In this document: positions 1 to 64,000 of the stretch, in pieces
Numbering within the stretch: the first letter of the stretch is position 1
Layout of the letters: each line of letters starts with the position of its first letter
Assembly (NCBI GenBank): GCA_951406725.2
Contig: OX597822.1
Span: 2,356,001 to 2,420,000, forward strand
Source: Octopus vulgaris
Lineage: Eukaryota
Length of the DNA: 64,000 bases
Reading direction: 5' to 3'
Translations under genes and position numbers: made by a program
Notes under the pieces: model-generated
Databases searched by the model: none
What the model saw: the letters and a program-made list of their open reading frames with translations, nothing else
Told to the model about the DNA's origin: nothing

Positions 1-606
1 TGCTTATTACCTAAACAATGGCGTCAGAGTTTCTTCATGAATAAGTTCGAGAGAAAGAACATTCTTCATTCTAAGTGTAGTGATGGTGTAGGAGATCCGG
101 CAATGTTCAAATCCGACCACATTTACTGGAGCAAGGTAGAAATATGATAATCCAACAAACAATGACAACTAACCAATTTATTAAAACCGTATATTTTACT
201 TTTAAATACAATACAACGGACGCGCAAGGAATTTTAGGTGGCCGTTGTCACATACAATATATATAGGGCATTTTGAGATCTTGTGGAGCTCATCCCACTC
301 TACGTCTGGACACAGCCAATTACTTCCAGAAAGAGAAAGAAGTAAACAGTTTCTAACCTTGTAAAGGAGTAATACTTTATTTATCGATTCTGTAAAGTTG
401 AAAGGCAAAGTTGAGCTCGGCTATTCTTGATTTCAGTGTGGCGAGACCCAGGGCGATTACTACAAGTGCTGTGAGATTTTTTCCGGCATTCTGCCCTCTA
501 AGTTCAAATACTGAAATGCATATAAAAATATACAATACTTTAACAAGTTGACAAATTCACTGCCTTGTTTAGATATATAACATATTGTAATACGCTATAC
601 AGCGCT

Positions 607-776
607 AAGGGCAGCGAGAGAGGTATTTCGTCAGTCTTCAAAATCTGAGTTCAAATTCCATCGAGATCGAATATGTTTTTCATTCCTTTCGAGATCGATA
701 AAATAAGAGCACTGGGATCAATGTAATCGATTTAATCCTTCCCTCTTGGTGGCCTTGTGCCGAAATATGAAATCAA
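607..776 (+). mobile_element. SINE family M (tRNA-derived, GACTTTGCCTTTCATCCTTTCGGGGTCGATAAA central domain), diverged copy
   Basis: Box B-like GAGTTCAAATTCC plus central-domain similarity to the copy at 20540-20765. Confidence 0.75.
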
Positions 777-978
777 TACGTAATACTACCTACCCACAAA
801 TGGTGTAAACTCTAACCGTTTAGCTATTTTCCTTAACTACTTAAATATACTTTCTCATACGGGATTAATTAATTTCTACTATACTGTAACAAACTTGTGG
901 CCAAAAAAATGTAATAACACTGGTTTTTGAAAGGTTTCACACAAAATTTTAAACCTATAGTTATTAACACTCTCAGCA

Positions 979-1393
979 TTACTCTTTTACTCTTTTACTT
1001 GTTTCAGTCATTTCACTGTGGCTATGCTGGAGCACCGCCTTTAGTCGAGCAAATCGACCCCAGGACTTATTCTTTGTAAGCCTTGTACTTATTCTATAGG
1101 TCACTTTTGCCGAAACGCTAAGTTACGGGGACGTAAACACACCAGCATCGGTTGTCAAGCGATGTTGGGGGGACAAACACAAACACATAAACACACACGC
1201 ACACTTACTTTTATATATATATATATATACATATATACGACGGGCTTCTTTCAGTTTCCGTCTACCAAATCCACTCACAAGGCTTTGGTTGGCCCGAGGC
1301 TATAGTAGAAGACACTTGCCCAAGGTGCCACGCAGTGGGATTGAACTCGGAACCGTGTGGTTCTTAAGCAAGCTACTTACCACACAGCCACTG
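979..1393 (-). mobile_element. SINE family A (tRNA head, CORE-like CCTTGGGCAAG, internal microsatellite), near full length
   Basis: Minus strand reads TGGCTGTGTGGTAAG...GAGTTCAATCCC...CCTTGGGCAAGTGTCTT, with a (GTAAAAGA)n tail; homologous to 3984-4380 and 21264-21870. Confidence 0.9.
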
Positions 1394-1932
1394 GTTCCTC
1401 CACAGAGTATGATTTTTTACAAACAACGTGCAGATGCAAATGCTACCAGTTGAAAGCTCCGCATACCAGATCTAGATCTAGCAAGTTTATGGGATCGCCA
1501 GGAGAGGATGCACGCCGTTTTGGGGCCTTCCTCTCGACGGCATCATTGCGCACCGCCTTTCCCATTCACTGAAATAAGGCCCCGTTTTTTCTTCTCCGGT
1601 TATTTTAGCTTGTTGATGCCCACCAAATCCAAAGTTAATAACCCTGGATTTTAGTTCTGCGAATTTTTTTTTTTCAAAAATAATCGGACAATAATATGTG
1701 ATGTAATGGCACTATCGTCTCAGAATTTTCCTCCTGGTGTCAGAGCGTGAACCTTCTTTCCTGGTTGGTTCTCGGTAGGTGTTAATATCCACCGTGAGAA
1801 CTCTACTCTCGATAAATAAGATTTGAGAAACATACGAGATAGCATGTTATGAGAAATCATCTCGGAGTCTAAAGGGACATCATATAATCAAATATATACG
1901 TACATATAAACTATATACAATGTGTGTGAGAG

Positions 1933-1983
<51 letters not shown>

Positions 1984-1989
1984 ATATAT

Positions 1990-2262
1990 AGGGCAGCGGA
2001 CTCGCGGTCGTAGGATCGCAGTTTCGATTCTCAGACCGGGCGTTGTGAGTGTTTATTGAGCTAAAACACCTAAAACCTCCACGAGGCTCCGGCAGGGGGT
2101 GGTGGCGATCCCTGCTGTATTCTTCCGCCACAACTTTCTCTCACTCTTTCTTCTGTTGGCCTGCTCGCTTAGCCAGCTGGGTAGCGTCCTTTGAAGGCTA
2201 AAACAATGCGAAGCGCATAGTGACCAGCGATGAGTAGCAACATCTGATAGCCTGGGCGGTCA
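1990..2262 (+). mobile_element. SINE family R (tRNA-Arg-like head, OR-type), 5'-truncated
   Basis: GCAGCGGACTCGCGGTC...GTTTCGATTC; near-identical to 52021-52325. Confidence 0.85.
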
Positions 2263-2331
2263 TGATATATATGTACATACTTACATATATATATATGTAT
2301 GTGTGTATATATATATATATATATATGTATG

Positions 2332-2450
<119 letters not shown>

Positions 2451-2860
2451 TTATATATATATATATTTACATATATGTGTGTGTGTGCACGACCACGCGT
2501 ATACACACAACCACACACACATACACACACACACATTCTCTTATGTTGACAGGCAAATTCACTATTAATTGCTCTCTATTCTCAATCTAGGCGTCACACC
2601 AGCTTTAGAGACCTCGTTGTTAATCTTGAACTTGCTTTGAAATAAATTTTTTAACACACTGCCTGTCTGTTTGTCTGTCCGTCTTTTTCCTTCACACACT
2701 CAAACGAGGACACACACATAAATACACACACACAAGCACAGATACACACTCGCATATGAGCGTGTGTATGTATGTGTATTTGTGTGTGTGTTGTATTGAT
2801 ACCTCTTACATTTTATGATATATTTACCATTCACGCTGTAAAATCTCCTTAAATAGATCC

Positions 2861-3595
<735 letters not shown>

Positions 3596-3983
3596 TTCTT
3601 GGAAGTGACACCCTTTATAGATATTTTGTTATCTGGAAATATTTTTAAAAGGATTAAGATGTGAGAACACTTTGATATATATATAGCAATATGATATTAC
3701 CGCAAACATAAATATCGGTTAATTATATGTATTAAAATAGGAATATATTCTTAGTAAAATATTATAAATCAATATCTTCGTAATTGATGTAAATTAATTA
3801 AAGAAAAATTTAGTTAACGTATTGTAAATATGTTATACATTTCATAAGTGATAAACAAATTTCAAACTCGCTTATATTTCTTTACGTAAACACATTTGCA
3901 TATGCTTATACATATACACATGTACACACACGCGTACACATATACATATAGATATATATACATACACATACACACACTCATAT

Positions 3984-4128
3984 ATATGGCTGTGTGGTAA
4001 GAATCTTGCTTCCCAGCTACAGTATTCTGGGTTCAGTCCCACTGCGTAGCACCTAGTGTCTTCTACTATAGTCTCGGGTCGAACAAAGCCTTGTGAGAGG
4101 ATTTGGTAGACGGAAATTGAAAGAAGCC

Positions 4129-4185
<57 letters not shown>

Positions 4186-4380
4186 TTTGAGTGTCTTTGA
4201 GGTTGTGTTTTTCCGCCACCATCGCTTGACAACCGATGATGGTGCGAACATAGTAGTTCGGCAATAGAAACCGATATAATAAATATGCTTACAAAGAATA
4301 AGATTTCTTCGACTGGGAACTTTTGAAGTGGTGCTCCAGCATAACCGCTGTCAAATGACTGAAACTTGTGAAATAATAAA
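3984..4380 (+). mobile_element. SINE family A
   Basis: TGGCTGTGTGGTAAG...GGTTCAGTCCCACTGCG head, internal (TA)n, GGTGCTCCAGCAT...AAATGACTGAAAC tail. Confidence 0.88.
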
Positions 4381-4394
4381 AAAAATATGCATGT

Positions 4395-4622
4395 GGGAAG
4401 GCACATGGTTCAGTGTTTAGAGCGTCGGGCTCACAATCATGAGGTACTGAGTTCGATTCCCCGGACCGGGCTGCGTGTTTTGTTCTTGAGCAAGACACTG
4501 TTTCCCGTTACGCCAATTCACTAAGCTGTAGAAGAAAAGAGTTGCAATGCCACTGATACCAAGCTTTATCGGCCTTTGCCTTTCTCTTGGATTACATCAG
4601 TGGCATGGAGAGGGGTGGCTGT
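4395..4622 (+). mobile_element. SINE family B (tRNA head + CORE-like TGTTCTTGAGCAAGACACT), 3'-truncated
   Basis: Box A TGGTTCAGTGTT, box B GAGTTCGATTCC; homologous to 34430-34770 and 49924-50235. Confidence 0.85.
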
Positions 4623-4624
4623 TA

Positions 4625-5053
4625 TTTGACTGACCAATTCTTATACTTTTGGCGAAATGCCGAATGATCAACAGTATTTTTTAAGGTTAACCTTGGTTTC
4701 CTTGAAGGATTATAGGACAGAAGGCTGGCTTAAAATAATCTCCTACGAATTGTCCTTTGGCTAGGAACCTTGTCTTCATGTGGTAGACCAGTATAAATAG
4801 TTTTAGAAGATTTTCTGGGTGACTTTTTGGTGGCTAGAACAATAGCATCGTCTATTCGCTTGCTAGTGGTTTTTGGACGATTCGTAGACTTGTCGAATCC
4901 ATATTTTCCAGTAGGTTTCGAGTTATTTATTGACCTTGAATCAGTTCTCTGAGCCAATTTCAATCTTTCACCAATTTGTCGAGTGCTGTATCCTTCTTCG
5001 TACAGAATTTTTATTTGAGCATGAGGTTCCGACGAAATTTTTTGACCCGGCAT
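4625..5053 (-). pseudogene. Tc1-like transposase N-terminal (paired HTH) fragment, interrupted by a stop codon
   Basis: MPGQKISSE...EGYSTRQIGERLKL...RPKTTSKRIDDAIV...SQRTIRRRLF* continues as SRKPRLT...YKNW, the typical Tc1 HTH layout. Confidence 0.8.
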
Positions 5054-5464
5054 TCTTTACAACGATAAGAAAATTATTAACAAGAACAAGTTGTGATAAG
5101 ATATTCTAGTTACAACTTATCAGAGGTTAGACCAGTCAATCAAAGTACACCAACCAATCAGGACCCAGTAATCACGCAGAAAATCCATTAACACTGAGTG
5201 ATAGGAAAACGGATTTGAACAATCGACTTAGCCTTAGCCGTAAAGGTCACCTTTAAAATGCCACCTCCGAAAACCTCTCTCGCCAACCTCTAACAATCTC
5301 TCCCACTTCCAGCTGACAGTTTTTTTAACATTTCCGCGACGGAAAATACACCTTTGGTGTATAATTGCTTTCTTATATCAGAGTAATAAGGCGTTTCAAT
5401 AGACCATCTTTACCCCCCGGGAATTACCGAGTACACCAGTTGGCACACACACACACACACACAC

Positions 5465-5539
<75 letters not shown>

Positions 5540-5953
5540 TATATGGGCACAGGACGTCACAAACAGTAACCAACATGAAATACGAAGACAAATGAATTGA
5601 ATATGCAAACAATGAGAGAAACAAATGGAGAACAGGATAAGTAACATAAAGAACGACCTTTCATCAGTTGTCGCCTGCCTATCTACTCATCATTTCGAGC
5701 ATTCAACGACAATATGAGTCTACGAAGGCAGCTGCTCCCACAAATACCAAAATAAAATTGGAGGGAACAAAAACAGGACAGCGGTGACATTCATGGAAAC
5801 CGAACGAAAACATACATGGAGGGTCGTTGGACTAGAACGAGGGTAAAATAGCGAACGCTGGAGAAATATTTTCTTTGGCAAGAGAAAAGAGAGAAGAGAG
5901 AGATAAATAGGATACGTCCAGCCTCTCTCTCTCTCTCTCTGTATGTATATATG

Positions 5954-5994
<41 letters not shown>

Positions 5995-5996
<2 letters not shown>

Positions 5997-6162
5997 GTCA
6001 GGTTTATTTTCAGTTTTCTTCTACCAAATCTACTCATAGGGATTTGGGCAGCCTGAGGCAATTGTAGAAGATACACTTGCCCAAGGTACCACGCAGTGGG
6101 ACTGAACCCGGAACCATGTTGCTGGGATGCAAGCTTCTTACGACACAGCCACTCCTGCGCCT
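5995..6162 (-). mobile_element. SINE family A, 5' half
   Basis: GGCGCAGGAGTGGCTGTGT...GGTTCAGTCCCACTGCGTGGTACCTTGGGCAAG on the minus strand. Confidence 0.85.
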
Positions 6163-6412
6163 CGAGGTAGGTTAATAGCATTTGCCAATCTATAAGTTAT
6201 TGGATTGTTGTGCTGATGATGGGAATGAGTTCTTTATAATTCTAATCCAGAAACGCGTTCACAACTAACCGAAGACTGTTTGATTTCGTTATTTTCCTTC
6301 TTTTGCCTATGTGAGTTACAAGTAAAATGTTACATGTGGAGCTATATCTGTAGTAAATAAGAAGATGCGGTCCTTTCGGTATGTGGTTAAGCAACTTGTT
6401 GCTTAACCCTAA

Positions 6413-6466
<54 letters not shown>

Positions 6467-6829
6467 TCCATGGGCGCATGTAAGTATTTTATTTATTTCT
6501 TTTCGTATTTTCTACTGAAGAGGAAAAAATATATTATGAGATTAATTCCGAAATTGATTCAATATAGAAATAACGAATTTAAAAAAATCTTTTGGCCAGC
6601 TTTCCTCGATTTCAGCTCTACGTGTTTTCTGTACCGAGTAAATAATATGTGGAAATTGACGATTTAAAAGTCTGTTATCACCATATTCGCATAGTAATAA
6701 TTTTCTTTTTCCCTTGTTTATAAGTTGTTTATAATTTTAACCTTAAAGGTATTTTAATATGCTGCCACATTTTCTGATGAATTTTTTTTCTGTAAAAAGA
6801 CTTCATCCTATATTAGTAGTATATATATG

Positions 6830-7518
6830 TGTATATAACCAGCTAGAAACGATGTTTCTAGAGGCTAAATAACTAACCTTCTGTTTCCTGGGACTGCCCT
6901 GCCACCTTATGTTGTCAAGAAGCCATCACTTTATCATGCTGTTACTGCATATCTTTGAAATCTTTGAAGGATTTAAAACTGTAATATTTCTATCTTTGTA
7001 GATCAACGAATGTTTTTCATTTTGAATCCTATAAGTCTTCGACCGCGGATTACCAATGACATCTAGCAAAGCTGAGCTACTCCACGCTGATAAAGGCAAT
7101 AACCCTGAAACTAGTCCGCGGATGCTAGTTTGTGTCGTATAACCAGCTAGAAACCATGTTTCTTTGGGCTAAATAGCAGTATCGTTCCTCTCTTTCCTGG
7201 GACTGCTTCATTATGTTGGCAACAAGCCTACACTTTATCTCTCTTTGAGATATTTAGAAATGTAATATTTCTAGTTTTGTAGATCAGTGAGTGTTTTTCA
7301 CTTCGAATTCTATAAGCGGATTAGCAACGACATCTAGCAAAGCCAAGCTACTCCAATCTGATAAAGGGCAATGACCCTGAAACTAATCCGTAGATGCTAG
7401 GTTTTGCAGGGTGGATGTAAGATTCCGCCCTTTCATGGTGCTGCCACTTTATGTTGGCAACAAACCATCACTTTATCGTTCTGATACTGCGTTTCTCTCT
7501 TTGAGAGATTTAGAATTG

Positions 7519-7520
<2 letters not shown>
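6830..7520 (+). repeat. Diverged tandem repeat (~270-305 bp unit, about 2.3 copies), each full unit carrying an HHR-like motif; retrozyme-like
   Basis: TATAACCAGCTAGAAAC at ~6834 and ~7138; GACATCTAGCAAAGC..AGCTACTCCA..CTGATAA at ~7058 and ~7329; partial third unit ~7440-7520. Confidence 0.85.
7063..7128 (+). ncRNA. Minimal type I hammerhead-like motif with a variant core (CUGAUAA)
   Basis: CTAGCA..TCCACG-CTGATAA-AGG..CCT-GAAAC-TA-GTC-CGCGGA-TGCTAG: extended stem I, palindromic ACUAGU stem III, GUC triplet. Confidence 0.65.
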
Positions 7521-7609
<89 letters not shown>

Positions 7610-8299
7610 TGCTCGCATGGCTTTTGCATTTGTTGTGCAAGATTCTTCATTACGAATGGATTGAAGCAAGTCTTTCATCGTCAGCTCATCATTGGCGAGA
7701 TCGTAAATAACGTCGAAAGAAATCTGACAAACCAAATGACAGATTGAATTATCAATATATTCTTGACTAGTTAATTGGTTAATTGGATAATTTATTAATA
7801 ATATTCACAACAACAAAAATACACGTTTTGTCTTGGTGTAAAAGATGATCTACATCAAACATTCTGCTCAATACCACAGATTTTCTTGTCAGTTGCTTGA
7901 CCTTAACTATCTGAGCCTTCCCCTCAGTGGCTGATAATATGTGCGCCTCTGACCACGAGCAAGAGTAGAGGGGGAACGTTGTAGCCGTGAGCTGAAAGGA
8001 ATTCTTCGGTGTTTGAACAATGGGTGTTTCGTTCATCATCCTTTAACAAATTTATTCCGGGTCTCTTTTGTAGGAGATTGGCAACATGACCCGAAAAAAG
8101 TTTTGAGTGGTCCCGACCTGCAAAGTCACGTGCTGTTTGACTTGATATGAGATCACCATAAGGTAACACATATGGCTGTGATACATGTGTCTGGTGTACC
8201 TTTATCGGACAAGTAGTCAAAATGTGTATACTGGTCTTCACGTGATGGATCGTGTGGGTCTCTGAAACAAAAACAACAGCAGCAGCAACAACAACAACA

Positions 8300-8505
8300 A
8301 TAAAGGCACAATGCTTGCAATTTTGGGGGAGGGGACCAGTCGATTACATCGACCCCAGTGTTTCAATGGTGCTTAATTTACTGACCCCAAGTGGACCTCG
8401 ACAGCCAATTGGACCTCGACGTTATTTGAACTTATAACGTAACGACAGGCGAAATACCGCTAAGCATTGAGCCCGTACTAAAGATTCTACCAGCTCAACT
8501 CCTTG
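8300..8505 (-). mobile_element. SINE family M, diverged
   Basis: GTCGATTACATCGACCCCAGT and CGAAATACCGCTAAGCATT are reverse complements of family M segments. Confidence 0.75.
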
Positions 8506-8528
8506 ATAAAAATAATAATAATAATAAT

Positions 8529-8574
<46 letters not shown>

Positions 8575-8802
8575 TTAATAATAATAATAATAATAATAAT
8601 CAGAGAAGACAATATTAGGACCCCTCGTCCTTATAGTAATAATATAATTATAGTAATATCTGTGGAACTATAGTAGTGAACAAGTAAATAATAAGATAGG
8701 GATTATGGTAGTAATACGGAAATTAGTGAAGAACAATTATCCAGAATGATAAGTGGCGTTGTGAAACCGTCGAGTCATCGGCGATTAAACTACAACAGGA
8801 CC

Positions 8803-8857
<55 letters not shown>

Positions 8858-10007
8858 CATATATACATGCACACTTGTATATACAAATAAAGAGCGGAAG
8901 AAAGAGATGGGGTCTCAATAACAACTCTCGTGGGAACCCCACGAACGACACACGAAAGAATTAACGGCGAGAAGGAAACTCCATTCTCGCGGGGATTGTA
9001 CCTTTCCGAATACACTCATTAAATTGAACTGCTAGTCTTTCATGCACCGCGTGGCATCTCTTCAGACAAAAGCCATAAATCCCATCCGATCCGGGGTGTT
9101 TCTAGCTAGGCTTGTTCTTTAGCCGATCATGGTGAAGGTTTCCCGCCCAGCACGTCCGAAACCACCCGCCTCAGGGGCAGTGATCTGCCCACGGACTGTC
9201 GTTATGTTACAATGTCTATATCCAACTTAACGTGTCTATATTGTTAATATGCTTAACGATGTGGTATTCCTCTTAAGAGGATCTCTTAAATGGAAATATG
9301 ATGTATAAAAAAATGAATATATTCTTATATCGTCTGATACAGGCGCCAGAAGTTCTCTAACGCGTGATTTCGACGTACACCGTTTCTTCAATGACAGGTG
9401 TCCGCCACTCGTATAGAGAAACGGAGTTCATCCAAATCACACGGTTTGTAGTTTCGGCACCTTAATCTCGTTTGGCAACGATATAAATTATGTGTGCTTT
9501 TACGCACAAGATATACGTGTGTGTGGAAAGAGACATCAATTCCTGCTAGATGGTTTTGGTATCCATCAAGAGAGCTTCTTTTTATAATATTTTTATTAAT
9601 AGTAATGATGATGGATGAAGAGGAATCATTTATACTGTTACCATTATTTCTGAATGTAGTTCCAAATTTACTAACGTGACTATTTTCTTTCGTCTTTCTT
9701 GCCTCCAAAACAAACAATGAAATTTAAAAGAACCCCTTCTCTCACTATCTCTCTCTCTCTTTCTCTCTCTCTCTCTATCTATCTATCTTTTTTCTTCCTC
9801 TTTGCTAAAAATGTTACAAAACAGAAGAAGGAAACGTTCTGTTTTATCGTTATTATTTTGATTTCAATTCTTATCTTCAAATTTTCGTTTACGCGAACGA
9901 AAGCGCTAATAGAGAATTATCCAAATTCCGACTGCTTCTCGATATACAATATTGTACAGCACCACTTCAAACAACCTATACATACATATCATATATACAT
10001 ACATACA

Positions 10008-10038
<31 letters not shown>

Positions 10039-10337
10039 CATACATACATACATACATACATACATACATACATACATACATACATACATACATCATACAT
10101 AAATATAAGCAATTCAACAAAACAACATATTAATGTAAGAACAAATGGATCGTATATCACGTCTCTATTTTAAATTATTCCATAGAAAAAGATATATTGG
10201 TTAGCCATTCAGTTAAAATATGCATGCCTTCTCATCTATCCCTCAAACTTACATGACCGCCTTTGTCGAAGGTGGTCATTTATTTGCGTCTGTGACCCTA
10301 GGGTTGAACAAGGTTTTCGTATGAATAATGATAGTTG

Positions 10338-10373
<36 letters not shown>

Positions 10374-10559
10374 TATATATATATAAAACACCAAGTAAGT
10401 TAGGGGTTGTGGATCCAACCCGCTAAGGGATAATACTTATCCAATATACTGTTGGTATAATACCCAAATTATTAATACACAAGTGCTTTTAATCGCTATG
10501 CAATTAACTTACTTATTGTATTAAATGGGTCAAGGTAAAGAAATATTTTACGATTAATT

Positions 10560-10734
10560 TATAATACAAATGAGAAAATAAAGAAACAATTTAGTTGGTT
10601 TATCAGCTTTAGGATATTAGAATATTCACTTATTTATTTAACAAAACGGGAACCATAAATAAATAAGTAAATATTCTAATATCCTAAAGCTGATAAACCA
10701 ACTAAATTGTCTCTCCATTTTCTTATTTGTATTA

Positions 10735-10735
<1 letters not shown>
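10560..10735. repeat. Fold-back inverted repeat (~80-bp arms, ~15-bp loop) in a (TA)n-flanked element
   Basis: 10560-10640 is the reverse complement of 10656-10735 with about 5 mismatches. Confidence 0.92.
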
Positions 10736-10780
<45 letters not shown>

Positions 10781-10794
10781 GTTTAACATAAATG

Positions 10795-11255
10795 TGAAAA
10801 CAAGGTGGAAAAATAAAAGAAAAGAATTCTAAAATAATTTTTTCCTCAAATACCTATAGGTAGAGTAATATGCTTTCATTACTACCAAAATTATACTAAT
10901 CATACCTAAATGCAGTTTTTCAAAGCAAGACATTTAACAAAATGAATTTAGTTGAATGTGAAATCACGGTGATACAGAACTTTCATTTTTAAATGTCTTG
11001 CTTCCATTTAGGTATGATTAGTCGGTAGTAGTTTTGTTAAAAAAACATTTTTTATATATAATTCCGAGTAAAAACAAAACAAGGTGGAAAAAGTGTACTC
11101 AAATACCAGAGGTAGAGTAATATGCTTTATTTAAAGCAGCAGAAATTTAACAAACTCGAAGTTTCACATTCCCGTTCGTCGGACAGTTTTGTTAAACATA
11201 AACTCGAGTAACAGCTTTTATAAAAATTTCTGCTGCTTTTAAATAAAGTATATAT
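10795..11255. mobile_element. Two adjacent fold-back elements sharing a leader (ACAAGGTGGAAAA...GGTAGAGTAATATGCTTT); HHR-like remnant in the second
   Basis: Leader at ~10800-10878 and ~11079-11128; inverted arms ~10897-10945/10981-11022 and 11119-11165/11200-11253. Confidence 0.7.
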
Positions 11256-12879
11256 ATATGCAGTCTCCCCTCTTCACACCATCGATGTTTATCGAAAGCA
11301 AAGTTTACTATCTTGAGCCAATATAGATTGACACTCATGACGTCATACACAAACGTTTCCGTCAGAACGCAAAGAGCCGCACTGGAAACTACAAAGCATC
11401 TTGCTTGATCCATTCCTAGATTCGCGAATCTGTCTTCTTGGATTGGTACTGATTTAACGATTCTAAAAGAATGAAAAGCAAAGTTGAGATAGGCGAGATG
11501 TGACCTGAGAAATCAGAGATTGTTGACCATCACCAGGAGGTTTTCCATCGAAGGCTCAGATGACTCAGCTAGTTCGGTGCACTTATTCCGCTTATGAGTC
11601 AATGAATCTCTAAAGAACCGTCTTCACCATTTCCAACTCGGAAATCTCTCTGAACAGTAGTATTCTAATGATACCCCATTTGTTACATCATATCATTTTT
11701 TAAATAGATTTTCGCTTTAGGCCCTCAAAACCATCTATTATTCAATCCCAACCAACATCAATTCTCACATATCGGAATTTTGTAGCTTGTCGTTTTATGA
11801 GAGGGGAATGCCTTTCCGATTCTCTATTAAAAATAAGTTCTATGGGAGTTCATATCGATTCACCAATCAATATTGCATTTTATTTCAGCACTATCAGAAT
11901 AAAGGAATCGGCCATTGAACGGACTGAGTCGTCGTTGTAGCTTTGATTCCGAGCTGAAGCCATTCACTACATTTACTCTGCTACCAAAATCATTGTTTTG
12001 AGTGGGCGATGTGAATTCTCTTCACGTAGATCGTGAGAACAAATAACCCGATGGGTTTTTGATGAGAAAACTTCATTATACATTATTTTATTTGTCTTAT
12101 CTCTTTTATGAAAGTCGCCAGATAAACTGCCGTAGGCTGGCGCCTAATCTATAAGTACATTTGTTTTTTATCTATTACATGTCATGAAGCCGGAAAAAAG
12201 TACCATCCTTTAATATTGCTCCCACGCTCCACTACAAATCTGACAAATATTTATTTTAGATTATTACGCAAGAGCTAATTTACCAATATCTGCATTGTAA
12301 ATGGCTACTTAATAGCAGAGTTATTTGATCACGATATTGATTAAATAATTTCAAGAATCTAACGAAAAAACTGACAATATTTCTTCATATCAATTAATGA
12401 CAACATCGTAACAATGGCGTAACATTATTGGTCTTTAGCAACTAGGTTGTTTAGGGTTTCAGGGCGTTCCAACTCTGGCTATTCCTTCTTTGTTGCTACA
12501 TAATGAAGCTCAAAACAAAATTCATTTCGGTAGCATCTTTTCTCACCAAGACTATACAGCGCGATTTCAAGGGTATTTGGTCGCTATTTCGAGAATGTCG
12601 GGTAATTACATTGGAAATACCTTGCTTATGGTGACGTCTGCGGTGGATTGAAAGGTAATGGGTTTGGTGTAACTTGAATGAGATTTGCCTGCAAATTCTT
12701 GGACGTCTTTCACTAACTGGTGATTCTAATCAATGGGGCTGATACAACAGTCGTACCACAAGTGTTTGGAACGACAACTGACCATGAAAAAATTAAACAG
12801 GTAATATGCAAAGTCGAAATTCTAAGCTTATTGTACATCTAGTACATATTTACACCTGTTATGAATTACATCTGAAAGA

Positions 12880-13110
12880 AGGAGAGGCTGGCATGGCTGC
12901 CACCAGACTTTCGATGCCGATAGCAGTGATGTCGTTAGGGCTCCTCTTAAACTGCCAGTGAAAAATTATGGGACAGATTTGAGCAGGGAATGTATCCAAG
13001 AGTGTCACCGTTGCGGAGAGACGAGAACTGTGTTGTGGTTATGATCCGAGCAGAATCGAGAGTGGGGTGGGGTGGATATAACGTAGATGATGGCAGTCAA
13101 GGAGACGAAA
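12880..13110 (+). pseudogene. Possible highly decayed Tx1/L1-like ORF2 C-terminal zinc-finger remnant
   Basis: KLPVKNYG...ECHRCGETRTV resembles ALPVRDKL...TCPRCGQSDETA of the element at 56226-58495. Confidence 0.3.
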
Positions 13111-13311
13111 GAATTGAGTGTCTGGATGAACGGGACACGTTACCACAATGCAATGACAGATCTTAGAGAATAATGTAATTATAGTAAACAAAACAGCAAA
13201 AACAAAGACAGGACATAGCACATCTGTTTGACGGCGGTTGTGGTCCGTCTTTGACTTACTTCATCACAATGAATCGATAAGTCTTTCTCTGGATATAGTT
13301 TAGCATTCTTA

Positions 13312-13542
13312 TTTCTTTATTGCCCACAAGGGGCTAAACACAGAGAGGACAAACAAGGACAAACAAAAGGATTAAGTCGATTATATCGACCCCAGTGCGT
13401 AACTGGTACTTTTTTAATCGACCCCCGAAAGAATGAACGGCAAAGTCGACCTCGGTGGAATTTGAACTCAAAACGTAGCGGCAGACGAAGTACCGCAAAG
13501 CATTTCGCCCGGCATACTAACGTTTCTGCCAACTCACCGACT
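13312..13542 (-). mobile_element. SINE family M, near full length
   Basis: Reverse complement of 20540-20765, including the TGTTTAGCCCCTTGTGGGCAATAAAGAAAT tail. Confidence 0.9.
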
Positions 13543-13699
13543 TTAGCATTCTGTGTATGTAGCAGCAGTACGATCCCATAACGAGGCACAGTATTCTTCT
13601 CTAAGTTTCATCTGGGCTGTATAGGAAGTTGGTAGATGTTGGGGTTGGAGGTGAATTTTCTGGCCCTGAAAAGAAATATCTGTCTTTAAGACGAACTCT

Positions 13700-14335
13700 T
13701 CCAATGGTTAGAACGTACTTTCGCCAGAATAAATAATGTGAGATAGTGAGGTATATCACTGGAGCTATCACAAGGACTATAAAATTAAGTTTGTGTGAAT
13801 GGTCAATGAGGTATTTCTATGTGTGCAAGGATTCTGTTTTTCTTATTTTATTGAAGATTAGCATGAACCCATTTCAAGACACCTGAAGTCACTATTCATG
13901 GAATCGGTGAAGATCTGGCCTATGGAATTTACCTTAGAGGAGTCGGAGCTTATGGGAGAATATTAACGACAGCTGCTGGCTGTTATAATCTGTGAAAAAG
14001 CTGGCTTTGCGAGTTGTAACGGCAAATAGGTTGTTGATATATAATGGTATATACGATGACATGTTCGAATCCTGGGGAGCGTTACAGTTCATAGAGAGGT
14101 GGACAGAGATAACTGTAAAGTACAAAACGAAGGGTAGTGGTTGACCTGGAAAAGAGAAGGGGTTAAATTGTGATGGGAAATTTGGTGGAGATAACTTTGT
14201 TAATGCTATTCATCGTTATACTTGAGATCTGGAGTGGTGGGATAGGTCGATAGCTGGCTGTGTCAGAGAAATTCTTCTCTAGAGAATAGGAAGTAGACCC
14301 AAAGATATGTATATAGGGAGCTGCAGGGTAACCGA
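13700..14335 (-). pseudogene. Decayed Penelope-like reverse transcriptase fragment (frameshifted)
   Basis: Ordered remnants across frames: [16 protein letters not shown] (cf. GxxxAPxxANIFMxxLE), KYNDE (cf. RYIDD), YINNL...TDYNS (cf. NNxLxT..KPTD), NSIGQIF (cf. SIPxGQF). Confidence 0.45.
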
Positions 14336-14364
14336 ATATATTGTGTTCATAAAGGCATATATAA

Positions 14365-14451
<87 letters not shown>

Positions 14452-14652
14452 CATATATATATATACATACACATATATAGATAGATAAATATATATACAC
14501 ACATATATAGATAGATAGATAGATGATATACATACATATATATATATGTATATATATACATGTATGTATGCATGCATGAATGTATATATATGTTTATGCA
14601 TGTCCATATATATGTTTATATATGTGTACATATATAAATACATATACATACA

Positions 14653-14741
<89 letters not shown>

Positions 14742-15100
14742 AGATATGTGAATATGGGCACATACACACACATATATATATATATATGTGTGTGTTTATG
14801 TGTGTGCGTATATATAAATGTAAATACATCATTTGCGTATATACTGCAATGAGTAATGCTTTTCTCAGACGATCCTATTACTTCAATATAGATTACAGTA
14901 ACCTAGAGGAACCTAGAGATCAGGTTGAAATTAAACACTGCTTTAAATAGGAGTTCTAAATAAGTGGAATACAGATTCACACACGACGCACGCACACACA
15001 CACGCACACACACACACGCACACACATACACACATATGCACATACACACTCCCATACGCACACAAACACACACACATATACACATATGCATGTATGTGAA

Positions 15101-15130
<30 letters not shown>

Positions 15131-15132
<2 letters not shown>

Positions 15133-16115
15133 CGCTTGGCCAAAAATATGGAGCAAGTGTGAAATAATAGAGAATATGATTGAAACACATCTTGGTAATT
15201 AAAAATCGTATTATAAACATTCTTGAGTCTATTCCATCAATAATGAGTATCTGATGTGTCTTGCTTCTTATATAACCGCTTTTGTGCATTTTTACATGCG
15301 TGAGATGAAGTTGGCGCAAGTAGAGGGGTCAATTTTCTGTCAGTCTTCATGAAGTTTCGATTCTAATTCTTTTTTGAAGAACATATGTGCGCTCTCAATC
15401 TTGTACCTACGTATGACCACAAATGTACAATGGGATTGAGGCCTGGCGATTAAGAGGGCCATTTTATCACACTCATCCCTTTCTTCGTAGCATGGAGCAT
15501 TGTTGATGAACTTTAACATGTTGGTGTAGGTGCTGAAATTCGTTGTACCTTCACAAGTGAACAACATTTTTGGTCCTGAAGACGACATGCAGCCCCAAAC
15601 CATCACGTTTTATCCTCCAAATTTGACTGTTGGGACCACACATCCAGGATTGCAAGACTTCCCAATTCTACATCGAACAAAAAAGCTGTAGGAGTTCCTA
15701 AGACTTGAGGAGAAAAAAAAATTACAGGTCATTTTTGGTATCCCATAAAAGTGTAGGATTACAATTATGCCTAATATAGTGGTAGAATTGAATGTGGTGA
15801 ACCTACCTCGAAGTTATTTTCATCAGATCAAATAACTTTTTCCTAATCATCATCAATCGTTATGCACTTCTGCCCGGGACAATCGCATCTTCATGTTTAC
15901 CCCAAACCGCAACGGCTTCTTTCTAGCATTACGTCCCTTGAGCCCAGCTTCTAAAGACCTTCTTCTCACTGTGCGCGAGTAAATATCTCCTTGTTTGTTG
16001 CCACCCAAAACTCAGCAATTTCGTCAGAAGAGGTCCTTTCCTATCGGCCAAAGATGTCCTCTTCAGCAACCTGTCTTCCCTCGTAGTCGTACACTTTTTG
16101 TGGCCATGTCCTTTA
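15131..16115 (-). mobile_element. Decayed Tc1-like DNA transposon (C-terminal transposase part plus one end)
   Basis: TTTREDRLLKRTSLADR, KVIxSDE, PTVKFGG..VMVWGCMSSSG; terminal TA-CGCTTGGCCAAAAATATG is TIR-like. Confidence 0.8.
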
Positions 16116-16119
16116 CATG

Positions 16120-16150
<31 letters not shown>

Positions 16151-16151
16151 C

Positions 16152-16356
16152 ATATTAGGGAGTATAGCTCCAAACTTACAGGGAAAAATTTAATTTAGTA
16201 TTAAATCAAATTTCACAGTATAAATATACAAAATATAAATTAGAGATAAAACCACTATTAGGCAACTCAAACAGTGATAGGCATAAACCAAAACATAAAT
16301 AACAAATAAAAAACTGTTTGAGTTGCATAATAGTGGTTTTATATCTAATTTATATT
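16152..16356. repeat. (TA)n-flanked fold-back element (44-bp arms plus ~80-bp one-sided extension)
   Basis: 16232-16275 is the reverse complement of 16313-16356 with 2 mismatches. Confidence 0.88.
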
Positions 16357-16370
16357 ATATATATATATTT

Positions 16371-16451
<81 letters not shown>

Positions 16452-16473
16452 TATATATTTATTATATAGAAGG

Positions 16474-16524
16474 AGCTTCTACAGGACTAGAACTGTTTCA
16501 TTCAAGAGAAATCTTCAGGAAGCT
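16474..16524 (-). ncRNA. Type I hammerhead ribozyme (mirror copy)
   Basis: Exact reverse complement of 19149-19199. Confidence 0.78.
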
Positions 16525-17583
16525 AGTTAACAAGAATTGTATTGGCATTTATACATTTAGGCAGGTTTAAAGGGGTGTTGGTGGGGGATTTGGGGGTAGG
16601 CATAGCGCAAAATATCATACTTGGGGGAGTGGTCAAGGAGTCAGTGTTAAATTAGATAGAATAATAAAAAAATAAAAAAAAAAATAATAAAATAAAAATA
16701 AATAAAAAATTTAAAAAATCTATATATAAAAAAGGGAATAGAGTTTTAGGTAAATAAGGAGATTCTCACTTATACCTATGCACACATGTATACATACATA
16801 CACACACATACAAACATATATACATATACATACACACATACATACACACACATATATATACATATATATACACTTACACATACATATACATATCTACACA
16901 TACACATATATGTATACATACACACACTCACATGCATACACGTATACACACATGTATATATACACACACGACCACACATACATATACGCACAGAAAAATA
17001 TATATACACATACACACACATACTCACATACACGCATACACACACATATCCACACACACACATGCACACACAGCACACTAGTCCCTATATACACATATAT
17101 ACACATACACACACATATACACACACACACATACATATACATACATGTATATATATATATATACATATATATACATATGTGTACCTATGCATACACACAC
17201 ACACACATATATATACACATACAAATACAGACCCATTCCCTAATTTTAATTTTATTATCTTCGTTTATTACTTTTGTTATCTTTGGCCGCTTGGTCACAA
17301 ACATCTTGGCTATGACAGCCAGTCCATTTATCTGTCTACTGGAAAACAAGCACTCATTCACTCACGCACACTCTTTAGCACGTACACTCACTCATTCGTA
17401 CACTCATACACATACACGCACGCACGCGTTATATTCATACATACATACATCTACATACATTCACGTATATACACATACGTACGCGTACCTACAGATTCAT
17501 GTCTACACTCTTAGAAGGCTAGTCTATATATATACACCAATAAATATAAATACACACACATACATATACACCTACATACAAAT

Positions 17584-17628
<45 letters not shown>

Positions 17629-17842
17629 CATATATATACGCATACATATACATACACACATACACACACATACGCATACACACACATATACATATATATA
17701 CACACATACACATACATACATATACACACATACACATACATACGTATACATACATACATACATCCATACATCCATACATACATACATTTATACACATACA
17801 CACACCCACAACATACATATATATATACGCGCATATATATAT

Positions 17843-17891
<49 letters not shown>

Positions 17892-18278
17892 CATATATAT
17901 TCATACACACACATACATATACATACATACATATACAAATATACGCACACACATACATACATACTCATATACTCATACACGCACATACACATGTACATGC
18001 GTACCCATACACACACACACACACCGCGCGCATCCATATATACACATAAGTACACCCATGCGTAAAAGTATACATATATCTATGCTTACACATACACACA
18101 CACACACGCGCCTCCTTATATTCATACTTACATGCATACTCAAAAAAAGTAAATAGTAAAATATATATACGCGCAGTTATTCATACATGCATACTCAAAA
18201 ATAAATAAATATTAAGTATATGTACGTGCAGTTACCTATTATATAGACGGATACATACATATAAACTTACACACATAG

Positions 18279-18311
<33 letters not shown>

Positions 18312-19148
18312 CATATACATACATATATATACACACACATATACACATACACATATACATACATATATATATATACACACACATACAATATATATATATA
18401 TATATATACATACTTACACACATGTACATATAAATACCTGTATTTGTATGTGTATATATATGTGTGTGTGTGTAGGTATGCATAGGTACACATATGTATA
18501 TATATGTATATATATATATATATACATGTATGTATATGTATGTGTGTGTGTGTATATGTGTGTGTATGTGTATATATGTGTATATAGGGACTAGGTGTGT
18601 GTGTGCATGTGTGTGTGGATATGTGTGTGTATGCGTGTATGTGGTATGTGTGTGTATGTGTATATATATTTTTCTGTGCGTATATGTATGTGTGGTCGTG
18701 TGTGTATATATACATGTGTGTATACGTGTATGCATGTGAGTGTGTGTATGTATACATATATGTGTATGTGTAGATATGTATATGTATGTGTAAGTGTATA
18801 TATATGTATATATATGTGTGTGTATGTATGTGTGTATGTATATGTATATATGTTTGTATGTGTGTGTATGTATGTATATGTGTGCATAGGTATAGTGAGA
18901 ATCTCCTATTTACCTAAAACTCTATTCCCCTTTTTTTATATATAGATTTTTTTATTTTTTTATTTATTTTTTTATTTTATTATTTTATTTTTTATTTTTT
19001 TATTTATTCTTCTATCTAATTTAACACTGACTCCTTGACCACTCCCCAAGTATGATATTTTGCGCTATGCCTACCCCCAAAAAGTCCCCCACCAACACCC
19101 CTTTAAACCTGCCTAAATGTATAAATGCCAATACAATTCTTGTTAACT

Positions 19149-19199
19149 AGCTTCCTGAAGATTTCTCTTGAATGAAACAGTTCTAGTCCTGTAGAAGCT
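19149..19199 (+). ncRNA. Type I hammerhead ribozyme
   Basis: AGCTTC-CTGAAGA-TTTC(TCTT)GAAT-GAAAC-AG(TTCTAGTC)CT-GTA-GAAGCT: 6-bp stem I, canonical CUGANGA and GAAA boxes, GUA triplet. Confidence 0.8.
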
Positions 19200-19624
19200 C
19201 CTTCTATATAATAAATTAATTTTACTCTGCTATGTATTGAGTACCTTATTTACTGTGGTTAACCCCGAATCAACCCGGGACCTACATATATTCTATGTAT
19301 ATATATATATACACATACATATTTATATATATATATATATAATATATATATATTATATATATAAATATATATATGTGTGTTTGTGTGTGTGTACATATAC
19401 ATACATATAATAAAACATAATAAAATAGGGTAATAATAAATTATTATTACCACAAAAAACGAATTCGTCATTAGACTATATAGTATTCATATCGAAATTC
19501 AATAAGAGGCTTCCAAATAGGTAAGCGTTGTGCTAGAACAGTGTCATCCACTATTGTTTGGGGCCTACCAATTGTTTAGTATGTATGTATATACATACAT
19601 ATATATATATACATGCATACTAAA

Positions 19625-19735
19625 CAGTTAGTAGGCCCAAAACAATAGTGGGTGACACTGGCCCAAGTGCCACGCAGTGCGACTGAACCCGAAACCAAGT
19701 GTTTGAATAGCAAGCTTCTTACCACCCAGTCACAT
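19625..19735 (-). mobile_element. SINE family A head fragment
   Basis: GTGCCACGCAGTGCGACTGAACCCG...AGCTTCTTACCAC. Confidence 0.75.
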
Positions 19736-20298
19736 CTATTGTACTGAACAGTCATTTCCACCCGCAAATTTCTGGCCAACTATTTCGTCTGCTTTTCTAA
19801 TATGATATTTTACCTTGATTTGATGTCTAGACGACGATTGACACTAGGAATCATGAATAAATTATAAATTTACGTCTAAGATATAAGAGCAGTAATATTA
19901 AACATTGTACTTTTGTTTACACTGATTTAAAATCGATAAATAACTAATTTGGAACCAAAAATTAAAAATGAAGTAATTGGCCTAATTTTTTCTTGTGCAC
20001 AAAAATACTAATGCAACATTTTGACAGCTAATTAGGTGTTGTGTTTCCATATAGGAGACAGCTGTTTTCATATAATCAGTTATTTCATTTACAGTTTGCG
20101 ATCGTATGTGATGTAATATAACATAACAGTGTCCGTAAGAAGGATTGCACCAAAGCCCAAAGAATTACTCGGAATTTGGAGAAATACAAATAATATTGAA
20201 ATTTTAAGATAACTGATTTTTCACACCCCATACATGACAGAAACAACATACGCGGATACAGAAGCAGTTTTGTATAGGGTGAAATAAGAGAGGACACA

Positions 20299-20337
<39 letters not shown>

Positions 20338-20539
20338 GTAAATAGATAGAAAACGTAGAAAGCCTTGAAACCTGCTGTATTCGTTTCGAGATAGCATCTC
20401 GTATAGACGTATAGAGTTAAGGACACAAAATATACCAGTTGCAGACGAAAAATGTTTAACAGCAGTGGTCATAATAAGGAATTTGTATCCAGCCAGCTAG
20501 CTAATTGCAGCGCCAGTGATGTGTTAATGCTATCTTACT

Positions 20540-20910
20540 AAAGGCGGCGAGCTGGCAGAAACGTTAGAACTGCTTATCGGTATTTCGTCTGCCGTTACGT
20601 TCTGAGTTCAAATTCCGCCGAGGTCGACTTTGCCTTTCATCCTTTCGGGGTCGATAACTTAAGTACAAGTTACGGACTGGGGTCGATGTAATCGACTTAA
20701 TCCGTTTGTCTGTCCTTGTTTGTACCATCTGTGTTTAGCCCCTTGTGGGTAGTAAAGAAATAAGAAACGTTAGCACGCCGGGCGAAGGGCTTAGCGGTAT
20801 TTACATTCTGAGTTCAAATTCCGCCCAGGTCGATTTTGGCTTTCATCCTTTCGGGGTCGATAAATTAAGTTGCGTACTGGGGTCGATCTCATCGGCTGGC
20901 CCCCTTCCCA
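20540..20910 (+). mobile_element. Two tandem SINE family M copies (20540-20765 and 20765-20910)
   Basis: AAGGCGGCGAGCTGGCAGAAACGTTAG head; GAGTTCAAATTCCGCC and CTTTCATCCTTTCGGGGTCGATAA each occur twice. Confidence 0.9.
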
Positions 20911-21263
20911 GTGTGTGTATGCATGAGTGTATACGTGCGTATATGTATGTGCAAGATTGGTTGAACAAACAAGGAAATATAGAAATCCATAGATAAGTTT
21001 ATCGCACAATAAAATAAGAGGGACATGTGCTTGCTAAAGGAATCTATGCGCTTCTAAAATAGTTTTACAGAACTGAGTATAAATATATACATGTTATTAA
21101 CCAGGAAAAAAACCGAGAAACTAGGAAACAGGGTTCATAGTAGTTTTTTACAGATAGGTAGCTATTATGAAGGTCATACACTCTCATCGATACGATAGAT
21201 GAGAACTGAGGTAATCCTTCTTAGTAGTTCTTCGTAAGTACCTAGATATATAGAATTCATACA

Positions 21264-21554
21264 CAGGCGTGGCCGTGTGGTGAGAAGCTTGCACCCAAGC
21301 ACATGGGTCCGGGTTAAGTCCCACTGTGTAGCACCTTTGGCGTGTTGTTTCTGCTATAGGCTCGGACCGACCTAGGCCTTGTGATTGGATTTGGTAGACA
21401 GACAGCGAAAGAAGCCCGTCTTCTCTCTCTCTCTCTCTCTCTCTTTATATATATATATATATATATACATACATATAAGAGGGATGACCACTATGTGGAC
21501 AACCCTCATGCTAGAAGTAGATCCGCTATGGTCTGACCACTAAGAAATTTTTCA

Positions 21555-21610
<56 letters not shown>

Positions 21611-21870
21611 ACATATATATGTATAAATCTATGTGTATGTGTCTTTGTGACTGTACTTGTCCCTCCCCCCATATCATCGTTTGACAACCGATGCTGGTGT
21701 ATTTACGTACCCGTAACTTAGCAGTTCGGCAAAAGTGATCGAACGAATAAGTAGCAGGCTTACAAAGAAGAATTCCTGGGGTCATTTCTTAGACCTAAAA
21801 CCTTTGAGACGATGCTCCATCATGGCCGCCGTCAAATGACGGAAACAAGTAAGAGAATAAAAAGAACGAA
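21264..21870 (+). mobile_element. SINE family A with an ~80-bp insertion in its internal (TA)n
   Basis: Head 21264-21420, tail 21640-21870, foreign segment 21476-21555 between TA runs. Confidence 0.85.
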
Positions 21871-22462
21871 AGAATAGAAGATAATTGAAAGAGGAGAATC
21901 GGGGCAACACTTTACAGCTGTTTCTTGGGATCGGTGATCAGTAAGTGCAGCATCGTACATTGGACGTACTCATAGTAAATTGGTGTCTGTGAATGTATAT
22001 ATAAAATAACATAAATTTAGAAGTGTCATCGGAGGGAAATAATAAATCGTTACATTTCGTATAGGTGAATCTTGCTTATCTGGATTTTGTTCCCCTTCGT
22101 TTGTCGGTGAATTTAACGTATTTCATCCGATCTAAACACTTATCTGTCTCTGTCTTTTATATGCATTTTAACTTAATCTCACACGTTATACACGGGTATA
22201 TGTAAATTTAATATTTAATCGGAAAAATTGATTCAAGAGCTAAAAGATTTGTTCATGGCACTTATCTAAATCTGATAAGTGCCAGACGGGGAAAAATCGA
22301 ACTTTCTCTTGTTGGTCTGCGTGCAGAAGATTTTTGTTCCTTAGTAAAATCAATACGAAGAATACTGTCAACTTTCCCTGAAAGAAAGACTCTCTGAAGC
22401 GTTGGATTTTGGGAATGTCACCTCATGACGAGTTTATTGTATTCTTATTGTCAATGTTTTTA

Positions 22463-23024
22463 TTGGGTTGTCCGGAAAGTTCTTGCCGATTTATAGTAGC
22501 TTACCTTCCGACTTATTTTAGAACATGGTTGAGTCCATAAAATAGAATTTGACTACACCTCCATTTAGAGCACAGTTTAAGCTATCTTTTCGTGGAAGAA
22601 GGTTTATGTTCCTATCACCCGTGTTAATTCTGTAATCCTTTAAAATGGAAGATGAGAAAGTTCATTTTCAGAACTTGATGCTTTGGAAACCAGACAAAAA
22701 TTGCTGCAGCTCGGCTGGGATGTGTTAAACCACCCTCCATATTCACCAGATATTGCTCCTTCGGATTTCCACTTATTCAGGTCTCTGCGGAATAGTCTTA
22801 ATGGTATAAATTTCAATTCCTTGGATGACATAAAAAGATACCTTGAGGAATTATTTGCTATGAAACCACCTCAATTCTGGGAAGATGGTATTTTCAAGTT
22901 AAAGGAAAGATAGAGACGCATTGTGCAACAAAGTGGTTCATATTTGGTTGATTGAAAATATAATGGCAAGTATTTATTGACCTTTTTCTTTCCTTTAAAA
23001 ATCGGAACGAACTTTCCGGACAAC

Positions 23025-23028
<4 letters not shown>
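22463..23028 (+). mobile_element. Internally deleted mariner element with 30-bp TIRs and TA target-site duplications
   Basis: TA-TTGGGTTGTCCGGAAAGTTC... / ...GAACTTTCCGGACAACCCAA-TA; MEDEKVHF start joined to LGWDVLNHPPYSPDIAPSDFHLFRSL. Confidence 0.95.
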
Positions 23029-23078
<50 letters not shown>

Positions 23079-23080
<2 letters not shown>

Positions 23081-23804
23081 TAAATTTATATATGAGGATA
23101 ATATCGATATTTAAGTGTCGAAATTATCAAGTGGCCAGCATGAAAGAAATACCTTACAAAGGTAAGAACATTTTTAACAATTAAAAATGAGGGTGTCTAA
23201 AAGACACCAACATGCCGAAATAGCAGTCGAAACTCTGACTATAAAACCACGTTAAATGTTCATATCGCACCATGAGGTAAAGCGGAGGGACAAAACATAC
23301 AAGCAAAAATTATTGAATAATTCAAGATCCAAGGATTTCTGGTTCTGCTTTAGATAAGCTTTACCGTCATCAATTCAATATATCAAGGGTACATAAATAC
23401 AGATACATATATGCACAGCAAACGATATACTTACATATACGAGCGTCGCACATACATACATATGCACGTATGGACACAGCCAGTTTGAATCGCCCGCCAA
23501 ATCACCGCATAAGTACGATAAGGTTAAAATAAGCACCGCAGTGAATATAATAACGAATTATATAAATTTATATATGAGGATAATATCGATATTTAAGTGT
23601 CGAAATTATCAAGTGGCCAGCATGAAAGAAATACCTTACAAAGGTAAGAACATTTTTAACAATTAAAAATGAGGGTGTCTAAATGACACCAACATGCCGA
23701 AATAGCAGTCGAAACTCTGACTATAAAACCACGTTAAATGTTTATATCGCACCATGAGGTAAAGCGGAGAGACAAAACATACAAGCAAAAATTATTGAAT
23801 AATT

Positions 23805-23807
<3 letters not shown>
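23079..23807. repeat. (TA)n-flanked element with two ~247-bp direct repeats (period 482 bp)
   Basis: 23079-23325 matches 23561-23807 with about 3 substitutions. Confidence 0.92.
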
Positions 23808-23891
<84 letters not shown>

Positions 23892-23892
23892 T

Positions 23893-24100
23893 TACTCATT
23901 TCTTTGTTTCAGTCATTTGACTGCGGCCATACTGGAGCACCGCCTATAGTCAATCAAATCGACCCCAGGACTTATTCTTTGTAAGCCTAGTACTTATTTT
24001 ATGTGTCTGTTTTGCCGAGACACGAGATTACGGGGATCTAAACACACCAGCATCTGTTGGTAAGTGATGGTGGAGGGAACAAACACAGACACACAAAGAA

Positions 24101-24139
<39 letters not shown>

Positions 24140-25068
24140 ATACGTACTCGCTTGCCATTGATATACATTTATAAATCGATTGATTTAACCATAACCGGAT
24201 GCTAACTACCTGATAGAATCTAATATAGATGTTATCCTTAATTTTAAAATATATTAAAAATATATAATTTCACTCAAACCAAAATTATTCACTGCTGAAT
24301 TATTTCGTTATTAACACGGGATCGAAATAAACGAAACCAGATTTTTGAATTTGTGTTCTGTATGTAAGTACGAACAGTATATTTGCGCTGTGGAGCCGTT
24401 CTGTTTCATGTGTATGCATTCCGTTCGTATTTACATGCATTGCAGTTCTATATTTAAGAGATTGTTAGATGGTTTCAAAGACAAGCTTGTTTTTGATGGG
24501 GTTTCTCTGTATGTCTCCATTGAAGTCTAATGTCGGCTCCGTACCGATTAGATAATACAGTTTTGTATTTAAGAGAACAGCCGAAACGTTGTGTTAACAA
24601 CAAACAAGATGAGGACATATATATCCGGCAATTGTAAATAATGTAAATAAGGTTGTATACATTGATTGGGTTACATTACAATGTCGATAGAAAAAAGGAT
24701 TACCTCTTAATCTTGAAATCAATTGATACGTAATTGAACCGTTTCATGAATCTGTCTCATTTATTTGCACGAGTACGACGCCCGTTTGTACGTTATGATG
24801 ATATCTTAAGGTAGATGTTAGATATTGGTGTCTTCTTTTAGCGTGTAGGCGACTTGTGTACGGACTCGCTTACCCTTGATATATATATGTATGTATATAT
24901 ATATATATATATATACGACAGGCTTCTTTCAGTTTCCGTCTACCAAATCCACTCACAAGTCTTTGGTGGGCCCGAGGCTGTAGCAGAAGACACTTGTCCA
25001 AGGTGCCACGCAGTGGGACGGCACCCGGAACCATGTGGCTTGTAAGCAAGTTACTTACCACACAGTCA
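23893..25068 (-). mobile_element. SINE family A 3' half (23893-24125) and 5' half (24913-25068), about 750 bp apart
   Basis: Both halves are in the same orientation and correct order, and both break at the internal microsatellite. Confidence 0.75.
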
Positions 25069-25072
25069 TATA

Positions 25073-25126
<54 letters not shown>

Positions 25127-25127
<1 letters not shown>

Positions 25128-25320
25128 CAGTGATAGATCGCTAGCCACAACACATTCTTTATTTTCTCTCCTTATTTCTTTCTGTGTTCCTTTCTGTGTA
25201 AGAGCGTAGGCTCGAAACTTAAAAGACTTTTTCGCTTCCCGAGTTTTATACTAATACATCTGTTTATTGTCTACACCACCTGTCTTCGTCTTTTGTTTTT
25301 TTTTTGTGAATTCTCTTCTA
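25127..25320 (+). mobile_element. (TA)n-inserted ~190-bp element with a degenerate minimal HHR (Penelope pseudo-LTR-like)
   Basis: Homologous to the reverse complement of 61507-61688; AAGAGCGTAGGCTCGAAAC motif. Confidence 0.75.
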
Positions 25321-25332
25321 TCTCTCTCTCTC

Positions 25333-25370
<38 letters not shown>

Positions 25371-27259
25371 CATATACGTGTACACATACATACGCACATA
25401 TATGCACACACACACTCGCACATGCGCACACACGCTCTTATACGTGTACATAAATATTCATTGTCATTTTTAGCAACGGAAGGAGTATTTAATACAAAAA
25501 GGTAATCTCTATATCCAACTAGCATGAATACCTTGTTAGAGCATGGAGTACTGCGTTATTAGCTTTGAGGGATCCTTTAATATAAGCGCTTGGTACATAC
25601 AAGCACACACATAAAACGTAGCAGACGAAATTCGAGGTTCACGTGCATCGGAATTCCCATATCACGTGATTTCGGTCAATTGGACCTTATCAGATTATAT
25701 ATATAATCTATCTGAAGCATTGTCTGATATAGATAAATGCTATTACTTTTGATCTTTGAAATCCAAAACAATTTCGGTTATAAGAAATATGATTAATTGA
25801 TGGTTTACGCTTTTTCTTGTATTTCAGTATCTCAGAGAGAGAGAGAGAGAGAGAGAGTGTGTGTGTGTGTGTGTGTGTGTGGACGGTTGACTTGCAGACA
25901 CAGGATAGCAAGCATTGCTATAATAGCCAATAATATACATGCAGCTCGATTGTGTTAATATGTGATCTAGCTAATGATAGTGGCCTCTTTTATTCTCAGT
26001 TTTCCAATGTTTCGTTCCGTGACGTCAGTGGGAACTTGAATATCTTACATGTGGAGTTACTATAGGTGCCTTTTGACAGAAAGAGCATGACGATAGATGT
26101 TTTCTTGAACCCGTATATGCGCTTGCCTAACGATACTTCTCATATAGGATTCGTTACATTTACTACATGTGATTTTACACATAACTTAGGACATTTTTTC
26201 GTCGTTGATCGGGCATTTGGCAACATGTACATAATTGTGTGTGTGTGTGCAATCGAGACAGATAAAGAGATGAAGCTGGTGAATGGTGCATCACAAATGT
26301 CTATTAAGAGACATATATTCCAAATAATGTTTCCCACCTGATCTTACGTTCGCAAATGCCCCGTTTCATCTTCCCAAATGACACATGAATATTTCAATAT
26401 ATCCTCGCCTAAAATATTGCTACCTTCTAGATTGCATCATTACCAAAAGGAATGTTACCCGTGACATCTTGATCAGAAAATATAAGCCTGGTGCTGAATT
26501 TTGGTTCAAAATATAAGATCATTTTCAAGCTTAATGGAGTAATTATATACAAAACGTCATCCGACAATAAGCAAGTCTATTAAAATATTGATTGTTTAAA
26601 AGCTATAAACAATTTAACATTAAAAAAATCGAATCCCCCTTGAAGTAACTTCATGAGATATTTAATATATTAAATTTGAAAAAAAAATCTTGCGTTGATA
26701 ACAAATGGACTTTATTGTGAGCTATATATCGACTTTCAATTCACTGTATAGACAGTATACTCAAAATTCGTGAGTAATTTTTATGAAAAAGATCAAGAGA
26801 TAAGCGTTGTTTTTAGTAAAAAGAATATAAACTGTTCTCAATGCAATAAAATTATCTGCCATCAACATCGAAGAATGAGGTCTTGAAATACAATACATCG
26901 TCTCGTCCAGTTTTCACTACGAGTGAGATTTTTCCAAGTTATCCGAAGAAATCAAAGAATATAATGACAGATATCTCGATCTGATGGACGTTTGTGACTC
27001 TTAGACCTCTGCTTTTTTTACCTTTATTAAATGTTTATTACGAGAAATCCTTATATGAAATGTCTGGCTTTTGAGTCCTCTTGATAAACGCATAGAATTT
27101 GTCTTAATAGTATATCAGAAGTAATTTATAGGCTACTGCATGTGAATATCGATAAAGATTTAGTTCAGTTACATATCAGTCATCAATAAGATCAAAGTCT
27201 CGATATTAAATAATGAAACAAATATTAAATAACAAAACAGAATAAGCAATATTAAATGA

Positions 27260-27665
27260 TAAAGCTGGCAGAATCGTTAACTTTCCTGGAAAATGCTTAG
27301 CGGCATTTCATCCGTCTTTAAGTTGTAGGCTCAACTGCCGCCGGGGTTGATAGAATAAGTAAAAGATTACCAATGATGTCCTTGTTATCGATTTACGTCC
27401 TCCCCAAAACTACTAACCTGGTGCCGCAACTTAAAATCATATTTAAAATTGATTTCAAATTTTGGCACAAGGCCATCAGTTTCGGAGGAGGGGTAAGTCG
27501 ATGTAATCAACCCCTGTGCTCAGTTGGCACTTATTTTATCGAACCCGAAAGAATAGAAGGTAAAGTCGATCTCGGAGGAATTTGAGCTCAGAATACGTAG
27601 ACGGGAGAAACGCCACTAAACGTTTTGCCTAGCGTGCTAACGGTTCTGGCAACTCGCAGCCTTAA
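27260..27665. mobile_element. Tail-to-tail pair of SINE family M copies (+ 27260-27440; - 27450-27665)
   Basis: AGCTGGCAGAATCGTTA head on +; GGTAAAGTCGATCTCGGAGGAATTTGAGCTC is the reverse complement of the family M box B region. Confidence 0.8.
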
Positions 27666-28169
27666 ACCAATATAAATAATAAAACCGCAAGTTCGTATGC
27701 TTCATAGAATTATAATGGCTGGCCGTAGGGCATCTATGGTGTTCGATAAAGCTGGCTTTTAACCCTGGTATTGTTAAATATCACGTTCAACTTAATAGTT
27801 ATTTTTACTCATTCGCAAATTTTATTTAAATCAACTACAGAATGGATCATAACATTTACAGTAGCACAAGACACTACAAACTATCACTAATTAACTAAAA
27901 TTTTCAAATCCTTTTCAGTTCTACTTACGAGCTACTTTTTATGAAATAGTCGACATTTGCAAAGAGTATCGGTTTTCTAAATTTCTTTCAAGCATTTGTC
28001 TTAAGAGGCGGGTTGTCCTCATAGCTCTCACAGACAGTTCATGACCGGTGAGATTAACAGTTAATGATATTATTGAACAGTTACAAACCGATAGTTACAT
28101 GAATAACACGTGAATCCAGTCGGATATACTGACATAACTATAAGCGATTCGCTTTCCGATAAAAGTCTG

Positions 28170-28395
28170 TTTTTCCATCGATAGACAAAGATGCGCGCAA
28201 CGTGTAACTGAGTATATCTCAGACACGCATACACTTCTAGGGAGATTAATCACGATAGAACGTGACAAAGTTGGTCCTTTGAAATACAGGTACTACTCAT
28301 TTTTGCCAGTTGAGTGGACTGGAGCAACGCGCCGCCGGAATTAGAACTCACGACCTTACGTTCATGAGCTGAATATACACAACCACTATGCCACT
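28170..28395 (-). mobile_element. SINE family C head with an alternative tail
   Basis: ACTCATTTTTGCCAGTTGAGTGGACTGGAGCAACG (family C) joined to CGTGACAAAGTTGGTCCTTTGAAATACAGGTAC, shared with ~50690-50725. Confidence 0.7.
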
Positions 28396-28718
28396 ATGTA
28401 TGTATATAATACGAAGGAAGGGGATTCGCAAGTCCAGGTAGATACTTTCCAGGCACTGTGCAGTTATGCAAACTTTACTAACTTTATTGATCAATCAGAG
28501 TTCATTAAATCCAAAAGGAATTTACATTCGCGTTGGTACTCAATATCCGATTAGTAAACCCGAAGTTCGCTCAGACGAATTTCGAAAAATCTTCCCAAAT
28601 ATATTAAAAAGACAGTTAACTAGAATGAAGTTATTTCGCTTCGACCAACTATAACGATGCCGTTTATGTTTCTCTTGAACCTTTGTAATTCAACATTTGC
28701 GGGAAAGATGTGAACAGG

Positions 28719-29108
28719 GTTGTAGGCTCAACTGCCGCCGGGGTTGATAAAATAAGTACAAGATTACCAATGATGTCCTTGTTATCGATTTACGTCCTCC
28801 CCAAAACTGCTGACCTGGTGCCACAACATAAAATCAATATTTAAAATTGATTTCAAATTTTGGCACAAGGCCATCAGTTTCGGAGGAGGGGTAAGTCGAT
28901 GTAATCAACCCCTGTGCTCAGTTGGCACTTATTTTATCGAACCCGAAAGAATAGAATGTAAAGTCGATCACGGCGGAATTTGAGCTCAGAATACGTAGAC
29001 GGAAGAAACGCCACTAAACATTTTGCCTAGCGTACCAACGGTTCTGGCAGCTCGCAGCTTTAAACCAATATAAATAATAAAGCCGCAAGTTCGTATATTT
29101 CATAGAAT
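28719..29108. repeat. Direct duplicate of 27322-27710
   Basis: Colinear match including the SINE-pair junction and the non-SINE flank. Confidence 0.92.
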
Positions 29109-29797
29109 GTAAACAAAAAGGGTTGGTTAATGTTCTAATATTCTGGTAAAGAAAGAAAAGGGTATTGTGAGTAGTGGGGATCATGGTTGGTTGGAAACAC
29201 AAAATGTGTGTGGGCACGAAGCGATGCAAAAGTCACAGCGGAGGCAGCACGAACCCACACAAGTCGAAGGAGGAGAGACTGTCATAGAGCCAGAAAGGAA
29301 GTGTTAGAGAAAAGGGGCTGCTTGTCTGGGGGCCAGAGGCTAGATAGCATCTGTGGGTGATTTGATGCAAATCAATCAAGAAAGTCCATTTTTGAATGTG
29401 GTCAACATTGCCTCGGCATCAAATTGTGCAAGACAATATTGTGTACATGATCTGTGTAGAGTACCAATAATTGAAGGGGGTTAAAGTGTATAGTATATTT
29501 TGGTTTCTAAGACAAAACCCGTTATTGGGATGCGATCCCATCGACATTATGAATATACTTTTGCTATGAGAAATCCTTGATTATAGTAAAACTCAACAAT
29601 TAAAGCTGCGAACGTACAAAACCATAAATGTAAATAATTGGCTTAATTCCGGATACCAAAAGCTGAATTAGATTTATTCCTAGAGTGCGTCAGCTTATGC
29701 AGGACTAGCTTAAAAACCGTACTCTGTGCGGACTGTTAGGTTACCTCCTGCGGGCAGCTAATTGGGCCTGCAGCCCAAAACTAAAGAGGGTTAAATA

Positions 29798-29849
<52 letters not shown>

Positions 29850-29852
<3 letters not shown>

Positions 29853-30110
29853 AAAGATAGAACAACAACGTAAAGGATGACAATGAAAACATAGGGACAG
29901 ATGTGGAGAGTACAAAGACGGACAGGAAAACCAGGACGGAACATTCGTGGCTTTCCTTTCATCAGTCAAGCTTCTAATCATTATTATTGTTTCGGCCTGT
30001 TACTCTTGGTAGGTCCCAAAAATCTAAGCTAAAGGCATTAAACTTTTGGAAGAAAGCGAGCGAATATGTGCGACAAGTTGTCGGGCAAAAAAAAAATAAC
30101 GAGAAAACGG
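29850..30110. mobile_element. (TA)n-adjacent element, same family as the fold-back at 30822-31088
   Basis: Shared CAATGAAAACATA...ACAAAGACGGACAGGA.AACCAGG..AACATTCGTGG. Confidence 0.7.
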
Positions 30111-30480
30111 GAAAATAGTTACACTATTGAAAATACTAACAAGTATAACAAGAAATGTCTTTCGTCTAAAAGGACAAAAAGTAAGCTGGAGTGTGAAGTG
30201 GAATCCTTACAACAACAAACATAGATGAAAGTCAGGAGACAGGAAAATAAGATGTTGTACGAGATGCAGTTAGGCCAAGAAAGAAAGATCATGCTTAGCC
30301 GAGCACCAATCACATGGAAGGTACATAGAGAAGTAGGGAGAATGCCAAGAAATGTGAGAGAGGGGGAGCAAGAAAAAGAAAGATGGAAAGAAAGAGAATG
30401 CCAAGAAAGTGAAAGAGGGAGGAGGCTAGAAAAAGAAAAGAAGAACGACAGAATAAAGTCAAACGGGGTTTAGATATATA

Positions 30481-30772
30481 TCAGATCATCCCATAAGTTC
30501 TGTTCGATTTTTACCTTTTTTCTTAAACTGAATGAAATTTAATAGTATTTTAGAATGTCTAATGGAATTAAAAATTATTTTTATGCATTTGTGTACATTT
30601 AAATTAATAAAATATTATTTTACAGAATAATAGAATTATGTGCCCTAAATCCTCTTTGGATACTTCCATGTTAGAAAGGGTTTTAATCAAGGAAATTTTA
30701 ATTCTATGAGTACATTTTCCATCACTTGTTTTCTTTCTTCAAAATTCGGACAGAAGTTATGGGATGACCCGA
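30481..30772. mobile_element. Mariner-type MITE (~30-bp TIRs, TA TSD)
   Basis: TA-TCAGATCATCCCATAAGTTCTGTTCGATTTT ... AAAATTCGGACAGAAGTTATGGGATGACCCGA-TA. Confidence 0.85.
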
Positions 30773-30821
30773 TACTTACAAACTGAGCAAAAGATGTACG
30801 TACGCCGCTTTATAAATCCCC

Positions 30822-31088
30822 CAAACGGAACAAGAACATAACGATCGGCAATGAAAACATACCGACAAATGGACGATACAAAGACGGACAGGAGAACCAG
30901 GTCAGAACATTCGTGGGGATCTACCAATTTTGAACAGTCTCAAGTGTAACGGACCGAAACGGTAAAGATGAATGGAAGATTGACTGTTGAAAGCTACGAA
31001 TATTCAGTCCTGGTTTTCTAGTCCGTCTTTGTATCGTCCATCAGTCCGTATGTTTATATGGTTATCTGTTACGCTCTCGTTCCATTTT
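30822..31088. repeat. Diverged fold-back (~95-bp arms, ~75-bp spacer)
   Basis: TGGACGATACAAAGACGGAC pairs with GTCCGTCTTTGTATCGTCCA, and weaker pairing extends outward. Confidence 0.8.
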
Positions 31089-31809
31089 TCGGATTTATAT
31101 GTACATATACCGGCGTACGTACAGATTTTTACTCAGCTATATATAATATATATATACATACATCGTTAGATAGATATGAATGTAGATATATGCATACATG
31201 TATGTACGTATATACATATATGTACATGTGTATGCACGTGTGTGTGCATATATATAATATAAATACACAAATATTTGTTATATTACATACACACACACAT
31301 ATAACTCTCTCTCACCCCCTCTCTCTCTCTCTCTCTCTCTGCATATATCTCTCTCTCTCTCTCTCTCTGCATATATATATATATATACACACACATATAT
31401 ATATATGTTTGTATGTATGCATATATATATATGGTTCGCTTCTATTTGTTTCTTATGTGTTTGCATGTGTGTGAATGTGTCTGTTCATGTCTGTTCATGT
31501 TGTGTGTCTGTTTTCTGGTTGAGTATAATGCAGCCATTCATATAAATGTTATATTTATTCACTTAGACTCGTCAATATATATCGGCTTTCCATTCGAACT
31601 TTATCACATGTATCAGACTTCGTAGTTTCATATAAAGTCATGAAAACTATTGATTATCTGTTAACATTTTGATATATTAAACACCTGGCTGATATTACAA
31701 AATACATACGAGATGATACATATACATATTGGCATATACTTATAGATACGGGCACACACAAACACACACATATACATACAGGTACATACACATATACGTA
31801 CGCACACAG

Positions 31810-31840
<31 letters not shown>

Positions 31841-32821
31841 TATGTAAAACTTTTATGTTATTAAGCAATTTGCGATTGCTTTGAAACGAATTTATTACTC
31901 CATATTTGATATTTTCATATAATCATATTGAATTATCAACTTGCGTTTTGTGTAGTTTACATATCTGTATAGAGACTAACAGTCAAGCAAACGAAGAAAC
32001 TTCTAATTCTATGCGATTGATTGTTTTGTTAGACATAGATGGTGGTGCGGGCACAACTGTATGGTCAAGAGGCTTACTTCCCAACTTCGACATTTCAAGT
32101 TCAATCCCATTTCGAGGCATCTTTCAAAAGCGCCGTTTATTTATATACGTCTGCACTATAAACTTTGTGAGTGAATTTGCTAAACGGATCTATATATGTT
32201 GTATATACAAACATATACAACATGTTTGTATATGTTTGTATACATTTATACAAACAGATGATTAAGGAATGTTCTGGCAAGGACGTAATCTTCAATTGAC
32301 AGTTGTTATCATAAAGTACCTTAGAGCTGTCTTTGAAGAGAGATGTAAAGGTGGTACCTCTCCACTTGTACTTTTCAATCACACATACTGGAATATGATA
32401 AGAAGCAGGTCAACAATTTCTCTACCATTTCCCTTCATCCTTCTCAGCAGCTTACTGTTTTCTGGTTCTGTTGCCTCTATTCTTCCAACTTATGGAAATG
32501 TTGCATCTCACTAAATGAGCGACTTAAATCAGGTTACTGTGTGAGCAAGCTTCACCAACTTCCAGCACACCAGTCACATCAAGGCTAACGTCCGAAAGTA
32601 TGTTCTGTATTTCTTTTTATTATCAAATCCAATGTTTCCTAATCCCGCAAAGTTTTCAGTATGAGAAAACTCAGAGCATTTGTCCTATAATCTATGGTCA
32701 ATTGGAATTACAAACTTTTCGAGTCTTTGAGTGTGTTGGGTTTTTATCATTAGCGTTCCTTGCTGTTTCGTCTAACAGCTTTTTAAATTCTTTTTCACAA
32801 TTTCTTTTGTTACACGAGGTG

Positions 32822-33040
32822 CATGTCCTGGCGGTTAGGGTGTTGGTTGGTTTCGATTCCTGGCCAAGGTGATAAGTTGTGCTCTTCAGCAAAACACTTC
32901 CTTTTACGTTACTCCAGTCCACTAAGCTAGCAGAAATGAGTAATCACGCGACGGACTAGGATTCCTTCCAGGGGCTGAATATATAGACGCCACAGAAGTC
33001 GAGAAACTTGCTTTACAAAGCTGTATAACTTGAGAAGGAG
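32822..33040 (+). mobile_element. SINE family C, diverged
   Basis: GGTTTCGATTCCTGG...CAGCAAAACACTT...CTCCAGTCCACTAAGCT. Confidence 0.75.
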
Positions 33041-33839
33041 CTCTATCCTATTTAATCTTTTGTTCCTTTTCTGCCAATGCCGGTAGCAAGAACCTGTCAA
33101 AAATGCTGCCCTATTTTAAGAGGCTTCTACCCAATAGGTCATTAATTGTAAGCCCATCCGTCCGTTTTTTTATACTAATGTTGAAGATATAGCTTCATAA
33201 TGATTTTGTTTAGAATATAAATATGATCGTCAGAAGGCCAATCACCTGAATCTCTTAAAACTGCTTGAGCTTCTCCTGCGTAGCAAGCTGAAACACTTTG
33301 GTTTGTTTTCATATCTTCGGAGTCGTATGCTTTCGATGAAAACACACCCACACACACATTGTTCTCAGCAAATGGTTAGCATTCAATATTAAGTTCATCT
33401 CATACGTCTTCTGTACATATATCGACAATTCAGAGCAACATCTTCGACATGATATACAAGAGACCAGAGCGTAGATGCTTTCAAATGATGTTACATTAAT
33501 CTTTCTGTCTAAACCATGAATTAACTATCATTAAATTCAATTCTTGACAGCCTTTTAAAAGCAAGCCACTACAATACTACAATTTCCTCTTTCATGATCA
33601 CCCAAACAGAACTTCTCGTTTCAGTCCATTCAGATCTTCCATCAGTACATGTTTATGATTTTATCCATATCTTTCAAATTATCTCTGAGATCTGCATAGA
33701 ACTTTACCATTTCATCTAGTGAACTGACAAATGGCGAAGAATAATACTCTAATCATGTTACAAAGTGATTGTTCTGTACATGTATAGAGACATAAACGTT
33801 TATAAATGTGTGTGTGTGTATGTGTGTGTGTGTGCATAC

Positions 33840-34100
33840 CTACGGTCTTTTCCGTAGGCTTTTCTTCCCACGGATAAACCTTATCTTCTTCCCCCTTTAC
33901 ACTTTACATCATGATACTGATACGCGATCCCTATTGATCGTTTTCTTTTCTTTTTTCTCTTTTTTTCTTTCTTCTTTACTTTCTTTTTCCTTCTTTCCCT
34001 TTTACGATCCATTTTGATCGAAAACCTACCCCACCTTTTTTTCTCTCCCCCAAAAAGAAAAACTCTACTTTGTAATCTGTCCCGTCTGTGTGGCTAAGAA

Positions 34101-34102
<2 letters not shown>
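33840..34102 (+). mobile_element. Isolated 3' UTR of the Tx1-like LINE
   Basis: GGTCTTTTCCGTAGGCTTTTCTT...CGATCCCTATTGATC...CTCTACTTTGTAAT...GTGGCTAA matches the reverse complement of 56226-56500. Confidence 0.85.
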
Positions 34103-34148
<46 letters not shown>

Positions 34149-34429
34149 ACGAAATAAAGGTACCGACATTGCAAATTTAACAGCTTTAATCGATTTTCGA
34201 AACTCATTGGTTTCTCATCAGAGGGATCTTCTTCATCTGACTTATTCCAGTGGAATGAGTAACCATTTTGTTTATATGTTCAACAGATCCAGTCATTACA
34301 GAGAAGTGGAGCTACTAATTTGCATACCGTAAGTGTCCAACACTCTATCTAATATCAGCAGCCTCTCAATGGGGATATCAGTTCACATAGCATCACTGTA
34401 TGATCTGATCATATATGTATACAAACGTG

Positions 34430-34770
34430 GGAAGTCGCATGGCTCAGTGGTCAGAGCATCGGACTAGCAATCATGAGGTAGTGAGTTCGATTCCCGGAAG
34501 GGGCTGTGTGTGGTGCTCTTGTGCAATACACTTTATTTCACGATGCACCAGTTCATTCAGCTGTAGAAATGAGTTGTGACGTCACTTGTGGCAAGCTGTA
34601 TCAGCCTTTGCCTTTCCCTTGGATAATATCGGTGACGTAGTGAGGCTGGTACGCATGGGCGACTGCTGGTCTTCCATAAAACACCCTGCCCGGACCTGTG
34701 CTACCAAGGTTAACTTTGTAAGTATAATCCTATGGTCATTCATGATGGAAGGGGTTCTTTACCCTTTACC
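34430..34770 (+). mobile_element. SINE family B, full length
   Basis: TGGCTCAGTGG box A, GAGTTCGATTCC box B, CORE-like segment, CCCTTTA tail. Confidence 0.88.
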
Positions 34771-35299
34771 CTATACCAACGTTGTAGAAATGCAAATATG
34801 GCTAATTTAACTACTCCGTAGAGTAAATAAGTGACAGATAGTCTTAAGTGATTTTCGATCATTATTGATTTCTCATCAAGGGTATCAAGATGATTTGACC
34901 AATCCCCGATAAATTAGTATCTAACCTGCTTATATACACAACAAATCCAGTAGATTACTTGACTTTGTCGCCGATTCAACGAATGAGGATTCAGAAGGTC
35001 ACAGCCGTACAATCCTCGCAATTCGATGTTTTGCCGTGTCGTCTCACGTAGAGATAAAGGCTTATTCAGGATGTGGAGATCGTTTGCCGACGTTGTAGTA
35101 GCAGTCACCATCATCAGGGGAGTAGATTGAACCTGGCTTTATACTGACCTATTTTCTCAGGCTATCGATCCTGCCTACCTCAAAGTCGGGAATGGCATGG
35201 TAGACCGAGCTTTTTCACTGAGCTGTATTCGGCACTAACAACTTTCATGTCTTCAGGTTTATCGTGCGGCTTTCAAGCAAATCTTTTGAATGTTCTTAT

Positions 35300-35745
35300 A
35301 ACAGAGCAATAAACGACTTTATTACTTGGCACCAGAGTTAAACTGACCATAAAAGAGGGTTTTTGTTAAGTGAGTGTCTTTCACGCGTACCTAATGGCCA
35401 AACCACCTTAGATGCGTTTTAATACAGAAACTTTCTTTGGCTAGAATGTGGCACCGTGAAAGCATCTTTGTGTTGGAGACTTCGTTCTGTCACTTGATGT
35501 TCAAAAGTGAACGAAGCCAGCGGATATGGAATGAGCCTTGCCATTTCATTTGGAACTTGTAGTGTCCATGTTTTACAGCCATACAGGTAAGCATTACTAC
35601 CTGGTGGACTTTTATCTTTGTAGCCAAGCAGATGCCGTAATTTTTCCACAGTCTGTGCTGGAGTCTACCGAAAGTTGGTTTTGCCTTAGACAATTGATGA
35701 GGGATCTCTTCGTCCAGGTAGCAGAATTTTGGCACAGCATTTTAG
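35300..35745 (-). pseudogene. Decayed RTE-clade LINE, post-RT C-terminal fragment
   Basis: LDEEIPHQLSKAKPTFGRLQHRLWK...TKIKV...LYGCKTWT...WLRSLLNIK is the typical RTE post-RT region. Confidence 0.8.
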
Positions 35746-36624
35746 ACGCTGTTGTCTATGAATAAGTAAATAGATAGTTACTTACATATGTACATACGGA
35801 CCAGTCTAAAGACGTACAGACCCAAGTACATACACACATACATTACAACGTCATAAATTAATTATTTGCTAAATTATATATGCAACTCTCTGACGCGACT
35901 CACTTCCCAAACCCATCCTTGCTTACGAGAATACCAGATATCTTGCTACCCATTCATTACCCGAATGCCACATTCGTTCTGAACACGACCAATTTTCCCT
36001 CCCCCACTAACACATAGACTACCACCCCATTCTTTCTTGAGATCTTACAAAAAAGGACACTTACAAGGGATATGATATGATGCATTGTGTATAGCTCCAG
36101 GTAACCTTTGTTTCAGCATGCTTATCCTCAAATGCATTCCATCCATGACTCTCCCATATATTGTTCAGACAAAATGCATGTAGAAACTTTGAAGATGATA
36201 GTTTGCGTTCCAGATACGACCATCTAACTTTTTTCTGATATTGTATATATCTGTCTTTACAGTATCAAATATATGTTTAAACAGGAGGGTCCGCATTTGA
36301 GGATGATTTGACTGTTATTTCTAGAATGAGAGTGACTCCAACTGATATTACCTTATTGGATCATTTTGAAAGATGTATTTCTCAGGGTTGTGGTTACTGT
36401 ACAGCTCAGACAATTAAAAGGTCTTGTAAGTTTTTTATGAAATACTAAAGATCTGAGCAATATTGTCAGAGTCCGAGACAATCTACTTTTCCGAACAGAA
36501 AATCCCAACAATCAACAACACCAGTGAAAACAGGGTTCTTAGCTCGATTGTCTTAGTTCCTTTTTTTTTCCTTTTTTGCTCTGAGTCACACATGATTATG
36601 CAAACTTATTATCAAAGTGGGGGG

Positions 36625-37370
36625 GGCGTGACTTAGGGGTTAAGGCGTTGGACTCATGACTGTAAGATTATGGTTTCGATTCCTGGACCAGGCGATGCGT
36701 TTTGTTCTTGAGCAAAACACTTCATTTCCCGTTGCTTCAGCTGGCAAAAATGAGTAATCCTGTGACGGACCGGCATCTCATCCAGTTGGAAAATTTATAC
36801 GCCATGGAAACCACGAAAACGGCCCTTGTGAGGCGGCATGGCTCGAGAAGTTAACCTTTACCTTTTTTAAACCTATTATCAAAAGTATTCTGGCCGAGAT
36901 CATCTCCTTTTTCCCATCTGTAAGCGTTTGAGTTGGACCAAATACTCAGTAAAATAGACTTGTCAGTCAAATTCTGGGATTTACGATACTCATAAATTAT
37001 GGTGTTGAGTTCATATTTCTTCCCGAGTCACAAAGACTTATAGGGCCGGTTTCATGGTTTCTGTGTCTCTCATATATTTTCGCGCTGGGCTGGACGCTCG
37101 TCCGTCGCAAGGTTTTTCCTTTCTGCAAGGTGGATTGAGTGGAGCACCGTGAAATGAAGTGTTTTGCTCAAGATCACAACGCATTGCCCGATTCAGGAAT
37201 CGAAACCACAATCTTACGATCATGAGTCTTGCGCTGTAACCACTAAGCCACTCGCATGGCCAAGTTGTTTGGGTGTTGCACTCATGATCATCAAATCGTG
37301 GGTTCGATTCCCAGACCGGGCGGCGTATTACGTTCTTGAGTAAAACACTTCATTTCATCTTGCTCTAGTA
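36625..37370. mobile_element. Cluster of three family C SINEs (+ 36625-36862; - 37040-37256; + 37252-37370)
   Basis: GGTTTCGATTCCTG and TTCTTGAGCAAAACACTTCATTTC-like motifs in alternating orientation. Confidence 0.85.
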
Positions 37371-39409
37371 CTGTATGGCCGGGCATGTTAAAGAACAGAC
37401 CCAACGCTTTTCCCACGTGTTTTAAAGGGCGACAGTGAGAAGCCGAGCTAGGATTTACGCTCCGACGTCATAAAACCTTCATCAGCAAACGACTCCCTAA
37501 ACAAGACGCAGACGTGTCATCCTCCAGGGGTTGTAGAGAATCACCATCAAATGCTAACTGCAGCGACGCGCTGGTATAGCGCATGTCCCTCTTACTACTA
37601 CTACTACTACCACCACCACCAACAACAACAACAACATCACCTCCACCACCACAACAACCAGTCATATTCAACTACAATGTTTGTATCTCGGTCGAAGTGA
37701 TGGAATAGTTAACGTGGCCACCACATCGGACGTAATACCTTGCGATATTTAATAACTACCATGTTCAAACTGAATTCATAGCCAACTGGAACTGAATTTC
37801 ACCAACATCCCTTTTAGATTAAGCAACAGAAATAAACCATGAGCCGACTTCATCTTGTGCGTCATTTACCCAAAAGTTTCTGTTTTTTCTTGTGGTACAG
37901 ATCGATGCCAAAATGATAGAATTCCAGAACTGATGCCTTTCAGTGTTTGGTTCCGTCCTTCTATCTTCAGATTCGACATATTGCCAGAAATCGGCTTTAC
38001 ATTTTCCTTTGTATTCTCTGCAAATAATAAGGGTCTCTCTCTTGTACTGAGGTTAAATCAATCGACAACATAACCTTAATGTCATCTATAGAATGAATAG
38101 CCTTGAGCCAATCTAGTTAATCAATACCCAGATTTAGATTGATCAACCTACTTACCTCCTTCACCTACATGTTATTTTGTTTCAATATATTTCTACAAAG
38201 AAGCGAACGGTGTCGAAATAATGCCAATTAAATTCACATTCTAAGAAGTACAGTGCAAGTTTTGACAGCCAGAACAGTTATGCTACTCTACAATTTGTAA
38301 TAATAGCCGGAAGATAAATCGCTATGAATGAGATCTGGTGAATTATTTAATTTTCGTGGCATAGTAACACTAAGAGAATAATATTAATTACTGCAACAAT
38401 CGATTTTGAAACCTTGGTTGTTTCATTCCGTAATTAAAAAGTGTAAAAACAAAAATCACTTAAATTGACGGTATAATTTCTCTTTTCATTACTAATTCAT
38501 TCAGAAGTACTTAAGTGGATTAATTAACCGGATTAATTTTATGCTAAAAAAATAAATATATGGTAAATAAGAAGTTAAGAACAAAGAATTTCATTTCATT
38601 AAGAATGCATTTAGATATAAGTGAAGTAACTATGATTAATCAGAAAGCCTGACCTAAATTGAAAGCTTCTTACGTGGCTCGCCATCCTTCTAAGATATAG
38701 AATGGGGCGGTGGTACGAATCTGAACAATAGTTACATGGACAATCTGTTTTGCAGTTGCTGATTGACCCCAAACAACCTAGTCACCATTAAACTCGTGTC
38801 AGCCTTATTTAGTAAGACAGACCCTAGAATTAGCTTGGTTACTGCAAGAATAACGACTTAAGTATTTAGCTCTACTTTTCAATCCATTCCACATATGGCA
38901 ATTACTTTACTTATACGTATATGCGTCGGAATATATGACTTCTTTGTTAAGAGAGACAGGTTTTTATGGGCCACATCTGAAAAATGACTTTCGTCTGTTA
39001 TCTAAATATTTCTACGATAAGCCAGAGGTAACAGTTCTGATTATTGACCTCTATTTGTAAAAGGCGTGTTTATCGTATATGCTAATGTGTCATACACGCT
39101 TTGTAAAATTATCATTCTTAGATGTAATAAACATTCTCTATGCGTCTAATGCGACTTTATTACGAAAAGGAACCGAATGTATGACTGTATGATAAACTAT
39201 ATATTTCTTCCACAAAAATTTGAGTTTTGTCTTATGCACGAGTGCGTTCCTTACACAGCAAAAACGGTAACTAATATATTAACAAATCGGGCTCAATTTG
39301 ACAGTTTGCATAAAAGAAAACAAACTACTATATCAAATCCAAAAATCGAAATATTTTAAAGAATCAAAAAGTATCAATTAGTTTATAGCTGGGATATAAC
39401 AGTTTACTC

Positions 39410-39562
39410 TCAAAGTAGATTCCACCAGCAAGACAGCTCCGGAATGCATTCTTCATGGTATCCTAGGGAATGTGTTTGGACACCTATTTGATGTTGGCCA
39501 CCAGTTCGGCCTTGGTATTGCAGGCAGAGCAGTTGGTGTCTTTCTCAACTGCGCATCATAAC
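39410..39562 (-). pseudogene. Tc1/mariner-superfamily transposase C-terminal remnant
   Basis: L*CAVEKDTNCSACNTKAELVANIK*V...IP*DTMKNAFRS resembles the post-catalytic WGxVExxxN..L..I..LP..AC..FR helix region. Confidence 0.55.
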
Positions 39563-39869
39563 ATAGTAAAAAACGTCGGAAAAATTGTTTTACGGTCTTT
39601 GTTCTGGCTTTTTACATCCCACTCCAAATCTCACTCCAATAAATAACTGCCTAGATATTTGTTCAAAAGGACATTTTATGGTGAATTTATTTGACAGTAA
39701 GTATATTGAATAACTATCAAAAATGTTATATATTGTCGATGGTAGGACTATTACTGTTGCTGTAGATGTCACTCTTATTGTACTTTCTGTTTTAAATTCC
39801 CAAGGGTCGTGCCTAAAGCATGGCCCCAAGGCCGTATTGGAAGATCTTATTTGATTCACACCTCACTCC

Positions 39870-40330
39870 GCAATATGAGATCATATGTATGTCGTGCAAA
39901 ATCCAGGGCTGCATAAGTATTGCTGACATCCGGGATACACTTGGCAAACTTCTCCATTCGCTTCTTCACGAGTGTTAGTGCTCCAAAGGTCACTTGTATT
40001 ATTTCGGTTTCATATTCTAAACCCTACTGATTTTGATTCCTAGGTTTTGGGAATCTGTCAGCAGGAGGTGTTCCGTTTGCAACGTGGATAACTATACACC
40101 TCTTTTTTCTTATTGTCCTTCATTGTTTTTGTAACAATGTCAGGCTTGTTAGCTTTTATCTCACTCTCAGTGTGAATGAACATACACCAGAAACGGATGA
40201 CATCATTGTTATCAGTGACTTCGTTTAATCGATATTCATACCATTTCTTAATTGTCCTCATTATATAACTCCTCATATTTTTCAATCTAGGTATACTACT
40301 GCCTTGTTTTCTCAATGAATGCACCTATTC
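39870..40330 (-). pseudogene. Decayed R4/Dong-like (restriction-like endonuclease) LINE C-terminal fragment
   Basis: KKWYEY..NEVTDNNDVIRFW..IHTESEIKANKPDIV (R/KPD motif) followed by VTFGAL. Confidence 0.65.
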
Positions 40331-40649
40331 TTGGCTAGATGTAGAGATAAGCGACCAACATGAATAGCAGCACTACTTATAATCACCATCAACATCAACT
40401 CCCTCACACCGATGACACCACCACCATAATCATAATACCACCCACCAACGACCGATATTACCAACCATCATTCCCGAAACGACCCTAATCTCAACACCAT
40501 CAACATCACCACCAGTACCACTCCAGTCTCTCCATCGGGGCCATCACCACTACCACCAGCATCACTTTTATAGAGGAGACATCGAGAACAAATTACATTA
40601 TCTTTGACACCTTATCGCATGATGGATGTATGCAGTTGATATATTTTGA

Positions 40650-41094
40650 TTTTAAATATTTGCACAAAACCAGCAAAGTTGAAGCGGGGTTAAGTCGATT
40701 GTATTAACCCCAGGGCGCAACTGGTGCTTATTTTATTGACACCCTAGAAGGGATGAAAAAGAAAGTTAACTTGGGCTGTATTTGAAACTCTGGATACAGA
40801 GACGGACGAAATGCTGCTAAGCATTTTATCCGGCATGTTAATGATTCTGCCAGTCTGCCGTTCTTGGACAATTGATATATTTCTTTCAAATTTTGGCACA
40901 AGGCCAACAAATGCGGGGGGGGGGGGAGTTAAGTCGATTACATCGCCCCCTATGTTCAATTAGTAGTTATTTTATCGACCCCGAAAGGAAGGAAGTTGAC
41001 CTCGGTGGCATTTGAACTCAGAACGTAAGAACGGACGAAATGTCCCCTAAACATTTTGTCCTGCGTGCTAACGATTCGGCTACTTCGCCGCCTT
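40650..41094 (-). mobile_element. Two tandem SINE family M copies
   Basis: TAAGTCGATT...ACGGACGAAATG... occurs twice; second ends in CGCCGCCTT. Confidence 0.85.
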
Positions 41095-42299
41095 GTGCAG
41101 TTGATAAATCAAAAGAGTTTACGTTTGGCACTTTCGGGAGAACAGAGATCGTTTAGGTAGCGGTTGAATGAATAATTGAAGGACAGTGTCTAAATGCTTG
41201 ATATTTGTACACACAACGTTGATGAATGGAAGTTTGTCAATCAGGCGAGTGCCATACTTTTCAAGCGTGTCCCAGAATATTATCGTTTTCTCCTGGCAGC
41301 ATCCTACTAAATATAATAGCCGCAACTAATGATAACATGGAACCGATTGCCAATTGCTTAGCTTGCAAACAGTAGCAGCCTTGTTCATCATTCTCTCGTT
41401 ATCTGTATTGGGCCCAGCATTTCGGGTCACACATCAAATACTTCTTGTTAGAATATCGGTTTTCTGGAATTGCAAATCCTTCCTCCAGACAGAATATAAA
41501 CAGTAAAAAAAGAAAATATTATTATATATATATATATTGTACTATACAAGCTAATTCCTAAAAATGTTATATGTCCAAGTTAACCACTAAAGTATAAAGT
41601 TAATAAGCATTTAATCTTTTACTTTCTTAATTTGTTTTTATGATTCATATCCTGAAAAGCTTTCTATATTTAGTGCTAATATTTCCATCGAAGCAACCTG
41701 ATACGTTCGGTGGATATACATTTCAGAAAAACGATTGAAAATGGAAAAGGAAATTAGAAAAACACTTTATAGACAATATGTGAGACAATCCTAAGTCTAT
41801 CTATGTAGGAATATTGCGACTTACATATATGAATGCAAATACATTACTACCTACACAAGTTAGTTTTAATGGTGCTAACAAAAATCTTTAGGAAAGCAGT
41901 TATATGGTCGAGAATGGTTAGCCGCTATTTTCCTGTTATAGGATATTGCCAATGGTGTCGATTTCCGGTAATAACCGGATGCAGTGAAGAAAGTGTTAAT
42001 ATCTAACAGACTATTTTTACATGCTTCTTATTTCTGCCTCGTCTATTGACTGGTTTTCGTATTTTATAATCAATCGTTTCAAAATAGCTTTTACACGGAA
42101 TTTAAAGCACAAGAAACGGTACTTTACTTATTTATAACATTTCTTAATTTTCTAGTTATTTCAATGAGTTTGGTAATAAAATTTCAAATAAAAATTGTAG
42201 AAAAGTTACTTACTTTAGGAAATACATAAAATTTTAAAAGCAAAAGTGCAGTCCAAAGATATCGATTATTTTTAGTGTTATTTTAAAAAGTTCGTATGG

Positions 42300-42612
42300 T
42301 CAATAAGGGGAGTCTACGTAGATGACCGTCAAAGGCTCTTCCATAATCTGAGAGTATTCTTCTTGTGTTTTTGCAAGTATGATGCTTGCCAGAGAAACAT
42401 TTGTACGGACGGGGTTCCAGAGACTGAAAGTTCTAGGTAGAAAGCAGTGGAGGCCATGGTTAGAGTGGATCCTGAAGTTGGGTGCAATATGAACGTTGGC
42501 AGCAGGGAAGAGACGAGTGAGTCGAGACCACCAGAGGGTAGATGGTATGATATCAATCAATAACAATAAGCCACGGACATTATAGTAGCAACAGAAGGTA
42601 AGAGAGGAAATC
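42300..42612 (-). pseudogene. Decayed CR1/L2-group LINE ORF2 3' end
   Basis: SLTFCCYYN...HCFLPRTFSLWN resembles the SFFPRTxxLWN terminal motif. Confidence 0.55.
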
Positions 42613-42698
42613 ATACATCAGAGGGCCAGAAGCTAAAGTACTATTTGAGTGACTTCATGAAATTCAGTTGACTAGCCTTTGTTTTGTTGTGGCCTATG

Positions 42699-42788
<90 letters not shown>

Positions 42789-42806
42789 TGTATGTATGTA
42801 TGTATG

Positions 42807-42880
<74 letters not shown>

Positions 42881-42884
<4 letters not shown>

Positions 42885-43072
42885 ATCCAAACATGAAAAC
42901 ACAAAGAGAAAACACAACAACGCGAAGACGTGGAACAAGTATAGCGTTATTGGACACTCAGGAAGGAAGGGAAGAAGGAGGGTTTAACGTTTCGAGGAAA
43001 AGGAAAGATCCAAAGAAGGGAAGACGGAGGAAAAAAAAGTCGCCAACGGTACACATGCGGTCACATTTTGAA
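42881..43072. mobile_element. (TA)n-inserted ~190-bp element (Penelope pseudo-LTR-like, HHR partly deleted)
   Basis: Bounded by TA runs on both sides; minus strand retains CTCGAAACGTTAAAC. Confidence 0.5.
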
Positions 43073-43097
43073 TATATATATATATATATATATAAAT

Positions 43098-44014
43098 ATT
43101 TTCACAGCTAATGTCCTATTTCACTCCCAGCATTTAACAAGTGATGGAAATCATTATTAACAGCAACCCTATCCAATATCTTGACGGTATTTTCGTTTTA
43201 AAGCTACGTGTGCGGCTTTTTTAAAGTTAGATCAATTGGAGATCTCTCTTACACTGGTCAAGAATGAACTCTCACCTTAGTGAAATTTGATGGAAATAGT
43301 TTTGTTGCATTGAGAAGCAATTAACTTTCGACTGTGTCCGGCACGAGAACCTACTTGCTCTTCATGGTATGGTGATAAGGAGTGATAATGCTTTTCTTAG
43401 CATGCACAGTCATCTATCTATACCCAAGGAAAAATTTTGACATGTCTCTTTTAAAGGGGTATTTCGAGCCCATACATTCGGGAAGTGAGCAGAGATTTCG
43501 ATAACGGATGCTGGTTGAGTGTGCGAAAATGGAAAGGAATAAAATGTTATGTAGTGGTTCAATTTGCTAAAGGTGATGGAAAGTAAGACTTTGATAAGAG
43601 GAAAGGTGTTAGGAACAAAACAGAAGAGGAGTCTTGAAAGAAGGTAAGTTGTGGGGTGAGCTACATTAGTCTACGCCGCGACTCTACGATTTCTCACGCA
43701 GTCAACGGTTTTAAGCTCTGCAGACAAATGCATGCAATCGAAAAATTATTTTCAGAGTAGGTTCTCGTGCCGGACACAGTCGAAAAGTTAATTGCTTCTC
43801 AATGCAACAAAACTATTTCCATCAAATTTCACTAAGGTGAGAGTTCATTCTTGACCAGTGTAAGAGAGATCTCCAATTGATCTGACTTTAAAAAAGCCGC
43901 ACACGTAGCTTTAAAACGAAAATACCGTCAAGATATTGGATAGGGTTGCTGTTAATAATGATTTCCATCACTTGTTAAATGCTGGGAGTGAAATAGGACA
44001 TTATCTGTTAAAAT
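43098..44014. mobile_element. Element with ~255-bp near-identical inverted arms and a ~400-bp spacer
   Basis: 43098-43355 is the reverse complement of 43757-44014 with about 4 differences; left end abuts (TA)n. Confidence 0.9.
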
Positions 44015-46699
44015 CAGAGGTGTTCCCTTCTTTGGAATTGGACACTCTGCTAATAAAATATATTTCCAGTTGGACTTCGTTTCACTTTTTGATTACTTGG
44101 AACACTTTTACTGATAATTATCCTGCAACAAACTATTATGCAAAAAACAGAGGTCAGTTGCTTGTATTCTATCCGTAGCAGTGCGGTTTAGCTGTGCTTA
44201 CGATAGACAGTAACTACCGTTCATATTTCATTTGAGTCAACCAAGTTATAAAGTGTTATGCAGGAGGTGTCAAGCGCAATGCTCGAGGGTTGGATTCGGT
44301 CTCCGGTTCAATTTGTTGAGGGAATTCAGCTTAGACTGTTTGATCATGTTTCCTTCTTTGGGGATACAACTGGGGAGATAATTTGTGTTGGTCGGCCACA
44401 TGCTTGATGGTCACGATGGATGAGGAAGTATATTGCAGAGATGTGTAGCGCTGCTTGGAAGGTTGCTCGGAACGACCCGAGCAGATAACGACAAATGCTC
44501 CCATAAATGATCTGACCTGTAAAATATATATCACTAACTTGTAAAATGTATATCGATAAACCTTGAATCCCATTAATCAATAAAATGCATCTTCGGAAAA
44601 CTTTTATCTCAGCCAAAGTAAAAGAAGTTCGTGAATCCATTTACTATAACGGTGTGAATTATTTCTCCTTCACTTTGTCAGAACAGACCGAGTTAAAATA
44701 GAAGTTTCTGTATTCTTGTACTATCATATCAAGTTTATACACTTGCTCATCCAAATGGATTCTAGTGATATGAAATATATTGAAAGTTTCTGTAGGTGAA
44801 ACAGTGCAATTTTTCTATCAAACATTAGTCTTTTCAAGAATATTATTCATTCATTTGGACAAATTCTATCACTGTTTTAATATAAGGACTCTTAGCAGGA
44901 CTGTATATCAGGTGGATGAGTATTTTCCATACATTTCTGCACACAAACATTGATAAACTTCATTTCCTTTCCTTTCTTTGTTGTCATATATTGAATTCTA
45001 TATTTATTTACTTCGGCAAAATCATAAAAAGAGTTTCTAGGAATACTTGTCTCCATTTGGTCCGCCAGATCTAGTGTCTGCAAAGCGAAACGACTTTGGT
45101 ATTCGGTACTATTTAGTTGAAGAAATATCGCCACTGAAGGCAGAAATAATACTGTAAAATCAACGGCGGCTTTTAAAACATGCAATACTGAATTCAGTGT
45201 TTATTTTTAATGATTATTTGTGGTGGGGATTATTACTTGGGGAGAGAGGTAGGTTCAGCAGAATTGACATTCATTCAATATAGTGGAATACGAATTCTGT
45301 GGTCCCCAACCAGACAGGGTGTTACGAATGATTTGTCAGAATATGTTCTAATACGAAAAAGGTAATTTTTTTTTTAAACTGAAAAAAAAAAGAAGAAAAG
45401 AAAATAGACAAAATTTGAAAAAAGAAATACAAAATAGTAATCGTTCCTTTTTAGTTTGTCTGTTAAGTCATTTGACGATAAATTCTATAGAAAGAGTTGA
45501 TATTTCTGAAGAAATCAAGATTCAATATTTAGCTTTATACTCTTACAAAGGAAAAGAAATTTTCGTAGTGATAAATCAACAAATTTCTTGTTAACTGAGA
45601 AATATTCGCAAAGAAAATCGATTTATTCTGCTTAGAAACAAGCATTGAAGATTTATTATTGATTTGCTGAGTATGTCTGTTATGATGCTATTCTCTCTCC
45701 ATTTCTTTCTCTCCCTCCCTCTCTCTCCCCTTTCTCTCGCTCGCTTTCTTTGTCTGTGGCCACTCACAGAAAAGAACTGCGTATAAGACAATGCCAGAAA
45801 AAATTACATAGAATCGATGTTGCAGTTTAATGTTTGTTTTCATTTTTCGACGTGGAATCTGTGCATGACATTGTCGGACGTTCTATAGAAAATAGACAAG
45901 TTGAATACTATTAAAATTGAATTTCATTAAAGAATATGGATTAATTGAAGAAATGTATTGCAATTTAATCAGTTAGAGTAATAATGATAACCTTACAGCT
46001 CTGACCTCTAATATAATTATCTAACTATAATTATTTGGTCTGTGCTACAGCCAAACATTACTAATTAGCCAGACTTTCAAATATTTTCATCTGAATTACT
46101 TAAATTTAACACAAACCACAACTATCTTCCGGTAGCTATAACAGATGTTTAGTAACGTTAAGTGGCAGAGACAGAAATATTTCTATGAATAAAGGTGACT
46201 ATGAATGGTATGAAAGTTTCTCAATTCAGGAATTGAATGCAAACTCGGCACTTTGGCACTTCTGTTATTAGTTTGTAAGCATATATGAATGGAATGCGTA
46301 TATGTATGTATGTATGTATGTATGAATGTGTATGTATGTATGTATATATGTATGCATGCATGTATGAATGCATGTATATATGCATGCATGTATGAATGTA
46401 TGCATGAATGTATGTATGTATGTATGTATGTATGTATGTATGTATGTATATATGTTTGTATGTATTTAATATAAATAGCCAGGCCCAATGTGATACCATA
46501 AAGGAAATAGTCAATCGTCACTAAGAGTGACTAAATATGTCGAAGCACCTACATTGCTAGAAATAATAGTTAAAATACTCTTAAAGAGGAGCGCACATGT
46601 ATATACACATGCTGACAGGGAAGGCAACCGCCCCATGACCGACTCGAGAATCTCCTTACTAGATCGAGTTTCGCCTCTACTGTAAGCATATATCTGTGT

Positions 46700-47112
46700 C
46701 TCTTATCCTTTTCTTGTACAGGTTTGAGTCATTAGATTGCGACCATACTGTGGTACCGCGTTCAAGTGTTTCAGTGCGAATCACTACCCGTGCTTACATT
46801 TTTCTTTAATGTCCGATACTTATTCGATATCTTATTTTGAACCGTTTGGTTATGGAGACTAACACTAGTTGTCAAGTGTTGGGTGCGAGAGAGAGATATA
46901 CACAAGCGCAACGACACACGGTCACACACACACACACACACACACACATAAATATATCCAACAGGTTTCTTTCAGTTTCCATCCACAAGTTACATTTATA
47001 ATGCTTTAATGGCTCCTGGATTATAGTGAAAGATAAGCGCCCAAGGTCCCATGCAGTTAGACTGATGTCGAAACCGTGAGGTTAAGAAGCGGGCTTCTTA
47101 CTACAGAGCCAT
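46700..47112 (-). mobile_element. SINE family A, old diverged copy
   Basis: TTCTTTCAGTTTCC...CCCAAGGTCCCATGCAGT...; internal (CA)n. Confidence 0.7.
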
Positions 47113-47833
47113 ATCTGAGAGAGAAAAAGGTGAGGGGTAGATTGTAGCACAACTCACCGTGAATCGGAAATGTAGAAATAAATTTAAATATCACAAAGCC
47201 TTACCTTTGAAAAGGAACTGTAGCGATGTAAGAACGTTCCTTCTATACTTTCGATGTGCAAGAAAAGAAGTGTGTAGTCTTTCGACGGACAGATTAAGGG
47301 TTGTTGGTCACTGCTCAGAGCATATATGTCTAACGTCTTCCTCAATCGATGGCATAAAGCATTCATCTTGAAAATACTCGATTCAATGTGAGATAATTAT
47401 TTAATGTACACTGTACCTCCCTAACCGCTTGTCTCATTGCTGAGACTAGAATTTGTAGCTCTTTTTTCACAACAGGGTATGTTAAATGGTATTAATGAAC
47501 ATATATATCAAATATATATGTATTGTTACAACATGGAAGTACATCTTCTGATCTCTGTTTAAAATGGAGTGATTAATTAAGCTGTTGCGAGGCAAAGATG
47601 ACACAGGAAGCAAATCGTCTGCATCATAAACTCTTATTACGACGTAACAAGTACAGCCAAGAGATGACCAAGGAGCCAGGTTTCTCGAATCGGCATCAAT
47701 TATTTTCTATCCCCAATTCACTACCAAATGTCCGTATATTTCTGTTGGAAATAAACAATCGTAAGTTGTTGGTTTCTTTGCAAAAGCATGCATGTCATAA
47801 CATTACAAGTCGCTTGTCTCCGAGAATTTTTAA

Positions 47834-48052
47834 CCCTTTCGCATTCGGATTATTCCGTCAAATGTAACACTTTTTCATTCAAATTGTTTTTAATTAATCC
47901 TGCATTGTTTTGCAGCGCTGAAATTTTGATGATGTGACTGTATATTTTATAATGGCATTGAAGAGTAGGTATGATAGGCTTGATCTGGATGGTTAGAACA
48001 TAAAACAGGAGGTATATTTAGGCCGGATATGGCCAGTTTAAATGCTAAAGGG
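47834..48052. mobile_element. piggyBac-type MITE (TTAA TSD, CCCTTT termini)
   Basis: TTAA-CCCTTTCGCATT ... AATGCTAAAGGG-TTAA. Confidence 0.85.
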
Positions 48053-48925
48053 TTAAAGAATGATTGCGAATAAGATTTTGCCTGGCAGACTGAACTCGTC
48101 GTCCGGTTTGGCCTCACCGCCTGATCCTCGGATACATTTAGTAGACTCAATTCTTCTGAAACATCGAGGCCAGGTTTCCTGTGTGAGGATACCTTCCTCC
48201 CTCGCACTACTCTCTATGGTCTTGTAAGGAGTTATGAGCACTCTCTTCCCTCTTCACCAAAATATGGGGAAAAACCGAACCACAAACGAAGATAATATCC
48301 TTACAGTTACTTACGAACCTTATATAAACATTCAGCGTGTCAGGGCTGCGTTCTAGTTTTCATTCATAAGCGAAACGATTTCAACTCACTGACGCCAATA
48401 CTTTAACAAACGCCACAAATTTTGCCCTCTGTTAAACTAAATTAGAAGGCTGTTATGTTATCCAAAGAGATTCCAGTATACGGCATTGTAATGAGTTGGT
48501 GCCTTCGAGCAGTTCTTACACAATAAAGGCCTACAGTAATAACGGCTTTTGAGTTTTTCGTGGTTGTTCAAAACATTTCCTTGCGATTTCAATCGATAAG
48601 AAATCATGGGATAGTTTAAAATTGAATAACATAATGTGTACTAACATATTAACATAGCATTAATTAATCAATATTTTATGATGCAACGTTGCAGTATTAT
48701 CTAAGAATATATTTATAACCATAAGACACATGCAGAAAATATATAACGCATTATACGATTTAGTTGCGTCCTCAAATTCTACCGACTTGGTTTCCACATA
48801 CATACATACATACATACATACATACATACATACATACATACATACATACATACGTATATACTTACATACATACATACATGCATACATACATACAAATATA
48901 CATACTTACATACAAACATACATAC

Positions 48926-48956
<31 letters not shown>

Positions 48957-49041
48957 CATACTTACATACATACTTACATACAAACATACATACTTATATA
49001 CAAACATACATACATACATATGTATGCTATATATGTATATA

Positions 49042-49102
<61 letters not shown>

Positions 49103-49367
49103 GTATGTATGTATGCATTTGTGTGCGTATATATATATATATTTAATTTTATTAGTTAGGGAATAAAGATTCCAGCATAACAAGGGTTCAAATTATTCTC
49201 AATGAGAAAATATATATTTTCATTTAGAGATAGTAGGCCCCTTCACCTCACCATTTAAAAGAAATTCAATTTAAATACTTACTACCTGATAACTTGGCTA
49301 CACGTGTTTCATATATAGATATATATATATACATATGTATACATACATACATACGTGTGTGTGTGTG

Positions 49368-49409
<42 letters not shown>

Positions 49410-49923
49410 CACACACACGTATGTATATATGTATATATGCATGATGTATATATACATATGTATATATATATATTCGAGGCTCCGATGAAGCTATAAGGTG
49501 TTATGCAGGTACTCAGACAGAAGTACCCGCATCTTACTGCAGAAACAACAGTAAACTAATGGAAGTTGATAATTTATTCCTTTGTCATCTCATTTTCTTA
49601 TATACGTATATATAAATATGCGTGTGTGTGTGTGTGTGTGTGTGCGTGTGTGTGTGTGTACGTGTGTGTGTGTGTATAGCTTACGGCCAATTCACATTGA
49701 ATGCACCGGTTCGCCTTCGATCACTAGAGTTAGCAACGTTGGGCCTAGTTAGCAGTACCTATAATTCCGACTGCTTGGAAACCTAGTTACTATAACGTCT
49801 CCCTTTGGTGATAAACCTGGTGGTACCCTACCATGGCCACAACCTTGTCGCTGAAACACATAAAAGTATAAAAGGAAATGTAAAAAGATACAAGAATATA
49901 TATATATATATATATGTTTGCTG

Positions 49924-50235
49924 GGACCCCCTTCAGCCATGACAGATCATGGGATTGCACCTAGAAAGTTACCCTCCCAGGCACAAGTCCGGGCAAGGTA
50001 GTTTATGGAAGACCAGCAGTCGCCCATGCATACCGGCCTCCCGTCTCCACGCCACTGATGTTATCCAAGGGAAAGGCAACAGCAGATACAGCTTGGCACC
50101 TGTGACGTCGCAACTCATTTCTACAGCTGAGTGAACTGGAGCAACGTGAAATAAAGTGTCTTTTTCAAGTACACAACACGCAGCCCAGTCCGGGATTCGA
50201 ACTCACAAAATCACCATCGTAAGCTCGACGCTCTA
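49924..50235 (-). mobile_element. SINE family B, full length
   Basis: Reverse complement of 34430-34770. Confidence 0.9.
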
Positions 50236-50411
50236 ACCACTGAGCCATGCGCTTTAACATGTATGTGCGCGTGTGTGTGTGTGTTGGATATTTTCGGTTT
50301 TGATTAATGTGCGTCGTGCTTTCTATCAAGGGAAAAGCATATCCATAGAATTCGCACAGAAAGTGACTACGTATTCTAAAGATAAGTCGATAGCTTATAT
50401 TTTTTCTTATT

Positions 50412-50922
50412 ATGACCCTCTGCGGTCATGAATGACCATGAGATTGCACCTAGAAAGTTTCCCTCCGAGGCACAAGTCCGGGCAAGGTTGTTTATGGAAG
50501 ACCAGCAGTCGTCCACGCATACCAGCCTCCCCTCTCCACGCCACCGATAATATCCAAGGGAAAGGCAAAGGGGCCGATACAGCTAGGCACCTGTGACATC
50601 GCAGCTCATCTATTAACGTGCAAGTGGCTGAGCACTCCACAGACATGTGTACCCTTAACGTAGTTCTCGGGGAGATTCAGCGTGACACAGAGTGTGACAA
50701 GGCTGGCCCTTCGAAATACAGGTACAACAGAAACAGGAAGAAAGAGTGAGAGAAAGTTGTGGTGGAAGAGTACAGCAATGTTCACCACCACCCCCTGCCG
50801 GAGCCTCGTGGAACTTTGGGTGTTTTCGCTCAATAAACACTCACAATGCCCGGTCTGGGAATCGAAACCGGGATCCAACGACCGCGATTCCGCTGCTCTA
50901 GCCACTAGGCCATTGCGCCTCC
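50412..50922 (-). mobile_element. Composite SINE: family R head with alternative tail (50612-50922) fused to the family B 3' half (50412-50610)
   Basis: GGAGGCGCAATGGCC head on the minus strand; 50412-50610 matches 49924-50125. Confidence 0.85.
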
Positions 50923-51195
50923 GATAGCTTATATTACTTCATTTGAATTAGTATGACACAAAAGTGACAAAGCCATATCCTCGAATTACAGGTGCATTCT
51001 ATGTAACAGGTTGTGAGTTTCTATTTTCACTCGTAAGGATTCATCGATTGAAACGTATTGCAGAGGCCCTTATCCAAGTGGGCATGCAGTTGGACCTAAG
51101 CTGACTGCTCGGGACAGCTGCGAGGCAAACTTCTCAATAATTTACTCATACGTTCGACCATATCTGTATATGCACACACACTACCACACGCATAC

Positions 51196-51245
<50 letters not shown>

Positions 51246-51651
51246 GCACACACGTGTATATATATATATATATACACATGACTATATATGTGCATATATG
51301 TATAATTACACACACTCACACACGCATAATATTATATATATATTTATATACGCATGCACATTTTTATATATATACATTTATATCTGCATATATAAATACA
51401 TATATATATATATACGCATGCCACCTACATACACTCACAGACGAACAGACACACACACACAAATCACACAATGGCGAACCCGCATACAATATAAAGAATA
51501 CAAAATCACCTATGTAATTCCTTATACACACATATACACACTCATACATACATACATACATGAATACATACATACATACATGAATACATACATACATAAA
51601 TACATACATGTTTACATATACATACACACACATATACATGCGTACATGCAA

Positions 51652-51682
<31 letters not shown>

Positions 51683-52020
51683 CATACATACATACATGCA
51701 TGCATACATACATACATACACACATACATTTATGTATGTGTGTGTGTAAACAAAAACAATGCATAATCACCCACACGAACACACGCATACAAACAAACAT
51801 GCAATCAGATTCGCAACAAAACTGCATCCCCAAAAGGTAAGAGGGAATCTAGAGATTGGAGAATTTTATTTCGTGAAATAATAGAAACCACAGACAACTA
51901 AGAATGGCTGTCGTCATTCAAATTGTAAAACTACCGCTTTGTAATGGTGAATGGATGAAAAACGATTAAAATATCGTGGATAGGGTTTCGTGGATGATAT
52001 TGCACAGTTTTATATTAACA

Positions 52021-52325
52021 GTGGAAGCGCAATGGCTCAGTGGTAAGGGCAGCGGACTCGCGGTTGTAGGATCGCGGTTTCGATTCCCAGACCGGGCGTT
52101 GTGAGTGTTTATTGTGCGAAAACACCTAAAAGCTCCACGAAACTCCGGCAGGTTGGTGGTGGCGATCCCTGCTGTACTCTTCCGCCACAAATTTCTCTCA
52201 CTCTTTCTTCTGTTGGCCTGCTCGCTTAGCCAGAAGGGTGAAGTCATTTGAAGGCTAAAACAATGCGAAGCGCATTGTGACCAGCGATGTGCAGCAACAT
52301 CTGATAACCTGGTCAGTCACGGTCA
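52021..52325 (+). mobile_element. SINE family R, full length
   Basis: TGGCTCAGTGG box A, GACTCGCGG anticodon-loop-like, GGTTTCGATTCC box B. Confidence 0.9.
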
Positions 52326-53125
52326 TATATTAACAAGTTAGTTGGTATGTGATTGTATCAACTAAAAACAATTATACATTTGATATGGTTGTATTATTAA
52401 GAGCTTCGCTTCGAAACTTCAGACTCGATTCCTATATGCGCCAGGAACCCGAAGAAAATGTCTTCTACTGTTGCTTTGGGTTGAGTAAAATTTGGTAGAA
52501 AGTAAATGTGTGGAACCCTGTTCTTGTGTAGTAGATATAATTCATCACCCGTTTTAATATCAATAACTAGTTCTTGGTTTCTCCTGTAGGGTCCACTCTG
52601 TTGCAAGCATTCTGACCAGGCTTCCAATGTGGTGCCAACTTCCTTCCTTCCTTCCTTCCTCCTTTCTTCACACCAGTCTTGGGGGTCCTAAATCAGTGTC
52701 CTGTGAGAGCTGCTGTTCAGTGATGTGACGAAATACAGCAATATTGTTTTGTGTGATAAGCAATAATGAAACTAGCTGACAATGCATCAAACTGGAAATA
52801 AATAAGATAAACGGGAAAAATTATCAGAACAAAGTATTAAAGAGGATTTACACATGAAGCGATAGCTTAACGAAATGTTTTATCTTCAACATGGAAGAAG
52901 TGAAGCCATGTTTCCAATATTAAATACACAAAAGACTGAGCCGTTGGAGTAATGAACAATCTATTGATAAGGTACGAGTTTTATTCCGATAGTCCTTCGT
53001 ACAAGAACAAAACAATGAATTACAACGCTCTAATGTTTATCATGGTTTTTTAATATGAAACTTTTATAAATAAAATGTGATTCAGAAATGCATACACAAT
53101 TTATAATTCTATTAATTTTAATTAT

Positions 53126-53289
53126 AGGCGCCGGCAAGGCTGTGTGGTAAGACGCTTGCTTTCCAACCAGATGGTTCCGGGTTCAGTCCTACTGCATGAC
53201 ATCTTCGGCAAGTCTCTTCTACTATAACCTCGGGCCGACCAAAGCATTGTGAGTGGATTTGGTTGGTGGAAACTGAAAGAAGTCCGTTG

Positions 53290-53339
<50 letters not shown>

Positions 53340-53660
53340 GTGAGGTAAAAGAGACCGATAGAATAAGTATAAAAGTAAGTATTGCGGTCAATGTACTCGA
53401 CTAAAACGCCAAGGCGGTGCCCCAACGTGGCCGCTGTCTAATGACTGAAGCGAATAAAAGAGTGTGTGTTGAGGAGGCAGCGAGTTGTTACTACGCCGGA
53501 CAATATACTTAGCGGCACATGTCTTCTGAGATCAAATGTCGCCGAGGTTTAATTCTTTCAGGGTTGATAAATTAAGCACCAGTTAAGCATGGGGTCGATG
53601 TAATGGATTAGAACCCCACGTTCAAAATTTCAGGTGTTGTTCCTCTATTAGAAAGGATTA
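53126..53660 (+). mobile_element. SINE family A (53126-53462) followed by SINE family M (53474-53660)
   Basis: Family-diagnostic motifs as in the other copies. Confidence 0.82.
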
Positions 53661-54369
53661 ACTAGGCCTGGCGAAAGAGGCTTTGCACATGACCCTCGTG
53701 GCTGTCGAAGTCGACGCCAATAATGTTTTGCTTAAACTGCTGTGAGTCCCTGACTGTAGGAAACGGGCATAACAGAATTTGAAAAAAGCGGCATTCTGCA
53801 ATGGAAGGGATGATTACAGTAATTTGCGTGAGAGCAGGGTGTGAAATATCATAAAGATGATGGGAGGATACGACACGATGGAAGGTGAATTACCTGGGTT
53901 GAGTTTGCATGCGATCAGGCAGCTCCAAGTAGTTGTACTCATTTTAATAACGATAGAAATGCAGAAGGAAACAGATATGCTTATATGTACATATATACAT
54001 TTGTATAAGAATCGAACAGCTATTATGCAACTTTCAGAGACACGCGAGCACACGTCACCTTGATAAAGTGTCCACAATGAGAGTAACCTTAGTCGAATTA
54101 GGATTGAAAGGTGGTCCTGCATCGGAAGCTAGTAAAAAAGAATTTTGGGGGATGAACGGAATGAAAATCGTTAAGGATTGCAACATAGAATATGGCGAGA
54201 TATTGTTAGATTTTGGTGGCACTGCTAAGCTGCGCTGGAAGCAATTTTTCCTGGGACTATTTTCGTTGTTTTCTAAATTAGCAGAATAAAACTGAGCTAA
54301 AGCAAAAACTCGACTGTGGGGACATTTGGAGATAATTTCAGAGTTCTGTTCTGCGGACAGGTGGAGTTC

Positions 54370-54487
54370 GTTATTTACATTCTTTACGTTCGACGGATAT
54401 TTGTCCTCACCTTGTTTGTTGTTTACACAACGAATGTAAATAATGTAAATAATGTACATGATTCTTCATCTCAAATATAAAACTGTA
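54370..54487. mobile_element. Inverted-junction fragment of a repeat family also seen at 24556-24650
   Basis: TGTCCTCACCTTGTTTGTTGTTTACACAACG is the reverse complement of CGTTGTGTTAACAACAAACAAGATGAGGACA; TGTAAATAATGTAAATAA is shared. Confidence 0.7.
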
Positions 54488-54896
54488 GATGGAGTTCTGT
54501 TTATCAGACAGGCGGTGCACTAATGTAAACCAATCGAGTGGAAGAGGGATCGTTGTACTGTAGGACAGCCAAAGTCTGACCTAAGGTCAATCAAATAAAA
54601 CAAGACAGAAAGTGGAGATTACATCGCTCATGGAGCTGCAAAAATACTCGGTGGTTGTAAGCCAACTACAGTTCAACTTTGGGTCATCTATTAGAATGAT
54701 TCATCTGTCACATGCTTCAATATTGTGAAACTCCGAGTAATAGCTGTATGTCATCACGAATAGTATAGTAGCATACACACATATATAAACTACATAATAC
54801 AGTGTTCTTGCTTGCGTTTGTATATACTCATGTATGACCCTGCGTGAGTACACTTGTTTCATAAGGAGATTTAAAGTTATGTATAGAGATAGAGAG

Positions 54897-55140
54897 TGGA
54901 GGCGCGTGGTGTAGTGGTTAGGGTGTCAGCATCATGATCGTAAGATTGTGGTTTCGACTCCTGGACCGGGCAACGCGTTGTGTTCTTGAGCAAAACACTT
55001 CATTTCACGTTGCTCCAGTCCACTCAGCTGGCAAAAATGAGTAACGCTGCGATGGACTGGCGTCCCATCCAGCTGGGGAACATATATGCCATAGAAACCG
55101 AGATACCGGACCCATGAGCCTGGCTAGGCTTTAAAAGGGC
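54897..55140 (+). mobile_element. SINE family C, full length
   Basis: GGAGGCGCGTGGTGTAGTGG box A, GGTTTCGACTCC box B, CORE-like TGTGTTCTTGAGCAAAACACTT. Confidence 0.9.
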
Positions 55141-55824
55141 GCATTTTTTTCTTTTATAGAGATAGAGAGAAAGAGGAAGAGTGAGTGAATTAAAGCAACA
55201 TATAAATAGAGGCGGAGAGAGAAGAAGAGTTGTGGGCTTTATCATGGATTTTTGTCGGACTCCACCCACTGATATTTTTATGTCGTTGTTTTTAATCGAT
55301 CTTCTGATGTTTACAGTTTGAATACATGAGTTTCATAATCGGAAAAAGAAACCGATTATCTTCATTTTTTTTATTCAAACTCAATAAAAAATATCTGATT
55401 AAGCCTAAGAGATTTTCATTGGCTATAACTTTTTTGCGTTATAAATATATTCCGTTTGCATTTGAAGTGTATAATATATATATTCTGTTGGCAATTGCAA
55501 TTACATTTTCAAAGTTAATAAACTGTATGTAAAACAATAACATTTTAAATTTACTGAAAGTGAATCAACTAAAGATATTATATCTAAGGCAAGCAAAATA
55601 TATTTATTTATACAACGTTTAAAATGGAAACGAAATACATTTGTATAGAAGAACATTAACCCTGCTGCGGTTCTCTTCAGCCTGCAAATATGCCTTTCAA
55701 TTATAAAAACGATTGAAGGTAAATTGGAACGATCCACGCTGAAACACGTACATTCGTACAGTCACACACATACACGCACGCACACACATACACACAAGCA
55801 CACGCTCTACCCCATATATAAATA

Positions 55825-56222
<398 letters not shown>

Positions 56223-56225
56223 ATG

Positions 56226-58495
56226 TTTCTTTATTAGCCACACAGGGCTGCACACAGACAGAACAAATTACAATGTAGAGCTTTTCTTTTGGGGGTAAAA
56301 AAAGGGGGTTGGTTTTCGATCAAAAGGGATCGTAAAAGGAAAGAAAGAGGACAAAAAAAGGTGAGGATTTAAAAAAAAAAGGGGGCGGGGATGTTGATCA
56401 ATAGGGATCGTAATCACAGAAATGTCAATATGAAGTGTAAAGGGGAGGACAGGTGAGGTTTACCCGTGGAAAGAAAAGCCTACGGAAAAGACCACGGTAA
56501 CCTCGATCAATGAAGTCACATGTTATATTTCTTTCTTTTTTTTTGCAAATAAGCAACTCTCTGTATCAATTTTTACGGTTCATAGAATCATAGTCAAGGT
56601 GGCTTCGTCATTCATACGTGCCATCCTTGCTACATTCACCCATCTTTTTTTAAAACATTCACTAGACAAAACTTGCCTCTCTACACTCACTTTCCTCTTC
56701 AAATGATACTTGAAGAAGTTGATGAGAGATTGACCAGAGAGGAAAGTGTTTGTCTCCAATCCTTTCAGGCGCGTCCACCAGATACATTCTTTGGCCATAG
56801 CCACAAGTATGATAAAAATAGCTCTTCCTTCCCGTTTGAAGGAAGGAGGCGTGACGATATTAACGATAGACTCGGCTGATAAACCGACACGTCCCACACG
56901 TAACAGCAGTCGTTCGACATAAGCCCACAGGTCGGAAATTGCTGGACACTGCCCGATTGCGTGCAGAGCGGTTTCGTCGCTCTGCCCGCATCTCGGGCAG
57001 GTCGGCCCCGTGTTTCTCGAGCCATGCCTATAGAGCTTATCCCGAACGGGTAGCGCTTCTCAGTAGCACCGCCAGGCCAGGGATCTCTGGAAGTTGTCCA
57101 TAGGTCCCGGGCCGAAAGTCGTTTGAAACAGGCGGGTCAGGTATTCCTCGTCGACGCCCAGGTTTGCCCCGAGATCGTCGTCGTACGTCCCCTCCACTAA
57201 TCCCCTATAGAATGCTTTGGTTGTGTTGAAGTCATTCAAGGTCGATCCGGGACGGCAGAGTTGCTTGAGAGCAACGCGACACTCGCGGTGCCATTCGCCC
57301 TTCCTCGGCCTCTTTTTGATCCACGACTGCAGTTCGGTCATGGAGACGAGCTGCGGGAATGCGTGCCTCACAAACGGCGACCACACCTGTTCACTGTCAT
57401 GTACATAGAGCCGGAGATATCGCAGTCTCAGCGCGTGTCTGCGCATCATCAACCACGGCATGCCCAGCCCTCCTTTTAACGTGTGTTGACAGCAAATGGA
57501 TCGCCTGACCATCGGGACGCATCCTTTCCACAAGAAGCGGAAGAGAATGCGTTCTAATTTGGTGATGGTAGGGTCGGGACAAGGTACGACGGTCAGGCGG
57601 TAGTAGATGATGGACGCGATGTACGTGTTCGCCACCTCCGCCCGACTTTTTAGGGAGTTTCCTCTCGGCCCATTGCTGGGCGAGAATGACCACCCTACTC
57701 GTTATCTCGTTCCAGTTCTTCTCCATTTGGAGGTCCGGACCGAACCAGACCCCGAGCAACTCAACCGGGCCGTCTGTCCAGCGTCCCACGACGGAGGCAC
57801 TGGTGGACGGCATAGGCTTGCTTCTCCAGGTACCGAGCCGCAAGCCCACTGACTTTTCCCGGTTGATTTTTGCTCCTGTCACCGCTTCGTAGTCTTTCAG
57901 TGTCTCGCCGACCCGCTCGATGTGCTCGTGGCTTGACACTATGACGGTGACGTCGTCCGCGTATGCAGACACGCTCGTCCCACATCCCAATTCTCGCGGG
58001 ATGCCCCTTAGAGTCGCCAGCTTCCGCAGTAGTGGCTCAAGAGTCAATACGTATAGAAGCGCTGAGAGGGGGCATCCCTGACGGACCGAACGTGCAATGT
58101 CGAAGAGGTCTGGATAGATGTCCATTTACGCGAATTACCGAACGGATGCCTCTGTACAAGGCAGCTATCCAGTCGCGGAAGACGGGACCGAAACCAGCCG
58201 CTCTCAGGACTGCCTCCAAGTATCGATGGTCTACCCTATCGAAGGCTTTCGATTGATCCAAGTTGATCAGGGCCCCACCCATGCCAGGTTCGTTAACTAC
58301 CCTGTCTATGATGTAGCGCATCAGATGGAGGTTGTCATGGATGCTCCGGCCCGGCACAGCTCACGTTTGTGCGTTGTCGACCAGTTTCTCGATGACAAGC
58401 GCCAACCTCTTGGCTAAAACCTTTGTCAAAATTTTCAGGTCTGCATTGAGCTGAGTGATTGGTCTAAAGTTATCTATAATGTTCCCCTTGTTTGG
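56226..58495 (-). mobile_element. 5'-truncated Tx1/L1-clade non-LTR retrotransposon (RT + C-terminal zinc finger + 3' UTR), frameshifted
   Basis: [61 protein letters not shown]; GC-rich; ORF ends at ~56580. Confidence 0.95.
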
Positions 58496-58511
58496 ATAGA
58501 TAGATAGATAA

Positions 58512-58579
<68 letters not shown>

Positions 58580-58584
58580 GTAGG

Positions 58585-58651
<67 letters not shown>

Positions 58652-58672
58652 GTAGGTAGGTAGGTAGGTAGG

Positions 58673-58741
<69 letters not shown>
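58495..58741. repeat. (GATA)n/(GGTA)n microsatellite
   Basis: Directly visible. Confidence 0.97.
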
Positions 58742-58828
58742 GTAAATGTCGAATTACGTGTTGGTGGATAAAATTTCTTTATTTGTGTATTACGGCTACC
58801 ATGGATTTTGTGTTAAGAAACGTATCTT

Positions 58829-58969
58829 AATATCTGAACAATTTTTCAAGCCGATCACACGGAGGAATGGTGTTCATCTCCATTTTGGAGATATTTTGTG
58901 TTTTCATCCAAAATGGATATGAACACCATTCCTCCATGTGATCGGCTTCAAAAATTGTTGAGAGATATT
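58829..58969. repeat. Fold-back (~61-bp arms, 17-bp loop) at the 3' end of the CR1 ORF
   Basis: AAGCCGATCACACGGAGGAATGGTGTTCAT pairs with ATGAACACCATTCCTCCATGTGATCGGCTT. Confidence 0.9.
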
Positions 58970-60085
58970 CGTCCAGGAACCGTTTGAATGTTAAGAGATC
59001 TTTTGTCTTATATTTCTTGACATGATGTTAAAGAGAGTACGGCCAGTTGAGGTTGAGTACTTCTGCCTTAGTGTTGTGATGTGATGTGAGCATGATTTTT
59101 GTAGAGCTTGGATGAAACTGGGACCATCCTTTGAATGAGTTTTAAACTTTGATTCCAGCGTCATAGTGAAAATGATAGATCGCTTGCGGTGGCGTTGGAA
59201 GAAATAAGGTTTGAGTTGCGTAAGACGATCCCCAAAATCAGAATCTGGCAGAGCGTCTGTTTCTTTTGTGATTGATCTCTGGGGTGCTTCATATATTTCG
59301 TTTCGTGTAATAAGACCAAGGCGGACAACAGTATTCAAGGTTAAGGAAGGAGAAAAATGGAGAAAAAATATCTCTAGGCCAATATGTCCTGAAGGTCCAC
59401 AAGCATACCCTGTCGGTCATATTGACTTTGTTGTTAATGTGTGCATTCCAGCTTAACTTATTATTGACGGTTATTCCGAGGTCCCTAGCAGTGTTTGATA
59501 CCACGAGGTTTTCACCTGAGTTTGAATTAATCCACCGAAGTGGATTAATTCAAATATATACTCGTTTAGCTTCATATTGATCTTTTCTGCCCATCGGATA
59601 GCAGCGAGGTAATCCGAAAGGAGATTTGTTCAGTTTACCACCCTGTCGGCAGCCGTCCGAAGTTTTGAGTCACGTACGAAATTTCTAATACTGCTGTGTT
59701 TGATGACGTCAGTGGTTTCATTTACGTAAATAATGAAAAGGAGTGGGCCCTAAACAGTGCATTGTGGGACTCCACTGATGATTCTTGCCGAACTTGATCG
59801 AACACCATCTATCACTATCTGTTGAGTTCTGCTCAGGACAAAAATGCAATCTGGTTAGTTTTTTTTTAATAGGATGCTGTGGTGAGCCTTGTCGAAGGCC
59901 TTGCTGAAGTCAAGATAGATGACATCTGGATTGGAACACTCTTCCAAAATCTTTAGGGTGTCATTAAAGTGATTCAAGAGCTGTATTAAGCAGTCTGTGC
60001 CGTTGCGGAAACTAAAAGGGTTGAGAATAAATAAGATGTTATTTTCCAGGTAGGGAGTTACTCGAGATCTCACAACCCTCTCAAA
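58950..60085 (-). pseudogene. Decayed CR1-clade LINE reverse transcriptase, 5'-truncated
   Basis: DVIYLDFSKAFDKAHHSILLKK, SGVPQCTVLGPLLFIIYVN, RDLGITVNNKLSWNAHI, LEYCCPPWS, FKRFLDEYL. Confidence 0.93.
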
Positions 60086-60154
<69 letters not shown>

Positions 60155-60595
60155 ATAAATAGATGAGTGTATTTTTACCTTGTAACAATTAACACGGAAA
60201 AAATAAATAAATAGTTACCAGGGCAGCAAAAATCTCACAAGTAAAGATGTTGTAACTCCTTGTTTATAAAGGTAGAAACTTCGTGTTTACGTTGAATATT
60301 TTGAATAATATATGAATAAATAAATGGACTTTAACGCAGGTGTAATCAAATATTTTTACTTTCGACACATGTTTCGAAAATTCCACTGATACTATTCAAA
60401 GAATAAATGGTATGAACAATGCAATCTTCTCCTTGGCGAGTTTCTTATTGACGAGTTTCGCTTTTTTCACTTTCGTGAGGAGAAGATTGCATTGTTTATA
60501 CCATTTATTCTTTTGAATAATATCTGTGGAATTTTCGAAACATGTGTCGAAAGTAAAAATATTTGATTACACCTGCGTTAAACTCCATTTATTTA

Positions 60596-60602
<7 letters not shown>
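60155..60602. mobile_element. (TA)n-flanked fold-back element (~125-bp arms) with an HHR-like motif
   Basis: 60309-60433 is the reverse complement of 60478-60602; one-sided extension 60155-60308. Confidence 0.88.
60469..60554 (+). ncRNA. Type I hammerhead-like motif with a long stem II and C3->G change
   Basis: ACTTTC-GTGAGGA-GAAGATT...AATTTTC-GAAAC-ATGT-GTC-GAAAGT. Confidence 0.6.
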
Positions 60603-60646
<44 letters not shown>

Positions 60647-61437
60647 ATGAAGGCGTTAGCCATTACCTCAGTTTCCACGAATATTTGATCGGTTAGTCCA
60701 TCATATTGTTATTTAAGGAAACGCCCTCCAACAAATATTGAGCGTCCAATTGGCTAAGACACTGTAAGACACTGTAATTCTTTATTGAAAAAGGACATTT
60801 ATTATTTTTTTTGTTGCTGGTTGTTTCTATACACTAATTTCTCCACTTTGTTACAGTAATCTCAAGATTAAGTTTTCTTGACACAAAAATGCTAAGATCA
60901 TCTATTGTTGTATGTATCACAAAACAGCAAACCTTCAGCCATAAATAAAATCTTAATACAAAAATCTAGGATTCCTTTGAATGGAAATTTTCTGCCAAAT
61001 GAAATCACTTACCGGGAAACTAGAGAATCGACAGACCTTACAGGATAAATGTGTGGTGGGTGGTCATATCTGGCTTAAGTGGTTAGGTTTCAACTGTAGA
61101 ATATAAGGGTTACAAAAAAATCTTGGATGGAAATGGATAGTAGTAGCACAGGATAACAAATGTTGTGGGTTCGTGTTCCATAGGGAGACTTCAGACATAT
61201 CCTAGCCAATGAGTTCTTTTAGCTAAATATTCTACCTCCTACCAAGTATAGCTTTATCTACTTTCAATTAATGTCATAATGAATTATTTATATTTGTTTA
61301 TCATTATATGTGTGTATTTATATAAATGTATTTTGCTTGTTTCTGGTATGTACAAGTGTACGCATGTTTATATATACATAGATGGATATATAACTGTGTA
61401 TTTATGAGCAAGTATACACACACACACAAACACATAG

Positions 61438-61506
<69 letters not shown>

Positions 61507-61509
<3 letters not shown>

Positions 61510-61688
61510 GGAAAGTTTACGAAAATAAACAAAAGACGAAGGCAAGTGGTGTACAAACGAACAGATGTATTAGTATAACGCTCAGGAATAGAAAAAGTCT
61601 TTTACGTTTCGAGCCTACGCTCTTCAACAAAAAGATACACAGAAAAACAAGGAGAGAAAAAATGTGTGTAGTAGCTAACGATCTATCA
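61507..61688 (-). mobile_element. (TA)n-inserted ~180-bp element with a minimal HHR-like motif
   Basis: Minus strand: TTT-TTGTTGA-A-GAGC(GTAG)GCTC-GAAAC-GTA-AAAG; same family as 25127-25320. Confidence 0.75.
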
Positions 61689-61962
61689 TATATATATATA
61701 TATAGATATAGATATACAAATACATTTTACATCTATACTTATATATATATAAGTATAGATGTAAAATGTATTTGTATATCAGTATGAACATATTCATTTG
61801 TACGTATGCATATTTTTGCATAAATCAAAATAAACTTGTAGAATTATATTTCGTGTGCGTATGTGTGTATATATATATATATTCATTTATTAATTTATAT
61901 GCATATATTATATTATATCATATTATATATATATATATAAGAGTGTATGTACGTATTTGTTC

Positions 61963-62006
<44 letters not shown>

Positions 62007-62746
62007 CATGCATGCATATACATATATGATTGTATGTGTATATAACACCATAAAGGCGAAGAAGAAATAAAGTGATGATGTCTATAAAACTGAAGGTTGT
62101 GAAAGATTACAATAATGTCAGTACTTATGAAAAAGCGAGAACCCAATAAATCTATATTGCTTTGCTACTTTATTCATTTCTCGTTACTTGTTAATGGTCG
62201 ACATTTTATATATTGATTTTAGCGATCGATTTTTGGTTGGGTGCATAGGCGTTGGGTGAGGCACATGTGAAGAAATATTTTTTGTGGTTTATTTTTGTAG
62301 ATTTTGTTTTGTGAATTTTTTTTTGTTCTCTACTTCTTAACAATTCATGTTATTGTTCTGATGACTATTAGCTGATTGTTTTAAGTGTAGCGATGGACGT
62401 TGCGATGGAGAGCCCGGTGGAGATTGGTAGCGACGCCGATGACTATAAGGAAAACGATGCGGATGCTGCGCTAGTAATGCACATATGTACTCTGTGCGTG
62501 TGTGTGAGTGTGTGTGCGTGTGTGTAAAGAAATATTATGTGTGTTTAGTATACAGATGCAGGTGCACGTATAGACATAGAAGGATACATAAGTCTGTAAG
62601 TGCATACATGCATATATATATATAAGGAGATGCGGAAATATATATATATATATATGTATATATGCAGAGTGAGAAAGAGGGGAGTGAGAGTGAGAGAGAG
62701 AGACAGAGACAGAGACAGACAGAGAAGAGAAACAGACAGAAATAGA

Positions 62747-62795
<49 letters not shown>

Positions 62796-63613
62796 CGGAG
62801 GAGAAGGGGAATGAGGAGAAGGAGGAAGAAGAAGCAGGAGGTGGAGGAGGAGGAGGAAAAAATGCAGCGGAGGTGAAGAAGAATGGTAAATGGCATGCGA
62901 GTGTGGGAGTTGTTAAGAATGACTGTGCTGGAAAGAATGGATCCAAGTTAAGGAACAAAGGTCAAATTCGTTATATATTAGAAGAAACAATAACTATCTT
63001 GAGAAAGCAATTGTGCTATCGGTTTTTGCGGCCTAAAAGTGGCAGAAGGAAAGAGAAATTGGGTCGCACGTGGAGATTGACGACATCATAGGTGAAGTAG
63101 AGAGAATGAATGTATGAAATAAATGAAAGTATTTGAAGATAAAAAACAAAGCAAAATTAAGGGATATTATATATATATATGAAAGTTTAGCAAAATTTAG
63201 ATTCAGATGAATATGGTACTTAAGTCAAAGGCACCAGAATTTTGTATGGTATTACCCATATAAATCAAATGGGGGGATTATAATCAAAATAAGCAACAAG
63301 TATATCCAAGGTAGAGTAGTACAATTGTTTCATGCTACTTCATTTTATTAAACACTCTAAGAATTACATCAGTTTTAAAATGTCGAGCAATCTTCACCCA
63401 CTTATAGAATTTTTCACTCAAACGGACAATGCACATTCTTATCTCTATTTCATCTGCCAACATTATAATGAGGGTAGATATATAGACAGAGAGGTTGATT
63501 TCATCATTAAGAACATGGCGGTAGTATGTTCATTCTCCGTCTGTAGATTTTATCATTGAGTTCACTTTGTTATTTAGTTCTATCAGTGGGGAAGGGGTTT
63601 TATGTTTGGTTGG

Positions 63614-63707
63614 ATGGAGACAAAGAATTTTTTCTATTTATAGATATAGGAAGGGGTAGTACTACCCCTTCCTATATCTATAAATAGAAAAAATTCTTTG
63701 TCTCCAT
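63614..63707. repeat. Perfect 94-bp spacer-less palindrome
   Basis: 63614-63660 is the exact reverse complement of 63661-63707; centre GTAGT|ACTAC. Confidence 0.95.
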
Positions 63708-63748
63708 ATATATATATATAAATACATATGTATGTATGTATGTATATA

Positions 63749-64000
63749 CCGTAAATCCTCGGGTATAGTCCGCCCTTGAGTATTAGGGGGCTGTACCTCT
63801 GAAAAACTTAAACCTTGTGTATAATACGCAACCTTTCTCTAACTTGAGTCAAGAAGGTCTATATAACGTCCTTGGTTTGTAGAAATGTATACGGTAACGT
63901 CCTTTATTGTTATTGTATATATAACATAATGCAAACGTGTAGCATTTTTGTGCATTTTGTTTGTAGAAAATAAAGAAATAACAGTAATAACGTTTCATAA
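63749..64000 (+). mobile_element. pogo/Tc2-like DNA transposon end (TA-CCGTA terminus); other end not identified in the window
   Basis: TA-CCGTAAATCCTCGGGTATAGTCCGCCCTTGAGTAT with subterminal GTATA..CGC repeats. Confidence 0.55.

Follow-up and report, generated by a model that had tools for sequence, protein, structure and literature searches.

In the literature on Penelope-like elements (PLEs), an inverted truncated copy accompanied by a tail on one side only is described as common (PMC8557442), and duplications of 8-10 bp, palindromes at the junction and unrelated non-coding DNA captured between pLTRs have also been reported (PMC3846280). Information on the insertion process comes from the Poseidon protein of Anolis, by which both target strands are nicked and extended and for which two internal starts of reverse transcription bound the tail. 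Cleavage by the anole hammerhead is assisted by protein and dispensable for insertion, uncleaved RNA being used (PMC11167929). Penelope families are present in the genomes dealt with in the excerpts of PMC13282606 and PMC3124438, and the carriage of simple repeats by transposons in repeat-rich invertebrate genomes is treated as an open question in PMC7878876.

We analyzed a stretch of 64,000 nucleotides of Octopus vulgaris DNA, hereafter the 64-kb window, in which all positions are counted. It harbors an inverted insertion of Penelope type, real and young, whose family is abundant and non-autonomous. This architecture has already been published, including the capture of non-coding DNA, so the locus is a clean example and not a surprise; what is unusual is the cargo and the long tail. 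The element totals 2829 nt and joins a 1981-nt minus-strand copy without tail, head-to-head, with an 848-nt plus-strand copy whose length includes the tail. Its features are the following, with the basis of each in brackets.

16444 to 16456, plus strand: left 13-nt copy of the candidate target-site duplication, where a (TA)n run ends (repeat search).
16457 to 18437, minus strand: long 5'-truncated copy, tail-less, with the order, from 18437 to 16457, microsatellite body, U-rich tract, C-rich segment, hammerhead and inner 3' end (continuous CA-rich polarity; C-G peak at 18438).
16457 to 17230, minus strand: left inverted arm, that is, the part of the long copy common to the short copy (alignment).
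16474 to 16524, minus strand: type I hammerhead motif, predicted cut after 16480 (descriptor).
17231 to 18437, minus strand: distal cargo, single-copy at the locus (repeat scans, polarity), with a non-alternating segment of about 190 nt (17231-17418), scrambled CA/TA microsatellite with a 55-nt dimer (18129-18234) and three pure (TA)10-16 runs (17593-17624, 17846-17877 and 18389-18408).
18426 to 18451, unstranded: inversion junction with a 12-bp imperfect palindrome, loop at 18438-18439 (palindrome scan).
18438 to 19285, plus strand: short 5'-truncated copy (848 nt) with tail (alignment, family ends, polarity).
19149 to 19199, plus strand: type I hammerhead motif, predicted cut after 19193, with a CUAG palindrome in the stem III loop (descriptor, fold).
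19217 to 19285, plus strand: tail between the two 3' ends of the family, the end lying on a predicted stem-loop with an AC-rich loop (loose ends of contigs).
19286 to 19298, plus strand: right copy of the candidate target-site duplication (repeat search).

A first-pass annotation of this DNA had placed inverted arms of about 775 bp at 16457-17230 and 18438-19216, and local alignment of these segments indeed gives 761 matches, 3 mismatches and 25 gap columns. The three mismatches all fall inside an A-rich tract, and the gaps correspond to 15 small indel events that are due either to sequencing errors or to slippage. The longest identical run, 235 nt, is found within the irregular microsatellite. 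The layout is not that of two arms flanking a neutral spacer, and on this point the picture has to be corrected: the 1.2-kb middle is the continuation of the left, minus-strand copy, and the junction lies at 18437/18438. Indeed, the plus strand is rich in CA between 16800 and 18400 and in TG beyond, the cumulative C-G has its maximum at 18438, and this switch of strand polarity coincides exactly with the inner end of the right arm. Because the CA/TG polarity flips there, the middle belongs to the left copy, and 16457-18437 would form one single copy. A long copy on the plus strand, with its junction at 17230/17231, had also been considered and was dropped after this polarity test. The palindrome centred on the junction pairs at 11 of its 12 positions, and the other 10 palindromes reported by the scan lie in near-pure TA runs. 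As assembled, the sequence therefore contains an inverted 5'-truncated second copy with a palindrome at the junction. In both arms, an imperfect hairpin is predicted where the microsatellite body meets the non-repetitive end (16748-16776, -8.2 kcal/mol; 18891-18917, -7.3 kcal/mol), and the arms could pair with each other with a predicted duplex energy of -1260 kcal/mol.

A 13-nt direct repeat, identical at 12 of 13 positions and exact over the first 11, adjoins both ends of the element (16444-16456 and 19286-19298). On both strands of the 64-kb window, the 11-mer is found only at 16444 and 19286, and an equally good match is offered by just 2 further of 6812 TA-rich 13-mers. We regard the repeat as a candidate target-site duplication in a (TA)n target, its weak points being the TA-rich surroundings and the one mismatch. 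Since it adjoins both ends, the entire 2.8 kb, with its microsatellite, most plausibly represents one insertion.

The tail, announced as about 70 bp on one side only, measures 69 nt and is present on the right side. Its limits were examined in public sequence runs. Among the 24 runs listed, four were placed on 18810-19310; 18810-19013 was skipped as repeat, the covered part being 19014-19291. On the latter, organism B is represented by 2265 placed contigs (run X2) and organism C by 1404 (run X5), and 9 more come from X17, presumed to be an RNA set. Within the best 18 of 83 loose-end rows, loose ends continuing into (AT)n were observed at 19216 in at least 12, at least 14 and at least 1 contigs of X2, X5 and X17, respectively, and at 19291 in at least 36 and at least 17 contigs. 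Because 19286-19291 reads ATATAT, which is compatible with any (AT)n target, the outer end of the family is 19285 within that ambiguity. To judge from these contigs, two 3' ends, at 19216 and about 19285, each followed by (AT)n, are the tail signature of Penelope.

The element family is very abundant in public contigs; the summed depths there reach 1.4 million, a value that does not translate into copy number. As many as 848 of the 2265 contigs of X2 and 683 of the 1404 of X5 are at least 99% alike, and no substitution separates the arms outside the A-tract, which supports the young age originally assigned to the element. Depth in X2 remains within about three-fold throughout 19014-19285. In X5 the hammerhead (19149) marks a rise in depth of about five-fold, which implies that in many copies of organism C even the proximal upstream part would be missing or different. 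Loose ends also accumulate at the first base of stem I, in at least 13 contigs (6, 4 and 3 in the three runs; best 18 of 83 loose-end rows), some of them with the upstream sequence of a sister subfamily and some with a short inversion resembling the 18437/18438 junction. Truncations and short inversions thus cluster at 19149, where an AGCT palindrome could permit snap-back. The sister subfamily is distinguished by a different 18 nt immediately upstream of the hammerhead. A 10-nt motif like this pre-hammerhead sequence is seen at 17313-17326 (plus strand), in the non-alternating segment of the cargo, and may be either a chance match or the remnant of an older copy.

The situation differs in the raw DNA run X21, which bears the label of organism A, as the best holder does. 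It yielded just 8 reads in 1934 million letters, all of them on 19150-19235 and from a rearranged fragment, and the family is therefore nearly absent from this run. Two explanations offer themselves: several lineages may go under one label, or the family may be patchy. Should the label be correct, the expansion of the family would be restricted to a lineage or a population. Within the 64-kb window itself, alignment revealed no second copy of the family.

In both arms the hammerhead motif lies in the terminal repeat and is sense towards the 3' end. The two motifs are identical, with a 6-bp stem I, CUGAAGA, a U10.1-U11.1 pair, GAAA and a GUA site, and the type I hammerhead descriptor that finds them had no match in 60 Markov-simulated 64-kb windows. 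The descriptor thus upholds the earlier mention of an apparently intact hammerhead in each arm, intactness being here a property of the sequence alone. A scan of the window with Rfam gave no match at the gathering score, and at E<=10 no hammerhead family figured among 141 matches, all of them sub-threshold and of a microsatellite-like miRNA kind. The folding energy of the hammerhead segment is unremarkable (z about -0.9). Its hammerhead fold is predicted at -7.3 kcal/mol against a minimum of -8.5, that is, 1.2 above it, with a probability of 0.018 in the monomer ensemble, and a dimer formed via the CUAG loop is predicted at -27.0 against 2 x -8.5 kcal/mol. Stem III loops with palindromes have been described, and U10.1-U11.1 is given as the best-tolerated mismatch among natural hammerheads, in the excerpt of PMC3088659. 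Since no variant of 5% or more is listed inside the hammerhead span for X2, X5 and X17 (contig placement), the U-U pair is, as far as these contigs tell, a state of the family rather than decay of a single copy. The exact 24-nt hammerhead pattern had no match in metagenome, prokaryote-genome or viral contigs.

Two other observations on this region were not retained. Adapter junctions of X17 at 19185, 19191 and 19280 come near the predicted cut at 19193 or the end of the tail; none falls on the cut, and they were set aside because contigs cannot reveal RNA ends. An intron from about 18894 to 19150, suggested by splice-like motifs, is unsupported, X17 contigs having no joint there. A second, unrelated type I hammerhead motif is located at 6509-6570 (plus strand), with a predicted cut after 6564, a 6-bp stem I, a G10.1-C11.1 pair, a long stem II loop and a near-palindromic stem III. 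A (TA)n(TG)n run precedes it by about 45 nt, and the motif is probably the end of a different Penelope-like family.

As for coding capacity, the element had been called ORF-less, and we came to the same view: 13 stop-free frames of at least 100 codons overlap the microsatellite and none of the 13 matches Pfam, so that by this search an ORF for a reverse transcriptase (RT) plus GIY-YIG is absent from the element. All three frames across the hammerhead motif contain stops. A peptide search with the 32-codon open frame behind the hammerhead returned two proteins, matched via internal repeats, and neither is an RT; this search thus linked no RT/endonuclease partner to the element. Other repeats are scattered in the window. 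Frameshifted RVT_1 fragments on the minus strand, at 57400-58360 and 56583-57059 (E 5e-13 and 7e-6), lie in a GC-rich stretch with a weak zf-RVT match (E 1e-4); they are LINE-like and show no link to the element. A helix-turn-helix fragment of a Tc1/mariner-type transposase, under the Pfam cut-off, occupies 4733-5056 (minus strand). To the right of the element, a separate 62-nt inverted repeat (89%) at 19539-19660 is MITE-like, and a short repeat present in two copies about 200 nt apart (20595-20697 and 20801-20897) is one which we take to be SINE-like.

Purine/pyrimidine-alternating microsatellite makes up 64% of the element, and the cargo represents about 1.6 kb of scrambled simple-repeat DNA within the insertion. 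That its irregular pattern is copied between the arms, as had been noticed from the start, is evident from the arm alignment. The window itself is microsatellite-rich, 7% of its 31-mers alternating at 0.9 or more. With one copy of the target duplication on either side, the cargo is most readily taken to have transposed at least once, and to this extent the earlier proposal that it travels stands; its sharing by the whole family is approached indirectly, through word shares. We sampled 216 words of 17231-19285, whose shares do not place cargo and hammerhead on the same molecules. Among the 24 runs listed for this segment, 20 hold words in part and 17 at least half of them, from 9 studies altogether. 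The best shares are 0.77 for organism A, 0.71 for organism B and 0.65 for organism C. Shares of 0.47-0.52 were found in five contig sets that come from 4 studies and comprise 45-138 million letters each; two 10-million-letter sets with the same species label reach 0.01 and 0.02, and the marine metatranscriptome X20 reaches 0.07.

These values have to be compared with what would be expected without cargo, 0.24-0.39. The hammerhead/tail part accounts for 0.19 of the sampled words, to which chance microsatellite words add 0.05-0.10 under a model trained outside the element, or at most 0.09-0.20 under a circular model trained on the element itself, in both cases for 1-10 million microsatellite letters; the chance model was trained on 6.5 kb of sequence. 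At the other extreme, errors would limit the share to about 0.74, a ceiling inferred from the 54% of words that the arms share. Since small sets cannot hold most single-copy DNA (the larger sets reach 2-4 billion letters), the cargo should be repeated or well transcribed. On these word counts, the microsatellite body probably belongs to the family, or to a productive master copy, as a standing part and not as a one-off read-through. The related suggestion that the element spreads its own (TA)n targets fared less well. Three pure (TA)10+ runs do exist, but all are distal and none is in the arms; the idea is thus weakened, as only the longest copies would carry them.

Altogether, we hold it to be likely that the locus is a single protein-less insertion of an abundant hammerhead-bearing family, made by a PLE-type RT/GIY-YIG endonuclease acting in trans on an RNA with 1.6 kb of scrambled microsatellite in its upstream part. 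The two 3' ends of the family and the target-site duplication speak for the Penelope-like inverted insertion, with hammerhead and one-sided tail, that the first-pass annotation had recognized. We propose that the enzyme would place one nick in each strand of a (TA)n target, the two being separated by about 11-13 nt, and that each nick would prime one cDNA at either of two internal start sites separated by 69 nt. From the inner start would derive the 1981-nt cDNA, corresponding to the tail-less minus-strand copy, and from the outer start the 848-nt cDNA, corresponding to the plus-strand copy with its tail. The two cDNAs would then be united head-to-head at 18437/18438 via a short snap-back palindrome, and fill-in would produce the target duplication. 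The RNA template was probably uncleaved, because the hammerhead is whole in both copies. For such junctions, self-priming on an antisense template is favored in the excerpt of PMC3846280. The present data fit this route and the joining of two nick-primed cDNAs alike.

Could the same structure have arisen otherwise? One could assume that the cargo was taken up only once, a short family copy lying downstream of a host microsatellite having given a chimeric read-through RNA that was retrotransposed a single time. The PLE mechanism would be the same and the family proper would be reduced to a hammerhead/tail end of about 0.3-0.4 kb. Such an event has a precedent in the copy-specific host spacers of 0.9-1.5 kb captured by Pen1 of Adineta vaga, according to PMC3846280. 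It would also agree with the microsatellite richness of the genome, with the depth step at 19149 in X5 and with the fact that contig placement, in which 18810-19013 was skipped as repeat, gave no direct linkage between cargo and hammerhead. On the other hand, the small sets from four studies exceed the share expected without cargo, organisms B and C come close to the ceiling, and the depth of X2 varies within about three-fold up to the end of the tail. We thus judge a one-off cargo unlikely, and only slightly less so once a PLE origin is granted.

The remaining explanations dispense with retrotransposition of the cargo or with PLEs altogether. Microsatellite flanks promote template switches, and a local inverted duplication at the DNA level, made by a repair template switch from an old family fragment and its neighboring microsatellite, would account for the short palindrome at the junction. 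But the left outer end falls exactly on one of the two natural 3' ends of the family (the equivalent of 19216) and the duplicated 13-mer adjoins both outer ends; as repair need respect neither, we consider this origin improbable. An inverted arm created by assembly or by long-read fold-back would be betrayed by differences of the kind seen between the arms, which are nearly all small indels and resemble those of a long-read consensus before polishing. Yet the sides diverge past the arms, the tail is missing exactly on one side, the flanks are distinct and a target duplication is present, all of which makes an artefact very improbable. Finally, inverted arms of 775 bp, the lack of an ORF and a flanking duplication are what one would also expect from a DNA transposon of the non-autonomous MITE or foldback kind, whose terminal inverted repeats are long. 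We give hardly any credit to this idea: the ends are asymmetric by 69 nt, where symmetric terminal inverted repeats, ending on the same base at either side, would be expected, family copies end at either of two 3' positions and are truncated or inverted at the hammerhead, and a sense hammerhead points towards each end.

If one retains the protein-less PLE insertion, a single genomic record would mirror the result obtained in vitro with the anole protein: two primed cDNAs, two starts, an uncleaved hammerhead and a staggered cut. A family with a recognizable irregular pattern would further render its copies traceable, datable and separable from repeats born by slippage. Mis-annotation is likely in such a case, the body being masked as simple repeat and the short end alone being called a repeat family. 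A bolder hypothesis would be that a very high-copy, lineage-restricted non-autonomous Penelope family spreads one fixed irregular CA/TA microsatellite of about 1.6 kb by retrotransposition. We put it forward tentatively, as a real possibility against which we still lean somewhat. If it were true, a measurable share of the compound microsatellites of the host would arise without slippage, the inverted pairs deposited could make long dsRNA, and the longest copies would lay down new (TA)n targets. Its importance would grow if the cargo proved family-wide and quantitatively important.

A parallel can be drawn with several known systems. The endonuclease-bearing PLEs Pen2a and Pen3a of Adineta vaga (PMC3846280; scheme in PMC8557442) are described with the same inverted 5'-truncated copy, tail at a single end and palindrome at the junction, and unrelated non-coding DNA is likewise moved between pLTRs in trans. 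Their target duplication is 8-10 bp long versus 11-13 at the octopus element. Compared with the PLEs of this rotifer as the excerpts present them, the octopus element has no ORF and a far higher copy number, and its cargo is 1.6 kb of scrambled dinucleotide microsatellite that is probably family-wide and not copy-specific. Its 69-nt tail is about twice the 30-40 nt of PLEs described in these sources. In Poseidon PAc of Anolis carolinensis, a hammerhead also lies shortly upstream of two RT starts that bound the tail, and the target is AT-rich. The distance from the cut to the AC-rich start loop is about 85-92 nt in PAc, while 92 nt separate the octopus cut from the outer end, which likewise falls on a predicted AC-rich stem-loop. 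In contrast, PAc is autonomous with an ORF that begins inside the hammerhead, whereas stops occur in every frame of the octopus motif, and the PAc ribozyme has been assayed whereas the octopus one is predicted from its sequence (PMC11167929, excerpt).

The clade of the autonomous partner can be approached in the same way. According to PMC8557442, the Hydra and Neptune clades have a canonical hammerhead, as here, with (TA)n insertion for Hydra and a microsatellite bias discussed for Neptune, and these two are our best guesses. Naiad PLEs target (TA)n as well but are described there as having no canonical hammerhead, unlike the octopus element, which departs from Naiad on this point. MRC1, from the Chlamys PLEs of Chlamydomonas, resembles our element in being non-autonomous, pLTR-bearing and recently active; it belongs to another clade, mostly without hammerheads, and the excerpt describes no microsatellite body for it. 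Non-LTR retrozymes are also non-autonomous, PLE-derived and endowed with a type I hammerhead and a dimer-capable stem III, and they are described as head-to-tail tandems of 150-450 bp units giving small circular RNAs (PMC7229834; bioRxiv 10.64898/2026.07.22.740005; excerpts). Unlike them, the octopus locus has a 2-kb unit with PLE ends, paired once and head-to-head; repeat, alignment and descriptor scans found no head-to-tail array of the retrozyme type at the locus, and no joint was listed for the X17 contigs.

The literature searched contains no account of a PLE that lacks a protein and has a microsatellite body, though subscription journals, repeat databases and supplements may hold one. 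A close counterpart of the cargo is offered by the penaeid shrimp Penelope, for which the excerpt of PMC7878876 describes microsatellites moved together with recently transposed copies in an SSR-rich genome. The shrimp copies encode a reverse transcriptase and their SSRs are passengers, whereas the octopus element is protein-less and consists, for about two thirds, of simple repeat.
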